Shown: positions 1-64,000 of the stretch, in pieces
Position numbering within the stretch: the stretch's first letter is position 1
Layout of the letters: every line of letters begins with the position of its first letter
Assembly (NCBI GenBank): GCA_963713975.1
Contig: OY970218.1
Location: 1,952,001-2,016,000, forward strand
Reading direction: 5' to 3'
From: an uncultured Chloroflexia bacterium
Lineage (GTDB): Bacteria > Chloroflexota > Limnocylindria > Limnocylindrales > CSP1-4
DNA length: 64,000 nucleotides
Notes under the pieces: model-generated
Databases searched by the model: none
Told to the model about the DNA's origin: nothing
The model's input: the letters and a program-made list of their open reading frames with translations, nothing else
Translations under genes and position numbers: made by a program

Positions 1-1
1 C

Positions 2-154
2 GACGACGGCCGGGCCTTCCCGATCGCCGAGGAGCTGCGCACGCCCCGGCTGCCGCATGCCGGCTGCCCCCGCGGCCTGTGCCCCTGTGAGTGGTGGGTC
101 GGCGGAACCCCCAAGAAGAAGCGGACGCGGCGCCGGCGATCCACGCCCGCCTGA
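2..154 (+). CDS. 3' end of a hypothetical protein with a Cys-rich motif (partial, runs off window start)
   Basis: Open frame from position 2 to TGA 152-154 with GC3-rich codons: [50 protein letters not shown]. Confidence 0.6.
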
Positions 155-201
155 GCCGGGCAGGACGGCGCGGCGTCGGCACGACCCCACCCCGGGGCCT
201 C

Positions 202-207
202 TAGAAT
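202..207 (+). promoter_or_regulatory. Putative sigma70 -10 element (TAGAAT) for the oxidoreductase-nagB pair
   Basis: TAGAAT in GC-rich intergenic DNA about 30 nt before ATG 240; GGGAG RBS-like sequence before the start. Confidence 0.4.
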
Positions 208-239
208 CCTGCGAACCGAATCACAGGGAGCCAGCGCAC

Positions 240-1442
240 ATGCAGAGCCATGCCATCACGATGCTCGGCACAGGTCTCATCGGGGACTTCTACACGATGA
301 CCCTCCACGGCCAACGCGGCCGCGACCGCGTCCGGGTCGTCTACTCGCGGAGCGAGGGCCGCGGCCGCGCGTTCAGCGAGCGCTGGGGCATCCCCGAGTT
401 CACGACCGACATGGCGGCGGCGGTTCGCCATCCTGAGACCGATGTCGTGGTGGTCGCGCTTCCCAACCACCTCCACGAGGAGGCCGTGAAGGCCATTGCC
501 GCCGCGGGCAAGGCGGTCCTGTGCACCAAGCCGCTCGGCCGGACGGCAGCGGAGGCGCGCCGGATGCTCGACGCGGTCGAGCGCGCCGGCGTGTTCGGCG
601 GCTACCTCGAGGACCTGTGCTACACGCCCAAGACCCTCAAGGCGATCAAGTCCGTCCGTGACGGCGCGCTGGGCGACGTGACCTGGGTCCGCTCTCGCGA
701 GACGCATCCCGGGCCGCATAGCGCCTGGTTCTGGGACGGCCGGCTGACCGGTGGCGGCGCGATCATCGACCTCGGCTGCCACTGCATCGAGATCATCCGG
801 AACTTCGTGGGCAAGGGCAATCGGCCCGTGTCGGTCATGTGCACCACGGACACCCTCGTCCACCCGATCGACGACGAGGACAACGCGATCGCGCTCATCC
901 GGTTCGAGTCCGGTGCCATCGGCCAGTTCGAGGTCAGCTGGACGTTCCGCGGCGGCATGGACCTGCGGGACGAGGTGGCCGGCACCCACGGCACCATCTG
1001 GCTCGATCACTTCCTGCGCACGGGGTTCGAGATGTTCACCGCGGGCGGATCCAGCGGCTATGTCGCCGAGAAGGCCGAGACGGCAGCGGGATGGCTGTTC
1101 CCGGTGGGCGACGAGGTGGCCGAGCTGGGCTATGTCGACATGTTCACGGACATGTTCAACGCCATCGACACCGGCGGCACGCCGCAGGAGTCGTTCTACG
1201 ACGGCTACGTGGTCAACGCGGTCATGGACGCCGCCTACCGCTCCGCGAAGAACGGCGCCTGGGAGCCCGTGGACCTGTTCGAGTGGCGTGGCGGCTCGAC
1301 GCAGCGGATCACGGCGACCGGCGAGCGGTACGAGGGCTTCGTGGTCATCAAGCGGGAGATCCTGCCGGACGGCCGCGTCAAGATGATCCTCAAGGACCCC
1401 GCCACCGGGGACTATCTCGATCGGATCGTCGAAGGGGCGTGA
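240..1442 (+). CDS. Gfo/Idh/MocA family NAD(P)-dependent oxidoreductase
   Basis: N-terminal GTGLIG Rossmann motif, LPNHLH, CTKPL (EKP variant), [11 protein letters not shown]; start moved to ATG 240 after the RBS. Confidence 0.9.
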
Positions 1443-2170
1443 GCGCACCCGGGTTCCGGCTCGAGGTCCTGCCCGCCGCGGGCTGGGCCGCCACGGTGGC
1501 CGAGGCGATGCGTGACCGGCTCCAGGACCGGCCGGGGCTGTGTGTCTGCCTGCCGACTGGCGACACCCCGACCCCGGTCTACGCCGAGCTGGTTGCCGCG
1601 GAACGACGTGGCGAGGTCTCCCTGGCGGCGGCGACGGTCGTCCTGCTCGACGAATGGGTGGACCTTCCGCGTCACGATCCGGCCCGCTGTGACGCCCGAT
1701 TGCGGGCCGAGCTCGTCGGCCGGCTCCTGGCGCCTCCGGCGTTCGTGCCGATCGACGTCGACGGGCCGGATGTCGAGGCCGCCGCCGTCGCCCACGACCG
1801 TGTGATCGCCCGGGGGCTCGATCTCGCCGTCCTGGGCCTGGGCATGAACGGGCATGTCGGCTTCAACGAGCCCGGGTCGCGGCCCGACGACCCGACCCGG
1901 CTCGTGCGCCTGGCGCGCTCGTCGCGAGAGGCCGCGATCACGCGCTACGGCGCCGGCGTCACGCCGACGGCCGGGATCACCGTCGGCCTGTCACGCCTGC
2001 TCGAGGCGGGGGAGTGCTGGCTCCTCGTCACCGGCGAGCGCAAGGCATCGATCCTCCGTCGAGCGCTGGACGAGCCGGAGGGCCCGGACTGTCCCGCGTC
2101 CTACCTGCGCAGGCACCCGCGCCTGACGGTCTTCGCCGACGATGCTGCGGGGTCCTTGCTGCGGCGGTAG
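1439..2170 (+). CDS. nagB: Glucosamine-6-phosphate deaminase / 6-phosphogluconolactonase family protein (NagB-like)
   Basis: [31 protein letters not shown] and CPASYL motifs; GTG start overlaps the upstream TGA. Confidence 0.75.
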
Positions 2171-2437
2171 CGGGGCAGGGGGCCCCTGAGCGTCAGCGAG
2201 CCACGGAGCGTCAGCGCTCACCCCGTGACCGCCGCGAGATCGCCGGGGCGTTGTCGAGTGGCCATGGGGTGACCCTGGCAGTGGTCACCTACGTGGGCTC
2301 AATGCACCCTCCGTTCCCCACGGGAGCGAACGGTGAACCGGGGGGCGATGCTGTTCCACCGGTGAGTGGGATCGGGGCTCGAGGCGCGTGGCCAGCGCCG
2401 GACCGCCGCGCCCGGACCGAGGCCGCGCCCGGTCTGA

Positions 2438-3808
2438 TCACGCCCCCGGCGTCACACCCGCCGCCATCGAGGCCGCCAGGCCGCTGGGCTCGCCCGCCTC
2501 TACCCAACGAGCCAGCGACTCCCGGCTGAACAGCTGGTCCACCACCATGGCGGAGGCGCCGATCACGCCGGCCAGGGAGCCCAGTGATGAGCGCTGGACC
2601 AGGAGGTCCCGCGTTGCCAGCGGCAGGCCCCTGCCATAGACGACCTCGCGGATCGACGCCAGCAGGACGTCCCCGCTCTGGGCCACCCCACCCCCGATGA
2701 CGACCAGGGACGGGTTGAAGAAGTTGACGACGCCGGCCAGCATCAGGCCCACGCGGCGACCGGCGGCCTGGAGGAGCTCGGTGGCCACGGGGTCGCCGAA
2801 GGAGGCCGCCCGCGCGACGTCCTCGGCCGTGACCGGCCGGTGGGCATCGAGGATCGCCCGCAGCCTTGGGCTCCGACCTTCCCGGGCCGCAGCCTCGCCG
2901 TCGCGGGCGAGGGCCCCGCCTCCCGCGAGCGCCTCGAGGCACCCGGTGTTCCCGCACCGGCACACCACCGATGGGTCGTCGGAGACGTGGCTGTGGCCCA
3001 CATCCCCGGCGGAGCCTTGGGCGCCCCGATGCAGGCGGCCATCCGAGATGATGCCGGCGCCGATTCCCGTCCCGATCTTGACCACGATCACGTTCTCGTG
3101 TCCGGCGGCAACACCCGATCGCCACTCGCCGAGCGCCAGGACGTTGACGTCGTTGTCGACCCAGACCGGCACGCCGTAGCGTGCGGCGAAGCGCTCCCGG
3201 GGCGGGTAGTGATCCCAGCCCGGCATGATCGGCGGGGAGACCGGCCGCCCGGTCCGGAACTCGACTGGGCCCGGCACGCCGATCCCGATCCCCCACAGCC
3301 GGCCGGGGAGCCGCCGTCGCGGCGCCTGCAGCTCCTGGAACAGCTCGTCCACGCGGGCCAGCACGACCTCGGGTCCGGACGAGATGTCGGCCGGCTCGTC
3401 CATATGGCCGAGGATCCGTCCGTCCAGCGTCGTGACCGCGACGTCGACGCTTGTCGCCCCGAGGTCGGCGACCAGGATGTGCCCGGCGTCGCCCTGGAAC
3501 GCAAGCTGCCTCGGCGGCCGGCCCCCCGTGCTGGGTCCCGGTGGCCCCTCGGTGACCAACCCGCGATCCAGGAGCTCGGAGACGCGCCGGGCGACCACGG
3601 TCCGCGACAAACCCGTCTCGGCGACCAGGTCCGCCCTGGACCGGGTGTGGCCCAGCCGGATGCCATCGAGCACGGTGGCCAGGGTGTCCAGGGTCTCGTC
3701 GGGAGGTACGGAAGGGTCCCCGGCACGCGGCCACCCGACCGCGCCTGCGGTGGCCCGGCCAAAGTTGCCGCCAGGGACCGAGTGGTCACCCACGAGGGGA
3801 TCGTACAC
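2438..3808 (-). CDS. ROK family transcriptional repressor (XylR/NagC-like)
   Basis: HTH SRADLVAETGLSRTVV, GGRPP, DLGAT, DNDVN, GTGIGAG and Zn motif GH...CRCGNTGCLE; GTG 3808 preceded by GAGGA. Confidence 0.9.
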   Translation of the reverse strand: MYDPLVGDHSVPGGNFGRATAGAVGWPRAGDPSVPPDETLDTLATVLDGIRLGHTRSRADLVAETGLSRTVVARRVSELLDRGLVTEGPPGPSTGGRPPRQLAFQGDAGHILVADLGATSVDVAVTTLDGRILGHMDEPADISSGPEVVLARVDELFQELQAPRRRLPGRLWGIGIGVPGPVEFRTGRPVSPPIMPGWDHYPPRERFAARYGVPVWVDNDVNVLALGEWRSGVAAGHENVIVVKIGTGIGAGIISDGRLHRGAQGSAGDVGHSHVSDDPSVVCRCGNTGCLEALAGGGALARDGEAAAREGRSPRLRAILDAHRPVTAEDVARAASFGDPVATELLQAAGRRVGLMLAGVVNFFNPSLVVIGGGVAQSGDVLLASIREVVYGRGLPLATRDLLVQRSSLGSLAGVIGASAMVVDQLFSRESLARWVEAGEPSGLAASMAAGVTPGA

Positions 3809-3832
3809 GGGCCATCCTCGGACCGGCACTCC

Positions 3833-3857
3833 ACTTTTGCATTTGACCGGCAGAAGT
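3833..3857. promoter_or_regulatory. Putative ROK (XylR-type) operator
   Basis: 25-bp dyad ACTTTTGC-N9-GCAGAAGT (1 mismatch), AT-rich, between the ROK repressor and the divergent catabolic operon; contains TTGACC. Confidence 0.65.
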
Positions 3858-4012
3858 AGCATCATGAGCGGAGGAACATCGCGCGTCCCCCGGATCGGCG
3901 CGACGGCCCCGTCGGATGCCGTGACCGGGACCCCGTCGACCGATGATCGCTCTAGCTGTATAGACTGGTTGCCGGCTCGTACCGGACGTCCAGGGGAGGT
4001 CAGCCGCAAGCC

Positions 4013-5170
4013 ATGCCGCGCCGCAGCGAGATCTCAGCCGCCGTCATCGGCAGCGGGTTCATCGGCACCGTTCACGTCGAGGCGCTTCGGCGGATCGGTG
4101 TGCGGGTCGCCGGCCTGCTTGAGTCCTCGCCTGAGCTGGGCGAGCAGCGGGCGGGAGAGCTGGGTCTGCCGCGGGCATACGTGAGCATCGAGGATCTCCT
4201 CGCCGACGACGTGCAGGTGGTCCACGTCACGTCGCCCAACGAGCTGCATCACGCGCAGGCCAGGCGGATCCTCGCCGCCGGGAAGCACATCGTGTGCGAG
4301 AAGCCGCTGGCGATGACGTCGACGGAGTCCGCGGAGCTGGTCGCCCTGGCCGCGGCTTCGGGTCTCGTGAACGCGGTCAACTTCAACATCCGCTTCTACC
4401 CGCTCAACCAGCACGTCTCGGCTCTGGTCGCCGACGGGGGCCTGGGCGACGTGCGCCTGGTCACCGGGCGCTACTTCCAGGACTGGCTGCTGTATGACAC
4501 GGACTGGAATTGGCGGCTGGAGAAGGACCAGGGCGGCGTGCTCCGCGCCGTGGGTGACATCGGCTCCCACTGGCTGGACCTGACGAGCTTCCTCAGCGGT
4601 CGCAGGGTCGAGGCCGTCATGGCCGATCTCACGACGTTCATCCCGATCCGCCGAAAGCCCGCCGGCCCGGTGCTCACGTTCTCCTCGGAGCGCGCGGCCG
4701 AGACGGTGCCGGTGGCGATCCACACCGAGGACACCGCGACCATCCTCCTGCGCTACGAGGGCGGCGCGCGCGGCAGCGTGGCGATCAGCCAGCTCAGCCC
4801 CGGGCGCAAGAACAGCATCGCCTACCAGATCGACGGCTCCTCCTCCGCCGTCGCGTGGGATTCGGAGCAGCCGGAGCAGTTGTGGATCGGTCATCGTGAC
4901 CGGCCCAACGAGCTCCTGCTCCGGAACCCCGCGTTGATGAACGCGGCCGGTGCCGCCGCGGCCCGGTTGCCCGGTGGCCACGTGGAGGGCTTCGCCGACA
5001 CCTTCGGCGCCGTGTTCACGGCCATCTACGACGATGTCCTCGCAGGGCGGCCGTCCGCTGCGCCCCGCTACGCAACGTTCCGTGATGGGCACGAGGAGAT
5101 GCTCGTGGGTGATGCGGTGCTCGAGAGCTCCCGGACCGGCACCTGGGTCACCGTCGAGCACCAGGCATGA
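4013..5170 (+). CDS. Gfo/Idh/MocA family oxidoreductase
   Basis: GSGFIG, TSPNELH, CEKPL, YFQDWL...WNWR, GDIGSHWLD. Confidence 0.9.
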   Translation: MPRRSEISAAVIGSGFIGTVHVEALRRIGVRVAGLLESSPELGEQRAGELGLPRAYVSIEDLLADDVQVVHVTSPNELHHAQARRILAAGKHIVCEKPLAMTSTESAELVALAAASGLVNAVNFNIRFYPLNQHVSALVADGGLGDVRLVTGRYFQDWLLYDTDWNWRLEKDQGGVLRAVGDIGSHWLDLTSFLSGRRVEAVMADLTTFIPIRRKPAGPVLTFSSERAAETVPVAIHTEDTATILLRYEGGARGSVAISQLSPGRKNSIAYQIDGSSSAVAWDSEQPEQLWIGHRDRPNELLLRNPALMNAAGAAAARLPGGHVEGFADTFGAVFTAIYDDVLAGRPSAAPRYATFRDGHEEMLVGDAVLESSRTGTWVTVEHQA

Positions 5171-5219
5171 CCGGCACGTGCCCCACCATCACCCGTCACG
5201 CCGCGGAGGGTCTGCAACC

Positions 5220-6134
5220 GTGAAGCTCGGCTTCCTCACCGCCCCCTTCCCCGAGACTCCGCTCATGGACGTGGCCGACTGGGCTGTCGGGGCGGGCTTC
5301 GAGGTGCTCGAGATCGCCTGCTGGCCGCACAGCTCCGGGCCCACCCGCCGGTACGCCGGGACCAGCCACATCGACGTCGCGAACCTGTCCGCGTCGCAGG
5401 CGGTCGAGATCCGGGGCGAGCTCGAAGCGAAGGGCCTGGCCATCTCCGGCCTCGGCTTCTATCCCAACCCGCTCCACCCGGATCCGGAGCACCGGGCATC
5501 GGTCATCGGCCACCTCAAGCGGGTCATCGAGGCCGCCGAGAAGATGAACGTGCCGCTGGTCAACACGTTCATGGGCGGTGACGCGGCCCTCAACCAGGAC
5601 CAGAACTGGGAGCGGGCCCTCGAGATCTGGCCCGACATCGTCCGGTTCGCGGATGATCACGGGCGGAAGATCACCCTCGAGAACTGCCCGATGCTGTTCA
5701 GCCACGACGAGTGGCCGGGCGGGCACAACATCGCCACCACGCCCCGCATCTGGCGCCGCATCCTCGAACAGTGGGGCGACACCATCGGCCTCAACTTCGA
5801 TCCGTCGCACCTGGTCCTGCAGATGATCGACATGCGCCGGTTCCTCAAGGAGTTCGGCGCGCACGTGCTCCATTTCCAGGCAAAGGACCTGATGATCGAC
5901 GTCGACGGGCTCTACGAGCGCGGCGTGTTCTCGATGGGGATGGGCTGGCAGATCCCGCGCATCCCGGGGCTTGGCGAGACCGACTGGAGCGTCGTCTTCA
6001 GCGAGCTGTATCGCCAGGGCTACGAGGGCGACTGCATCATCGAGCACGAGGATCGGCGGTTCGAGGGGACCGACGAGAAGGTCAAGCAGGGCTTCCTCAT
6101 CGCGCGGGACGTCCTGCGCCCGTACTGCAAGTAG
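5220..6134 (+). CDS. Sugar phosphate isomerase/epimerase (xylose-isomerase-like TIM barrel, IolE-like)
   Basis: Metal-binding motifs LENCP, FDPSHL, HFQAKD, PGLG and IEHED; GTG 5220 after GGAGG. Confidence 0.85.
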   Translation: MKLGFLTAPFPETPLMDVADWAVGAGFEVLEIACWPHSSGPTRRYAGTSHIDVANLSASQAVEIRGELEAKGLAISGLGFYPNPLHPDPEHRASVIGHLKRVIEAAEKMNVPLVNTFMGGDAALNQDQNWERALEIWPDIVRFADDHGRKITLENCPMLFSHDEWPGGHNIATTPRIWRRILEQWGDTIGLNFDPSHLVLQMIDMRRFLKEFGAHVLHFQAKDLMIDVDGLYERGVFSMGMGWQIPRIPGLGETDWSVVFSELYRQGYEGDCIIEHEDRRFEGTDEKVKQGFLIARDVLRPYCK

Positions 6135-6155
6135 CACCACCCACCCAGGAGCTCC

Positions 6156-6896
6156 ATGGCACTCAGCATCGACCAACTCACCGAGCGCGACATCGCCAAG
6201 ACGATCGACCACTCGCTCCTGCGGCCGGAGCTCGACGACGCGTTCGTCGAGGATGGCTGCCGCCTCGCGGCGAAGTACGACGTGGCCTCGGTCTGCGTCC
6301 GCCCGACCGACGTCAGGCGCGCCAGGGCCATCCTGGGCGGCACGGATGTGGCGGTCGGCACGACGATCGGCTTCCCCCATGGCAACCACGTCACCGAGAC
6401 GAAGGTCTTCGAGGCCCGGCGTGCCCTCGCCGACGGCGCGACCGAGCTCGACATGGTTCTCCTCATCGGCGCCCTCAGGAGCGGTCGTGACGAGGACGTC
6501 CTGGCCGACATCAGGGCGGTCGTGGACGTCGCCCATGCCGGCGGCGGGATCGTCAAGGTGATCTTTGAGAACGCCTATCTCACGGACGACGAGAAAGTGC
6601 GGGCCTGTCGCCTGACCGAGGCCGCCGGAGGCGACTTCGTCAAGACCAGCACCGGCTTCGCCCCGTCCGGCGCCACGCACCATGATCTGCGCCTGATGCG
6701 CGCCAGCACATCGCCCCACGTCCGGGTCAAGGCGGCCGGCGGGGTGCGGACGCTGGACGCGCTGCTGGCCGTGATGGAGCTTGGGGTGACCCGCATCGGC
6801 GCCACGGCGACCGAGGCAATCATCCTGGACTTCCGGGCCCGCAAGACGGGCGAGGGCCTGGCGCTCGTGAACCCGGTCGAGGCAGGAGGCTACTGA
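6156..6896 (+). CDS. deoC: Deoxyribose-phosphate aldolase
   Basis: IDHSLL, IGFPHG, ELDMV, VKVIFE, FVKTSTGF (Schiff-base Lys), VKAAGGVR, RIG. Confidence 0.9.
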   Translation: MALSIDQLTERDIAKTIDHSLLRPELDDAFVEDGCRLAAKYDVASVCVRPTDVRRARAILGGTDVAVGTTIGFPHGNHVTETKVFEARRALADGATELDMVLLIGALRSGRDEDVLADIRAVVDVAHAGGGIVKVIFENAYLTDDEKVRACRLTEAAGGDFVKTSTGFAPSGATHHDLRLMRASTSPHVRVKAAGGVRTLDALLAVMELGVTRIGATATEAIILDFRARKTGEGLALVNPVEAGGY

Positions 6897-7957
6897 TGAC
6901 GTCCGTACGGATCGGGATGCTGGGCTGTGGCTTCATCGGCGAGTTCCACGCCCTGGGGCTCCGCTATGTGCGGGATGCCCGGATCGTCGCCAGCTGCGAC
7001 GCGAGCGCCGAGCGGCGCGAGGCGTATGCCGCGCGCTTTGGCGGTACCGCGTATGCGACCGTCGAGGAGCTGTGCGCCGACCCGGACGTCGACCTCGCGG
7101 TCGTGTCGCTGCCCAACCACCTGCACCGTGAGGCCGTGCTGGCGCTGGCGGCAGCCGGCAAGGGGGTCGCGTGCACGAAGCCGCTCGGCCGCAATGCGGA
7201 CGAGGCGGCGGACATGCTGCGCGCCGTGACCGAGGCCGGCGTGTTCAACGCCTACCTCGAGAACGTGATCTTCAACCCGGACCTGCTGCGGATGCGGGAC
7301 ATGGTCGTGGCGGGCGCCATCGGGCGGCTGACCACGGTGCGTGCTCGCGAGGGCCACTCCGGGCCGCATGCCCAGCACTTCTGGGATGCCGGGCTGGCCG
7401 GTGGCGGGGCGCTCCTGGACATGGCGTCACACGGCGCCGAGTACGCGCGGTTCCTGTTCGGCAAGGACGTCGCCGTGACTGACGTGTTCGCCTGGGGCGC
7501 CACGCTGGTCCATGGGGAGCGCACGACCGGCGAGGACAACGCGATGATGATCATGCGCTTCGCCGATGGGCGGGCGGCGACCATCGACGTGTCCTGGTCC
7601 TCCAAGGGAGGGCTCGAGGGCCGCTTTGAGGCCTACGGCGACGCCGGGCGCCTGATCACCGACATCAGCGTGGGCTCCCTCAAGGCCTTCGTCGAGCGCC
7701 CGGCCGGGTATCTCGTGGAGAAGGCGGACGTCGAGACGGGCTGGGTCTTCCCGGTGCCCGACGAGGTGCGCGTTCACGGCCACGACCTCATGATGGCGGA
7801 CGTGATCGACGCCTTCCGGACCGGCCGCGCCCCCTCGGAGACCTTCGAGGACGGCTACGCCGTGAACGGCATCCTCGACGCCGCCTACCGGTCCATCCGC
7901 AGTGGTACCTGGGAGCCCGTGACGCTGGACTCGACCCTGCTTGGTGCCGGCGCTTGA
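6896..7957 (+). CDS. Gfo/Idh/MocA family oxidoreductase (paralogue of 240-1442)
   Basis: GCGFIG, LPNHLH, CTKPLGR, REGHSGPH, GGGALLD; shares YxxEKAxxxxGWxFPV with the first gene. Confidence 0.9.
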   Translation: MTSVRIGMLGCGFIGEFHALGLRYVRDARIVASCDASAERREAYAARFGGTAYATVEELCADPDVDLAVVSLPNHLHREAVLALAAAGKGVACTKPLGRNADEAADMLRAVTEAGVFNAYLENVIFNPDLLRMRDMVVAGAIGRLTTVRAREGHSGPHAQHFWDAGLAGGGALLDMASHGAEYARFLFGKDVAVTDVFAWGATLVHGERTTGEDNAMMIMRFADGRAATIDVSWSSKGGLEGRFEAYGDAGRLITDISVGSLKAFVERPAGYLVEKADVETGWVFPVPDEVRVHGHDLMMADVIDAFRTGRAPSETFEDGYAVNGILDAAYRSIRSGTWEPVTLDSTLLGAGA

Positions 7958-8754
7958 TCACCGCTCCCGCCACGGCGGCCGACACCTGGCTCCAGCGGGC
8001 GGCCGATGTCATCGCGCGCGTCGCGGAGACGCAGTCCGAGGGGATCGAGACGGCCAGCCGATGGTGCGCGGAGGCCATCGCGTGCGATGGCCTCGTGCAT
8101 CTCTTCGGCACCGGTCACTCGCGGATCCCGGTGGAGGAGATGTTCCCGCGCTACGGGTCCTACCCGGGCTTCAACCCCATCGTCGAGCTGTCCATGACGT
8201 TCCATACCCAGGTGGTCGGGGCGAACGGGCAGCGCCAGGCGATGTTCATCGAGCGCCTGCCCGGGCTCGCCGAGGTCATCCTGTCCAACTTCCGCTTTGG
8301 CCCGCACGACGTGATGATGGTCTTCTCGGCCGGCGGTCTGACCGCGGCCCCGGTGGAGATGGCACGTGGCGCGCGGGCCCGGGGCATGCGCGTGATCGCC
8401 GTCACGTCGATCGCGCAGTCCATGTCCGCCGAACCGGATGCCGCCGCTGGCGCGCGGCTTCTGGACGAAGCAGATATCGTGCTGGACGTGTGCACTCCCG
8501 CTGCAGACGCCATGGTGACGATCGACGGTCTCGAGAGCCCGGTTGGTCCCGGATCCACCATCGGCGCCGTCGCCATCGTCAACGCCATCAAGGTCCGGAC
8601 CGCCGAGCTCCTCGTGGAGCAGGGGGCGATGCCCCCGGTCCTCACGCGCGCGAGCGCCGTTGGGGCCGAGCGGTCGAGGACGCTCTTCGACGAAGCCTAT
8701 CGAGAGCATGCGCGGCGGCTCGCCCGTGCGATCGACCAGCAAGGAGGTGGGTGA
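7954..8754 (+). CDS. SIS-domain sugar isomerase-like protein
   Basis: VHLFGTGHS, EEMFPRYGS, FSAGG, VIAVTS, VGPGST. Confidence 0.8.
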   Translation: MITAPATAADTWLQRAADVIARVAETQSEGIETASRWCAEAIACDGLVHLFGTGHSRIPVEEMFPRYGSYPGFNPIVELSMTFHTQVVGANGQRQAMFIERLPGLAEVILSNFRFGPHDVMMVFSAGGLTAAPVEMARGARARGMRVIAVTSIAQSMSAEPDAAAGARLLDEADIVLDVCTPAADAMVTIDGLESPVGPGSTIGAVAIVNAIKVRTAELLVEQGAMPPVLTRASAVGAERSRTLFDEAYREHARRLARAIDQQGGG

Positions 8755-8846
8755 CGCTCCAACGAGCTCGACGCAACACACTGGGATACCGGCGGACCTC
8801 TGCTCGATCCTGAGCAACCGGCCGCCACAAGGAGGAGACGCAGTAC

Positions 8847-10025
8847 ATGAAGCAACTAGGCAAGACCCGGGCCCTGGTCGCCCTGGCGGCGATCGCGGTC
8901 ATCGCGGGCGCCTGCGGCAGCAGTGCCGCGACCGAGGCTCCGGCCACGGCCGCCCCTGCCACCGAGGCTCCGGCCACCGAGGCCCCGGCCACCGAGGCCC
9001 CGGCCACCGAGGCCCCGGCCGCAATGTTCAAGATCGGTTACTCGAACGGCGGCGGCGTCGGCAACGGCTTCCGCGAGGAGCAGGTCTGCACCGCCAAGGC
9101 GCAGGCGCTGGCCTCCGGGCAAGTTTCCGAGCTGATCACGATCCACCGCAACACGGACGCCGCCGGCCAGCTCCAGGACATCCGCGACCTGATCGCGGCG
9201 GGCGTTGACGCCATCGTCTTCAACCCGAACGACCCCGCGGCCCTCAACCCGGCGCTCGAGGAGGCCAAGGCGGCCGGCATCCTGACCGTCGCGGTCGATG
9301 CCTACACCACCAACCCCGACACCTACAACCTCTACAACAACCAGATCGACTACGCCTACCTCGGCGCCAAGTGGCTGTTCGAGCAGATGGGCGGCGCGGG
9401 CAACGTCTACTACATGCGCGGCTTCGCCGGCCACCCGGCCGACAACGATCGCGACATCGGGTTCAAGAAGGCGCTTGCCGAGTACCCGGACATCAAGGTC
9501 CTCCCGAACGCCGACGGCGTGCACACGGGCTGGGATCCGGCGACCACGACCCAGCTGATCAACGACTACATCGCCAGCGGCCAGTACGACGACACCCAGG
9601 GCATCTGGACGTCGGGCATGGACTCGCAGGTCGTTGACGCGATCAAGGCCGCCAACAAGAGCTTCGTGCCGATCGTCGGCGCGGACCTCGGCGCATTCGT
9701 CGCCCAGCTCCTCAACCCCACCGACTACCCGGCCCTCGAGGGCGTCGCCGTCACCAACACCGCCGCCGTCGGCGGAGCGGGCGTTGGCCTCGCGCTCAAG
9801 CTGCTCCAGAACGAGTCGGTCACGACCGACCCGAGCGCAACCCAGCCGAACACCGTCCTCCTGACTCCCGTCGCGGCCGACAACGTGACCGACGCCGGCA
9901 AGGCGCTCCTCGCGTCCTGGCAGGTCGACGGCCTCGATCCCAACTGGCCGCTTGGCCTCCAGATCGACGGCTTCACCACGTACACCCCCGAGCAGGCCGT
10001 CGCCTGCAAGGGCCCGGGCGAGTAG
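8847..10025 (+). CDS. Sugar ABC transporter substrate-binding lipoprotein
   Basis: Signal peptide with lipobox IAGAC, ATEAP linker, periplasmic-binding-protein-like QLQDIRDLIAAGVDAI; strong AGGAGG RBS. Confidence 0.9.
   Translation: MKQLGKTRALVALAAIAVIAGACGSSAATEAPATAAPATEAPATEAPATEAPATEAPAAMFKIGYSNGGGVGNGFREEQVCTAKAQALASGQVSELITIHRNTDAAGQLQDIRDLIAAGVDAIVFNPNDPAALNPALEEAKAAGILTVAVDAYTTNPDTYNLYNNQIDYAYLGAKWLFEQMGGAGNVYYMRGFAGHPADNDRDIGFKKALAEYPDIKVLPNADGVHTGWDPATTTQLINDYIASGQYDDTQGIWTSGMDSQVVDAIKAANKSFVPIVGADLGAFVAQLLNPTDYPALEGVAVTNTAAVGGAGVGLALKLLQNESVTTDPSATQPNTVLLTPVAADNVTDAGKALLASWQVDGLDPNWPLGLQIDGFTTYTPEQAVACKGPGE
8928..9017 (+). repeat. Coding tandem repeat, 6 x 15 bp (GCCACCGAGGCYCCG; ATEAP linker)
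   Basis: Six in-frame 15-bp units, one degenerate (ATAAP), just after the lipobox. Confidence 0.9.
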
Positions 10026-10052
10026 CACTCCCCGAGTCAACTCGGATCACCT

Positions 10053-10081
10053 GGGAGATGCCGGCTCGTCCGGCATCTCCC
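10053..10081 (+). terminator. Stem-loop after the substrate-binding gene (partial terminator or mRNA stabiliser)
   Basis: 12-bp stem GGGAGATGCCGG / CCGGCATCTCCC with 5-nt loop; a small hairpin CCGAG-TCAA-CTCGG precedes it. Confidence 0.6.
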
Positions 10082-10098
10082 GTCTATACCGGGGAACC

Positions 10099-11658
10099 AT
10101 GACCCTCACCGCCACAGACCTCCTGCTGGAGGCGACGGGAATCACCAAGACCTACGGCGCGGTCGTCGCGCTCAAGGCCGCGTCCCTCGCCGTCCACCCG
10201 GGCGAGGTCCATGCGCTCATGGGCGCCAACGGCGCCGGCAAGAGCACGTTCGTCAAGATCCTGACCGGTGCCGTCCACCCCGATGGCGGCACGATCGCCG
10301 TGCGCGGGCGGACGCGTGTCGTCCATTCTCCGGGCGAGGCACGCCGCGGCGGCCTCGTGCCCGTCTACCAGGAGCCGGCGCTGATCCGGGACCTGGACAT
10401 CCGTGACAACCTCCGTCTCACCGAGACACCGATCGAGCCGTTCCTGCACTGGGCGCAGGAGCTCGGCCTAGGTGACCTTGACCTGTCGGTCATGGCGCGG
10501 CGTGTGCCGCTCGCATCCCTCCGGATCATCGACCTCGCGCGCGCTCTCGCCATCGAGCCCGACGTCCTGATGCTCGACGAGATGACCGCGGCGCTGCCCG
10601 CGAATCTCACCGAGCGCGTGCTCGAGGTGGTCGGTCGTCTCCGCGGCGGCGACAGGTCCGTCATCTTCATCTCCCACCGCATGATCGAGATCGCGGAGGT
10701 CTGCGACCGGGCGACCGTGCTCCGCGAGGGAGAGACGGTGGGCGTGGTGGACGTCGCCGCGGGCTCCGAGGATCAGATCGTCGAGCTCATGCTCGGCGAG
10801 AGTGCCGAGGAGCTGTCCGCGGTCGCGCACCGGACGGCTGCCAGGGTACGGGCGCCGGGGGCAGCGCCGCGCATCACCGCGCGCGACCTCACCGCCCGCA
10901 AGATCCTCCACGACGTGTCCTTCGACCTCTATCCGGGTGAGGTGCTCGGGGTGGTCGCGCTCGAGGGCCAGGGCCAGGACGAGCTGTTCGAGATCCTCTC
11001 CGGCTCGGAGCGCCCCAAGCGTGGTGAGCTGCTCGTGGACGGCGAGGCTGTCAACTTCCACCACCCGGCCGACGCGATCCGGGCCGGCCTCGTGTACGTG
11101 CCGGCTGATCGTGCCGAGGCCCTGCTGATGCAGCGGTCGGTCCGCGAGAACATCGCCCTCCCCTTCACAACCGCGATGCGCCGGTGGGGCCTGATCCGAA
11201 GCCTTGAAGAGAACCGGAAGGTCGAGGACGCCATCGAGACCCTCCAGATCGACACGCGGGCCCAGGGCGAGGTCCGGCGGCTATCTGGCGGCAACCAGCA
11301 GAAGGTCACGATCGCCCGCTGGGTCGCCGGTGGCGTGCGGACCCTGCTCTGCTTCGACCCAACGCGCGGCATCGACATCCGGACCAAGAACCAGATCTAC
11401 GGCCTGCTGCGCGACCTCGCCGAGGGAGGCGCGGCCGTGCTGTTCTACACGTCGGAGCTCAAGGAGGTCCAGCTGGTCTGCGACCGGGCGATCGTCATCT
11501 TCGGCGGCCAGCTGGTCGCGGAGATCGGGGTCGCCGACGCGGACGAGCCGGCGCTGCTCCGTGCGGCCTACAACCTGAGGGCGGACGGTGCCCCGGCCCA
11601 GCCGGCTGCCGTCGAGCCGCTCGTGCCCCCGACCAACGACGGGGTTGATGCCGAATGA
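10099..11658 (+). CDS. Sugar ABC transporter ATP-binding protein (CUT2, two ABC domains)
   Basis: Walker A GANGAGKS, LDEMT, FISHR, second-domain signature LSGGNQQKV. Confidence 0.92.
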   Translation: MTLTATDLLLEATGITKTYGAVVALKAASLAVHPGEVHALMGANGAGKSTFVKILTGAVHPDGGTIAVRGRTRVVHSPGEARRGGLVPVYQEPALIRDLDIRDNLRLTETPIEPFLHWAQELGLGDLDLSVMARRVPLASLRIIDLARALAIEPDVLMLDEMTAALPANLTERVLEVVGRLRGGDRSVIFISHRMIEIAEVCDRATVLREGETVGVVDVAAGSEDQIVELMLGESAEELSAVAHRTAARVRAPGAAPRITARDLTARKILHDVSFDLYPGEVLGVVALEGQGQDELFEILSGSERPKRGELLVDGEAVNFHHPADAIRAGLVYVPADRAEALLMQRSVRENIALPFTTAMRRWGLIRSLEENRKVEDAIETLQIDTRAQGEVRRLSGGNQQKVTIARWVAGGVRTLLCFDPTRGIDIRTKNQIYGLLRDLAEGGAAVLFYTSELKEVQLVCDRAIVIFGGQLVAEIGVADADEPALLRAAYNLRADGAPAQPAAVEPLVPPTNDGVDAE

Positions 11659-12644
11659 GCGCCGCCGCCGCTCCCGTCCAGCGTTCCGTGCCCGTCGGAT
11701 CGTTCCTGCATCGCAACGGGTGGACGCTCGGGCTGGTCGGGTTCCTCGCCCTGCTCCTCCTGTTCACCAAGTACATCCAGCCCGACTACGGCGTGGCCGG
11801 GGTCCAGGGGCTCGCCATCTCCGTGCTGCCGCTGGCCCTGGCCGCGGTCGCCCAGGCCATCGTGGTGATCTCGGGAGGGATCGATCTCTCGGTCGGGTCA
11901 ATGATGGCCCTGACCAGCGTGGTCGCGGCCTCGCAGATGAAGGGCCAGTCCGAGGAGTTCGGCGTCCTCGTGGTGATCGGCGTGCTCATGCTGGGCCTCG
12001 CTCTGGGCGCCATCAACGGCGGCGTCGTCGTCGCCACCCGGGTGCCGGACATCGTGGTCACGCTCGCCATGTCCTTCGTGTGGGCCGGCTTCGCGCTGCT
12101 GGTGCTCAAGACCCCCGGCGGCGGTTCGGTCGCCTGGCTGAAGGACCTCGTCCTGGGCTCCCTCGGCAACGAGTGGATCCCGAAGGCCGCCGTCGTCCTT
12201 ATCTTCATCGTGGCCATCATCTGGATCCCGTTCCGCCGATCGAGGCTCGGCCTCTCGATCTACGCGATCGGCAGCAATCGCCTCGCCGCCTTCCGCAGCG
12301 GGGTGGAGGTCGGCCGGACCAAGATCCTGGCCTACGCCCTGACGGGCCTGTTCGCGGCGCTGGGCGGTCTGTCGCTCACCGCGAGCACCGGGATCGGGAC
12401 GCCGGTTCCCGGGCCGTACACGCTCATGAGCGTGGCCGCCGTCGTGCTTGGTGGCGTCAGCCTGGCCGGTGGCCGGGGCGGCGTGTTCGGGCCGATCGTG
12501 GCGGTCATGATCCTGCAGCTCATCCGTACCGACATCACGTTCCTCAGGATCAACCCGAACGTCGCGGTGGTCGTACAGGGGGCGATCCTCATCGGAGTGG
12601 TCATGATCGGCAGTCTCGTACAGATCCGGAGGGCGCGAGCATGA
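11655..12644 (+). CDS. Sugar ABC transporter permease
   Basis: GGIDLSVGS, YAIGSN, AAVVLGGVSLAGGRG; many hydrophobic segments. Confidence 0.92.
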   Translation: MSAAAAPVQRSVPVGSFLHRNGWTLGLVGFLALLLLFTKYIQPDYGVAGVQGLAISVLPLALAAVAQAIVVISGGIDLSVGSMMALTSVVAASQMKGQSEEFGVLVVIGVLMLGLALGAINGGVVVATRVPDIVVTLAMSFVWAGFALLVLKTPGGGSVAWLKDLVLGSLGNEWIPKAAVVLIFIVAIIWIPFRRSRLGLSIYAIGSNRLAAFRSGVEVGRTKILAYALTGLFAALGGLSLTASTGIGTPVPGPYTLMSVAAVVLGGVSLAGGRGGVFGPIVAVMILQLIRTDITFLRINPNVAVVVQGAILIGVVMIGSLVQIRRARA

Positions 12645-13639
12645 CCGGTCTCGCCGGAACGCCCAGTGCAAGCAGCCCCTGGCGCAGCGCCGCTGGCTGG
12701 CGCGCCCTGTTCCGCGACCGTCCGCTCGTCCCGCTGCTCGGCTTGCTCGCCCTGCTCGTCATCGTCCTGGGGCTGGTCAAGCCCGACATCATCAATCCCG
12801 GCTGGGTGGGCTTCACGCTGCGAGCCGCCATCCCCCTGGCGATCCTCGGCGCCTGCCAGACGCTCACGTTCCTGACCGGTGGCATCGACCTGTCGGTCGG
12901 CGCGGTCGCCTCCATGTCCGGGTTCGTCGTGGCGACGCTCGTCGGCCCCCAGGGCCTCCTGATCGCGGTCCTTGTTGCCCTGCTCATCGCGGCCTTCGTC
13001 GGCCTCATCACCGGCGTCGGTGTCGGGGTGTTCAGGGTGCACCCGCTGATCATGACGCTGGGCATGAGCCTGGTCGTCCTGGGCATGGCCAACGTCTGGC
13101 AGCTGATCATGGTCAAGACGGGCTCGGGCGTCCCCGACCTGGAGCGCTGGCTTGGGTCGGGCCTGACCTTCGAGGTGCTGCCCAACAGCCTGCTGATCTT
13201 CGTGCCCCTCGCCGCGGCGATCCTGCTCCTGCTGCGCCGCACCGGCTACGGACGGCTCCTGTACGCGATCGGCGACAACCCGGTCGCCTCGCGCCTGTCG
13301 GGCGCCCGGTCGTGGCAGGTCCTGATCGTCCTGTACATGCTCTCCGCCTGCATCGCCGCCCTCGCCGGCTTCCTCTACTCGGGTCTCAGCAACGTCGCCA
13401 GCGTGACCCTGGTCGACACCGCGGTCCTGCCGTCAGTGGCCGCCGCGGTCATCGGCGGCACGGCGATCATGGGCGGCCGCGGCGGCTACTCGGGCACCAT
13501 CGTCGGTGCGCTGATCCTGACCGTCCTGACCTCGCTGCTGACGGTCCTCGGGTTCCCGGAGGCCGTGCGCCAGATCCTGTTCGGCTCGATCATCGTGGCG
13601 GTCGCGGCGGCCTACACCCGGGTCACGGCGGAGTCCTGA
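12641..13639 (+). CDS. Sugar ABC transporter permease
   Basis: GGIDLSVG, YAIGDN, AAAVIGGT..GGRG; ATG 12641 overlaps the upstream TGA. Confidence 0.92.
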   Translation: MTGLAGTPSASSPWRSAAGWRALFRDRPLVPLLGLLALLVIVLGLVKPDIINPGWVGFTLRAAIPLAILGACQTLTFLTGGIDLSVGAVASMSGFVVATLVGPQGLLIAVLVALLIAAFVGLITGVGVGVFRVHPLIMTLGMSLVVLGMANVWQLIMVKTGSGVPDLERWLGSGLTFEVLPNSLLIFVPLAAAILLLLRRTGYGRLLYAIGDNPVASRLSGARSWQVLIVLYMLSACIAALAGFLYSGLSNVASVTLVDTAVLPSVAAAVIGGTAIMGGRGGYSGTIVGALILTVLTSLLTVLGFPEAVRQILFGSIIVAVAAAYTRVTAES

Positions 13640-13665
13640 GCGGGCTTCGACGGAGGAGATACGCG

Positions 13666-14601
13666 ATGACGGCGGGGACAGCGACGCGCCACCTGGGCCT
13701 GGATCTCGGCGCGACCAACCTCAAGTGGGCCGTCGTGGAGCATGAGGCCGGCACTTGGACCATCGTCGCGCGTGACCAGGTGCCGACGGAGGTGAGCGCC
13801 GCCCCTGCTGACGTTCCGGCCACGGTGGTCGGCCAGCTGGCGAGCATCGCCACGACGGCCATCGCTGCATGGGGACCCGTCACCACCGTCGGGATCGGGG
13901 TGCCGGGCCTTTATGACCCGGTCGCGGGCACGACCCGCTTCCTGCCCAACATCCCGGGACCGTGGGCGGGCCAGCCCGTGGGCGGGCCGGTGGCGGAGGC
14001 GACTGGGCTGCCCGCGTTCCTGATCAACGATGCGCGCGCCTTCGGCCTTGCGGAGCTGCGTCTCGGTGCCGGGCGCGGTGCCGGCGCGATGGTCGGGCTG
14101 ACGCTGGGTACCGGTGTCGGTGGGGTGTTCGCGGTCGACGGGCACGTCAACCTTGGCCATGACGGGACGGCGGGCGAGCTCGGTCACCAGACCATCGACC
14201 CGGACGGCCCGTGGTGCACCTGCGGGAACCGGGGCTGCATGGAGGCCTACGCGCGCGCCGACCAGATCGCGGCGGCCTGTGGCACCGCGACCGCGGAGGA
14301 GGCTGTCGCAAGGGCCCGTGCGGGTGACCCACGAGCCTGTGATGGGATGGCGCAGGTGGGACGGTACCTGGGGATCGGGATCAGCAACCTCGTGGTCATC
14401 ATCTCGCCTGACCGGATCGTGATCGGCGGCGGGATCGCCGCGGCCGGGGACCTCCTGTTCGAGCCGATCCGCGCCGAGCTCCAGCGCCGCGTCCACATCA
14501 CCTCCCTCGACGATGTCGTGCTGGTCCAGGCGGAGCTTGGGACGTGGGCAGGCTCGATCGGGGCGGCCGTCCACGGCGCGGAGCAGGCGGCGGCGACATG
14601 A
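13666..14601 (+). CDS. ROK family sugar kinase (glucokinase / N-acetylhexosamine kinase-like)
   Basis: [32 protein letters not shown]; no HTH; GGAGGAG RBS. Confidence 0.88.
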
Positions 14602-15341
14602 TGCCCCAGCCCGCGTGGCTTCCCCACTACCGCCAGATCGAGCTGGCGCTGCGTGACCGGCTGCCGACGCTGCGTCCGGGCGAACGACTGCCATCGGACA
14701 GCGACCTGTGCCGCGAGTTCGGGGTCAGCAGGATGACGGCGCGCAACGCGATGCAGCGCCTGGCGGACGATGGTCTCGTGCAGCGGATCCCCGGGCGCGG
14801 CACGTTCGTCATCGAGCCGCCGTCTCACCGGCACGCGGACCGCCTGATGGCGTTCTCGCACGAGATGGAGCGACGGGGGCTCACGCCAGGGTCGCGGCTG
14901 CTCGCTCGCGAGATCCGCCCCGCGACGCCCCACGACGCGCAGTCGCTCGGTGTCCACCTCGGCGACCCGGTGGTCCTCGTCCGTCGCCTGCGGATGGCCG
15001 ACGGCGTGCCGATGGCGATCGAGACGGCGGTCCTCGTCCGCCGCACCGCGGATGCGGTGATGCTCTCAGACCTTGAATCCGGGTCAATGCACGAGGCGCT
15101 CGACAGGGCAGGCCTGCAGCTCCGGCGTGGCATGGCGACGATCACGTCCGAGGCGGCCACGTCAGAGGATGCGGGTCTCCTGGCCGTGCAAATCGGCGAT
15201 CCGCTCCTCGTGGAGCGTCGCGTCATCGAGGATGCCGCCGGTCGGCGCGTGGAGGCCACCGAGTCCCGCTATCCGGGTGACCGCTACGCGCTCGATGTCC
15301 GCTTCGATGTGGACGACCGGCCCCAGGACGCAGCGTCGTGA
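14598..15341 (+). CDS. GntR family regulator (HutC/UTRA subfamily, NagR/DasR-like)
   Basis: [32 protein letters not shown]-terminal UTRA-like [10 protein letters not shown]. Confidence 0.88.
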
Positions 15342-16492
15342 GCGGCCCGTCCCGGGAGCGCGTTCGCATGGCGCTGAGCCACCGCGAGCCGGACCGCATT
15401 CCTTTCGACCTTGGCGGCTCGCGCATGACCGGCATCCACATCCGCGCCTACGCCCGACTCCGGACGGCCCTCGGCCTGCCCGCCATCGATGTCCGCGTGA
15501 GCGACGTGACCCAGCAGCTCGCCGACGTCGACACGGACGTCATGGACCTGCTGGGCTGTGACGTCCGCCTCGTCGGGCCCCGCTCGGCTTCCGGGTACCG
15601 CCACGAGGTGGTACAGGAGGGCGGCTACCTGTCCTTCCGCGACGAGTGGGGAGTCGGGCGCCGGATGCCGAGCGTCGACGGCCTGTACTACGACGCGTTC
15701 GACGAGCCGCTCGGAGGCGAGGTGGACGCCGCGACGATCGACGCGTTCCCGTGGCCCGACCCCACCGATCCAGGCCGCTACGCGGGCATGGTCGAGGCGG
15801 CCAGGCACATCGCCGAGGTCGAGGGGCGCGCCGTGTTCGTCGGGTCGATCTGCAGCGGTCTCTCCGAGGGCCTGTTCAAGGTACGCGGCTTCGAGGACGG
15901 CTACATGGACCTCGCGGCGGACCCCGATCGCGCCCGGCATGTCATGGAGAAGGTCCTTGAGGTCAAGCTCGCCTACTGGGACCGGGTCCTGCGTGACCTG
16001 GGCGACCTGGTCGATATCGTGGGCGAGGCCGATGACCTCGGAGGGCAGGACCGGCCCCTGTTCTCACCGTCGACCTACCGGGCCCTGGTGAAGCCCCTCC
16101 AGCGGGAGCTCTTCTCGTTCATCCGGGCCCGGACGTCCGCCCGGATCTTCCTCCACAGCTGTGGTGCCATCCGCGAGCTCATCCCGGACTTGATCGAGAT
16201 CGGCGTCGACGTTCTCAACCCGGTCCAGGTCTCGGCGACCGGCATGGACAGCGCGGAGCTCAAGCGCGAGTTCGGGCGCGACCTCGTCTTCTGGGGCGGG
16301 GGCGTCGACACCCAGCGTGTCCTGGGGGCCGGTACCCCGGAAGAGGTGTACGCCGAGGTCCGGCGGCGCGTGGACGACCTGCGGCCCGGCGGAGGCTTCG
16401 TGTTTGCCGCGGTCCACAACATCCAGCCCAATGTGCCCGCCGCGAACATCCTCGCGATGCGGGCCGCACTGCGGGAGGCAGATGATGCATGA
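15338..16492 (+). CDS. Uroporphyrinogen decarboxylase (URO-D/MtaA) superfamily protein
   Basis: [52 protein letters not shown]. Confidence 0.85.
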
Positions 16493-17633
16493 GGTGATCG
16501 AGGGCCGGCTGGTCCTCGCGGATGAGGTCCTGCCCGGCCGGGTGGTCGTCGAGGACGGCTGGATCACGGACCTGGCAACGGACCCGGGGAACGAGGCGTG
16601 GGGGGCCGGGCCGCTGTTCGCGCCGGGCCTGATCGACGTCCATGTCCACGGGTGGGGCGGCCACGACGGCACCGGCGATGCTGCTGCGCTGTCGGGCATG
16701 GCCCGAGCCCTGTACCGGCGGGGGATCACCTCCTTCCTGCCGACGGCCCCCTCGCTGCCCGAGCCCGAGATCCCGCGCTTCGCGGCTCGGGTCCGCGAGT
16801 GGATGCCCGAAGCGCCGGTGGACGGGGCCGAACCGTTGGGCTTCAACCTCGAGGGTCCGTTCATCGCCCCGGCGCGCAAGGGTGCGCATGACCCCGCGCT
16901 CCTGCGGACCCCGGCGAACATCGACCCGGCCGTCATCGAGGCATCCCTGGACGGCCTGAGGATCATGACCATCGCCCCTGAGCTGCCGGGCGCCCTGGCG
17001 CTCATAAAGCGACTGGCCGGCCTTGGGATCGTGCCGTCCATCGGCCACTCCGCCGCGACCCTGGACGAGGCGCGGGCAGGCTACCGCGCCGGTGGGACGA
17101 CGGCCGCGAAGACGACTACGCACCTGTTCAACGCGATGACCGGCGTGGACCACCGTCTCCCGGGGCTGGCCGTCGCGGCCCTCACCGAGGACGACGCCTA
17201 CGTCGAGCTGGTCGCGGACGGGTTCCACGTCCACCCCGGGCTGTGGCCGATCATCCTGCGCTCGAAGCCTGCGGGCCGTCTCGTGCTCATCAGCGACGCG
17301 ATGTCCCTCGCAGGGACGGGTGATGGTCCAGGGAGCATCGGGGGGCTGGACGTGGTGGTGCGCGGAGGCCGCGTGACGCTGACGGGCACCGAGACGCTGG
17401 CCGGGTCAGTCATCGCCATCGACATGGCGGTCCGCAACATGGTCCGCGAGGGCGTCCCGATGCCGGTGGTGATCGCCGCCGCGTCGGCCAACCCGGCGGC
17501 CCTCCTGGGCGAGACGGACCGAGGACGCATCGAGGTCGGCCGACGCGCCCACCTGATCGAGCTGGACGACGACCTGTACGTGCAACGGGTCACGCGAGGT
17601 GCGGGCTGGACGATGGCGGCAGGGAGATCATGA
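16482..17633 (+). CDS. nagA: N-acetylglucosamine-6-phosphate deacetylase
   Basis: PGLIDVHVHG, LEGPFI, GAH, TIAPE, SIGHS, THLFNAM, DGFHVHP, SDAM, LAGS. Confidence 0.9.
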   Translation: MMHEVIEGRLVLADEVLPGRVVVEDGWITDLATDPGNEAWGAGPLFAPGLIDVHVHGWGGHDGTGDAAALSGMARALYRRGITSFLPTAPSLPEPEIPRFAARVREWMPEAPVDGAEPLGFNLEGPFIAPARKGAHDPALLRTPANIDPAVIEASLDGLRIMTIAPELPGALALIKRLAGLGIVPSIGHSAATLDEARAGYRAGGTTAAKTTTHLFNAMTGVDHRLPGLAVAALTEDDAYVELVADGFHVHPGLWPIILRSKPAGRLVLISDAMSLAGTGDGPGSIGGLDVVVRGGRVTLTGTETLAGSVIAIDMAVRNMVREGVPMPVVIAAASANPAALLGETDRGRIEVGRRAHLIELDDDLYVQRVTRGAGWTMAAGRS

Positions 17634-19018
17634 CCGCCGAGCCCCGGCTGGTGCCACCGCTCGACCCCCACTTCCGCCCGTTGGCCCTGGCCCAGGCCGG
17701 TCTCCGCGAGGACATCCTGGCCGCCGGCGGCGGGATCCGCGTCGCGCTGGCGATCGAGCAGCCGGCCGGTTCGGTCTGGCACCGGGAGACGCTGGTGCAC
17801 GCGCCCGGCCATCCCGACGAGACCGCCTCCCACAAGGCGGTCGAGCGGCTGTGCAAGTTCCTCCTCTGGTCCCGGGGCGGGGCGAGGCTGTACGTCGACG
17901 GACCCGGCAGCCTGGTCTCGTACCTCGAGCGGCACTACGTCGCCGACCCGGCGGGCACGTTCGACGCGGCCTTCATGGGCCCCCGGCTGTTCAACGTTCC
18001 GTTCGAGGTGATCGGCGCGCCCGAATCGGCGTTTCCTGCCGAGCGCGAGGCTGCGGCCGTACTTGGCCGCCATCTCGATGGCTGCCGGATCGGCTTCGAC
18101 CTTGGTGCGAGCGACCGCAAGGCGGCCGCCGTCATCGGCGGCGAGGTCGTGTTCAGCGAGGAGATCCTGTGGGACCCGGCGAACCAGACGGATCCCCAGT
18201 GGCACGTCGACCAGATCATGGACTCGCTACGGCGTGCGGCCGCCCACCTCCCACGCGTGGATGCCATCGGCGGCAGTTCGGCCGGCGCGTACGTGGACAA
18301 CGAGGTGCGCGCGGCGTCACTGTTCCGGTCCGTGCCGCCGGAAGCCTTTGAGGCGCGGGTTCGCGGCCTGTTCAGGGAGCTGCAGGCCGCCTGGGGCGGG
18401 ATCCCGTTCGTCGTCGTGAACGATGGCGAGGTGACAGCCCTGGCGGGTTCGATGATGACCGGATCGGGAGCCCTGCTGGGGGTCGCGATGGGCTCCAGCC
18501 AGGCCGCGGGCTATGTCGACCGCGAGGGCCGCCTGACGTCACGCATCGACGAGCTCGCGTTCGCGCCCGTCGATGCATCCCCGGACGCGGCACTCGACGA
18601 GTGGTCCGGGGATCGCGGCTGCGGTGTCCAGTACTTCTCGCAGCAAGCGACGTCGCGCCTCATGGGCCGGGCCGACATCCGTGTCGATGCCTCGGCGCCG
18701 CTGCCCGAGCGCCTGGTCCACCTGCAGGAGCTCATGGCGGCGGGCGACCCGCGCGCGGACCGCGTGTACCGGACCGTCGGCACGTACCTGGGCTACGCGC
18801 TCCTGACGTACCGCGAGCACTACGACCTGGAGCACCTCCTCCTGCTCGGCCGGGTGATGACGGGCACGGGCGGAGACGTGATCATCGAGACGGCGCGGGA
18901 TGTCCTCGCGGCCGAGGACGCGGCCGCGACGGAATCCATCACCATCCACCTGGCCGACGAGCGGCAGAAGCGCCACGGCCAGGCCGTCGCGGCGGCGAGC
19001 CTGCCCGAGATCGCCTGA
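17630..19018 (+). CDS. Atypical ROK family protein with ~150-aa N-terminal extension
   Basis: GFDLGASDRK, VNDGEVTALAG, MGSSQAAGY, GCGVQYFSQ; no HTH and no CxCGxxGC Zn motif. Confidence 0.75.
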   Translation: MTAEPRLVPPLDPHFRPLALAQAGLREDILAAGGGIRVALAIEQPAGSVWHRETLVHAPGHPDETASHKAVERLCKFLLWSRGGARLYVDGPGSLVSYLERHYVADPAGTFDAAFMGPRLFNVPFEVIGAPESAFPAEREAAAVLGRHLDGCRIGFDLGASDRKAAAVIGGEVVFSEEILWDPANQTDPQWHVDQIMDSLRRAAAHLPRVDAIGGSSAGAYVDNEVRAASLFRSVPPEAFEARVRGLFRELQAAWGGIPFVVVNDGEVTALAGSMMTGSGALLGVAMGSSQAAGYVDREGRLTSRIDELAFAPVDASPDAALDEWSGDRGCGVQYFSQQATSRLMGRADIRVDASAPLPERLVHLQELMAAGDPRADRVYRTVGTYLGYALLTYREHYDLEHLLLLGRVMTGTGGDVIIETARDVLAAEDAAATESITIHLADERQKRHGQAVAAASLPEIA

Positions 19019-19089
19019 ACGGGGACGCCGGCGGCCGATCCAGCCGGAGGGCAACCCCGCACGACCGGGCAATCCCGCAGCAGGGGATC

Positions 19090-19127
19090 GTCCGGGCGGC
19101 CGGTGGGGGGATACCGACCGCCCGGAC
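19090..19127. terminator. Putative bidirectional terminator hairpin between convergent genes
   Basis: GTCCGGGCGGCCGGT / ACCGACCGCCCGGAC stem with 1 mismatch. Confidence 0.5.
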
Positions 19128-19139
19128 CGGGAGAGTCAG

Positions 19140-21311
19140 CTAGCTCGCGTTGATGCCGGCGATCTCCAGCATGCGCTGGGCCGTATACGACGGCCCCTCG
19201 TCACGGGTCAACTGGGCCAGGACGTCGATCGGGAGGTCGTCCACGATGGCGCCGTTGGGGTTGAACAGCAGGTTCTCGTCCACGGCGAGCCCGAAGGCGG
19301 ATCCCTCCTTGACCGCGTGGTACAGGTTCCTCGGCGCTACCGAATCCCCCACGTTGAGGACGTGGACGCCGGCCGCCTTGAGCTCCCCGAACAGGTCCAG
19401 GTCCGGCCGGGTGTGGCACGTCACCACATCGTCGACCTCGAGGTTGGTGCGGTTGAAGTCCTTGTCCTGGAGGACCACCTCGCCCTCGCGGATCTCCGCG
19501 ACGGTCGTGCTGGTGATGACCGTGACCTTGTGCTTGTACGGCCGTGAGCTGAGGGCCTCCGCATCGCCTAGCGCAAAGCGCTTGCGCAGGACGTACATGT
19601 GGATAACCTCGCAGTCCGCCGCGAACTCCCGGTTCTCGGTCACGATCGTGACCTGCTTGCCGATGTCCGCGAGCCAGGCTGCGGTGTCCGTCGCGGCGTA
19701 GCTGTCGCCCCAGAGCAGGACGCGGGCGCCGAGCTTGCGCATCCTGCGGCCGCCCGGATGGCACTCGCAGGCTACCTTGGGGCAGGCCATCGCCTCCTCG
19801 AACGGCACGACGCGGTCCGCGTCGCCGGCCACCGGCGGCACGAACGTGCGGGCGCCCGTCGCGTTGAGCACGATGTCGAAGTCGCGCAGCTCGTCCACCG
19901 TCGGTGCGTGGTTGAGCCGGATGTCAACGTTGAGGTCGAGCAACTGGTCCCGGATCCAGTCCAGGTACCAGCGCATCTTCTCCTTGCCCGGGACGAGGCA
20001 CACGTAGAGCATCGCGCCGCCCAGCTCCGCGTGCTTCTCGAACAGGGTCACGACGTGGCCCCGCTCGGTGGCGATACGGGCCGCTTCCATGCCGGCGGGA
20101 CCGCCGCCGACGACCGCCACCCGCACGGGTCGCGGCGAGCGCTTCATGTCCGCGTAGGCGGGGTTCCCGCAGGCCGCGTTGATGGAGCACGCGATCTCGT
20201 GCTTGGCCATCAGCGACTCCTGCCAGCAGCCGCCGAGGCAGGAGATGCACTTGCGGATCGACTTGACCTTGCCGTACTTCGCCTTGACCGGCCAGTACGG
20301 ATCCGCGAGGAGCTGCCGGGCGAGGCCGACCAGGTCCGTCTTGCCCTCGGCCAGGATCTGCTCGCAGTACTCGGGATCGCGCAGCGAGTGGCTGGTGATG
20401 ACCGGGATCCTGACGACCTTCTTGGTCGCCTCGGCGGCGTACGTCGCCCAGCCCTGCGGGTACTGCATCGGGTCGAAGCCGGCGCCCGGGCTCTCCTGCA
20501 TGCCCTGGGAGAGGTCGAGCGCTGCAACCCCGGCGCGCTCGAGCACGCGTGCCGTCTCGAGGCCCTCCTCGAGGTCGCGACCGCCGGGGCACCACTCCTC
20601 GAACGAGTAGCGGACGAGGACCGGATAGCCCTTGCCGCACTTCTTCTGGATGGAATCGATGACCGCGAGCGGGAACCGCATCCGGTTCTCGAAGCTGCCG
20701 CCGAAGCGGTCCGTCCGCATGTTGAGATACGGGCTCATGAACTCCGAGAGCAGGTAGCCGTGGGCGGCATGCAGCTCCACCGCGTCGAAGCCCGCCTGCT
20801 TGACCCGCCAGGCGGCCTCGCTGAACAGGTCCACGAGCTCGAGGATCTCCGCGATGGAGGCTTCGCGGATCTCCTTGCCCTTCTCCTCGGCGTTCTCGTA
20901 GATGATCTCGTGCCCCGCCGACCACGGCAGCTTCAGCACGCGGTCGGTGGCGCCCAGGGTGTTGTAGCGGGGGATGGCGCACTGCCGGCCCGGGTGCTGG
21001 AGCTGGACGGCGCACTTCGCGCCGTAGCGGTGCATCGACTCGGCCAGGCGGGCGAGCCCAGGGACGTAGTTGTCACCGTCGGCCACCAGGCAGGTCACCG
21101 TCGGCCGGCCGGTCTTCATGTCGGGCGTGGTGGCGCCCACGATGACGAACCCGGATCCGCCCCGCGCGATCGACTCGTGGTGGTGGATGTCCCGCTCGCT
21201 CACCTCGCCGTCGGCGTTCGAGGAGCTGATGTCCGTGGGGACGTGGACGATGCGGTTGGGAAGCTCGATGGGTCCCAGCTGGAGGGGGCTGAACAGGTGC
21301 GGGAAGGCCAT
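19140..21311 (-). CDS. NADH:flavin oxidoreductase, old yellow enzyme / 2,4-dienoyl-CoA reductase-like (FMN, 4Fe-4S, FAD)
   Basis: LFSPLQLG..ELPNRI, QLQHPGR, GFDAVELHAAHGYLL, RTDRFGGSFENR, CISC..GC...C cluster, VVGGGPAGME; AGGAG RBS before ATG 21311. Confidence 0.9.
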   Translation of the reverse strand: MAFPHLFSPLQLGPIELPNRIVHVPTDISSSNADGEVSERDIHHHESIARGGSGFVIVGATTPDMKTGRPTVTCLVADGDNYVPGLARLAESMHRYGAKCAVQLQHPGRQCAIPRYNTLGATDRVLKLPWSAGHEIIYENAEEKGKEIREASIAEILELVDLFSEAAWRVKQAGFDAVELHAAHGYLLSEFMSPYLNMRTDRFGGSFENRMRFPLAVIDSIQKKCGKGYPVLVRYSFEEWCPGGRDLEEGLETARVLERAGVAALDLSQGMQESPGAGFDPMQYPQGWATYAAEATKKVVRIPVITSHSLRDPEYCEQILAEGKTDLVGLARQLLADPYWPVKAKYGKVKSIRKCISCLGGCWQESLMAKHEIACSINAACGNPAYADMKRSPRPVRVAVVGGGPAGMEAARIATERGHVVTLFEKHAELGGAMLYVCLVPGKEKMRWYLDWIRDQLLDLNVDIRLNHAPTVDELRDFDIVLNATGARTFVPPVAGDADRVVPFEEAMACPKVACECHPGGRRMRKLGARVLLWGDSYAATDTAAWLADIGKQVTIVTENREFAADCEVIHMYVLRKRFALGDAEALSSRPYKHKVTVITSTTVAEIREGEVVLQDKDFNRTNLEVDDVVTCHTRPDLDLFGELKAAGVHVLNVGDSVAPRNLYHAVKEGSAFGLAVDENLLFNPNGAIVDDLPIDVLAQLTRDEGPSYTAQRMLEIAGINAS

Positions 21312-21499
21312 GACGGGTTTTCTCCTGCGAGTGGCGGGCACGCGTCGCCACGTCCCGATGCTGGCGGTCCGGGGCCGTGGCCGCAATGCCAGAGCGGGTC
21401 GATGAAGTGGCAGAAGCGGCCACGGGTACCCGGTCGGGGTACCGGAAACGCTCCAAGTGGCCCTGTCCGATACGGCTGGACGGCTGGCATCGTCGAGCC

Positions 21500-22399
21500 A
21501 TGGCCGTTCACGTCTGGCAACAGGACATGGAGCCCGAGTTCCCGCTCGCGGTGGTCGAGTACGGCGCGCGTGGCGACGGCGATCCGATGCACTGGCACGA
21601 TCATCTCGAGATCGCGCTGGTCCTCGAGGGGCGGGGCGTCTTCATGTTCGGCCGGCGCGCCCTCGCCGCGGAGCCCGGCGACATCTTCTTCATCGACAAC
21701 TCGCAGCCCCATGTTGCCCTTGCCGATTCGGGCTCGGCGCTGCGCCTGTTGCTGGTGCTGTTCCGCCCGGAGCTGCTCGCAGGCCCCGGCTGCCGAGGCC
21801 TGGACCTGGGCTATCTCGCGCCGTTCCGCGTGGACGAGCGTGTCTCGTCGCCACGGATCCGGGGCACCTCGGTGCTGGCCGGGGAGGTCGCCCCGGTGCT
21901 GCGCCAGCTGCGGTCGATCTGTGAGCGGCACGATCCGGCCGAGCGTCACCTCGCCGACGCGACCCTGCGCATGGCCCTGGCGCTCGTCAACCGTCACCCG
22001 GGTACCGGCGCCAGCCCCGGAGCGGCGCGTGCTGCCGCCGATCGCCGCGAGCAGATCCGGCCGGTGCTCGCCTACGTGGACGGCCACTGCCGGGACAGCA
22101 TCACGCTCGATGACGTGGCCGAGCTGGTGCACGTGAGCCCGTCCCGCGTTCGCCACGTGTTCAAGGACGTGACCGGCGTCAGCTTCAAGGAGTACGTCAC
22201 CCAGGTCCGCGTGGCGGAGGCAAAGCGGCTGCTGTTGTCCACGGACCTGTCGGTCGCGGAGATCGCCCGCGCCGTCAGCTACACCAACCTCAACCAGTTC
22301 TACAAGGTGTTCTACCGCTCGTGCGCGATGTCGCCCGGTGAGTACCGGCGCTACTACACGCTCGCGGGCAGTGAGGCGGGGCCGGCGCTGGTCCGCTAA
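21500..22399 (+). CDS. AraC family transcriptional regulator with cupin sensor domain
   Basis: HWHDHLEI cupin motif; C-terminal double HTH (LDDVAELVHVS...AKRLL..TDLSVAEIA...F...MSPGEYR). Confidence 0.9.
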   Translation: MAVHVWQQDMEPEFPLAVVEYGARGDGDPMHWHDHLEIALVLEGRGVFMFGRRALAAEPGDIFFIDNSQPHVALADSGSALRLLLVLFRPELLAGPGCRGLDLGYLAPFRVDERVSSPRIRGTSVLAGEVAPVLRQLRSICERHDPAERHLADATLRMALALVNRHPGTGASPGAARAAADRREQIRPVLAYVDGHCRDSITLDDVAELVHVSPSRVRHVFKDVTGVSFKEYVTQVRVAEAKRLLLSTDLSVAEIARAVSYTNLNQFYKVFYRSCAMSPGEYRRYYTLAGSEAGPALVR

Positions 22400-22455
22400 C
22401 CAAAGCCCGGCGGAACCCCTGCGGCACCGCCACCGACGATCGAGAGGAAGCCAGG

Positions 22456-23337
22456 ATGGACGCGGCGGTACGCGACGAGGTGGCAGTGCGGGTGCGCGAG
22501 GCCGTCGACGCCGACTGGGTGGACGCGGGGCGCATCTGCTACGAGGCCTTTTCGAGCCTCGCGGACCAGCACGGGTTCCCGCATGACTTCCCGACCGTCG
22601 AGGCGGCGTCGGCCCCGATCCGGTGGCTCATCAACCACCCCCACATCTACGGCGTGGTGGCCGACAAGGGCGGGCGCGTCATAGGCTCGAACTTCCTCGA
22701 CGAGCGCGGCACGATCTCGGCGATCGGCCCGATCAGCGTGGACCCCGGCACCCAGGACCGGCACGTCGGCCGGCTGCTGATGGACGCGGTCCTGGAACGC
22801 GCCCATGCCCAGAACGCGCCGGGTGTCAGGCTGCTCCAGATCGCCTACCACAACCGGTCGCTGAGCCTGTACGCCAAGCTGGGGATGGAGGTCCGTGGGT
22901 CCTTCGCAGCCATGCACGGCCAGCCCATCCGCCAGGCAATGCCGGGTTACGACGTGCGGCCGGCGACGCAGGATGACGAGTACGCCTGCAACTCCCTGTG
23001 CCTGCGGGTCCACGGCCACGCCCGCGCCGGCGAGGTGCACGAGGCGATCGAGGCGGGCGACGCACGCGTGGTGGAGCGCCTCGGCCGGATCACGGGCTAC
23101 ACGACGAAGATCAACTACTTCGCCCACTCCGTCGCGGAGACCAACGACGACCTGCGGGCGCTCATCTGCGAGGCGAAGGACTTCGGGACGCCGGGCTTCC
23201 TGGTCCCGCTGTCCAACAACGATCTCTTCCGCTGGTGCCTGGACAAAGGCCTGCGGATCTTCTTCGTGACCAACATGATGACGATCGGGCTGTACCAGGA
23301 GCCCGAGGGCCCCTACATGCCGTCGGTCGGGTACTGA
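22456..23337 (+). CDS. GNAT family N-acetyltransferase
   Basis: IGPISVDPGTQDRHVGRLLM (motif A), NRSLSLYAKLG (motif B). Confidence 0.8.
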   Translation: MDAAVRDEVAVRVREAVDADWVDAGRICYEAFSSLADQHGFPHDFPTVEAASAPIRWLINHPHIYGVVADKGGRVIGSNFLDERGTISAIGPISVDPGTQDRHVGRLLMDAVLERAHAQNAPGVRLLQIAYHNRSLSLYAKLGMEVRGSFAAMHGQPIRQAMPGYDVRPATQDDEYACNSLCLRVHGHARAGEVHEAIEAGDARVVERLGRITGYTTKINYFAHSVAETNDDLRALICEAKDFGTPGFLVPLSNNDLFRWCLDKGLRIFFVTNMMTIGLYQEPEGPYMPSVGY

Positions 23338-23364
23338 CCCCGAGCCTCACGCAGCGCGATCGGC

Positions 23365-24192
23365 CTATCCGGGGCCAGGGGAGGCCCGTGGCTCGCTGAC
23401 GCCCCAGCCGCCGTCCACGGCCACGATCTGTCCCGTCACCATCGCCGCGTCCGGGGAGAGGAGGTGGAGGGCCGTCCTGGTCACGGCCTCGGCGTCGATC
23501 GGCCCGCCCGCGAGCGGCTGCTTCGCTGCCAGGTAGGAGAGGATCTCGGGGTCCTCCTGGGCCCGCAGGCTCATCGGCGTGGCGATGAGCGACGGAGCGA
23601 CGGCGTTGACGCGGATCCCGTGTGGCGCGTAGTACGCGGCGAGTGAGCGGGTGAGACTGACGATCGCGCCCTTCGAGGCGGCATAGGCGTGGGTGGCGAA
23701 GAGGGCCGCAACCGGGTGCGTTGCAAGCGTGCTCGCCATGAGCAGCAGGGCACCCCGGCCCCCATTCGCGTCCGGTGACTGGGCCAGCATCCGGCGGATG
23801 GCGGACCGGGCAACCAGGAACTGGGTCGTGGCGTTGGCCTCTATCACCGTCTCCCAGCCCTCGAGCGTGGCCTCGTGGATCGGGCCGTCGCCAAACCGGC
23901 GGCCGGAGATGCCGGCGACGCTGTAGACGGCGTCGAGGCGCCCGATCTCGGTCCCAAAGGCCTCGAACACGGCCTCCACGTCCGCCTCCAGTCGAAGGTC
24001 CGCCGCTTGCCACAGGCAGCGTCCGCCCGCCGCCGTGATCTCGCCGGCGAGGCGCTCCAGGTGGGCCGCCGTGCGCGACACGGCGAACACCGCCCCACCT
24101 TCCGCGGCGATCGCCCGCGCGGCGGATGCCGCCATGCCCGTGGATCCGGTGACCAGCACCGACCGACCCTCGAAGCGCCCGGGGCGCGTCAT
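23365..24192 (-). CDS. Short-chain dehydrogenase/reductase
   Basis: VLVTGSTGMA, YAASKG catalytic YxxxK, IRVNAVAP, TGQIVAVDGGW. Confidence 0.9.
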   Translation of the reverse strand: MTRPGRFEGRSVLVTGSTGMAASAARAIAAEGGAVFAVSRTAAHLERLAGEITAAGGRCLWQAADLRLEADVEAVFEAFGTEIGRLDAVYSVAGISGRRFGDGPIHEATLEGWETVIEANATTQFLVARSAIRRMLAQSPDANGGRGALLLMASTLATHPVAALFATHAYAASKGAIVSLTRSLAAYYAPHGIRVNAVAPSLIATPMSLRAQEDPEILSYLAAKQPLAGGPIDAEAVTRTALHLLSPDAAMVTGQIVAVDGGWGVSEPRASPGPG

Positions 24193-24842
24193 GTCCCGGC
24201 TTCAGGCGCGGTGCCCAGGCCCGAGATCATGGCGCGGCGGGCCGCTCCGTCCCCGCCCGTCAGGGCGCTGCCGATCCCGACCGCCGTCGCACCCGCCTCG
24301 AGGAACAGCCCTGCGTTGGCCGCGTTCAGGCCTCCCGCGGGGATCAGCGCCGCGTCCGGCATCTGGCGACTGAGCTCGCGCACGAATGACGGCCCCACGG
24401 CCGACGCCGGGAACAGCTTGACGAACGTGGCTCCGGCCGCCCATGCGACCGCGATCTCGGTCGGCGTGAAGGCCCCGGGGATGAAGGGCAGGCCCTCCTC
24501 GACCGCTGTGGCCACGAGCAGGGTGTCCAGCACCGACGCCACGCCGAAGTCGGCGCCGGCCCGCCGCGCGGCCTCCAGCTCGCCCCGGCGAAGCACGGTG
24601 CCGGCACCGACGAGGAACGGACCGTCTGCCCGGTCGGCGAGCCGCTCGCGGACCGCGACCAGGTCCCCCTCGGCGTTGGTCGCGTCGAAGGTGATCTCGA
24701 ACGCCCGGGCACCCGCGTCAGCGAGCTCGGCGACGAGGCCCAGGAGCGCGGTCCGGTCCGGCACCCCCCTGAGCACGGCGATCAGCCGATGGTGGCGGAT
24801 GGCTGTCGCGACAGGTCCGTGGCGGAGCGCGTCGGCCGTCAT
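24189..24842 (-). CDS. KDPG/KHG aldolase family protein (Eda-like)
   Basis: LIAVLRG, FEIT, VGAGTVL, PGAFTPTEI, VKLFPA, IPAGG. Confidence 0.85.
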   Translation of the reverse strand: MTADALRHGPVATAIRHHRLIAVLRGVPDRTALLGLVAELADAGARAFEITFDATNAEGDLVAVRERLADRADGPFLVGAGTVLRRGELEAARRAGADFGVASVLDTLLVATAVEEGLPFIPGAFTPTEIAVAWAAGATFVKLFPASAVGPSFVRELSRQMPDAALIPAGGLNAANAGLFLEAGATAVGIGSALTGGDGAARRAMISGLGTAPEAGT

Positions 24843-26146
24843 CGGACCAGCGCCGCGACGGACGGGGCGTCCACGGGATCCAGCAGCGCACCGTCGAGGG
24901 CCAGCCGCTCCCGGAGTGCGGAGGCGAGGACGCCGCGCGGGAACGCGCCGTCATCGGCCGCGATGGCGGCCGCGGTCCCGGCGGCCTGGCCCATCGCCAT
25001 GCAGGTGGCCATGGAGCGCGCCGACGCGTGTGCATCGTGCGTCGCGGAGAAGCAGCGCCCGGCGACGAGCAGGCCCTCGATCCCGGCCGGCAGGAGCGAG
25101 CGGTAGGGGATGCCGTACACGCCGGACTCACCGACATAGCGCCACGCGGTGTCGCCGCCGGTCCCGTGGTCCTCGATCGGGGCTCCGCACAGGGCGATCT
25201 CGTCCTCGAAGCGGCGTCCGCCGAGCACGTCCTCCCGGGTAAGCCGGTAGTCGCCGTGCACCCGGCGGCTCTCGCGCACGCCGATCGCGGGGCTGGTCGC
25301 CACGATCACCGACCGCGCGAACCCCGGGACCAGGTCGCGCAGGAAGCGGTGGTACTCCTGCACCTGGCGCCGGCCATCGACCTCGGCCGCCGTGAGCTGC
25401 TCCGGGTCCGTGGGGTCCACGTTCGGGATGCGGGTCATGTGGATCAGGGCAACCCCCTCGTACGGTGTGCGGTGCCAGGAGCCCTCGATCCGCGGCAGCC
25501 GGTAGCGGCCGGTGCCGGCGGCCTCCCGCATCCGGCTCCAGAGCTCGGCCTTGGGCACGGCCGCCGCCGCGGCGATGTCGACGTTGGCCAGCTTGAACAG
25601 GGTCGACAGTGATTGAACCACGAGCCCGTCGCCGGGTGCGTCGTGGGGCACGCCGGCGAGCGCGCAGACGTCCGCGTCACCCGACGCGTCCACGAACGCA
25701 GAGGCCCCAACCCAGCGCTCGCCGCCCTTGTTCCAGAGCCGGATGGCGCTCAGGCGGCCGTCCTCGACCCGTATGCCCGTCGCCCAGGTGTGCAGCAGCA
25801 GGTCCACCCCGGCGTCCTCGGTGAGCTGCTCCCAGAGGACCTTGAGCGCCTCCGAGTCGTAGGTGACGCCGGTCCCGGCCCCATAGGTGTTCGGCCGCTC
25901 GAAGGCCACGCCGTCCGCGGTCAGCCGCTGCGCGATCTCCCAGCCAAGGCCGCCGACCACCCGTCGCGGCCGCTCGCCCGGCGTGTAGAAGGCGTAGAAC
26001 GTGTCCAGGACGGCCGTCGATGTGCCGCCCATGAAGGCCAGCCGGTCCACGAGCAGGGTCGAGGCGCCCCGCCGCGCGGCCGAGATGGCGGCCGCCGCCC
26101 CCGCGGACCCCGCCCCCACGACAACGACGTCGTAACGGTCCCTCAT
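24839..26146 (-). CDS. FAD-dependent oxidoreductase (FAD_oxidored type)
   Basis: DVVVVGAGSAG, GGTST, VDASGDAD, GVRESRR, YGIPYRSL, LLVAGRC, MAMGQAAG. Confidence 0.85.
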   Translation of the reverse strand: MRDRYDVVVVGAGSAGAAAAISAARRGASTLLVDRLAFMGGTSTAVLDTFYAFYTPGERPRRVVGGLGWEIAQRLTADGVAFERPNTYGAGTGVTYDSEALKVLWEQLTEDAGVDLLLHTWATGIRVEDGRLSAIRLWNKGGERWVGASAFVDASGDADVCALAGVPHDAPGDGLVVQSLSTLFKLANVDIAAAAAVPKAELWSRMREAAGTGRYRLPRIEGSWHRTPYEGVALIHMTRIPNVDPTDPEQLTAAEVDGRRQVQEYHRFLRDLVPGFARSVIVATSPAIGVRESRRVHGDYRLTREDVLGGRRFEDEIALCGAPIEDHGTGGDTAWRYVGESGVYGIPYRSLLPAGIEGLLVAGRCFSATHDAHASARSMATCMAMGQAAGTAAAIAADDGAFPRGVLASALRERLALDGALLDPVDAPSVAALVR

Positions 26147-27105
26147 GCGGGGCCTGCCCCGGGCATCGCGTAGAAGCGGGCCGGGTTGGCGGTCAGGATC
26201 CTCTTGGTCGCCTCGTCGTCCATGCGCTGCCGGAGCCTGGGCGCGAAGGTGCGCATCAGGTACCGGAGCCCAGGACCACCCTCGTAGGAGCGGAGGTAGT
26301 CGCGCGAGCCGAGATCGAGGCCGAGCATGATCCGGTCCAGGTGGCCGGCGTGGGCGACGGCCTCGATCAGGTCCAGGACCACCGAATCGGGGTGGTACTT
26401 GGTCCGCCCGATCGTGTCGTACTCCAGGGTCACGCCACGGGCAGCGACCTCCGCGTGCAGCTCGGCATCGGGGTTCCGGTCAAGGTGCGCCAGCGCGATC
26501 CGCTCGGGCCGGGCCCCGGCCTCCTCGAGGAGATCCACGATCTCGTGGGCCGCCGTGCCGACCTCGCTGTGAACCAGGATGGCGGCGCCCGTGGCGGCGG
26601 AGGCTCCGGCGATGGCCTCGAGGCGTCGGCGCTCGCCGTGTGAGATCCGGTGGTATGAGGCCCCGCCCTTGATGGCGCCGGCCCGCGCCCTGTCGAGCGG
26701 CAGGGCCGGATCGGTCCAGTCGGCCGGGTGCATGCCGTCGGTGAGGTCCGCGTACAGTCGGGCGGCCAGCGTCTCGACGCTCGCCCGGTACACCCAATGC
26801 CCATCCGGGTAGTGCGCATCTCGGTGGTAGCCCGTCGCCGCGATGACCGGGACGCCCGTCGCCTCGGAGACCGCCCGCAGGCCGGCCGGGTCCCGTCCAA
26901 GGCCGATCGGCGTCATCTCCACGATCGTGCCGATCCCGGAATCCCGACCCTCGATGACCTCGGCGACGGCTCGCTCGACGTCCGTGAAGCCCTGTCCGGG
27001 GAGGCCCGGCGAGTCCAGCAGCAGGTGGTCGTGCGCGTCTACCACGCCCAGCGTGGCGGCGGCCCGTGGCCCCGTGACCGTGATGACGTGGTCCTCGGTC
27101 ACCAT
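26143..27105 (-). CDS. Phosphotriesterase family metal-dependent hydrolase / lactonase
   Basis: HDH, GAIK, LVHSE, LAHLD and GLD binuclear-metal residues; TPIGLGRD, ATGYH, NPARF; GGAGG RBS. Confidence 0.88.
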   Translation of the reverse strand: MVTEDHVITVTGPRAAATLGVVDAHDHLLLDSPGLPGQGFTDVERAVAEVIEGRDSGIGTIVEMTPIGLGRDPAGLRAVSEATGVPVIAATGYHRDAHYPDGHWVYRASVETLAARLYADLTDGMHPADWTDPALPLDRARAGAIKGGASYHRISHGERRRLEAIAGASAATGAAILVHSEVGTAAHEIVDLLEEAGARPERIALAHLDRNPDAELHAEVAARGVTLEYDTIGRTKYHPDSVVLDLIEAVAHAGHLDRIMLGLDLGSRDYLRSYEGGPGLRYLMRTFAPRLRQRMDDEATKRILTANPARFYAMPGAGPA

Positions 27106-27315
27106 GCCTCCGTGGATCGACGCCGGCGAGTGCCGGGCCCACGGGGAGTGTACCGGCGGGCAGCCCGCGGAGCGCCCGCGCACCACCTGCAGGGGGTGTG
27201 GTGTCCAATCACTCGTACTCTTGACGGCGGACATTGTGGGAAGGCATGGTCGGAGCAACGCTCCTCGAGCGGGTGGTGCCACGCCTCCCGCCGGAGCGAG
27301 AGCCGACGAGGCGTC

Positions 27316-28401
27316 ATGCCGACCGCCAGGGGGACCGGGGACCGACGACCGACCGCGGCTGGTCGAGCCCGCCCCGCTTCCCCTGTCCGGTTCCGTCTCC
27401 CTGCCCTCGCCGCGGCCCTGCTCGCGGTGGTCGTCACGGCCGGCTCGCTCGGGGCCGGAGCCACCACTGCGGCGACCACGTGGTCGAGGAACCTGTGGGT
27501 GCCGTCGGCGGCCGTCTACCAGGACCCGTACTTCTCCGCCTGCACGGCCGCAGCGGTCATGACCATGCTCAACACGATCGCCGGCCGGAGCACGGGCGGC
27601 GACGGGTTCGCCTGGACGGCCTACCGCGTGCGCAACAACGAGACGGATCGCGAGGACGTTCGGGACATGATGTCGATCTTCGCGTTCGAGCGGGCGAACG
27701 ACACGTTGCGGGCGAAGGGGAAGGGATCGGATGCCCACGGGTGGCGGAATGCGCTCAACGCCTACGGGTGGGGCGCCGACACCATGGCCGACCCGGCGAG
27801 ACGTGTCTACGAGGACCGCGCCTACCGGACGTTCGGCGGCGCGGTCAAGGCGGCGGTGCGTGCCATCGCACGGTACGGGATGCCGGTCGGGATCCTCGGC
27901 TGGGCGGGCGGGCATGCCCAGGTGATGACCGGGTACGTCGTGACCGGTGCAGACCCGCGCGTGTCGAGTGACTTCTCCGTGGTCGCGGTCTACCTGTTCG
28001 ATCCGCTGCGGTCGAACCGGACAGTCAACAGGCGCCTGAGCCTGGCCACCCTCCGCGACGGCCCGCTGCGCACCAGGTTCCAGCGCTACCGGGCGACGGA
28101 CAGTCCGTATGACGACCCGCTGACGAGTGGGGCGATCCGCAGTTCCGTGTCGCCCTCGGTCGCCCGTTCCGAGTGGTTCCACCGTTGGGTGCTGGTCGCT
28201 CCCGTTCGGATGTCCGGGTCAGCCCCGATTCCGACTCCGACGCCGACGCCGACACCACCGCCGACGGCGACCTCGGCACCCACGCCGGAACCACCGCCGC
28301 CGCCCGCGCCGACACCACCGCCCATGCCGACCCCGGAGCCGACGCCGGAGCCGACGCCGGTTCCGACCCCGGAAGCCCCGCAGGGCTCACCGGCCGACTG
28401 A
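27316..28401 (+). CDS. Secreted C39-like (papain-fold) cysteine peptidase with Pro/Thr-rich tail
   Basis: Signal-like LPALAAALLAVVV; Q..C motif YQDPYFSACTAAA, GHAQVMTGY, YLFDP; PT/PE repeat C-terminus. Confidence 0.6.
   Translation: MPTARGTGDRRPTAAGRARPASPVRFRLPALAAALLAVVVTAGSLGAGATTAATTWSRNLWVPSAAVYQDPYFSACTAAAVMTMLNTIAGRSTGGDGFAWTAYRVRNNETDREDVRDMMSIFAFERANDTLRAKGKGSDAHGWRNALNAYGWGADTMADPARRVYEDRAYRTFGGAVKAAVRAIARYGMPVGILGWAGGHAQVMTGYVVTGADPRVSSDFSVVAVYLFDPLRSNRTVNRRLSLATLRDGPLRTRFQRYRATDSPYDDPLTSGAIRSSVSPSVARSEWFHRWVLVAPVRMSGSAPIPTPTPTPTPPPTATSAPTPEPPPPPAPTPPPMPTPEPTPEPTPVPTPEAPQGSPAD
28228..28380 (+). repeat. Low-complexity coding repeat (PTPTP/PTPEP)
   Basis: CCGACG and CCGGAG iterations encoding a Pro-rich tail. 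Confidence 0.75.
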
Positions 28402-28508
28402 CCGTCGGCACCTGTCAGTACGGCCGGTTGCCGCCCGGCCGCCGTCCTTCCGACGCCGGATTGCGTGCCGTTCGGCACGGGAGCCTGCTTGACCGCGTAG
28501 TGGACGCT

Positions 28509-30920
28509 ATGACCATGGCTGCACCTGTTCGACCGGACAGCCGCGTCCCGGCCGCCAGCGATCCGTCCACCGCCCGCACGCTCCACGTGGAGGGCGTGGT
28601 CCAGGGCGTTGGATTCCGGCCGTTCGTCTGGAGGCTGGCGACGGAGCTGGGTCTCGCGGGTCGGGTCCGCAATGCCGCCGGCAGGGTCGAGATCGTGGCC
28701 GCCGGTTCGACCGCCGGGCTGGACGACATGGCCCGCCGCCTCCGGACGGACGCCCCGCCCCGTGCGAGGGTCGAGCGGGTGACCGTGGGCCCGTACACCG
28801 GGGACGCCGCCGCACTGCCCATGCCGTTCGCCATCGACGAGAGCGTGGCGGCCGTGGGTGCCGATCGCCTGTTCCCTCCCGACATCGCCACCTGTGACGA
28901 CTGCCTGCGCGAGCTGCACGACCCCGCGGATCGCCGGTACCGCTACCCGTTCACCAACTGCACGAACTGTGGACCGCGGGCCACGATCATCGACGAGCTC
29001 CCGTACGACCGGGCTCAGACGACGATGCGGGCGTTCCCGCTGTGCGCCGCCTGCGAGGCCGAGTACCGCGACCCGGCGGACCGGCGGTTCCACGCCGAGC
29101 CCGTCGCCTGTCCCGCGTGCGGTCCCCGGCTGGCCTGGTGGCCCACAGGTGCCCCGGCCCCGATCGCCGCCTCCGAGGCCGCGCTCGCCGCGGCCGTCCG
29201 GGAGCTTCGCCACGGGGCCGTGGTCGCGGTCAAGGGCCTGGGTGGGTATCACCTTGCCTGCGATGCCACCGACGTGGAGGCCGTGGGCAGGCTCCGGGAC
29301 CGCAAGCGCCGATGGGCGAAGCCGTTCGCGATCATGGTCCGGGACCTCGCCGCGGCCCGGGACCTGTGCCGGGTGGGCGTCCTCGAGCGCCGCATCCTGG
29401 AGAGCCCCGCCCGCCCCATCGTCCTGCTCGAGGCGCGGCGAGACGGACGTCCAGGTCTGGCGCCCGCCGTGGCCGCCGGGAATCGCCGGTTGGGCGTGCT
29501 GCTCCCGTACACCCCGCTCCACCACCTCCTGCTCGAGGCCGTCGACCGGCCCCTCGTCCTGACGTCGGGCAACCTGACGGACGAGCCTCTTGCCACGGAC
29601 GACGCGGACGCCTCCATCCGGCTGGCGGGCCTCGCCGACGGGTTCCTCGCCCACGACCGCGAGATCAGGGCCCGCTACGACGACTCGGTGACGCGGGTGG
29701 TCGCGCGCCGCGAGTCGGTGGTGCGGCGCGCTCGCGGGTATGCCCCGGACCCCATGCCGCTCCCGGTGGCGACGCCCGTTCCGCTGCTGGCCGTCGGCGC
29801 CGAGCTCAAGCACACGTTCACGCTCGCTCGCGGGGGGCGCGCCCACGTCGCCCCCCACAACGGGGACCTCGAGGACCTGGCAACCCACCGTGCGTTCACG
29901 GACGGACTGGCCCACCTGTCGCGGCTGCTCGCGCTCGAGCCGGAGATCGTCGTCCACGACCTGCATCCGGAGTACCTCTCGACCAAGTACGCGCTGGAGC
30001 GGTTCCCGGCCGCGAAGCGGATCGTCGTCCAGCACCACCACGCGCACGTCGCCTCGTGCGCGGCCGAGCACGGCATCACCTCCCCGTTCCTGGGCGTGGC
30101 CTACGACGGGCTTGGCATGGGCGACGACGGCACGTTCTGGGGCGGTGAGCTGTTCCTCGCGGATCTCCGCGGCTACCGGCGGCTCGGCAGGTTCGGGCGG
30201 GCGCCGATGCCCGGTGGAGCGCTCGCGGTGCGCAAGCCCTACCGGATGGCCCTCGGCTATCTCCTTGGCGCGGAGGCCACCGGCGACAATGAGACCGGGA
30301 TGGAGTTCAACTCCCTGTCGCAAGGCGTCGCAGGGCCGTTCCTCGCCCGCCTCGATCCCCGGGAGGTGTCGCTGGTCGGGACGCAGGTCGCCCGCCGCCT
30401 CAACGCCCCGCTCGCCTCCTCGGCGGGACGGCTGTTCGATGCCGCGGCCGCCCTCCTCGGCATCCGCGACGTGGCGGAGTACGAGGCCCAGGCGGCGATC
30501 GACCTGGAGCTGGCCGCGGGCGATCGACGGCCCGGCGCACTCCCCTGGCGCCTGGCCTGGGCCGACGGCCTGCTGGTGTACGACCCGCGGCCCACGCTAC
30601 TCGCGCTGCTCGACGGACTCGGTGGCGGACGTTCGCCGGGCTCCCTGGCCGCGGGCTTCCAGGAGACGATCTCGGACGTTACGGCCGCGATGCTCGATGA
30701 TGTGCGGAAGCGGACCGGCGTCCGGACCGTCTGCCTGTCCGGCGGCGTGTTCCAGAACCGGCGGCTGGCGTCCGACCTGGTGCGCCGCCTTGCCGCCGAC
30801 GGGTTCGAGGTGTTCATCAATCGCCAGGTTCCCGTCAACGACGGGGGCGTGAGCTACGGACAGGCCGCGGTGGCGGCGGCGAGACTGGGTGCCGGTGACG
30901 CGCCCATCGAGGAGGGCTGA
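28509..30920 (+). CDS. hypF: Hydrogenase maturation carbamoyltransferase HypF
   Basis: GVVQGVGFRPF acylphosphatase domain, two CxxC zinc fingers, KGLGGYHL, HDLHPEY, QHHHAH, SSAGRLFDA, NDGGVSYGQ. Confidence 0.96.
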   Translation: MTMAAPVRPDSRVPAASDPSTARTLHVEGVVQGVGFRPFVWRLATELGLAGRVRNAAGRVEIVAAGSTAGLDDMARRLRTDAPPRARVERVTVGPYTGDAAALPMPFAIDESVAAVGADRLFPPDIATCDDCLRELHDPADRRYRYPFTNCTNCGPRATIIDELPYDRAQTTMRAFPLCAACEAEYRDPADRRFHAEPVACPACGPRLAWWPTGAPAPIAASEAALAAAVRELRHGAVVAVKGLGGYHLACDATDVEAVGRLRDRKRRWAKPFAIMVRDLAAARDLCRVGVLERRILESPARPIVLLEARRDGRPGLAPAVAAGNRRLGVLLPYTPLHHLLLEAVDRPLVLTSGNLTDEPLATDDADASIRLAGLADGFLAHDREIRARYDDSVTRVVARRESVVRRARGYAPDPMPLPVATPVPLLAVGAELKHTFTLARGGRAHVAPHNGDLEDLATHRAFTDGLAHLSRLLALEPEIVVHDLHPEYLSTKYALERFPAAKRIVVQHHHAHVASCAAEHGITSPFLGVAYDGLGMGDDGTFWGGELFLADLRGYRRLGRFGRAPMPGGALAVRKPYRMALGYLLGAEATGDNETGMEFNSLSQGVAGPFLARLDPREVSLVGTQVARRLNAPLASSAGRLFDAAAALLGIRDVAEYEAQAAIDLELAAGDRRPGALPWRLAWADGLLVYDPRPTLLALLDGLGGGRSPGSLAAGFQETISDVTAAMLDDVRKRTGVRTVCLSGGVFQNRRLASDLVRRLAADGFEVFINRQVPVNDGGVSYGQAAVAAARLGAGDAPIEEG

Positions 30921-30923
30921 GCA

Positions 30924-31274
30924 ATGTGTCTGGGGATCCCGGGCAAGGTCACGGAGATCCGCGACGAGGCCGGCCTCGCCATGGGCAAGGTGGACTTCGG
31001 CGGCGTGCGCAAGGATGCCTGCCTCGCGTACCTGCCCGAGGTCGAGCTGGGCGACTACGTCATCGTCCACGTCGGCTTTGCCATCAGCCGGGTGGATGAG
31101 GAGGAGGCTCTCAAGACGCTTGAGATCCTCGGTGAGATGGGCGTCATGGAGCCCGAGCTCATGACGATGGGGCCGGGCATGGACGAGCCCGCTATCGAGT
31201 CCGATGACGCCCCGGACGCCCTGACCTTCGACCCGGCGCTCCGGAGCTCGGCCATGGGGGGCCCAGCCTCGTGA
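30924..31274 (+). CDS. hypC: Hydrogenase maturation chaperone HypC
   Basis: MCLGIPG N-terminus, [12 protein letters not shown]; acidic C-terminal extension. Confidence 0.95.
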
Positions 31275-32428
31275 AATACCTCGACGAGTACCGCGACCCC
31301 GTGCTCGCGAGGAAGCTGCTTGCGGAGATCCACCGGATCACGACCCGGCCGTGGACCCTGATGGAGGTCTGCGGAGGCCAGACGCACACGATCGTCAAGC
31401 AGGGGATCGACGAGGCGCTGCCCGAGGGTGTGCGCATGATCCACGGCCCCGGCTGCCCGGTGTGCGTGACGCCCCTCGAGCAGGTGGACAAGGCGCTAGC
31501 CATCGCCGCCCGCCCCGACGTGATCTTCACCAGCTACGGTGACATGCTGCGCGTCCCCGGCTCCTCGACGGACCTGCTCGCCCTCAAGGCCCGTGGTGCC
31601 GACGTCCGCATCGTCTACAGCCCGCTGGACGCCCTCAAGATCGCGCTCGCGAACCCGGACCGACAGGTCGTCTTCTTCGCCGTCGGCTTCGAGACGACCG
31701 CGCCCGCGAACGCCATGGCGGTGGCGGAGGCGGCCCGCCGCGGCATCGACAACTTCAGCGTCCTGGTGTCGCACGTCCTGGTGCCGCCGGCCATGACCGC
31801 GCTCCTGGACTCGCCCACGAACAAGGTCCAGTCGTTCCTGGCCGCGGGTCACGTGTGCGCCATCATGGGCTGGACCGAGTACGAGCCGATCGCCGCGAAG
31901 TACAAGGTCCCGATCGTGGTGACCGGCTTCGAGCCGCTCGACCTGCTGGAGGGGATCCTCATGGCGATCCGCCAGCTGGAGGAGGGTCGCTTCGAGGTCG
32001 AGAACCAGTACACCCGCGCCGTAACCCGCGAGGGTGTGCCCCTCGCCCAGCAGCAGGTTTTGGCCGTGTTCGAGGTGGGGCCGCGCAAGTGGCGGGGCGT
32101 GGGCGAGATCCCGATGTCCGGGTACCGTCTCCGCGCTGGGTACGCGCGGTTCGACGCCGAGCAGAAGTTCGACGTCGGGGACATCCACACGAGCGAGCAC
32201 CCGGCCTGTATCGCTGGCGCCATCCTGACCGGCGACAAGACGCCGCTCGATTGCGCCGCCTATGGGACCCTGTGCAATCCGCAGAGGCCGCTCGGTGCCC
32301 CGATGGTCAGCTCCGAGGGCACCTGCGCCGCGTTCTTCTCGGCCGGCCGCGGCCTCAACACCGCCGGCGGCTTCTCGCCCGCCCTGCCTCTGGTGCAGGT
32401 CAGCCCATCGATGGAGACGCCGCGATGA
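31271..32428 (+). CDS. hypD: Hydrogenase formation protein HypD
   Basis: [40 protein letters not shown]. Confidence 0.96.
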
Positions 32429-33504
32429 CCGCTTCCGATCGGCCGCTGGTCACGATCGACGCGGACGGCGTCGCGTGCCCGGCGCCCATCCCCGAGGACC
32501 AGCGCGTGATCCTGGGGCACGGGTCCGGCGGACTGCTGTCGGCGGCGCTGTACCGGGACCTGCTTGGTCCGGCCCTGGCTCCTGCCGCGCCGGGCGGTGT
32601 GCTCAACGACGCGGCCGTGGTGGACATCGGCGGGGAGCGCGTCGCGTTCACCACGGATTCGTTCGTCGTGTCCCCGATCCGGTTCCCTGGCGGGGACATC
32701 GGCGAGCTGGCGGTCAACGGCACCATCAATGACCTGGCCATGATGGGAGCGATGCCGACCGCGATCAGCCTCGCCTTCGTGATCGAGGAGGGGCTCCCGC
32801 TCGAGGAGCTGCGCCTGATCACGATGTCGGCAGCGGCAGCGGCCACGAAGGCCGGGGCGCGGATCGTCACAGGCGACACCAAGGTGGTCGGCCGGGGCGC
32901 AGCCGACAGGCTGTTCGTCAACACCGCGGGCATCGGGCTGATCCCGGACGGCGTCGTCCCGTCCGCGGACCGGGCCCGGCCCGGTGACGTGGTCATCGTG
33001 TCCGGCGAGATCGGACTCCACGGAGTGGCCATCATGAGCGTCCGCGAGGGGCTGGAGTTCGAGGTCGAGATCGCCTCCGACACCCAGGCGCTCAACGGGC
33101 TCGTGGCGGCGATCACGGCCGTGGAGCCCGACGTCCACGTCCTCCGCGACCCGACCCGCGGCGGTCTGTCGTCGGCGCTCAACGAGATCGCGGCGTCATC
33201 GCACGTGGGCATGGTCCTTGACGAGCCGGCCATCCCGATCCCGGGCGCGGTTCGTGCCGCCTGCGAGTTCCTGGGCCTGGACCCGCTCCACGTCGCCAAC
33301 GAGGGCAAGCTCGTCGCGATCGTGCCGGCGGCGTCGTCGGCAGCCGTCCTCGCGGCCATGCGGGCCGTCCCGGAGGGTGCCAGCGCCGCCGTGATCGGCG
33401 AGGTCGTCGCGGATCACCCAGGGATGGTGACCATCCGCACGATCGTGGGCAGCGAGCGGATCGTGGACATGCTCGTCGGAGAGCAGCTGCCGCGGATCTG
33501 CTGA
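32425..33504 (+). CDS. hypE: Hydrogenase maturation protein HypE
   Basis: [33 protein letters not shown]-terminal LPRIC. Confidence 0.96.
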
Positions 33505-33523
33505 GGTGCGGATCTGCTGAGGC

Positions 33524-33946
33524 TCAGGCCTCCGGACGGTCGTCCGTCCTGCGGCGCTCCACGATCCGCGAAGCGAGGCGCGCCAGCCCATAGCCGAGGG
33601 CGATCGGGACGCCGAACCAGATCGTGGCGATCGCGCCCGAGAACAGGTCGATCGGCACCGGCCGGCCGTCGAGATACGACATGGCCAGGACGATGATCTG
33701 TCCGGCGATCTGGCCGAGCCCGACCACGAACAGCCCAGTCCAGCCCCGCGTGACGAGGCCCGCGACAGCGCCCGCGATGGCCAGCAGGAGCGGCGAGATC
33801 AGGACGGCCTGCGGCTCGCACACCTTGGACACGCCCTGGCCGACGCAGCCGATGTTCGTGCCCCCGAACACGGACAGCGGGACCACGACCAGGATGATGA
33901 CGAGGGCGATCCAGTCGCGCAGCATGCTGTGGCGGGATGTGTCCAA
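33524..33946 (-). CDS. Small membrane protein (about 4 TM)
   Basis: Four hydrophobic segments; TTG 33946 after GGAGGA (alternative ATG 33925). Confidence 0.7.
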   Translation of the reverse strand: MDTSRHSMLRDWIALVIILVVVPLSVFGGTNIGCVGQGVSKVCEPQAVLISPLLLAIAGAVAGLVTRGWTGLFVVGLGQIAGQIIVLAMSYLDGRPVPIDLFSGAIATIWFGVPIALGYGLARLASRIVERRRTDDRPEA

Positions 33947-34110
33947 TCCGGCTCCTCCGTGCCCCACGATGATGCCGCCCCGGGCGGCGTCGCGCCAGCC
34001 CGTTGCGCAGGGTCCGGCGACCTTGAGCGCACCCATCGCCGATGGCTGGGATGGTGCCGCACTGCCGTTGGCCGCTGCGGGATCGGTGCCGAAGCGGTAG
34101 CATCAGGACC

Positions 34111-34215
34111 ATGCACAAGGTCCCCGAGACCCGCGACGTCATCGTTGTCGCCCCCACAACCCACGCCCCCAGGCCCTTCCCGGCCCCCGCGCCTCTCGCG
34201 CTCGCGGTGGCGTGA
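34111..34215 (+). CDS. Putative leaderless 34-aa leader ORF
   Basis: TAGCAT (34098-34103) 7 nt before ATG 34111; MHKVPETRDVIVVAPTTHAPRPFPAPAPLALAVA; TGA overlaps the next ATG (TGATG). Confidence 0.4.
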   Translation: MHKVPETRDVIVVAPTTHAPRPFPAPAPLALAVA

Positions 34216-34592
34216 TGGAATTGGAGGCGCTGCTCGAGGCCGCCAAGGCCGCCCCGCCCGAGCGGCGCATCGAGTTCCGCGATCAGATCGCCGCCCACGG
34301 CACCCTCGCGATCGAGGGTGTGAAGCCGTGGCTCGTTGACGACGTTCTCGCAGCGTTTGCTGTTCGGGTGATCGAACAGGTCGGGATCCACGGCGAGCCC
34401 GAGATGGCCACGAAGGTGCTCCGGGCTGCACGCACGAAGGTGCCGCCCAGCGTGACGGACGACGTGACGTGGGCGCTCCAGCGCATCAAGCTGGCAGCTC
34501 AGCCCGAGCCGCCTCCCGCGCCCGAGCCCGTCGCCGTGGTCCGGCGAGCGCCGGTGCAGTCCGCTTCGTCCACCCGCCGCCGGACACGCTGA
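34215..34592 (+). CDS. Hypothetical helical (HEAT-like) protein
   Basis: Coding-like GC3; amphipathic helical pattern with Pro/Arg-rich tail. Confidence 0.65.
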   Translation: MELEALLEAAKAAPPERRIEFRDQIAAHGTLAIEGVKPWLVDDVLAAFAVRVIEQVGIHGEPEMATKVLRAARTKVPPSVTDDVTWALQRIKLAAQPEPPPAPEPVAVVRRAPVQSASSTRRRTR

Positions 34593-34700
34593 CCTAGGGG
34601 GTCTGGCTCCGTCCGCCCGGCGGACGCACACGAACCCCGGTCCCGACCATCATGCCGGCGTGCGCGAGCACCCGCCCCAACCTCGCCCAACCAGGTCCAG

Positions 34701-36317
34701 ATGTCCCGTAGCGTCCGTCTCCGACCCTGGCAGCACGCAGCCCTCGCCCGCTACACGGCCACTCGGAATCGGGACTTCCTTGCCGTCGCGACGCCCGGTG
34801 CCGGCAAGACGACCTTTGCCCTGACGGCTCTGCGCACGGCGCTCGCGACGCAGCCGGCACGCGTGGTGATCGTCGCGCCGACCGCGCATCTCAAGCTCCA
34901 GTGGGCGGCGGCGGCAACTCGCCTGCATCTCCACCTGGATCCTGCGTGGTCGCCGTCGGATGGGGCGATGCCACCCGACATGCACGGCGTGGTCACCAGC
35001 TACCAGCAGGTTGCCATGAGCGCCCGAGACCTGCGGACGCTCGCACGTGGCGCGTTCGTCGTGCTCGACGAGGTCCACCACGCCGGCGAGGACCAGGCCT
35101 GGGGCGACGCCCTGCGCGTAGCGTTCGCCGACAGCGGACCTCGCCTGTCCCTTTCCGGAACGCCGTTCCGCAGCGACACCCGGGCGATCCCGTTCGTGCG
35201 CTACGAGGCTGACGAGGCCGTCCCTGACTTCGAGTACGGCTACGGCGATGCCCTCCGCGACGGCCGCGTGGTGCGCCCCGTCTACTTCCCACGCGTCGGC
35301 GGGGATATGGAGTGGAGCGCCCCCGACGGAACCCTCCACCAGGCAACCTTCGACGACCCCCTGGCGACGCAGCTGGCCAACCAGCGGCTTCGGACGGCGC
35401 TCGCCCTCGACGGCGATTGGCTGCCGGCGGTGCTGCGCGACGCGGTCGCGCGCCTTGCAGACGTCCGGCGCCACCAGGCGGACGCGGGCGGCCTGGTCAT
35501 CGCCATGGATCAGGACCATGCCCGCGGCATCGCAGCCTTGCTCAGGCGCGAGATCGGGGAACCGGCCGTCGTCGTGACCTCGGACGATCCGGCGGCCTCC
35601 GCGCGGATCGTCCAGTTCGCGGCCGGTCGCGACCCGTGGTTGGTGGCCGTGCGGATGGTTTCCGAGGGCGTCGACATCCCGCGCCTGCGTGTGGGCGTGT
35701 ACGCGACGACCATCACGACCGACCTCTACTTCCGCCAGGCGGTGGGCCGGTTCGTTCGCTGGGTGCCCGGTGTCCGCGACCAGCGGGCGTGGCTGTTCCT
35801 CCCTGACGACCCGCGACTGCGGGTCCGAGCTTCGGAGATCGCGGAGCAGCGGCGTCACTCGCTGCGGCGCTCGCACCAGGACGACGAGGGCGGCCTGCAA
35901 CCGGTACTGCGGCCGGACGCGCCGATGCTCGGCGACCAGCTGTCCCTGTTCACGGCCCTGTCGGCGGTCGTGGCCGGCGACGGGTCCACGCAATCGCCGT
36001 GGCACGAGCCACTCCCGGACGACTGGGGGGATGGGGCCGATGCCTCGATCGAGGTCGAGCTGGGTCCGCCGCCCGCGCTCATGGCTCCGCCCGGCGGTGG
36101 GAGCGGCCCGACCCGGCGGGAGCTCAAGGACCGCCTGCGGTCGGCCAACGCCGACGCCGCGAGGGACATTGCGAGGGTGTCGGGGCTCTCGTTTGCGGCC
36201 GTCAACCTGGAGCTCAACCGGCAGGCCGGGATCCGTCGCGTGACCGAGGCCACGGAGGACCAGCTCCAGGCACGTCTCCACGCGGGCCGACGCTGGCAGT
36301 GGCGCCTGGGCCGGTAG
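34701..36317 (+). CDS. SF2 DEAD/DEAH-box helicase (ResIII-like)
   Basis: LRPWQ, TPGAGKT, DEVHH, LSGTPFR, MVSEGVDIP, QAVGRFVR. Confidence 0.9.
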   Translation: MSRSVRLRPWQHAALARYTATRNRDFLAVATPGAGKTTFALTALRTALATQPARVVIVAPTAHLKLQWAAAATRLHLHLDPAWSPSDGAMPPDMHGVVTSYQQVAMSARDLRTLARGAFVVLDEVHHAGEDQAWGDALRVAFADSGPRLSLSGTPFRSDTRAIPFVRYEADEAVPDFEYGYGDALRDGRVVRPVYFPRVGGDMEWSAPDGTLHQATFDDPLATQLANQRLRTALALDGDWLPAVLRDAVARLADVRRHQADAGGLVIAMDQDHARGIAALLRREIGEPAVVVTSDDPAASARIVQFAAGRDPWLVAVRMVSEGVDIPRLRVGVYATTITTDLYFRQAVGRFVRWVPGVRDQRAWLFLPDDPRLRVRASEIAEQRRHSLRRSHQDDEGGLQPVLRPDAPMLGDQLSLFTALSAVVAGDGSTQSPWHEPLPDDWGDGADASIEVELGPPPALMAPPGGGSGPTRRELKDRLRSANADAARDIARVSGLSFAAVNLELNRQAGIRRVTEATEDQLQARLHAGRRWQWRLGR

Positions 36318-36345
36318 CCCGGCGGTCCGCCGCCCCGGGATGCGG

Positions 36346-36372
36346 CGAGGCCCCTCCGGTGGAGGGGCCTCG
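36346..36372. terminator. Putative bidirectional terminator
   Basis: Perfect 12-bp stem CGAGGCCCCTCC / GGAGGGGCCTCG between the convergent helicase and NCS1 genes. Confidence 0.6.
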
Positions 36373-36416
36373 GGTTGCCGCGCGAGTGATATCGGCCGGC
36401 GGGGCCGGCCGTGCTG

Positions 36417-37988
36417 TCAGCTTGTCTGTGCCTCGACGTGCTTCCTGCCTACGGTGAGCGTCAGCGCACCGTAGATCACGAAGGCCACCGCCAGGCCAAC
36501 GGCCCAGCTGTAGTCGTAGAACGGCTTGAGGAACGGGATGAGCCCGTCCGCGGGGAACGGCTTCATGTCCGTCTGCGAGTACGCCCCGCCGATGGCGATG
36601 AAGATGCCGATGAGCAGCGACGCGACGGCGATCCAGTTCCAGCCCTTGGCGTACCCGTAGACGCCGTCGGTCCGATACAGGTCGGCGAGCTTGAGCTGCT
36701 TGCGGCGGACCCACCAGTAGTCGGCGATCAGCACGCCGGCGATGGGGCCGGTGGCGCCACCGTAGGTGCCCAGCCAGGTCCAGATGTACTGGTTGGGATC
36801 GGCCAGCAGCTGCCAGGGCATGATCAGGACGCCGATGATGCCCGTGATGATGCCGCCGGTCCGGAAGGAGATCTTGCGCGGCCAGGCGTTCGAGAAGTCG
36901 TACGACGGGCTCACGACGTTGGCGGCGACGTTGGTCGTCAGCGTGGCGAGCGCGAGCGCCGCCAGCATGACGATCAGGGCGATCGGGTTGTCGAGCTTGC
37001 CGGTCAGCTGGACCGGATCCCAGATCGCCTCGCCGAACACGATCACGGTGGCCGACGTCGTGAGGACGCCCACCAGCGGGAACAGCGTCATGGTCGTGGG
37101 CAGGCCAAGGGTCTGGCCGATGGCCTGCTCACGCTGGCTGCGGCCGAACCGGGTGAAGTCCGGCATGTTCAGGGAGAGCGTGGACCAGAACGCGATCATG
37201 CCCATCAGGGAGATCGGGAAGATCTTCCAGAAGTCGGGGCCCCAGCCAAGCTTGCCGGAATCCTCGACGACCGGTCCGAGGCCGCCGGCCTGGGCGACCA
37301 TCCAGACCATGAGGCCCAGGAAGACCACGATCAGGAACGGGGCCGCCCAGCCCTCGAAGCGCTTGATCGCCTCCATGCCCCACATGATGATCATGATGTT
37401 GAGCGCCCAGAAGATGGCGAAGCACAGCCACAGCGTCCACGGATGAGCGGGCGCATCCCCGAAGCCGAGGGCGATCCCCGACGCTCCGGTCCAGCCCGCG
37501 GCGTCACCCGTCAGGGTCAGGAGCAGCGCCCCGACCACGGCGAACAGCGCGGTGCCGCCGATCCAGGTCTGGATACCGAACCAGCCGCAGGCCACGAAGG
37601 CGCGCATCAGGGCCGGCAGGTTGGCGCCGTAGGTGCCGAACGACGCTCGTGCGATGACCGGGTAGGGGATGCCGTACTTGGTGCCCGCGTGGCTGATCGC
37701 CAGCATGGGGATCAGGACCAGCACGTTGGCGAGGAAGATCGTGAACAGGGCCTGGTACCAGGCCATCCCGAGCAGCATCAGGCCGGAGGCCAGCAGCCAG
37801 GTCGGGATGTTGATCGCCATGCCGATCCACAGCGACAGGTAGTTGTACGTGGTCCAGGTCCGCTTCGCGACCGGGACCGGGGCCAGGTCCTCGTTGTGGA
37901 GCGCGCCACCCAGGCCGGCATCGACCTCTGGGCTCAGCTCCACTCGTCCATCGGGAAGGACCGTTTGCTCCATCGACGCCAGTGCCAT
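36417..37988 (-). CDS. NCS1 family nucleobase:cation symporter (uracil/hydantoin/allantoin type)
   Basis: NEDLAP...RTW, GTKYGIPYPV, ACGWFGIQTW, LNMPDFTRF, NVAANVVSP, DYW; GAGGAGG RBS before ATG 37988. Confidence 0.92.
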   Translation of the reverse strand: MALASMEQTVLPDGRVELSPEVDAGLGGALHNEDLAPVPVAKRTWTTYNYLSLWIGMAINIPTWLLASGLMLLGMAWYQALFTIFLANVLVLIPMLAISHAGTKYGIPYPVIARASFGTYGANLPALMRAFVACGWFGIQTWIGGTALFAVVGALLLTLTGDAAGWTGASGIALGFGDAPAHPWTLWLCFAIFWALNIMIIMWGMEAIKRFEGWAAPFLIVVFLGLMVWMVAQAGGLGPVVEDSGKLGWGPDFWKIFPISLMGMIAFWSTLSLNMPDFTRFGRSQREQAIGQTLGLPTTMTLFPLVGVLTTSATVIVFGEAIWDPVQLTGKLDNPIALIVMLAALALATLTTNVAANVVSPSYDFSNAWPRKISFRTGGIITGIIGVLIMPWQLLADPNQYIWTWLGTYGGATGPIAGVLIADYWWVRRKQLKLADLYRTDGVYGYAKGWNWIAVASLLIGIFIAIGGAYSQTDMKPFPADGLIPFLKPFYDYSWAVGLAVAFVIYGALTLTVGRKHVEAQTS

Positions 37989-38603
37989 GGGCCTCCTCAC
38001 CTCCCAGGCAGGACCGGAGTCCCGCCTCGTGACTATGCGACGCCGGCCGGTCTCGCGACCCCACCGTGCGCCGGGCGACGCACGGCCCCACGGGAACGGC
38101 GCATCAGCGCCGGACCCACAGGGAGCAGGGAACGGGAGTCGCGAGGCTCGAGCCGCATCTTGGCGGCACTATCCCATACCGGGCAAGCCCCGCGTGCGGC
38201 CAGTCCGACGTGTCGTCAGGATGGGTCCGCAGGCGTGGCCAAACCAACGATGAGCGTGCACCGTCAAGGGCTCGGGCCTCCTCGGGTGGTCGGGACGTCG
38301 CAATCGATGGCCCATTGGAGCATCGTGACGCCGGACGGCAGAGGGCCTGAGGTCCCGAAAAGGAGCGCCGTTCGGGCCTCGCGGACGACGGCCAGAACCG
38401 GGTCGGCAGCCGCGGGCTCGCTCGGCGCCCGTGCGCCTGCTCGTCCAGCGCCCGCGCGTAGCCTTCGGCGTCCTCGTCGAGGTAGCCGCCGCGGCAGGCG
38501 TCCGCGTCGGCCCGGCGGATCGATGGCGGTTCGGCCACCCGCACCCGCGCTAGGCTTGGGCCGTACGCAGCGACCTCTTCAGCGACCACAGGAGCAGCCA
38601 CGC

Positions 38604-39587
38604 ATGGAGTACCGAAGGCTCGGCAGGACAGGGCGCCAGGTCAGCGTCATCGGGTTCGGGGCCTGGGCCATCGGCGGCGACTGGGGAGCGGTGGACGATG
38701 CCGACAGCCTGCGGGCGCTGCATGCCGCCGCGGACGCCGGGGTGGACCTCATCGACACCGCGGATGTCTACGGGGACGGCCGCAGCGAGCGGGTCATCCG
38801 CCGGTTCCTTGCCGAGAGGTCCGGCGAGACCTTCTTCGTCGCCACCAAGATGGGCCGTCGCGTGCCCCTGGACATGGCCGAGTACACACCGGAGGCCTTC
38901 CGGGGCTGGCTGGACCGCAGCCGCGAGAACCTGGGCGTGGAGACGCTGGACCTGGTCCAGCTGCACTGCCTCCATCCGTCCATCTACTACCACCCAGAGA
39001 GCTTTGCGGCACTCGACGAGCTGGTGGCCGGAGGCGTGATCGCGGCCTACGGGGTCAGCGTGGAGAAGGTGGAGGAGGGGCTCAAGGCCATCGAGTTCCC
39101 CGGCGTTGCCACCGTCCAGATCATCTTCAACATGTTCCGCCAGCGGCCCGCAGACCGCTTCCTGGCCGAGGCGGCGCGACGCGACGTCGGGGTGCTGGCC
39201 CGGGTGCCGCTCGCGTCCGGCCTCCTGACGGGCAAGCTCTCCAGCTCGACTCGCTTCGGGCCGGACGACCATCGACTGTTCAACCGCCACGGGGAGTCCT
39301 TCGACGTTGGGGAGACGTTCGCCGGCGTGGACTACGAGACCGGCCTGGCCGTGGCCCAGGATCTCCGGTCGATCGTGCCCGAAGGGGCGACCCTTGCCCA
39401 GGCCGCCCTCCGCTGGATCCTCCAGCACGAGGGGATCACGGCGACGATCCCGGGTGCGAAGACGCCGGAGCAGGCACGTGCGAATGCGGCCGCGGCGGAC
39501 CTTGCACCACTGCCGCCGGCAGCCATGGCTCGCGTGGCCGAGCTCTACGAGGCGAGCATCAAGCCGCTCGTCCACCAGCGCTGGTAG
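38604..39587 (+). CDS. Aldo/keto reductase
   Basis: YRRLGRTG..VS.IGFG, IDTADVYG.GRSE, ATK, LDLVQLH, PLASGLL, IPGAK. Confidence 0.92.
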   Translation: MEYRRLGRTGRQVSVIGFGAWAIGGDWGAVDDADSLRALHAAADAGVDLIDTADVYGDGRSERVIRRFLAERSGETFFVATKMGRRVPLDMAEYTPEAFRGWLDRSRENLGVETLDLVQLHCLHPSIYYHPESFAALDELVAGGVIAAYGVSVEKVEEGLKAIEFPGVATVQIIFNMFRQRPADRFLAEAARRDVGVLARVPLASGLLTGKLSSSTRFGPDDHRLFNRHGESFDVGETFAGVDYETGLAVAQDLRSIVPEGATLAQAALRWILQHEGITATIPGAKTPEQARANAAAADLAPLPPAAMARVAELYEASIKPLVHQRW

Positions 39588-39590
39588 GAG

Positions 39591-40835
39591 ATGCCGCTCA
39601 TGCCATCCGAGGCCACCTACCGCGTCCCCGGGGCCGTCCTCACCGAACGTGAGCACGCCATCCCGCTGGACCACGCCCGTCCCGACGGGCAGTCCATCAC
39701 CGTCTTCAGCCGCGAGGTCGCGGACCCCGACGGCCTGGACCGGCCATACCTGGTGTTCCTGCAGGGCGGCCCAGGCTTCGAGGCGACGCGACCCACGAGC
39801 CCGCCGTCGGGCTGGATGCGGCGCGCACTCGCGGAGTACCGGGTCCTGCTGGTCGACCAGCGGGGGACCGGCCGCTCGACGCCGGTGGGGGAGCGCATTC
39901 CCGGGGCGACGCCCGAGGACCAGGCGGCCTACCTCGCCCACTTCCGCGCCGATGCGATCGTCCGCGACTGCGAGTGGATCCGGCGCGAGCTCGGGGTGGA
40001 GCGCTGGACGTTGCTGGGCCAGAGCTTCGGCGGATTCACCTCGCTCACCTACCTGTCGTTCGCACCCGAGGGGCTGGCCGCCGCGCTGATCACCGGCGGG
40101 CTGTCCCCGGTTGGCCGGCCCGTGGACGATATCTACCGCGCGACCTACGTCCGCGTGCTGGAGGCGAATCGACGCTACTTCGGACGCTACCCGGACGATC
40201 GAGCACGGGTCCGGGAGATCCAGCGGCGGCTGGAGAGCGAGGATCGCCGCCTGCCCTCCGGGGATCGGCTGACCGTGCGCCGCTTCCGCCAACTGGGCAT
40301 GTGGCTGGGTGACAGCGCGGGCTTCGAGCGCCTCCACAACGTCCTGGAGCTGTCCCCGGGGTCACCTGCATTCCTGCACGACGTCGAGGGCGCCGTTGGC
40401 TGGGCTCGCAACCCGATCTACGCGACCCTCCACGAATCCTCATACGCGGACGGCGTGACCACCCGCTGGTCGGCATCGCGCCTGCTCCCCGACGAGGTCG
40501 AGGCCACGGAGGCGTTCACTTCCGAGCACGTGTTCCCGTGGATGTGGGACGAGTGCAGCGGCCTCCAGGGCCATCGTGATGCGGCCCACCTGCTCGCGGA
40601 GCACCCGTGGCCCCGCCTGTACGACGCGGCGGCGCTGGCCGTGAACGAGGTCCCGGTGGCGGCCACGATCTACGTCGATGACGTCTACGTCGAGCGGTCG
40701 TTCGCGGATGAGACTGCGGCGCTCGTCCGGGGGTTGCGACCCTGGATCACGAACGAGTACGCCCACAACGGCCTGCGCGCCGATGGCGAGCGCGTCGTCG
40801 GCCGGCTGATCGACATGGTCAAGGGCCGGGCCTGA
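39591..40835 (+). CDS. Proline iminopeptidase (alpha/beta hydrolase)
   Basis: QGGPG oxyanion motif, DQRGTGRS, GQSFGG nucleophile, YVDDVYV, TNEYAHNGL. Confidence 0.85.
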   Translation: MPLMPSEATYRVPGAVLTEREHAIPLDHARPDGQSITVFSREVADPDGLDRPYLVFLQGGPGFEATRPTSPPSGWMRRALAEYRVLLVDQRGTGRSTPVGERIPGATPEDQAAYLAHFRADAIVRDCEWIRRELGVERWTLLGQSFGGFTSLTYLSFAPEGLAAALITGGLSPVGRPVDDIYRATYVRVLEANRRYFGRYPDDRARVREIQRRLESEDRRLPSGDRLTVRRFRQLGMWLGDSAGFERLHNVLELSPGSPAFLHDVEGAVGWARNPIYATLHESSYADGVTTRWSASRLLPDEVEATEAFTSEHVFPWMWDECSGLQGHRDAAHLLAEHPWPRLYDAAALAVNEVPVAATIYVDDVYVERSFADETAALVRGLRPWITNEYAHNGLRADGERVVGRLIDMVKGRA

Positions 40836-40842
40836 CGCCGCG

Positions 40843-41511
40843 TCAGGGCAGGGGCGTCTCGAGCACGTAGCCCACGTCGCCCGCCGCGGGGCTGGAAGGG
40901 GCCGGGCTGGCAGGATCCGGCGAGGAGTTCTCGAACAGGTACGTGAACTCCGGGCCGTTGTGGCAGATCCAGCAGTTGTCGCCGCGGCCCCGCATCGACT
41001 CGGGCAACGGCGCGTGATCGTCCACGCCGTGGCAGGTCGTGCATGCCTGGCTGCCGCCCATGTGCTCGGGCCGCGGCGCGGGCGCGCTGTTCTCGCCGGC
41101 CTCGACGCGGGTCTGGTGGCAGATCAGGCAATCGTCCTTGTGCAGGCTCGTGTGGCCCGGGGCCGTCTTGACCAGGCTGCCCTCGGTATGGCACGCGGTG
41201 CAGTTGCGCCACCCGGTGAGCGGATGTGCCATCACGGGGATCGGCCGGGTGCCGACCGTGCCCGAGGTCGTCATGTGGCATGCGTTGCAGTTCGCATCGG
41301 CGGGCATCTCGATTCCGACGGGCGCGAGGGCCATCGCCGATCTCGGGCTCGCCGACGGGCGGGGCGCCGGTGTGGGCGACGGTACCGTCGCCGTGGTCTC
41401 GGCCAGATCGGGGACGGCAACCAGGACCAGGAATGTCCCGACGATCAGGATGCCCAGCGTCAGGGTCGCGGCGGCGATGCGGAACGCGTACTTCGCGACG
41501 CTGCGGATCAC
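40843..41511 (-). CDS. Membrane-anchored pentaheme c-type cytochrome
   Basis: N-terminal TM; five CxxCH (CNACH, CTACH, CLICH, CTTCH, CWICH). Confidence 0.88.
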   Translation of the reverse strand: MIRSVAKYAFRIAAATLTLGILIVGTFLVLVAVPDLAETTATVPSPTPAPRPSASPRSAMALAPVGIEMPADANCNACHMTTSGTVGTRPIPVMAHPLTGWRNCTACHTEGSLVKTAPGHTSLHKDDCLICHQTRVEAGENSAPAPRPEHMGGSQACTTCHGVDDHAPLPESMRGRGDNCWICHNGPEFTYLFENSSPDPASPAPSSPAAGDVGYVLETPLP

Positions 41512-42860
41512 GACTCCACCCCCCGCGGGGCCGTGCCCGAGGCGGCCGCCACCCCGAGCTCTCCATCGGCGGCGACCGGTGCCTCATCGTGGTCGTGGTG
41601 CTGCTTGATCCAGGGGAAGGCGAAGAAGACGTGGACGTCACCCTCACCCATGTCCAGGTACCGCTCGGCGAGCGTATAGCCCAGGGCCATGACGGCTCCG
41701 GCGCCGGCCATGATGGCCATCTCCACCGGGGTCGGGACGTAGACCGCGTAGGGGTACGAGACCGTCCCCGCCCCCGCCGTGATCGGCGCGATCTGGCCCG
41801 CCGCGACGAACAGGAATCGGTCGAGCAAGATCCCCACGAGCACGAGCACGCTTGCGGCGAACACCGGTTGAGGCCGGCGGGCGAGCGGCAGGGCGATGAG
41901 GACGGCCGGGATCACCAGGCCCCCGATCACGCGCAGCCAGAACATGGGAGCGAGCGGCCCGCCGACCAGCGCCACGGTGGCCTCGCGCAGCCCTCGGACC
42001 TCGCCACCGAGCCCGACCGCCATCTGGCGGACGAGCAGCGCCCCGACGGCGGCCAGGCCGACCGCCAGCAGGACGCGGACCGAGGGCAGGGCCACGGACG
42101 CCGCGTGCTCGAAGTCCGCCAGCCGCAGCCGGTGGACGAAGTAGAAGACGATGCCCAGGAGCGCCGTCCCCGCGAGGAAGGCCGAGGCAACCATGGTGAT
42201 CGGGGTGAACGGGCCGTCCCAGAACGCCTTCGCGCCGAGGACCCCGAACACGGCGCCCAGCGTCGCGGGGGCGAGGATCGCCACGCAGGCGGCCGCGGTA
42301 CAGGCGTACTGGTGGATCTTGGGGTGATCGGTGAACATGCTCCACACCTCGACCAGGAGCACCACCAGGTACAGGCCGTAGAACACGCCCATCCACCACA
42401 TCGGCGAGCTGGGCGACGGAACGAGCATGGCCCCGAAGACCATCCGCACCGGGTAGTGGAGATCGAGGGCGATGATCAGGAACGCGGTCGACAGCGAGAG
42501 GACCGCCAGGATCGCGTGACGCTTCTCGAACGGTCGGAATCGCTCGATCCCGAACACCGTGCCCAGCGACGAGGCCAGGCACAGGCCGCTGGTCATGATC
42601 GCGAAGAACACGTAGCCGATGATCATCAGCCCCCACTCGAAGGCGGGCGTGGTCCCGAAGACCTCCCAGCCGGGCGGGATGGCGACCACGGCGGCGACGG
42701 CGCCGACCGTGATGATCGCGAGCAGGAAGCCGAGCCACGCCTGGAGGGCGACCGGCATGCTCGAGATCTCGTGGACCAGCGCTCGAGCGGCCGGTCTCGG
42801 GGCCAGCGGCACCTGGTAGTCCAGGACGTGGAGCTCCAGCGGGTGCGTGGTGGCGTGCAT
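41508..42860 (-). CDS. NrfD/PsrC/DsrP family quinol-interacting membrane protein
   Basis: WGLMIIGYVFF, LDLHYPVR, SSPMWWM, TLGAVFG, ASAFLAG, DRFLFV, PTPVE; about 10 TM. Confidence 0.88.
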   Translation of the reverse strand: MHATTHPLELHVLDYQVPLAPRPAARALVHEISSMPVALQAWLGFLLAIITVGAVAAVVAIPPGWEVFGTTPAFEWGLMIIGYVFFAIMTSGLCLASSLGTVFGIERFRPFEKRHAILAVLSLSTAFLIIALDLHYPVRMVFGAMLVPSPSSPMWWMGVFYGLYLVVLLVEVWSMFTDHPKIHQYACTAAACVAILAPATLGAVFGVLGAKAFWDGPFTPITMVASAFLAGTALLGIVFYFVHRLRLADFEHAASVALPSVRVLLAVGLAAVGALLVRQMAVGLGGEVRGLREATVALVGGPLAPMFWLRVIGGLVIPAVLIALPLARRPQPVFAASVLVLVGILLDRFLFVAAGQIAPITAGAGTVSYPYAVYVPTPVEMAIMAGAGAVMALGYTLAERYLDMGEGDVHVFFAFPWIKQHHDHDEAPVAADGELGVAAASGTAPRGVES

Positions 42861-42864
42861 CGCG

Positions 42865-43839
42865 TCAGGCCTCCTCGGTGACCGGGCCGAGGTAGTACAC
42901 GCGGGGATCAGTGCCGTGCTCAGGGCGATACTGCTGCGGCTGCTGCTCGCGCATGATGGTCGCGATCTCGCTGTCGGGGTCCGCCGCGTCGCCGAACTTG
43001 CGGGCTCCCACCGGGCAGACCTCGACGCACGCCGGCTGCTGGCCGCGGGTGATGCGGTGATAGCACCAGGTGCACTTGTCGGCGACGCCCGGCGTGTCGT
43101 TGGGGGCAAGCTCGCCGGCCGGGACGATATAGCGGGCGCCGTAGGGGCAGGCGACGACGCAGTAGCCGCACCCGATGCACCGTCGCGCGTCCACCAGGAT
43201 CACGCCGTCCTCGGTCTTGTACGTGGCGCCGACCGGGCAGACGACGGTGCACGGCGAGTTGGCGCACTGCATGCACAGGCGTGGCATGAAGAACGAGGAC
43301 TCCACCGGCTGGCCGGCGGCGCCGGGCGCCGTGGAGTCGGCCGGGAAGCCGTCGATGCCCCCGTCGGGCGAGTCCACGTAGACGGTGCCGTCGGCCGTGG
43401 TCGTGTGGCGTTCGATCCAGGTACGGGTGTACTCGGGCTCCTTGGGGACGTGGTTCTCTTCCTTGCACGCGGCGACGCACAGCCCGCAGCCGATGCACGA
43501 TGCCGTGTCGACGACGTAGACCCACTGCTTGCCCGTCGGGTCATACGTGATCGGAGCGATCGCGGGTGCCTCGTCGGCGAACACCGGGAAGTAGCTGCCA
43601 AGGGCAGCCGCACCGACGATGCCGCCCGTCACCGCCAGGCCGAAGCCGAGGAACGCGCGGCGGCTGACGGAGGCCTCGCTGATGGCGGGCGCGAGCTCGG
43701 CGAGCGGGACGAGGTCCGCATCGCCTGGCGCCGCGGCCACCGGCTGGGGCACGGCCACCGGCTGGGGCGCGGGCGCCTCCACGGGCGCGCTATCGGAGAC
43801 GCTCTCGGGTACGTCCCGGGGCGTGGGTGCGTCGGTCAT
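42865..43839 (-). CDS. NrfC/DsrO-like 4x[4Fe-4S] protein with Tat signal
   Basis: SRRAFL Tat motif plus hydrophobic helix; CIGCGLCVAAC, CMQC..PC..VCP, CIGCGYCVVACP, CTWC...CVEVCP. Confidence 0.9.
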   Translation of the reverse strand: MTDAPTPRDVPESVSDSAPVEAPAPQPVAVPQPVAAAPGDADLVPLAELAPAISEASVSRRAFLGFGLAVTGGIVGAAALGSYFPVFADEAPAIAPITYDPTGKQWVYVVDTASCIGCGLCVAACKEENHVPKEPEYTRTWIERHTTTADGTVYVDSPDGGIDGFPADSTAPGAAGQPVESSFFMPRLCMQCANSPCTVVCPVGATYKTEDGVILVDARRCIGCGYCVVACPYGARYIVPAGELAPNDTPGVADKCTWCYHRITRGQQPACVEVCPVGARKFGDAADPDSEIATIMREQQPQQYRPEHGTDPRVYYLGPVTEEA

Positions 43840-44534
43840 CCGGACACCTGGCTGTCTTCGGGCGCCAGGACAGGCCCGCGACCGGCGGCGTGGCACTCGA
43901 GGCATCGCTGATCGTCCTCGGAGCCGGCCGGGTGGCGCTGGTTGCGAGCCTTGAACCCCTCGGGACCGTGGCAGGTCAGGCAGGGCGGCAGGTCCTCGAG
44001 CGGGTGCAGCACCACGGGCGGCCGGTTGGCCGTGCCGGCATGCGGCTCGTGGCACTCGAGACAGGAGGACACGTAGTGCTGGGCCGGCACGATCTGCCGG
44101 ATCGCCTCGGGCCTGCCCGTCGCCTGGGTGTGGCAGCGGACGCAGACCTCATCAGTCGGAACGCGCACCTTGACCGACTCGGCGGTGGTGCCCTCGCCGG
44201 CCTCCACGTGCTCGGCCAGCGCACCGTGACAGCTCTGGCAGCCGATGCCCTCGTGGGCGGTCGAGACCAGGCGGATCTGCTCCGTACCGTGGCAGGCGCC
44301 GCAAACGGACGAGCTCGCGTAGGACAGCGGCTGGGCTGCCCACTGCCTGGCGTTGGTGTCGGTGTTGACCGAGTAGTCGAGGTAGGGGTTCCACGCGATC
44401 GCCGCCCCCGCGAACAGCGCGAGCGAGATGGCGGCGCCGCCGGCCACGATGGCAGCGGCAGCCAGGTACCCCCCCCGCCGGGTGCGCGGCCTGACGGAGT
44501 CCCAGATGCGGCGGAGACGCATGGTGATGCTCAC
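43836..44534 (-). CDS. Membrane-anchored hexaheme c-type cytochrome
   Basis: N-terminal TM; six CxxCH (CGACH, CQSCH, CVRCH, CLECH, CLTCH, CLECH). Confidence 0.88.
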   Translation of the reverse strand: MSITMRLRRIWDSVRPRTRRGGYLAAAAIVAGGAAISLALFAGAAIAWNPYLDYSVNTDTNARQWAAQPLSYASSSVCGACHGTEQIRLVSTAHEGIGCQSCHGALAEHVEAGEGTTAESVKVRVPTDEVCVRCHTQATGRPEAIRQIVPAQHYVSSCLECHEPHAGTANRPPVVLHPLEDLPPCLTCHGPEGFKARNQRHPAGSEDDQRCLECHAAGRGPVLAPEDSQVSG

Positions 44535-45247
44535 AGCGTCGATGGGTTCAGGAGGCCGCGCCGGACGGTGTAGCGCAGGAGCTCGACGCGATCGTGCAGG
44601 CCGAGCTTCTCCATGACGTTGGCGCGGTTGTAGTGGACGGTCTGCTCGGACAGCTGCAGCGTCCGCGCGATGTCGCGCGTCGTGTGGCCGAGTGCGGCCA
44701 TCAGGAGGACCTGGCGCTCGCGCTCGCTCAGCGCCTCGTAGGGGTCGTCGAGCGCCGCGTCGGGGCTGCGACGGACGTACGTGTCCACCATGCGGGTGAC
44801 GATGGCGGGACTCACCCAGGTGTGACCGGCGGCCACGCTCCGCACGGCACCCACGAGGTCGTCCTGCTGGGCCTCGCGGGTGAGGAAGCCGTTGGCGCCG
44901 GCCTTGAGCGCGATCGAGAACTGCTCCGTTGCGCAGCGGCAGTCAAGGGCGATGATCTTGGTGTCGGGACAGGCGGCGTGGATCGCCTCGATCACGTCGT
45001 AGGTGCCGCACGCGAAGCCGCCCGCGCTCTCGCACTCCAGGACGATCACGTCGGGGCTGACTGCCCGGGCCTCTTCAGCGATCGCCTCGCGATCCCGAAC
45101 CTCGCCGATGACGCGCATGTCGGGCTCGCGGTCGATGACCGACCGGAGGGCCGAGCTCAGCATCGGGAAGTCGACGACCGCGAGCATCACGCCCAGGCGG
45201 GTGGCATCGGTGGCGCCATCGGACTTCGGCTCGCGCATGGTGGCCAT
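44531..45247 (-). CDS. NarL/LuxR family response regulator with atypical (pseudo-)receiver
   Basis: LSERERQVL...GHTTRDIA..LQLSEQTV...NVMEKL HTH; receiver reads PDVIVLE in place of D. Confidence 0.85.
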   Translation of the reverse strand: MATMREPKSDGATDATRLGVMLAVVDFPMLSSALRSVIDREPDMRVIGEVRDREAIAEEARAVSPDVIVLECESAGGFACGTYDVIEAIHAACPDTKIIALDCRCATEQFSIALKAGANGFLTREAQQDDLVGAVRSVAAGHTWVSPAIVTRMVDTYVRRSPDAALDDPYEALSERERQVLLMAALGHTTRDIARTLQLSEQTVHYNRANVMEKLGLHDRVELLRYTVRRGLLNPSTL

Positions 45248-45258
45248 CGGATGCAGCG

Positions 45259-45597
45259 TCAGTGGGCCTGGGGCCCGGCGTCGGTGTCCTGATGCCGGTT
45301 GCGGACGACGTATGCCCACCCGAACGGCATCGCGATCATGAACACCGCCACCGCGCCGGCGGCCAGGATCGTGGCCTGCGACCCGAAGGTGAAGTAGACG
45401 AGGTTGAGGACCACGAACGCCACCGCGGACCCGCACCACAGCGTCAGGGTGACAAGACCCAGCCAGGCCGCGATCCGCGCGCCACGGCCGCCCTTCGAGC
45501 CCAGGGCAAACCACACGACGAGGGCGACGATCCCCTCAACCAGGAACAACATCGGCACGATGAGCGCAATGCTCTCCGTGAGTTCGTTGATCTGCAT
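45259..45597 (-). CDS. Small membrane protein (about 3 TM)
   Basis: Three hydrophobic segments; GGGAG RBS before ATG 45597. Confidence 0.7.
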   Translation of the reverse strand: MQINELTESIALIVPMLFLVEGIVALVVWFALGSKGGRGARIAAWLGLVTLTLWCGSAVAFVVLNLVYFTFGSQATILAAGAVAVFMIAMPFGWAYVVRNRHQDTDAGPQAH

Positions 45598-45761
45598 TTT
45601 CGAGTGCTCCCGCCGTCCATCGGCTGCCACTTGCAGTCGATGAGGCCATCGTCGGTGACTTGTCCGGCATTCGGCAGATCGCCTCGGCGAGCAGATTCGC
45701 CTCCGGGTGTGCCCAACTGACCCCACGACCATCAGGTGGGATACCAACGCAGGTCGGAATC

Positions 45762-45777
45762 GGCAACGGCCGTTGCC
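45762..45777. promoter_or_regulatory. Perfect 16-bp palindrome (operator or mtnA terminator hairpin)
   Basis: GGCAACGGCCGTTGCC between the mtnA stop and the cytochrome operon. Confidence 0.35.
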
Positions 45778-45798
45778 TGTACCCCTGACGCGCGTTGC

Positions 45799-46809
45799 CT
45801 ATGCTTGCGTCCGGACGGGAACCTCGCCGTGGTCGGTCCGGATCACTCGACTGTCGGTGACGATCGCGGTGATCAGGCCGGCCGGCGTCACGTCGAAGGC
45901 GGGGTTCAGCGTGCGGGTCCCGCCCGGCGCGATGCGGACTCCGCGGACCGAGGTGACCTCCTCGGGCGCTCGCTCCTCGATCTCGATACCGGCCCCATCC
46001 GATGTCGCGGGGTCGATGGTGGTCTCCGGTGCCACCACGATGAACGGGACTCCGGCGTGGTTGGCCGCGAGCGCGAGGGCGAGGCTGCCGACCTTGTTCG
46101 CCGTGTCGCCGTTCGCGGTGATCCGATCCGCTCCGATGAGCACGGCGTCGGCGAAGCCGCGCGCCAGGACGGACGCGGCCGCACCGTCGACGAGCAGGCG
46201 GAACGGGGCGCCCATCCGGACCAGCTCCCACGCGGTCAGCCGGGCGCCCTGGAGTAGTGGCCGCGTCTCCAGCGCGAGCACCTCCTCCAGGATTCCGCGT
46301 GCGTGCAGCTCGCCGACCACGCCCAGGGCCGTGCCGCGCTCGACCGCGGCCAGCGCCCCGGTGTTGCAGATCGTCATCACGCGCGCGTGCGGGCGCGCCA
46401 CCAGCGACCGGACGAGATCGGCACCGCGAGTCGCCATGGCCGTGCAGGCTGCGATGTCCTCGTCCCGGATCGCCAGGGCTTCGGCAAGCACGGCGCCCCG
46501 CCCCTCGTCCAGTCGGGCAAGGACGCGGTCGGTGCCCCAGGCCAGGTTGACGGCGGTCGGTCGGGCGGCACGCAGCCGGGCAGCTCCCTCGCGCACGGCC
46601 GCCGGATCGGTCGGGTGGAGGCCTGCCAGGAGGGCGACGCCCATGCCGCCAGCGACGCCGAGCGCGGGAGCGCCCCGGACGGCAAGGCTGGCAATGGCGG
46701 CGACCAGGTCGTCCAGCGTGGCGATCCGGAGCACGACGAACTCGTCCGGGAGGCGCGTCTGGTCGATGAGGTGGATCTCGCCGGCCACCCAGTCGATGGT
46801 GCGGTTCAC
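45799..46809 (-). CDS. mtnA: S-methyl-5-thioribose-1-phosphate isomerase
   Basis: LIDQTRLP, VRGAPA, RPTAVNL, TICNTGALA, ETRPLLQGARLTAWEL, GADRI..NGDTANKVG, NPAFDVTP. Confidence 0.92.
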   Translation of the reverse strand: MNRTIDWVAGEIHLIDQTRLPDEFVVLRIATLDDLVAAIASLAVRGAPALGVAGGMGVALLAGLHPTDPAAVREGAARLRAARPTAVNLAWGTDRVLARLDEGRGAVLAEALAIRDEDIAACTAMATRGADLVRSLVARPHARVMTICNTGALAAVERGTALGVVGELHARGILEEVLALETRPLLQGARLTAWELVRMGAPFRLLVDGAAASVLARGFADAVLIGADRITANGDTANKVGSLALALAANHAGVPFIVVAPETTIDPATSDGAGIEIEERAPEEVTSVRGVRIAPGGTRTLNPAFDVTPAGLITAIVTDSRVIRTDHGEVPVRTQA

Positions 46810-46965
46810 TCGGCCATCTTCGCAGGTGCGACACAGGGCTGAGCCCTTCGGCCCCCATGCGTCGGTCGCTTTGGCCGTCGGGTGATGGGGCAATCGCGCG
46901 AAGAATGGCGGGGAGCGTCCATCCCTTCGCCGTCCGCCGGCGATCCGACCGAGGGTCCAGCAGCC

Positions 46966-49563
46966 ATGTCCGTCGATGCGTCCACCGGGCGTGCGCCCGA
47001 ACCGTTCCGTCCGCTGCCCCCGATGACTGCGAGCGCCGCCCGGACCGAGGCGGAGCGATGTCTCTACTGCCACGATGCGGCGTGCACGCGCGCGTGCCCG
47101 ACGTCCATCGACGTCGCCTCCTTCATCCGCAAGATCGCGACCGACAACCTCGAGGGCAGCGCCCGGACGATCCTGGCCGCCAACCCGCTCGGCGCCACCT
47201 GCGGGGCCGCGTGTCCCGTGGAGCGCCTGTGCGAGGGCGCATGCGTGCGCAACGAGATGGATCACCCGATCGCCATCGGACGCCTGCAGCGCCACGCCGT
47301 GGAGTCGTACGCGGCGGCGGGGCACGCGTTCTTCGTGCCCGGCGATGAGGCCGGTGTGAGTGCCGCGATCATCGGCGCCGGGCCGGCGGGCCTGGCCTGT
47401 GCGGCGGAGCTCCGCAAGGCCGGGGTCGGGGTGACGCTCTACGACGCGAAGCCGCGAGCGGGTGGCCTCGGCGACCATGGCATCGTGCCCTGGCGCCTGC
47501 CGCGGGAACTGGTCGAGCTCGAGGTCGCCGAGATCGAGCGCGCCGGCGCACAGCTCGTGCTGGGCACGACCGTTGGGCGGGACGTGGAGGCCGAGGCGCT
47601 GGTCGCCGGGAACGACGCGGTCGTGCTGGCGGTGGGCCTGGGTCACGGGCGGCGCCTGGGGATCCCCGGCGAGGACCAGGATGGTGTCGTCGACGCGCTG
47701 ACGCTCATCGGGCAGGCCATCGATGGTGAGGCGCCGGACACCCTGTCCGGCCGGCGTGTGGGCGTGATCGGCGGTGGCAGCACGGCGTTCGATGCCGCGG
47801 CCGCGGCGGTGCGGCTGGGTGCGTCCGAGGTGACCCTGTTCTACCGGCGGAGCGCCGCCGAGAGCCCGGCCTATCCGCACGCCATCGCCCTGGCTCGATC
47901 GCTGGGCGTCGTGGTTCGCTGGCTGGCCTCACCCGTGGAGATCCTGGGTGACGGCCGCGTCTGCGGGGCGACGTTCGAGACGATGACGCTTGGCGAGCCG
48001 GATGCGTCGGGCCGCCGCCGGCCCATTCCGGTCGAGGGATCCAGGCTCGAGGTCGCGCTGGACGTCGTCGTCCGGGCGGTCGGCCAGGATGGTCCCGCGG
48101 CGATGAGCGGCCTGCTCGCGTCGCTCGACGTGGTCGTCCGCGACGGGGTCGCGGCCGCCGATCCGGCCACCGGCCGGACCTCGAACGCCAAGATCTGGGC
48201 GATCGGCGACATCACCAGCGGTGGCGCGGAGGTCGTCAACGCGGTCCAGGCCGGCAAGCTGGCCGCCCGCTCGATCGTGGACGCGCTCGGCCTCGGCGGG
48301 TCGCGCATCGTTCCGGTCAACCCGGCCAACGCCACCGTCCCGGGCGTGGACCTGTTCACGGACATGGCCGGCATCCGCAGCCCGAACCCTTTCTGGCTGG
48401 CCAGCTGCCCGATCAGCAACAACGCCGAGATGGTCATGCGGGCATTCGACGAGGGCTGGGGCGGCGCCGTCTGGAAGACCGTCGGCGAGCCGATCCGCAA
48501 CGTCACGGCCCGGCTCGGCACCTTCGACTACCACGGCCGCAGGGTGGTCGGCATCAACAATATCGAGCTCATCAGCGACCGCCCGACCGACGTCAACATC
48601 GCGGAGATCCGGGAGGTCAAGAAGCGCTATCCCAACAACGCCGTCGTGATCAGCCTCATGGTCGAGGCGAAGCGTGAGGCGTGGCACGAGATCCTGGCCA
48701 AGTGCAACGACACGGGCGCCGATGGCTACGAGCTCAACTTCGGCTGTCCCCACGGGATGAGCGAGCGCGGCATGGGCGCGGCCGTCGGGCAGGTTCCCGA
48801 CTACGTCCAGATGATCACCGAGTGGGTGATGGAGAAGGCCGAGATGCCCGTCTTGGTCAAGCTCACGCCCAACGTCACCGACATCCGCTTCCCGGCGAGG
48901 GCGGCTCGAGCGGCCAACGCCGACGGAGTGGCCCTGATCAACACGATCAGCTCGCTGGTGGGCATCAACCTCGACAGCTGGGCGCCGCTGCCCGACGTCC
49001 GGGGCAAGGGATCGCACGGCGGCTACGCCGGTCCGGCGGTCAAGCCCATCGCGCTCAACATGGTCTCCCAGGTGGCAGCCGACCCCGAGGTCCGGCTCCC
49101 GGTCTCGGGGATCGGTGGCATCGAGACCTGGCGTGATGCCGTGGACTTCCTCCTGGTGGGTGCGACGACCGTGCAAGTCGGCACCAGCGTCATGCACTAC
49201 GGGTTCCGGTTGATCGACGACCTGGTGGACGGCCTCTCGACGTACCTCCGCGCGAAGGGCCTCCACAGCCCGTCGGAGCTCGTTGGCAAGGCGCTGCCGA
49301 CGATCACCGACTGGGGGCACCTGGACCAGGAGTTCCGGCTGCTCGCGAAGATCGACCAGGATCTCTGCGTCCACTGCAACCTGTGCTACACGGCCTGCAA
49401 CGACGGTGCCCACCAGGCGATCCGCTTCGAGGATGCCGGCGGGACGACGCGGCTGATGGTCGAGGACGACTACTGCGTCGGCTGCAAGCTCTGCCAGTAC
49501 GTGTGCCCGGTCGAGGACTGCATCACGTTCGAGGAGCTGGAGGGCGCCGCCTCCATCCACTGA
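46966..49563 (+). CDS. preTA: Dihydropyrimidine dehydrogenase, fused PreT-PreA (PydX-PydA) single chain
   Basis: N-terminal half: CLYC...C..CP Fe-S, IGAGPAG, IGGGSTAFD. C-terminal half: NPFWLAS, GWGGAVWKT, NNIELIS, ELNFGCPHGM, KLTPN, two CxxCxxCxxxC; no internal stop. Confidence 0.9.
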   Translation: MSVDASTGRAPEPFRPLPPMTASAARTEAERCLYCHDAACTRACPTSIDVASFIRKIATDNLEGSARTILAANPLGATCGAACPVERLCEGACVRNEMDHPIAIGRLQRHAVESYAAAGHAFFVPGDEAGVSAAIIGAGPAGLACAAELRKAGVGVTLYDAKPRAGGLGDHGIVPWRLPRELVELEVAEIERAGAQLVLGTTVGRDVEAEALVAGNDAVVLAVGLGHGRRLGIPGEDQDGVVDALTLIGQAIDGEAPDTLSGRRVGVIGGGSTAFDAAAAAVRLGASEVTLFYRRSAAESPAYPHAIALARSLGVVVRWLASPVEILGDGRVCGATFETMTLGEPDASGRRRPIPVEGSRLEVALDVVVRAVGQDGPAAMSGLLASLDVVVRDGVAAADPATGRTSNAKIWAIGDITSGGAEVVNAVQAGKLAARSIVDALGLGGSRIVPVNPANATVPGVDLFTDMAGIRSPNPFWLASCPISNNAEMVMRAFDEGWGGAVWKTVGEPIRNVTARLGTFDYHGRRVVGINNIELISDRPTDVNIAEIREVKKRYPNNAVVISLMVEAKREAWHEILAKCNDTGADGYELNFGCPHGMSERGMGAAVGQVPDYVQMITEWVMEKAEMPVLVKLTPNVTDIRFPARAARAANADGVALINTISSLVGINLDSWAPLPDVRGKGSHGGYAGPAVKPIALNMVSQVAADPEVRLPVSGIGGIETWRDAVDFLLVGATTVQVGTSVMHYGFRLIDDLVDGLSTYLRAKGLHSPSELVGKALPTITDWGHLDQEFRLLAKIDQDLCVHCNLCYTACNDGAHQAIRFEDAGGTTRLMVEDDYCVGCKLCQYVCPVEDCITFEELEGAASIH

Positions 49564-49775
49564 GCGGGCGATGGGGGGCGCCCCGGGTCACGGCTTGCCG
49601 CAACGTTGCAGGCGATTGCGATGCGTCCTGCACGGTCCGGACCTTGGTCCGGCGGGCCGCGGATGACATTCTCAGCACGCCATCCCAACCGGTTGGCGCG
49701 GGCCGGCTGCCGTTACCCCGAGCGGCGGCCGGCCTTCTGCGTTGCATTGTCGATGCAGGGCGTGGGTCCGATGGA

Positions 49776-50006
49776 CTAGCGGCGCGTCAGCTCGCGGATG
49801 TTGTCCAGGAGGATAAACACACCCAGGGCGCCCAGGCTCAGGAGCACCAGCTCCCGCGCGTAGTAGGAGCCGAGCAGCACCGCCGACACGACCGCGAGCC
49901 CCACCGTGACCCGGAGCAGGAGCGTCTCGACGTTGCGCTGGGCGAACGACTCGATCGCCAGGTAGCCGACCACCAGCAGCGCCACGGTGGGTCCGACCTT
50001 CAACAC
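49776..50006 (-). CDS. Small membrane protein
   Basis: 76 aa, three hydrophobic segments; follows the DAGK gene on the same strand. Confidence 0.6.
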   Translation of the reverse strand: MLKVGPTVALLVVGYLAIESFAQRNVETLLLRVTVGLAVVSAVLLGSYYARELVLLSLGALGVFILLDNIRELTRR

Positions 50007-50030
50007 CTGGAGCCGGCCGCCGCGGCCGAG

Positions 50031-50999
50031 TCACCGGCCGTGGGGGCGGGACGCGGGCCGGATGACGGCCAGTGCGCCGGGGAGGAGCGTCGCATCGAGC
50101 GTCGCGGGCGGGAACGCGTCGCCGTCGACCTGGATCGGGCCTGCGGGGGCCACCTCGACCTGCACGGAGGTTCCTGCAAGGCGGATCGCCGCCCCCGAGG
50201 GTGAGATACCCGCGGCCTCGGCCGTCATCAGCTCCAGCACCCCCCGGATGCCGCCGACGATCCCGCCCCTGGGCAGCACGAAGACATGGAGCCTGCCGTC
50301 GTCCGGCTCGATGGGCAGGCGGGGGCGCAGGACTCCCGGGATCGGCTCGCCGCAGTTGGCGACCAGGACGACCACGGATTCGAGCTCGGTGCGCACGCCG
50401 TCGACGGTGAGGATGGTCGGCTGCGGCGCGAGGTGTCCGAGCAGGCGGCTGGCCGACAGGAAGTAGGCCGCGACCCCGTAGCGGCGCTTCGACTCCCGCG
50501 ACGTCGCCGCGATGAGCCTCGCGTCAAGCCCGGTGCCGCAGGCGGCCACGAACGCCATCGGCTCCTCCGCCGAAGCCGTCGCGCCAGCGAGTGCCGACGA
50601 CGCTGCGAGCCGGACCACGCCCAGGTCGTGTGGAGCGGGCCTGCCGGTCCGGATCGCGGCCACCGCGTCGTCGAGGCCCCGGGGTATCCCGATCGCGGTG
50701 GCGTACAGGTTGCCCGTGCCGCACGGGACGATCCCGATTGCGATCCCCGTGCTGGCGAGCGGCGCCGAGGCGTCGCGCACCGTCCCGTCACCGCCGGCCA
50801 GCACCACGAGCCCGCAGCCGGCCCGGACCGCCGCCTCGCTCGCGGCCCGGATCGTTGCCGGATCGCCCGCCTCCATGACCTCGACCTCGCTGGCGCCACG
50901 GTCCCTCATGGCGGCGACGGCGGCGCTCGTGACCCGGGCACGGACCCGTGCGTCCCGGACCCGTGAGGCGAAGGGGCTGACGATCAGGGTGGCGAGCAT
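50031..50999 (-). CDS. Diacylglycerol kinase family lipid kinase (YegS/DgkB-like)
   Basis: AGGDGT, IVPCGTGN, GTGLDA, YGVAAY, DDGRL, QVDGD. Confidence 0.85.
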   Translation of the reverse strand: MLATLIVSPFASRVRDARVRARVTSAAVAAMRDRGASEVEVMEAGDPATIRAASEAAVRAGCGLVVLAGGDGTVRDASAPLASTGIAIGIVPCGTGNLYATAIGIPRGLDDAVAAIRTGRPAPHDLGVVRLAASSALAGATASAEEPMAFVAACGTGLDARLIAATSRESKRRYGVAAYFLSASRLLGHLAPQPTILTVDGVRTELESVVVLVANCGEPIPGVLRPRLPIEPDDGRLHVFVLPRGGIVGGIRGVLELMTAEAAGISPSGAAIRLAGTSVQVEVAPAGPIQVDGDAFPPATLDATLLPGALAVIRPASRPHGR

Positions 51000-51006
51000 G
51001 GCGCCG

Positions 51007-52440
51007 TCAGCGGCCCCCGCCCTGCAGGCGTCGGACGAGCAGCGCCACCGCCAGCCGGCGCCGTGATGCGTCGTCCAGCGGCCCGCCCAGCAGGGTCTCG
51101 ACCTTCTCCAGCCGGTAGGCGACCGTCCGGTTGGCGAGATGGAGGCGGCGCGCGGTCTCGCGCATGTTCTCGCCGGCGTCGAAGTACACCTGCAGCGTCT
51201 CCACCAGCTCCGGGCCCAGGCGCTCGTCCGCGAGGAGCGGCCCCAGCTCATGCTCGATGGCGGCCTCGCCCAGGTCCCGCTGGGCCAGCAGCAGGCGCTC
51301 GACGGCCAGGTGCCCGGGATCCGGGACCCATCCCCGCAGGCCCACGTCCTCCGCCGTCCGCGTGGCATCGATGAGGTCGGCGAGGGTGTCGGCCAGCTGC
51401 TCGACGGCATCGATGACCGGGGATCCGACGGCGACCCACGCCGAGGGACCGGTCTCCGTGGCGCCGCCACCGGCGGCCCTGACCGCCGAACGGCCACCAA
51501 GGACGTTGTCCAGGGCACGGGTGATCCGGCCCGGGCTGGGATGGTCGGCCCGGGCCAGGATCACGATCCGGCCGCGCATCGGCAGGACGACCGGCAGCCG
51601 GATGCCCGCCCCGGCCCCCTCCGCGCCTGCCGCGGCGGAACCGAGCAGGTGGCCGATCCGCCCGGCGAGGATCTCCAGGTCGTCCTGGTCGATCCCCGTG
51701 CGATCCGGCGTCGGATCCGCCTCGGGGCGGGGAGCGACGACCACCAGGTGCAGCGAGGAGTCGGGATCCAGGCCGAACCGGACGGCGACCCGCCGCAGCC
51801 TGGCGGTCGTGAGGGCGTCCGCGGGGATGACGCCCAGGATCTCCTGGAGCGCACCGCGACGGGCCTGCGCGTCGCGGGCGAGGATGTCGCGCTCCTCGGT
51901 GCGATAGCCGTCGGTCACGACGAGCGTCGTCACCTCGGTCCACATGAAGATCCAGCGGCCGAGCTCGCCGAGGTCGGCGCCGCCGAGCCGGCCCGCCCGC
52001 GCCGCATCAACGCAGTGGCCCCAGATGAGACGGCGGGTCGCCGCGAGGCGCGCGAGGTACAGGGCGAGACGCCTGCCGGACCGCGCGGCGACGGCGCCGG
52101 CCGCGCGCTGGATCGCGATCGCCGCCGCGACATCCAGCGCGTCGCGATCAGCCAGACGCGTCGCCTCGGCGAGCAGGCCATCGAGGGATGATGCGTTCCC
52201 CCTCCGTTCACGGCGGCGCAGGTCCGCCGGCCGCCCGGCCTGGGTGCGCTCGACGTCGAGCACGGCCCGGAGGTCGTCGAGCGACGCCGACACCGATCCG
52301 ACCAGCAGCGTGATCATCACGCTCGGCCGCACCTCGTCCACGGCCTCGTCCAGCTCGGCCGCGACGGTCACCGCGAGGATGTCGCCTTCGGGCAGCACCT
52401 CACGCAACGTGGCCCACCACGAGCGGGCGTCGGACTCCAT
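51007..52440 (-). CDS. PucR/CdaR family transcriptional regulator
   Basis: C-terminal LVETL..YFD..ENMRETARRLHLANRTVAYRLEKVETLLG HTH; GGAGG RBS. Confidence 0.85.
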   Translation of the reverse strand: MESDARSWWATLREVLPEGDILAVTVAAELDEAVDEVRPSVMITLLVGSVSASLDDLRAVLDVERTQAGRPADLRRRERRGNASSLDGLLAEATRLADRDALDVAAAIAIQRAAGAVAARSGRRLALYLARLAATRRLIWGHCVDAARAGRLGGADLGELGRWIFMWTEVTTLVVTDGYRTEERDILARDAQARRGALQEILGVIPADALTTARLRRVAVRFGLDPDSSLHLVVVAPRPEADPTPDRTGIDQDDLEILAGRIGHLLGSAAAGAEGAGAGIRLPVVLPMRGRIVILARADHPSPGRITRALDNVLGGRSAVRAAGGGATETGPSAWVAVGSPVIDAVEQLADTLADLIDATRTAEDVGLRGWVPDPGHLAVERLLLAQRDLGEAAIEHELGPLLADERLGPELVETLQVYFDAGENMRETARRLHLANRTVAYRLEKVETLLGGPLDDASRRRLAVALLVRRLQGGGR

Positions 52441-52631
52441 GTCCGGTTCCTCCGTCGCCGCTCCACATGCGCCGGCTGTCCCAGCCCGGGTGCCGGGAGG
52501 TCGCGCCGGCCGATCACGGTCGAGTTGCAACTATCGAACAGCCATTGCTGGATGGCAAGCGTCAGCCGCGGTTCCAGCCGCCGGCGTCTGTGTGCTTCGA
52601 CTGCCGCGGTGCCGCAACCGGCCCAACGGGC

Positions 52632-53945
52632 TCAGGCGTTCGCGACCTCGTCCCGGAATGCACGAACGTCCTCGAGGCGACGGCGGAGCGCGTTGAGGAA
52701 CCGGGCGCCCATCTCTCCATCGACGATGCGGTGGTCGGCCGACAGGGTCAGCTTCATGACCTGCCGGATTCCGATGCCGCCATCGACGGCGACCGGGGTC
52801 GCCACGGCCGACGAGACCGCGAGGATCGCGGCCTCACCGGGATTGATGATCGCGCTGAACTCATCGACGCCGAACATGCCCAGGTTGCTCACCGTGAAGG
52901 TGGAACCGACGAGGTCGTCCACCGCGACGGTGCCCTCGCGGGCAGCGGCGGCCAGCGCCCCGACGCGGTCGTGCAGCTCGACGATCGTCATCCGATCGGC
53001 GTCGCGGACGACCGGCACGACGAGGCCAGCGGGAACGGAGACCGCGACGCCCAGGTGGACGCGGCGTCGGGGGAAGACCTGCTCGCCATCGGTCCGGGAG
53101 TTGACGTCCGGGAACTCCGCGAGGGTCTGGGCGGTGGCGGCGAGCACGAAGTCCGTGACGGTGAGGGCGTGACCCTCCGCCTTGAGCTCCGCGCGCAGGG
53201 CCATCACCCTGGTGACGTCCACGGCGACGGTCACCGTGAAATGGGGGGTCGTCTGCCAGCTGTTGGTCAGCCGCGCAGCGATGGTGCGGCGCATGCGGCT
53301 CAGCGGCCTGGGTTCCTCCTCGCCCTCGGCGGGGGGCACGGCGATCGGGGCGACGGGCGCCGCGACCGATCCGGCCGAAGGGGATGCCGTCGGCGCCGGG
53401 GCAGGTGCCGTGGCGGCGGCGTCCACCGCCGCCTGCACATCCCGCTCCACGATCCGACCGCCGGGACCGGTCCCGGTCAGGGTTCGGGGATCGAGTCCGG
53501 CCGTGGCCGCGAGCCGGCTGGCCCTGGGGCTGATCCTGAGCTTCTGGCCGTCCGCGACGGGAGCAGCCGGGGTGGACGATGCCGCCGCCGCAGGCGCTGC
53601 GGCGGTCGGCGTGGCGCCTGCGGCCACCGGAGTCGGCCGGGCCGCTGCAGCCTCGGCCGCCGGGACGAGCGCTGGCGCCGGTTCTGGCGCCTCGGGGACG
53701 GCCTCGCCGGCCTCGCCGATCCAGCCGCACACGGCGTTCACGGGTGCCGTCTCGCCGTCGGCAACGAGCTTGGCGAGGAGGACGCCCTCTTCGAAGGTCT
53801 CGACCTCCATCGCGCTCTTGTCGGTCTCGATCTCGAACAGGACGTCGCCGCGGTGGACCGGGTCGCCCACCTCAATGCGCCAGAGGGTGAGGACGCACTC
53901 CTCGGTCATCTGGCCGGGTTTCGGCATCAGGATCGGATGGGCCAT
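52632..53945 (-). CDS. Dihydrolipoamide acyltransferase E2 (PdhC/AcoC-like)
   Basis: Lipoyl ETDKSAME, binding domain SPRA..LA...GTGPGGRI, catalytic SNLGMFG, INPGE, DHRIVDG. Confidence 0.92.
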   Translation of the reverse strand: MAHPILMPKPGQMTEECVLTLWRIEVGDPVHRGDVLFEIETDKSAMEVETFEEGVLLAKLVADGETAPVNAVCGWIGEAGEAVPEAPEPAPALVPAAEAAAARPTPVAAGATPTAAAPAAAASSTPAAPVADGQKLRISPRASRLAATAGLDPRTLTGTGPGGRIVERDVQAAVDAAATAPAPAPTASPSAGSVAAPVAPIAVPPAEGEEEPRPLSRMRRTIAARLTNSWQTTPHFTVTVAVDVTRVMALRAELKAEGHALTVTDFVLAATAQTLAEFPDVNSRTDGEQVFPRRRVHLGVAVSVPAGLVVPVVRDADRMTIVELHDRVGALAAAAREGTVAVDDLVGSTFTVSNLGMFGVDEFSAIINPGEAAILAVSSAVATPVAVDGGIGIRQVMKLTLSADHRIVDGEMGARFLNALRRRLEDVRAFRDEVANA

Positions 53946-53988
53946 CGGTCTTGTTCCTCGGCGCTCGATGCTGCTTGACGGAGTCGGA

Positions 53989-56295
53989 TCAGATCAGGGC
54001 GGCCACGGCGGCGACGATGTCGCCGGTGTTCGGCAGGAAGGCCTGCTCGAGGCCCTCGGCCTGGGGGCTGATGCCCGCTGCCGCGCCGATCCGCCCCACG
54101 GGTCCATCGAGGTCGTCGAAGGCCTCGATCTGGATGCGGGCGACGATCTCGTTGACGAAGCTGCCGGTCAGGACGGCCTGGGCGGCGACAACGGCCCGGC
54201 CCGTCTTGCGGACGGAGGCGAGGATGGTGTCCATGTCCAGCGGGACCAGGCTGCGCAGGTCGATGACCTCGGTCGAAACACCGTGCTCGGTGGCCAGCAC
54301 GTCCGCCGCGGCGAGCGCGTCCGGCACGGCCGGGCCCCAGGCGACGATCGTGGCGTCCGTGCCCTCGCGCGCGACGCGAGCCTTGCCGATCTCGACCGTG
54401 TACTCCTCCTCGGGCACCTCGCCCTTGGTTGCGTAGAGGCCCTGGCTCTCGACGAACACGACCGGGTTGTTGGTCCGGATCGCGCTCTTGAGCAGGCCCT
54501 TGGCGTCCGCGGCCGTGGCCGGGTAGACGACCCACAGTCCCGGGATGTGGGTGAACAGGGATTCCAGGCTCTGCGAGTGCTGGCCGCCGTAGCCCTTGCC
54601 GGCGCCGACGGAGCAGCGGATGACGACCGGGACCTCCACCTGGCCGCCCGACATGTAGTGCCACTTGGCGGCCTGGTTCGCGATCTGGTCGGAGGACATC
54701 AGCGCGAAGTCCATGTACATCAGCTCGACCACCGGCCGCAGGCCGGCGATGCCCGCCCCGACGGCGGTTCCGCAGATGCACGCCTCGGAGATCGGGGTGT
54801 TGAACACCCGGTCCCGCCCGAAGGCCTCGACCAGGCCCTTGGTGAGCTTGAAGGCACCGCCGTAGTCGGCAACGTCCTCGCCGTAGAAGATGACCCGCTT
54901 GTCACGGCGCATCTCCTCCACGAGTGCCTCGCGCAGCGCATCGCGGTACAGGATCCGGCCCTCGGCGTCGCGCTTGGCGACGGGCGGCTCCGCAGCCAGG
55001 ACGACGTCGCCCGCGCCCTCGGGGAGCGTCTCGGACGTGCCGTCGGTGTAGAGCAGGTCGAGCAGCGTGGCGGGATCCGGGTCGGTCGCTGCGGCGGCGC
55101 GGACGGCAGCGCGGGCGTTGCGGTCGGCGACGCCGGCGACGACGGCAGCGACCTCCTCGGCCGTGGCGACGCCGGTCTCGACCAGCTGGCCCTTGAGCCG
55201 CTCGATCGGGTCCGCCGCCTTCCAGGCAGCCTCTTCGTCGCGGGTGCGGTACTCGTTCCGCGGGTCCGAGAGCGAGTGGCCGTAGTAGCGGTAGGTGGAC
55301 GCCTCGATGAGGACCGGGCCCTCGCCGGCCCGGCAGAGCTCCGCGGCCCGGGTGACGGCGTCGCGGACCGCGAGGACGTCCATGCCGTTCACCACCTCGG
55401 CATGCATGTTGTTCGTGGCGAACCCGGCGGCTCGACGCGCGAGATGGGCGATGCCCATCACCTCGTCGTCGGTGCGATGGGTCATGCCGTAGTGGTTGTT
55501 CTGGATGAAGAAGATGATCGGCAGGCCGTAGGGGATGTCCCCGGCCAGGTGGTTGGTCCACTGGTGCTGGGCTGCCCAGTTGAGCGACTCGAGCACCACG
55601 CCGTTGGCGTAAGCCCCGTCGCCCGCGAAGCAGCACACCACCGCGTCGGAGCGTTCGTAGCGGCGGGCCATGGCCGCGCCCGTCGCGATCGGGACCGAGC
55701 CGCCGACGATGGCGTTGGCACCCAGGTTGCCGGTCGAGAAGTCGCCGATGTGCATGCCGCCGCCCCGCCCGCGGCTGTAACCCTCGTCCTTGCCGAAGAG
55801 CTCCGCGATCACCCGGTAGACGTGCTCCTCGAGCGCGGTCTCGAGCAGGACGTCGCGGGTCGCATCGGCGGCCGACCCGGTCCGCGAGCGCAGCTCCTCA
55901 TCGGTCATCTGGCGCAGGGCAGAGAAGCCCTTCGCGATCGCGTCGCCGTGGCCGCGATGGGAGCTGGTCACGTTGTCCGTCACCCGCAGGACGGACGACG
56001 CGCCGACGGCCGATGCCTCCTGTCCGATCGAGACATGCGTCGGGCCCCGGTAGTCGTAGCCGGGGAGGGGCTCGTAGCCGCCTCCGGAGCGCAGCCGGAC
56101 GATCATCTCCTCCATCTCGCGGATGGCCAGCATGTCGTCCAGCAGGCCCAGGGCCTGCACCTTGTCGAGCGCCCCCGACGCCACCTCGCCGGCCAGGTCG
56201 CCGGCATAGGTGAAGCCACGGATCACGCCCAGCGACTCCTCGAACGGCGCGAAGTCGGGGCGGGTGTCGCTGCGGTAGACGGTCTCGGTAGTCAT
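53989..56295 (-). CDS. 2-oxoacid/acetoin dehydrogenase E1, fused alpha-beta
   Basis: Alpha: HVSIGQEA, HRGHG, GDGA...NNHYG, YRYYGHS. Beta: YGEDV, NTPISE, DQIANQAAK, QHSQS, IDLRSL. Confidence 0.9.
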   Translation of the reverse strand: MTTETVYRSDTRPDFAPFEESLGVIRGFTYAGDLAGEVASGALDKVQALGLLDDMLAIREMEEMIVRLRSGGGYEPLPGYDYRGPTHVSIGQEASAVGASSVLRVTDNVTSSHRGHGDAIAKGFSALRQMTDEELRSRTGSAADATRDVLLETALEEHVYRVIAELFGKDEGYSRGRGGGMHIGDFSTGNLGANAIVGGSVPIATGAAMARRYERSDAVVCCFAGDGAYANGVVLESLNWAAQHQWTNHLAGDIPYGLPIIFFIQNNHYGMTHRTDDEVMGIAHLARRAAGFATNNMHAEVVNGMDVLAVRDAVTRAAELCRAGEGPVLIEASTYRYYGHSLSDPRNEYRTRDEEAAWKAADPIERLKGQLVETGVATAEEVAAVVAGVADRNARAAVRAAAATDPDPATLLDLLYTDGTSETLPEGAGDVVLAAEPPVAKRDAEGRILYRDALREALVEEMRRDKRVIFYGEDVADYGGAFKLTKGLVEAFGRDRVFNTPISEACICGTAVGAGIAGLRPVVELMYMDFALMSSDQIANQAAKWHYMSGGQVEVPVVIRCSVGAGKGYGGQHSQSLESLFTHIPGLWVVYPATAADAKGLLKSAIRTNNPVVFVESQGLYATKGEVPEEEYTVEIGKARVAREGTDATIVAWGPAVPDALAAADVLATEHGVSTEVIDLRSLVPLDMDTILASVRKTGRAVVAAQAVLTGSFVNEIVARIQIEAFDDLDGPVGRIGAAAGISPQAEGLEQAFLPNTGDIVAAVAALI

Positions 56296-56316
56296 CGGCT
56301 GGGCTCCTGGAACTGG

Positions 56317-57276
56317 TCAGCCTGCAAGCAGCAGGCGGGCGGTGTCCTCGGTGGTGACGAGGCGATGGATGAGGCCGCTCCGGAGCGCTGCCCGGATGGC
56401 GGGGACCTTGCCGGCCCCGTCGGCGACGGCGATGACGTCGGGGACCCTGCGCAGCTGGTCCTCGCGGATGGCGATACAGCGGTCCGGCAGGCCGGCGGCC
56501 GCGACCGGGCTGCCGTTCGCATCGAGCACGATCGAGCACAGGTCAGCGACGCCGCCCGCGCCATCCACGGCCCTGGCATCGTCCGGGGAGAGGGCCGCGC
56601 GGATCGTCGACCCGCCCGGGAGCCATGCCCCGATGCCTACGGCCGCACGAGTGAGGGAGTCGAACATGCCCACGCTCTTGGACGCCATCGCGTCCTGCAT
56701 CAAGGCCTGGGCCATATCCGGGTCCTGCACGAGCAGGGGAACATGAAGTGGGAAGACCGGCCCCGTCGCCCGCTCCGCGATGCGACGCACGAGCTCCAGG
56801 GAGTTCACGTCCAGCTCGAGGGTCGGGACGCTGCCAACGAGCTGGACGACCGAGCAGGCGGGCAGGCGTGGCAGCTGCTCAACCATCGCGTGCAGCGTTC
56901 GACCCCACGAGATCCCCAGGACATCCGAGGCCTCGAGCGTGTCGGCGAGGACGGCTGCTGCGGCACGGCCCAACTGGGCCGCGCGGAGCTCGTCAGGGCC
57001 CGCAATAGTGCGGACGACGACGGCGCCGCGGATCCCGTGCCTCCGGGCGACCTCGTCCGCGAGCGCGAGGTCCAGCTCCGGGAGCGGGTCGATGTCGATC
57101 CGGACGATCCCGTCGCGGCGGGCCTGCTCCAGCAGCCGGGCGACCCTGAAGCGCGAGATGCCGAGCTCGGCCGCGATCTCGCTCTTGCTGGCGCCGTCGA
57201 GGTAGTAGCGCCGGCAGGCCAGCACCGTGTTGACGAGGTGCAGGCGCGATGCCGGGGCGTGGGTCTCGGAGACCAT
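56317..57276 (-). CDS. SorC/DeoR family sugar-binding transcriptional regulator
   Basis: YYLDGASKSEIAAELGISRFRVARLL, GISWGRTL, VQLVG, GIG, KVPAIRAAL, LVT. Confidence 0.9.
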   Translation of the reverse strand: MVSETHAPASRLHLVNTVLACRRYYLDGASKSEIAAELGISRFRVARLLEQARRDGIVRIDIDPLPELDLALADEVARRHGIRGAVVVRTIAGPDELRAAQLGRAAAAVLADTLEASDVLGISWGRTLHAMVEQLPRLPACSVVQLVGSVPTLELDVNSLELVRRIAERATGPVFPLHVPLLVQDPDMAQALMQDAMASKSVGMFDSLTRAAVGIGAWLPGGSTIRAALSPDDARAVDGAGGVADLCSIVLDANGSPVAAAGLPDRCIAIREDQLRRVPDVIAVADGAGKVPAIRAALRSGLIHRLVTTEDTARLLLAG

Positions 57277-57282
57277 GCGTTG

Positions 57283-57311
57283 ATCCTACGACTCAATCAA
57301 ATGAGCGTCAA
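57283..57311 (-). promoter_or_regulatory. sigma70 promoter, probably leaderless
   Basis: Minus strand TTGACG (57311-57306), 17 bp, TAGGAT (57288-57283), 6 nt, ATG 57276; no SD. Confidence 0.7.
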
Positions 57312-57326
57312 GTGCTCAAACGAGCG
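57297..57326. promoter_or_regulatory. Tandem putative SorC operator sites
   Basis: TCAAAYGAGCG at 57297-57307 and 57316-57326 (second lies in dyad GCTC-AAAC-GAGC), on either side of the -35 box. Confidence 0.55.
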
Positions 57327-57661
57327 ATTCAGGTATCGCAACGTCCGCGCTGGTCCGGTCGGGCGAGGTCAGTGGCGTCGGTCACGCAAGACGACCGCGG
57401 AGCCCGGTTGCCAGGTCCCGGCCGCCGAGCGTCCGCAACTGCTCGTGACCAGTCTCATGGTCACAAGCGTGGCGCTCAACGCCCCGCAGGCAGGTCGTCG
57501 AGCACGACAGCATTCCCTACGGCGTGGGCGCCTTAGTGTCCCGGTTCGCAAGTCGTTCGCGGGCTGGCAAGAGCCTGAGCCCGTCGTATCACGGCTGGTG
57601 ATCTGGAGCCGTTGAGCCTGACCGCCAGCGCCATCTCACCAGCGATCAGCGGTGCGGGACC

Positions 57662-59986
57662 CTAGCTCGCTGCGCGGATCAGCTGCGCCAGTGCGTCCCG
57701 GTCGGCCGCCAGGAGCTCGGCGATCCGCGCCGGGTTCACGTCCGCCACGATGATCTGGCCGACCTCCGTGCTGACGTCGCCGTAGATCCCCTGCGCCTGC
57801 ATCCGTTCGGTCTGGATCTGGTTGTCCGCCGTGGGGCTCACGTAGTGGACCGTGTCCGCCCGGTAGCGGTGGATCAGGTACAGGTGGATCAGTGTCATGA
57901 GGCGCTTGCGGCGCAGAGACGGGTCGAAGGTGTCCTGGTCGCGCACCGACAGGATGGAGCGGCCGCGCCGGTCGTGGATGGGCGCGAAGACCACGGCCGC
58001 CAGCTTCTCGTCGCGGCCGTCGACCAGGCACAGCTCCAGCAGCTCGGAGCCGGCGCGGTGCGGGAGCAGCCGGACCCGGAGCCGGCCATCGACCCCGTTG
58101 TGGTCCGCCCACAGGGCGAGCCACTCCTCGAGGAGCTTCTTGGGCACCTCGGTCGTGATGGCGTGCTGATGCTGCGTGGATCCCTTGCCCATCGCCATCG
58201 TCGTGGCCGTCCGGCCCGACGAGGCGAGGAGCGCCGCGTCCAGTCGCGGGCCGCCGACCAGCGTCTGGGGCGTCCGGTATGGCGACTCGACGAGGCGGAT
58301 CTTCCGCTGGAGCCGGGCCAGGGCGAGCATCCCCTCTTCGCGCAGCGAGGTGGCGAACTCCTCGGATGCAACGCCGTCGAGCTGGTGTCCACCGTACGTG
58401 ATGAAGTTGAAGACGAAGCCCATCTTCCCGAGCTCCTCGGGGAAGCGGCGCATGTCGTCGTCACTCATGCCCGTCGAGTCCCAGTTGAAGGACGGCGAGA
58501 GGTTGTACGCGAGCATCTGGTCAGGGAATACCGCATGGATGGCGTCTGCGAACTGTCGCGCGTCCTCGAGGTCCGCCGTCTTCGTCTCCATCCACAGCAG
58601 GTCCGCGAACGGCGCCGCGGCCAGCGACTTGGCGATGGCGTACGGGATCCCGCCCTGGACCTGGTAGTAGCCCTCGGGCGTCGTGGCGAGCTCCGGGTCC
58701 CAGGCCACCTCGAGGCCTATCGACCGGACCCGCTCACGTGCGACCGCGTGCGACGCGTTCCGCGCGAACGCGAGCCACGCATCCGCGGTGAGCCCGTGCG
58801 CCGCGCCTTCGGCCTCGGTCTCGCGCTGGCGGAGGTGGTCAGCGACGGCATCGGCGTAGGTCGCGAGGCCTGCCTCGCCCTCCCAGACCCCGAGGAACGC
58901 TTCGGCCGTGCGCTCGAAGACCAGGTCCACGTCTGCTCCGGCGAGGATCTCGGTTGTGGCGGCCGCCGACACCGTGGCCGCGAGGCCGGTCCGTGCCAGC
59001 CACGCATCTGCGGCCCTGTACTCGCCCTCGGTGATTGCGTAGGACAGGTGTCCGTTGAGCTCGTCGACGCCGGCTGCGTGGAAGGCGCGCAGGACCGCGA
59101 GGTACGCGATCCTGTAGGAGGGGACATCGAGGTTGGTCACGCCCAGGATGAACGGCTGGTCGCGCTCGTCGGCACGGCTCTCGAGGAGGTTCGCGGCCTC
59201 GGCGTCCGTGCGGGCCACGATGATCCCCGGCACGCGCATGACGTCGAGCTGGAAGCGCGCGGCGTTTAGGCGCTTGATCTGCTCGTTGGAGCTCACCAGC
59301 ACCTTGCCGCCCTGGTGGCCGCACTTCTTGGTGCCGGGCCGCTGGTCCTCGATGTGGTAGCCGGGGACGCCGGCCTCCACGAACCGCCGCACGAGATTGC
59401 GTACATGGGGGTCGCCGCCATGCCCAGTGTCCGCGTCCGCGATGATGAACGGCCGGTAGTCCACGGCCGGCGTCAAGGCGCGCTGGGCCTCGGTCATTCG
59501 CGAGCGCAGGTACTGCTGGTTGCGGTCCGCGGTCAGGAGGGCGCGCACGAGAGCCGCGGCCTCGTCCGGGACCTGGGAGAGGGGGTAGGACGCCAGGTCG
59601 GGGCCGGGATCCTCGGTCGCGGAGCCCTTGGCGGAGGTGGCCCAGCCGCCGAGGTAGATCCCCTCGATGCCCAATCGCTTGATCACCACGGCCTGCCCGG
59701 GCGAGTACGGCCCGAACGTCGTGATGCTCCGGCGCTGCGCGAAGAGCTCGCGCAGGCGAGCGTGGAACGCCGACGCGGCCTCGCGGGCCACGGAGTGGTC
59801 CGTGGCGATGGTGCCCCGCTGCTCCACGACCTGGCGTGCGGCGTGGAGGCGAGTGATGCCTGCGAACCTCGTGTCCGCGAACCAGGCACGGGTCGCGGCG
59901 ACGTCCTCGTCGAAGGGCGTGGGCCCGGACGTGGCCGGGCCGGGCACGCCGGTGGCGTCGGTCGGTGGGAGGGCGGGGGCGGTCAT
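57662..59986 (-). CDS. aceA: Isocitrate lyase, large ICL2-type with C-terminal extra domain
   Basis: [24 protein letters not shown], catalytic [24 protein letters not shown]; C-terminal [20 protein letters not shown] domain; 774 aa. Confidence 0.93.
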
Positions 59987-60002
59987 GGTGGGCGACTCCA
60001 GC

Positions 60003-61901
60003 TCAGGCGGGGATGGGTTCGACGTCGAAGTCGGGGTTTGCGGTCAGGCGGGCGCCCGCTCGCTCGAGTGCGGTCATGTACGCCGCAATCCGCTCGCGCG
60101 CGACCGCGATGTCGTTCGAGCCGAGCTCCAGGTTGAGCAGGTCGACGTACCAGGGCGGCTTGGTGTCGGTGAGGACGTACGCCTCCACGATCTCCCGCGC
60201 GACCGGCAGCGTGGCCACCTTGGAGTCGTCGTGGACGTCGCGGTTGTCGGCCGCCAGCAGCTTGGCGTGCTCCTCGTCGAGCAGCCGGGAGAACAGCGCC
60301 GTCGTCAGCGGGTCGCCGGCGCGGATGCCGGTGCCGGGGTCGGGCTCGGTGAATGGCGCGGCCTTGTGGAGCCACTCCCAGAGGATCGAGAGCCGGATCT
60401 CGCCTGTCGCCATGTCCTCCATCAGATAGAGGACATCGTCGTCGCCGAAGAAGTCGGCGGGCTTGAGCGCCGCCGCCTGGAAGCCTCGCAGGAACGCGTT
60501 CCCGTATTGCAGCCCGACAGAGAGCAGATCCCGGGCACCGCGCACGGATCGCGGGGCGGGCTCGAGGGCGGTGAGCGCAGCGGCGTCCTCAGGCGTGTGG
60601 GTGAGGGCTGGGAACACGCGTCCCAGCTGGTTGTCCTCGCCGGCGCGCTCCCAGACGGGGCGGACGATGTGGACCATCTTCCAGTGGGCGACCCACTTGC
60701 CCGATGCTCCCTCGCGCTGTTCCCGCTGGGCGCCGGCAAGGGCCTTGCGCATGGCCGCCTCCACGCCCACCGCGGAGCCGACGGGGATCTGGGCCTCCAT
60801 GCCGCCCTGCCACAGCGCGAACCTGCCGTCGCGGTCCGGCGTGTTCACGGCGCGCCGAACGCGGTCCTCGTACGCGCGCATGTACGAGTAGGTCATGCCG
60901 ACCGCGTCGATATTCGGGTTGGCGAACGACGGGTCGCCGTGGCGGGCATCCGCGACCGAGTTGATGTAGTCCCAGCGCCCGGTGTTGTACCCGACGAAAT
61001 GGACCCCGAGCGCGGCCCGGATCTCGAGCAGTTGAAACGAGGCCTCCAGCTGCTCCACGAGGACGTAGACGCGGATCGTCCCGGCCGGCAGACCCAGCTG
61101 CACCTCGAGGGCGTCGAGGATCTCGGCCCACAACGCGGCCTCCCCGGCGGTCTGGATCTTGGGCAGGTAGAGGACGATCGAGCGCCCCTCTTCGCACAGG
61201 GTCGCGCCGTTCGCCGTCAGGTAGAGAACGGTGTCCACGATGGACGCCGAGAGCCCGGTCCCATCGGACCAGCGGACGTGGCGGTCGTCCAGGTGCAGGC
61301 CTCGGGCCCGGAAGATCCGCGTCGTGACGGCGAGCTGGGCCCGCGGGTCGTCGACGATCCGGCGCCCCAGGAATCCCTCCGCCCAGGTGTTCATCTCGCC
61401 GGCGACCTCCTCGGCTACGCGGAGGAACCGCGGGTCCATCGCGAACGCGAGCCGCAGGTTGCGCTGGTTGTCGAGCGACATCGTGTCGATCTGGCCCAAG
61501 GCGTCCTCGCCGTCGAACATCCAGCCGTCGGCGCCCGAGAGCAGCGCGTAGGCGACGTTGCGCAGCCCCTGCTCGACCGTGGCGCGCGGGCGGGCCGCGG
61601 GCCCGGTGCCCTGGATCCACTGACGGCGCAGGTCGCCCGGGATCGGCCCGCCGGTGAAGCGCCCGGCGCGGGCATCGGCGACACGGATGGACGTGCGTGG
61701 GATCAGCGTCTCCCCGCCGAGGAAGGCCAGGGGTTCGCCGGTCGCCGCGCGGTGCTGCCGACGCACCATGCGGGCCGCCATGAGATCGCGCCGGGCCTCG
61801 TCAAGCGGGGCGAGGGCATCGAGCACGTCCAGCGCGGCCGGCGTCAGGACGTCGGCGTACGCGGGCAGGACGCCGGATCGGATCTCGAGGGTGGCTCGCA
61901 T
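60003..61901 (-). CDS. aceB: Malate synthase (divergent type)
   Basis: [66 protein letters not shown]. Confidence 0.9.
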
Positions 61902-61909
61902 CGGGTGGT

Positions 61910-62101
61910 CTACTCGTTCTCGTGGTCGCGCAGGCAGTCGGCGGGACAGCCGCACTCGGCGGCAAGCGCGAGCGAGACGACCGGATTGAAGCGCTGGGCG
62001 GCAATGGTCCAACCCCAGGGCGCGATCGTCAGGCCGGGGGCGGGCCAGGCGGTGGCGGCGGGTTCGGGCTGGGCGCGGCGGGGTTCGGGCTGCTTCGGCA
62101 T
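61910..62101 (-). CDS. 63-aa microprotein with C-terminal CxCPxxCxRDHENE motif
   Basis: GAAGGAG RBS before ATG 62101; TAG ends 8 nt before the malate synthase ATG. Confidence 0.65.
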   Translation of the reverse strand: MPKQPEPRRAQPEPAATAWPAPGLTIAPWGWTIAAQRFNPVVSLALAAECGCPADCLRDHENE

Positions 62102-62188
62102 CGTGGGGGCTCCTTCCGTCGGGTTCGCGGGAGCCGTATCCTGCACGGAGTCCGGTACATCAGTCCAATCGAATGATACGATCAGGTA

Positions 62189-62205
62189 CATCAACTCCAT
62201 TGATG
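62189..62205. promoter_or_regulatory. LysR-type binding box
   Basis: Dyad CATCAA-CTCCA-TTGATG containing T-N11-A, in AT-rich DNA between the LysR gene and the divergent operon. Confidence 0.65.
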
Positions 62206-62221
62206 AAGCGGACCACGAACC

Positions 62222-63136
62222 GTGCTTGTCGCCCAGTTGGAGGGTTTCCTCGAGACCGCCCGCCAACGCAACCTCAGCCGTGCGGCGGACGCGCTCCACG
62301 TGACCCAGCCGGCGCTCACCGCTCGCCTCAAGGGTCTCGAGGAGGAACTCGGCTCGCTGCTGTTCGAGCGGTCCCACCGCGGCATGCGCCTGACCGCGGT
62401 CGGTGCTGCCTTCCTCCCGTTCGTGGAGCGCGCGCTCGCCGCGATGGACGAGGGCCGGACCACCGTTGCCGAGCACGCGAGCGGGTCCGCCGGGCAACTC
62501 ACCATCGGCACGGTGCCCGCCGTGGGCACATACGTGCTGCCGGGGCTCCTCGCCCGGTACGTGGAGCGATTGCCCGCCGTCCGCCTCACGGTCCGCACCG
62601 GCCATTCTGAGGAGATCGTCGAGGCGACGGCACGAGGCGAGCTGGACATCGGTCTCATCCGGGAGCTCAAGCACCCGGGCGTCGAGGCGAGCGTGCTCTA
62701 CGAGGACGAGCTCATTCTTGTCGTGCCGCCGGCTCACGACTTCGCCCACCAGGAAGTCCTGGACCTCGCGCGCCTCGCCGAGGCGACGCTGATCCTGTTC
62801 GACCGGACCTCCTCCTACTACGACCTCACGAACGCCGCCTTCCGTGCTGCCGGGGTCGCGCCGCGCGGCACGATCTCACTCGACAACATCGAGGCCGCCA
62901 AGCAGATGGTCCGCCAGGGCCTGGGGGTCGCCCTCCTGCCGCACACCGCCATCGCCGGTGATGTCGCTCGCGGCACGCTCAAGGCCGTGGGCCTGCGCGG
63001 CGTCCGGCCGATGCGCCGCCGGATCATCGCGGTCCGGCGGTCGGGATCCGTGCCGACGGCTGCGCTCGATGCGTTCCTCGAGGTATTGGGCCATATCCCC
63101 GAGATCCTCCCCAGCCGCGGGACAATCCTCGCGTAG
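62222..63136 (+). CDS. LysR family transcriptional regulator
   Basis: QLEGF..TA...NLSRAADALHVTQPALT.RLK.LEEELG..LFERS HTH; C-terminal substrate-binding domain. Confidence 0.93.
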   Translation: MLVAQLEGFLETARQRNLSRAADALHVTQPALTARLKGLEEELGSLLFERSHRGMRLTAVGAAFLPFVERALAAMDEGRTTVAEHASGSAGQLTIGTVPAVGTYVLPGLLARYVERLPAVRLTVRTGHSEEIVEATARGELDIGLIRELKHPGVEASVLYEDELILVVPPAHDFAHQEVLDLARLAEATLILFDRTSSYYDLTNAAFRAAGVAPRGTISLDNIEAAKQMVRQGLGVALLPHTAIAGDVARGTLKAVGLRGVRPMRRRIIAVRRSGSVPTAALDAFLEVLGHIPEILPSRGTILA

Positions 63137-63144
63137 CGGGCCGT

Positions 63145-63181
63145 CGGCGCCCGCGCCACTGGGCGCCGGTCGCGGGCGCCG
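63145..63181 (+). terminator. Putative terminator hairpin after LysR
   Basis: CGGCGCCCGCG...CGCGGGCGCCG 11-bp stem. Confidence 0.4.
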
Positions 63182-63283
63182 TGAATCCGGCCCGGGCGGG
63201 CTTCCGCGTCGCCTACGCAGCCGCGAGCGACCGGTGGCGGATCGGCCATGTGCTCGACGCCCCAGGCGAGAGGCAACGGTCTC

Positions 63284-63312
63284 TTGCACTTGACCCTCAA
63301 CCCGCGCATACT
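63284..63312 (+). promoter_or_regulatory. Putative sigma70 promoter
   Basis: TTGCAC, 17 bp, CATACT upstream of the PHP-domain gene. Confidence 0.5.
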
Positions 63313-63399
63313 GGCAAGCAATCGCAAACATCCGTAAGTACTGTGCTCCAGCCGGCTGCACGAACCCGGCGGGCCTGACCAGAAGGATCGGACGAGCAG

Positions 63400-64000
63400 A
63401 TGTACCACGGCGACCCGGCGCCCGGCGGCCACCAGGGGTCGACGGTCCACCCCATCGTCAACACGCACGTGCACCTGCCGCCCAACTTCTCGGCGTTCAC
63501 CACGGCCGAGGACGCCGTCGCCGCGGCCGCTGCCGAAGGTGTCCGCGTGCTTGGCGCATCGAACTTCCACGACCACCGGGTCTACGCCAGGTTCGACGTC
63601 GCCGCCCGTGCCGCGGGGATCCTCCCGCTGTTCGGCCTGGAGTTCATCAGCGTCCTGCCGGAGCTGGTGGATGCGGCGGTCAGGGTGAACGACCCGGGCA
63701 ATCCCGGCCGCGTCTACCTCTGCGGCAAGGGGATCAGCCCGTTCGCGGAACCCACGCCGGTGGCCCGCGAGATCGCCGGTGCGGCGCGGGTCGCCGACGA
63801 GGTGCGGGCGCGCGAGATCACCCAGCGTCTGCGCGACCACTTCGCGGACCATGGACTGCGGACGGCGATCGACGACCAGGTGATCATCGATGACGTTGCC
63901 GAGCGCGCCGGGGTCCCGAGGGAGTGGGTCGTACTCCAGGAGCGCCACATCGCCATGGCCTTCCAGGAGGCGCTGTTCCTCCAGGTCGCTCCCGAGCGGC
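63400..64000 (+). CDS. PHP-domain metal-dependent hydrolase (partial, runs off window end)
   Basis: Missing from the ORF track (no stop in window); MYHGD...VNTHVHLPPNFSAF...GVRVLGASNFHD...LFGLEF...NDPGNPGRVYLCGKG. Confidence 0.7.
   Translation, partial: MYHGDPAPGGHQGSTVHPIVNTHVHLPPNFSAFTTAEDAVAAAAAEGVRVLGASNFHDHRVYARFDVAARAAGILPLFGLEFISVLPELVDAAVRVNDPGNPGRVYLCGKGISPFAEPTPVAREIAGAARVADEVRAREITQRLRDHFADHGLRTAIDDQVIIDDVAERAGVPREWVVLQERHIAMAFQEALFLQVAPER

Follow-up and report, generated by a model that had tools for sequence, protein, structure and literature searches.

A conserved NrfD-multiheme cytochrome operon without an adjacent catalytic subunit in an uncultured Chloroflexota bacterium: a candidate quinol oxidoreductase

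INTRODUCTION

Catalyst-free modules of a cytochrome, an iron-sulfur (FeS) protein and an NrfD-type membrane subunit have already been described from Geobacter (Cbc4), Methanoperedens and MBNT15. Cbc4 (CbcSTU, GSU0068-0070) is proposed, in the sections of its report used here, to be a quinol:cytochrome c oxidoreductase without a catalytic subunit; it comprises an anchored multiheme cytochrome c with a linker, a 4x[4Fe-4S] protein and an integral membrane subunit (10.1101/2025.04.14.648717). Descriptions of the Methanoperedenaceae include MK:cytochrome c oxidoreductases with NrfD, and those of MBNT15 and Melioribacter include FeS/NrfD/multiheme clusters. The Methanoperedens NrfD was reported to lie near Dehalococcoidales sequences, so that other Chloroflexota may have related modules. 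A similar set of parts occurs in other complexes: ACIII and Qrc contain a 10-TM NrfD, four FeS clusters and an anchored cytochrome with 5-6 hemes, and DsrJOP, Nhc and Hmc of sulfate reducers also combine a cytochrome with FeS and NrfD subunits. Here we describe an operon of this general composition from an uncultured Chloroflexota bacterium, most likely a member of Ca. Limnocylindria. It resembles Cbc4 and the Methanoperedenaceae, MBNT15 and Melioribacter clusters in gene make-up, and comes from a different, monoderm host with a regulator of its own.

RESULTS

Six minus-strand genes (g1-g6) abut at 40843..45597 of the window, the whole stretch of 64,000 nucleotides that was analysed, with gaps of 11, -4, -4, 4 and -4 bp (Table 1). 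The original prediction, made from the letters alone, had described these genes as an electron-transfer operon with a hexaheme and a pentaheme cytochrome, and this description was borne out: the two proteins have 11 CxxCH motifs between them, and each has one N-terminal hydrophobic segment, as expected of the proposed anchors. The chance expectation is ∼0.001 CxxCH per 450 aa, and the other proteins of the window contain a single one in 19,241 aa. The start codon of g3 is either GTG 44534 or ATG 44522. The g1 protein, found in 39 of the 49 close loci with room for it, has no match in Pfam or NCBIfam and may be an accessory or regulatory membrane protein of no known family. In g4 and g5 a four-cluster FeS subunit adjoins a PF03916 subunit of the 8-10 TM type, the pairing that defines an NrfC/NrfD module. 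By our reading, the window otherwise holds mostly genes for sugar uptake and catabolism.

Table 1. Positions of the operon genes and of the palindromic boxes upstream of them
Feature	Position	Strand	Remark
g1, three-helix membrane protein, 112 aa	45259..45597	-	3 hydrophobic segments
g2, NarL/LuxR-type regulator, pseudo-receiver + LuxR HTH	44531..45247	-	
g3, hexaheme cytochrome c, N-terminal anchor or signal peptide	43836..44534	-	6 CxxCH
g4, NrfC/DsrO/TtrB-type 4x[4Fe-4S] subunit, own twin-arginine signal	42865..43839	-	
g5, NrfD-family quinone-reactive membrane subunit (predicted)	41508..42860	-	PF03916 97.8 bits
g6, membrane-anchored multiheme cytochrome c, Pro/Ser/Thr linker	40843..41511	-	5 CxxCH
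Palindromic box CRACG-N2-CGTYG, copy 1	45786..45797	.	likely operator of g2 (predicted)
Palindromic box, copy 2	45764..45775	.	perfect palindrome, 22 bp from copy 1
Degenerate third box copy	~45745-45756		read from sequence

The operon is conserved. The core order hexaheme-FeS-NrfD-multiheme is kept in 47/48 related loci with room for it, and all six genes occur together in 35/47, which answers the original prediction's call for a check of gene order. One close locus (L056) holds a lone partial NrfD, and in P0246 NrfD is fused in frame to an 8-heme cytochrome. Further multiheme genes adjoin the operon in 5/59 loci, several of which also have heme-synthesis or ResB/CcsA/CcdA genes.

As had been claimed, no catalytic subunit is encoded here: gene calling gave 54 genes for the window, none of them for a molybdoenzyme or a NiFe large subunit, and tblastn detected no DMSO-family Mo-bisPGD enzyme or TorD in the window or in any of the 59 close loci, whereas the same molybdoenzyme queries, as a positive control, matched in 9/21 distant loci. 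No catalytic neighbour recurred in a Pfam scan of all 234 close-locus cluster representatives. DsrM, DsrK, triheme DsrJ and further b-type membrane cytochromes were all absent from the scanned loci, and none of the close loci encodes a multiheme protein with CxxCK; one locus (L031) has a multicopper oxidase ∼8 kb from the operon. These searches covered flanks of up to 10 kb, which in 39/59 loci extended for 5 kb or more to either side, and a catalytic partner may be encoded in trans, outside the flanks. The NrfCD pair was thus rightly called an orphan with respect to its neighbours, but its unusualness was overstated in view of Cbc4, Methanoperedens and MBNT15.

Could the operon be the membrane arm of a Psr/Arr/Dms-like molybdoenzyme whose catalytic subunit is encoded elsewhere? 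In the distant loci that matched, the FeS and NrfD genes adjoin one for a PhsA- or ArrA-like subunit, and databases use the name 'molybdopterin-containing oxidoreductase family membrane subunit'. We consider this improbable, because a Mo subunit is missing from all 59 close loci, g4 has an RR motif of its own and the modelled site of g3 covers the end of g4 that would face a Mo subunit (see below). Even less probable is a HybAB-like quinone link for a NiFe hydrogenase. This possibility was raised in the original prediction by genes that we take, from their sequence motifs, to be hypFCDE (∼28.5-33.5 kb, opposite strand, 7.3 kb from the operon), and JGI calls many homologues 'HybB-like'. However, hyp genes occur in the fetched flanks of just 6/59 close loci (hypA alone in L053), and the lone NiFe large subunit in these 59 loci is Vhu/group-3-like and lies outside the operon, with an opposite-strand gene between. 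The window NrfD gave no match to the HybB model, the HybA score of g4 was 107 (cut-off 263), and the NiFe large and small subunits of Hydrogenase-2 (HybOABC) are not in the cluster. A survey of the lineage reports, in the parts cited here, few hydrogenases per genome (10.1101/2021.08.23.457424). Of the stand-alone conduit originally proposed, the co-conserved module without a catalytic subunit is supported, and the hydrogenase partnership finds little support.

The g5 protein has 9 TM by hydropathy at the threshold used and ∼10 by alignment to ActC, close to the predicted number. Its residues Y83, D133, S152 and R348 are of the ArrC/ArxC type; Y83, D/E133, S152 and R348 are present in 50/50 orthologues, with the spacing of Y57/E107/S126/R324 in ArrC, and residues and spacing match group B of ArrC as defined in the part of the work of Calisto and Pereira cited here (PMC8076601). 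This points to a quinone site in g5. In trees of 55 and 133 rows, which leave the deep branching unsettled, the window NrfD and its close relatives form a clade of their own (support 100/100) within an ArxC/ArrC-like family and are not nested in ArxC or Mo-associated clades; hence the phylogeny originally asked for does not put this NrfD in a group always found beside a catalytic subunit. Other members of the family adjoin molybdoenzymes or triheme cytochromes, and the nearest relatives outside the clade (32-39% identity) are often of Arx/Arr or Psr/Phs type. Compared with ArxABC/ArrABC and Psr/Phs, the operon has no Mo subunit or TorD, and its NrfD forms a separate clade. Scores also fell far below the cut-offs for QrcD (31.8 against 570), DsrP (35.5 against 350) and HmcC (24.2 against 550), and QrcB, the cofactor-less Mo-like subunit of QrcABCD, is absent.

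The FeS subunit g4 was expected to be exported by the Tat pathway, and its sequence agrees: it has an SRRAFL motif, with RR in 42/50 orthologue ORFs (in the remaining 8 the called ORF starts later, which leaves a gap at RR), and 16 Cys that are invariant in 50/50. Five cytochrome-associated FeS ORFs carry RR-x-FL, whereas seven Mo-associated ones and the two Arx ones start at the first cysteine motif. The best model match of g4 is DsrO (188.9 bits, under the cut-off of 200), and it also matches PsrB (E 3.8e-43). The g3 gene takes the position that the Mo subunit gene has in relatives, and a complex model suggests that the proteins are placed likewise. The g3-g4 pair, part of the complex that the original prediction proposed to model, scored 0.90 and the best control 0.00; the docking mark was reached by 116/157 solved pairs and 2/215 mismatched pairs. 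Model runs agreed in at least 91% of contacts, with partner pLDDT of at least 79. The predicted interface on g4 comprises residues 113-128 and 257-277, and the heme-2/3 motifs of g3 are in contact with the first Cys group of g4 and with its last. In an alignment with EbdB, the third Cys group corresponds to the 3Fe-4S motif, at the end far from Mo. The model thus places the hexaheme cytochrome at the end of the FeS subunit that is usually turned towards a molybdoenzyme. The model was run with our own alignments and four riding hemes, a setting outside its calibration, and given that the g3 profile weakly matches ActA (8k9e_A, E 4.9e-4), the docking may reflect the model's memory of ACIII. The account of ACIII cited here places its cytochrome at the opposite FeS end and describes the distal clusters as having no known partner (PMC5928083). 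The four 4-Cys motifs of g4 are all intact, unlike ACIII with its 3Fe-4S.

The two cytochromes share a P-V-x-x-H-P-L unit, as noted originally, and this unit proved to be part of a longer match between hemes 4-6 of g3 and hemes 1-3 of g6 (33% over 83 columns, E 1.8e-5). All 46 g3 orthologues, chosen by a minimum of 5 CxxCH, have 6 CxxCH and all 12 His are invariant, consistent with six bis-His hemes. The number of hemes in g6 varies: 5 in 35/47 relatives, 7 in 4/47 and 8 in 8/47. M173 of g6 is conserved in 46/47, from which we infer four bis-His hemes and one His/Met heme, the set described for ActA (PMC5928083). For an ActA-type fold, profile matches were weak and fold searches were empty or dominated by the anchor helix. 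CbcS of Cbc4 is described as a single tetraheme cytochrome with an NrfH/CymA core, whereas the operon has two cytochromes of 6 and 5-8 hemes for which the NrfH model gave marginal scores of 17.8 and 16.2 bits (cut-off 134.2). One might still ask if a cytochrome is itself the catalyst, like MccA or NrfA. Octaheme nitrite reductases are similar in their N-terminal region to hemes 1-3 of g3 (E 6e-9), and K191 of g3 (44/46) is conserved, as is M173 of g6. But the match is confined to profile positions 71-135, the number of His suffices for every axial position of g3 and, with M173 added, of g6, and the cluster has no CxxCK or other open-heme catalytic multiheme protein of the kind found in NrfABCD and MccACD. 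With ∼220 aa each, both proteins would have little room for a substrate domain, and we regard catalysis by either as highly improbable.

The regulator g2 has the receiver and LuxR HTH fold common to the NarL/VraR family and to atypical regulators of the BldM/WhiI type as these have been described (E 2e-32 to NarL). It was called atypical in the original prediction, and rightly so: all canonical NarL/FixJ phosphorylation residues are replaced, the phospho-Asp by E71 (45/49 orthologues; Ala in 4), the Ser/Thr switch residue by D102 (D/E in 48/49) and the Lys by R124 (49/49). In a further departure from the NarL/VraR family, C72, C80, C103 and C105 are conserved in 45, 45, 46 and 45 of 49 orthologues. 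None of 12 other regulators encoded in these loci combines such a loss of Asp with four Cys. The four Cys are probably the means by which g2 responds to redox or metal state. The tandem CRACG-N2-CGTYG pair is the sole one in the window. Counting related loci as independent, the core ACG-NN-CGT lies upstream of the operon in 39/40 LuxR-bearing and 0/8 LuxR-less loci, and the palindromes are likely the operator of g2. The original prediction mentioned neither the four-Cys receiver nor its putative operator, nor that g6 varies between 5, 7 and 8 hemes.

DISCUSSION

We propose, with a probability of roughly 0.6, that g3-g6 form a membrane quinol:multiheme-cytochrome oxidoreductase that has no catalytic centre of its own and feeds acceptors outside the membrane; the four-subunit architecture taken by itself is very likely. 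In this model g5 would oxidise quinol, presumably menaquinol, as known from Chloroflexota, at the outer face of the membrane. Electrons would enter the membrane-proximal cluster of the exported g4 and pass through its four clusters to g3, occupying the site of the molybdoenzyme in Psr/Arr/Arx complexes. Variable in length and tethered beside NrfD by its flexible linker, g6 could be a second outlet, and the hemes would hand electrons to acceptors outside the membrane. The operon would be autoregulated by g2 through the tandem palindromes, the four Cys replacing phosphorylation as signal input.

What might these acceptors be? Tentatively, we suggest Fe(III), in solution or in minerals, humics or shuttles. 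The lineage is reported as monoderm, in line with the original prediction (10.1101/2021.08.23.457424), and the 11 membrane-tethered hemes need not cross a cell wall. Respiratory enzymes encoded elsewhere are possible acceptors too, and only slightly less probable: the same conduit would then be a minimal complex III for cytochrome c oxidase, NirK, NosZ or similar enzymes. The sections of the survey cited here state that nearly all genomes of the lineage encode cytochrome c oxidase and that members of the supergroup commonly have nirK/nirS and nosZ (10.1101/2021.08.23.457424), nitrate-respiration genes are reported in sediment members, and g6 resembles ActA in its anchor and putative His/Met heme. 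However, the operon has no recurring oxidase or nitrogen-oxide reductase neighbour in the 59 loci, it lacks ActD, ActE, ActF and an ActB-like gene with its molybdopterin-like B domain, and 5 to 8 hemes in g6 would be easier to reconcile with a loosely bound partner than with a fixed docking site.

Electrons could also run in reverse, from extracellular Fe(II), reduced humics or other cells through the hemes to the quinone pool. Direction cannot be read from NrfD, because Qrc runs from cytochrome to quinone, passing electrons from cytochrome c3 to menaquinone, and the family takes in both Arr- and Arx-type loci; named plasmid relatives are, as we assume from gene order and arsenic context, of the Arx type. 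Hemes with mostly bis-His ligation often have low potential, which also counts for reverse flow. Against it, Cbc4 and Methanoperedens modules of like make-up have been proposed as quinol oxidases, and the sugar uptake and catabolic genes of the window suggest a need for an electron outlet. We therefore think reverse flow unlikely and prefer quinol oxidation.

A more elaborate, rather speculative form of the quinol oxidase model would have a branched wire that uses both ends of the FeS chain, for extracellular respiration in a monoderm cell under a four-Cys one-component LuxR sensor of a kind not yet described. Here the ancestor would have been Arr/Arx-like, with its molybdoenzyme giving way to the hexaheme cytochrome at the distal cluster, the length-variable cytochrome would be fed at the membrane-proximal cluster, as ActA is, and the dead phosphorylation pocket of the regulator would be an Fe-S or metal site acting on the tandem CRACG-N2-CGTYG boxes.

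The conduit appears to follow a design known from iron-reducing microbes, built here from parts of its own and with an unusual cysteine-rich regulator. Homologues bear hydrogenase or molybdoenzyme names in databases, so pathway inventories may miscount the module. If the model is true, a catalytic subunit was exchanged for a heme wire on an NrfCD module, and the operon would offer a small system for probing the role of distal FeS clusters. The g2 protein is a candidate for a new redox-sensing receiver whose DNA site is already predicted, and with this operon a concrete respiratory module is at hand for a monoderm lineage that is widespread yet uncultured.

The operon is real and conserved

The six abutting same-strand genes named in the original prediction were confirmed, with intergenic gaps from g1 to g6 of 11, −4, −4, 4 and −4 bp, among the 54 genes that a simple gene caller predicted in the window. 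They encode a three-helix membrane protein (g1), a NarL/LuxR-type regulator (g2), a cytochrome c (g3), an FeS subunit (g4), an NrfD-family subunit (g5) and an anchored cytochrome c (g6). The CxxCH count was likewise correct, with six in g3 and five in g6 against a chance expectation of ∼0.001 per 450 residues. The description of g4 as a Tat-exported 4x[4Fe-4S] protein agrees with its SRRAFL motif and with 16 cysteines invariant in 50/50 orthologues, and g5 was assigned to PF03916. A sigma-70 promoter scan returned 0 promoters, and an Rfam scan of window 39–48 kb 0 matches.

Related loci with a g5 homologue (L numbers) came from a GTDB genome scan with the pattern [MI]WWMG[VTA][FL]Y, which gave at least 637 matches, at least 633 of them confirmed; we used the best 80, hence all locus counts describe a biased subset. 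Fifty-nine of these are close (54–89% identity) and 21 distant (32–39%). Among the close loci of this set (best 80 of at least 633) that had enough flank, the whole core g3-g4-g5-g6 was present in 47/48, the single exception being a lone partial NrfD (L056), and all six genes in 35/47. Individually, g4 was found in 52/53, g3 in 49/50, g6 in 54/55, and both g1 and upstream g2 in 39/49, with an extra g2 copy downstream in 9/49. The genes flanking the operon vary freely. All 59 close loci are recorded as Chloroflexota except L046 and L058, recorded as Actinomycetota. Protein searches yielded 647 relatives of g5 among 8,000 scored candidates (those named being Chloroflexota or Ca. Limnocylindrales), 345 of g3 among 3,860 and 238 of g6 among 1,958. 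The lineage is described as monoderm with cytochrome c oxidases in most members (10.1101/2021.08.23.457424) and is found in most habitat categories (PMC10608941).

Features of the window and of related loci (coordinates are those of the window or of the locus named)
Feature	Location	Strand	Remark
Operon g1-g6	window 45597 to 40843	−	
Tandem box pair	window 45764-45797		unique in window
mtnA	window 45799-46809	−	directly upstream, 201 bp before g1
Fused dihydropyrimidine dehydrogenase	window 46882-49563	+	GltD-like part + PreA (612.7 bits, cut-off 335)
hypF-hypC-hypD-hypE	window 28500-33504	+	motif-based names
Small membrane protein	window 33524-33925	−	conserved C-x8-C loop, no Pfam match
Decaheme cytochrome	L047 1097-2794; L048 3681-5309; L029 934-2364		NapC/NrfH-like N-terminus
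Doubled-CxxCH cytochromes	L048 10287-12014; L059 791-2698; L036 11260-11946		large, long non-heme stretches
Heliorhodopsin	L007 15646-16455		flanking gene
RuBisCO-like protein	L022 586-1734		flanking gene

As an upstream neighbour mtnA is common in the closest loci only; in the closest relatives pyrimidine/purine catabolic genes and an NCS1-like permease are also frequent flanks. Members of the C-x8-C family occur no more than 10 kb from the operon in 15 close loci; in some of these they sit immediately upstream of g1.

No catalytic partner was found nearby

The absence of a nearby catalytic subunit held up: tblastn queries of five molybdoenzymes, one NiFe large subunit and two TorD proteins gave 0 matches in the window, part of a 3.62 Mb contig. 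In the best 80 of at least 633, DMSO-family molybdoenzyme or TorD was found by tblastn in 0/59 close loci (998 kb, with at least 5 kb of flank on each side in 39 of the 59), while the same queries matched in 9/21 distant loci, a positive control. A Pfam scan of 295/325 cluster representatives, among them every one of the 234 from close loci, revealed scattered redox genes only: L044 has a group-3-like hydrogenase and L031 a multicopper oxidase in the flank, a partial PF00174 protein stands at the edge of L042, and five loci have an FeS protein in their flanks. The remaining 30/325 representatives all belong to distant loci, and among singletons the scan took in those of at least 130 aa. A conserved 437-aa FeS protein is encoded upstream on the opposite strand in L042, L043, L050, L052 and L053, members of a subclade that has LuxR in two copies and a g6 of eight hemes.

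The operon had also been proposed as partner of a hydrogenase matured by the nearby hyp genes, whose names we take from sequence motifs. No hydrogenase structural gene was found within the window, and hyp genes were within reach in only 6/59 close loci (best 80 of at least 633), which speaks against this proposal.

Further multiheme cytochromes neighbour the operon in L029, L036, L047, L048 and L059, several of which also carry heme-synthesis or ResB/CcsA/CcdA maturation genes. The decaheme cytochrome has a relative in Desulfobulbaceae (27%, E 7e-42) and may resemble Geobacter ImcH; the doubled-CxxCH cytochromes are candidate cell-surface partners.

g3 is modelled at the catalytic-subunit position of g4

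Three runs of a complex prediction for g4 (98–320), g3 (45–218) and four hemes gave a score of 0.90 (best control 0.00), with contact agreement of at least 91% and a partner pLDDT of at least 79. The mark was reached by 116/157 solved pairs and 2/215 mismatched pairs, a calibration that is rough because our own alignments and riding ligands were used. The 3Fe-4S cluster of EbdB is the one farthest from molybdenum (PMC8840923). The third cysteine group of g4 (C221-C224-C227) aligns with the EbdB 3Fe-4S motif. From this alignment, together with known structures, we take the first and last groups to be the Mo-facing clusters. The modelled interface comprises g4 113–128 and 257–277, that is, these first and last groups (C118 beside the heme-3 motif, V274 beside the heme-2 motif), and therefore g3 is modelled at the catalytic-subunit position, matching its gene position. 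The cytochrome of ACIII contacts the membrane-proximal cluster, and no role is known for the distal ones (PMC5928083), so the model is no simple copy of ACIII, with the caveat to its independence that a weak ActA match exists.

Predicted heme ligation in g3 and g6

All 12/12 histidines of g3 are invariant in 46/46 orthologues, which would fill six bis-His hemes. g6 is built from a repeating two-heme unit and has 5 hemes in 35, 7 in 4 and 8 in 8 of 47 orthologues. Its H96, H120 and H124 are nearly invariant and H150 is kept in 35/47. M173, kept in 46/47, occupies the position of His in later repeats, and His/Met ligation of one g6 heme is therefore likely. No CxxCK multiheme protein was found among the close loci (best 80 of at least 633). 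In the database homologue P0246, NrfD continues through a helix and a linker into eight hemes, apparently as one clean chain, which ties g6 to the membrane subunit; judged from protein sequence, P0246 is the sole fusion that looks in frame. Five other apparent NrfD-cytochrome fusions (P0052, P0107, P0049, P0243, P0268) look like read-through across frameshifts and are left out of the count. AlphaFold2 models were weak for both g6 (pLDDT 68.6, pTM 0.37) and g3 (70.8, 0.40); with them, VIA-align matched the anchor helix (Z at most 4.5) and Foldseek gave no match at E 0.001. ESM Atlas matches were generic response-regulator and c7-type cytochrome clusters.

g5 belongs to a separate NrfD clade

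Placement of g5 as DsrP, QrcD or HmcC was rejected on scores far below the cut-offs, and existing models of NrfD, TtrC and HybB gave no match. A PDB search with the single g5 sequence returned no NrfD, whereas a profile search did. The conserved residues Y83, D/E133, S152, K113-R114, Y161 and R348 are spaced as given for ArrC by Calisto and Pereira (PMC8076601), and align with NrfD from two arsenic-oxidoreductase loci on plasmids. The close sequences group with the database proteins P0248 and P0246 in a single clade (100/100, stem 0.52; best 80 of at least 633). It does not fall within the ArxC, Mo-associated or triheme-associated groups in trees whose scope excludes characterised DsrP, QrcD, HybB, NrfD, PsrC, ActC and CbcU, which were compared by profile scores. 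Its sister was not settled by FastTree (133 rows) or IQ-TREE (55 of those rows). H115 and H183, invariant in 50/50 and limited to this clade among the sequences compared, are probably cytoplasmic proton-path residues, less probably heme b ligands.

Among the distant loci (best 80 of at least 633), 9/21 have a PhsA- or ArrA-like subunit and 6/21 a c7-type triheme and FeS protein without molybdoenzyme, so partners were swapped more than once in the family. NrfD is present two or three times in each of the Desulfobulbaceae/Geobacteraceae loci L066, L068-L070, L075, L079 and L080; six of them combine a c7 triheme with an FeS protein that bears RR or is partial, and none has a molybdoenzyme, a second catalyst-free variant in this family. 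PhsA-like molybdoenzyme-FeS-NrfD clusters occur in L067, L071-L074, L077 and L078, in several cases behind a monoheme cytochrome and a DUF3373 protein.

The regulator g2 and its predicted operator

Compared to NarL, g2 has Glu for the phospho-Asp, Asp/Glu for the switch Ser and Arg for Lys. Its cysteines are kept (C72, C80 and C105 each in 45/49, C103 in 46/49), and the full residue pattern occurs in 39/49 operon copies versus 0/12 other regulators of the loci. In sequence the four cysteines lie on either side of the former phosphorylation residues, suggesting a metal or Fe-S site.

An unbiased palindrome count identified CRACG-N2-CGTYG upstream of the operon, in tandem with a spacing of 19–23 bp (mostly 21–22). 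We preferred a fixed-core count to a PWM because the latter was trained on the same regions. In the best 80 of at least 633, the core was found upstream in 39/40 LuxR-bearing versus 0/8 LuxR-less regions (Fisher p 3e-5, a significance inflated by kinship among loci), with L031 included and L037, where the region upstream falls within a truncated LuxR, left out. At least two copies were present in 32 of the 40 (same best 80), and upstream of other genes in 11/618 regions. In the window the single box is not enriched (4 found, 3.7 expected); what stands out is the tandem position upstream of the operon.

A putative quinol:multiheme oxidoreductase

The operon would encode both a quinol:multiheme oxidoreductase whose hemes form two outlets and a redox-responsive regulator of its own, g2. 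Electrons would pass from quinol through the hemes to a putative acceptor, although they may also flow in reverse, as in Qrc (PMC13059093). The design is not new in principle: Geobacter Cbc4 shares the catalyst-free arrangement and comparable designs have been described in Methanoperedenaceae NrfD clusters, MBNT15 and Melioribacter. The operon would work in the same manner as these but lacks at least one defining feature of each of Cbc4, ACIII, Qrc, Dsr, Nrf, Hyb and the molybdoenzymes. Neither the operon nor a LuxR receiver with four cysteines is described in the literature searched, mostly open-access main texts; in the passages covered, PMC13212565 mentions cytochrome once and the module not at all, and a cable-bacteria paper (PMC13047784) has nothing bearing on it.

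This putative oxidoreductase, together with its regulator, is our best reading, and two points deserve special note: the modelled replacement of the catalytic subunit by g3, and the regulator g2 with its predicted operator.
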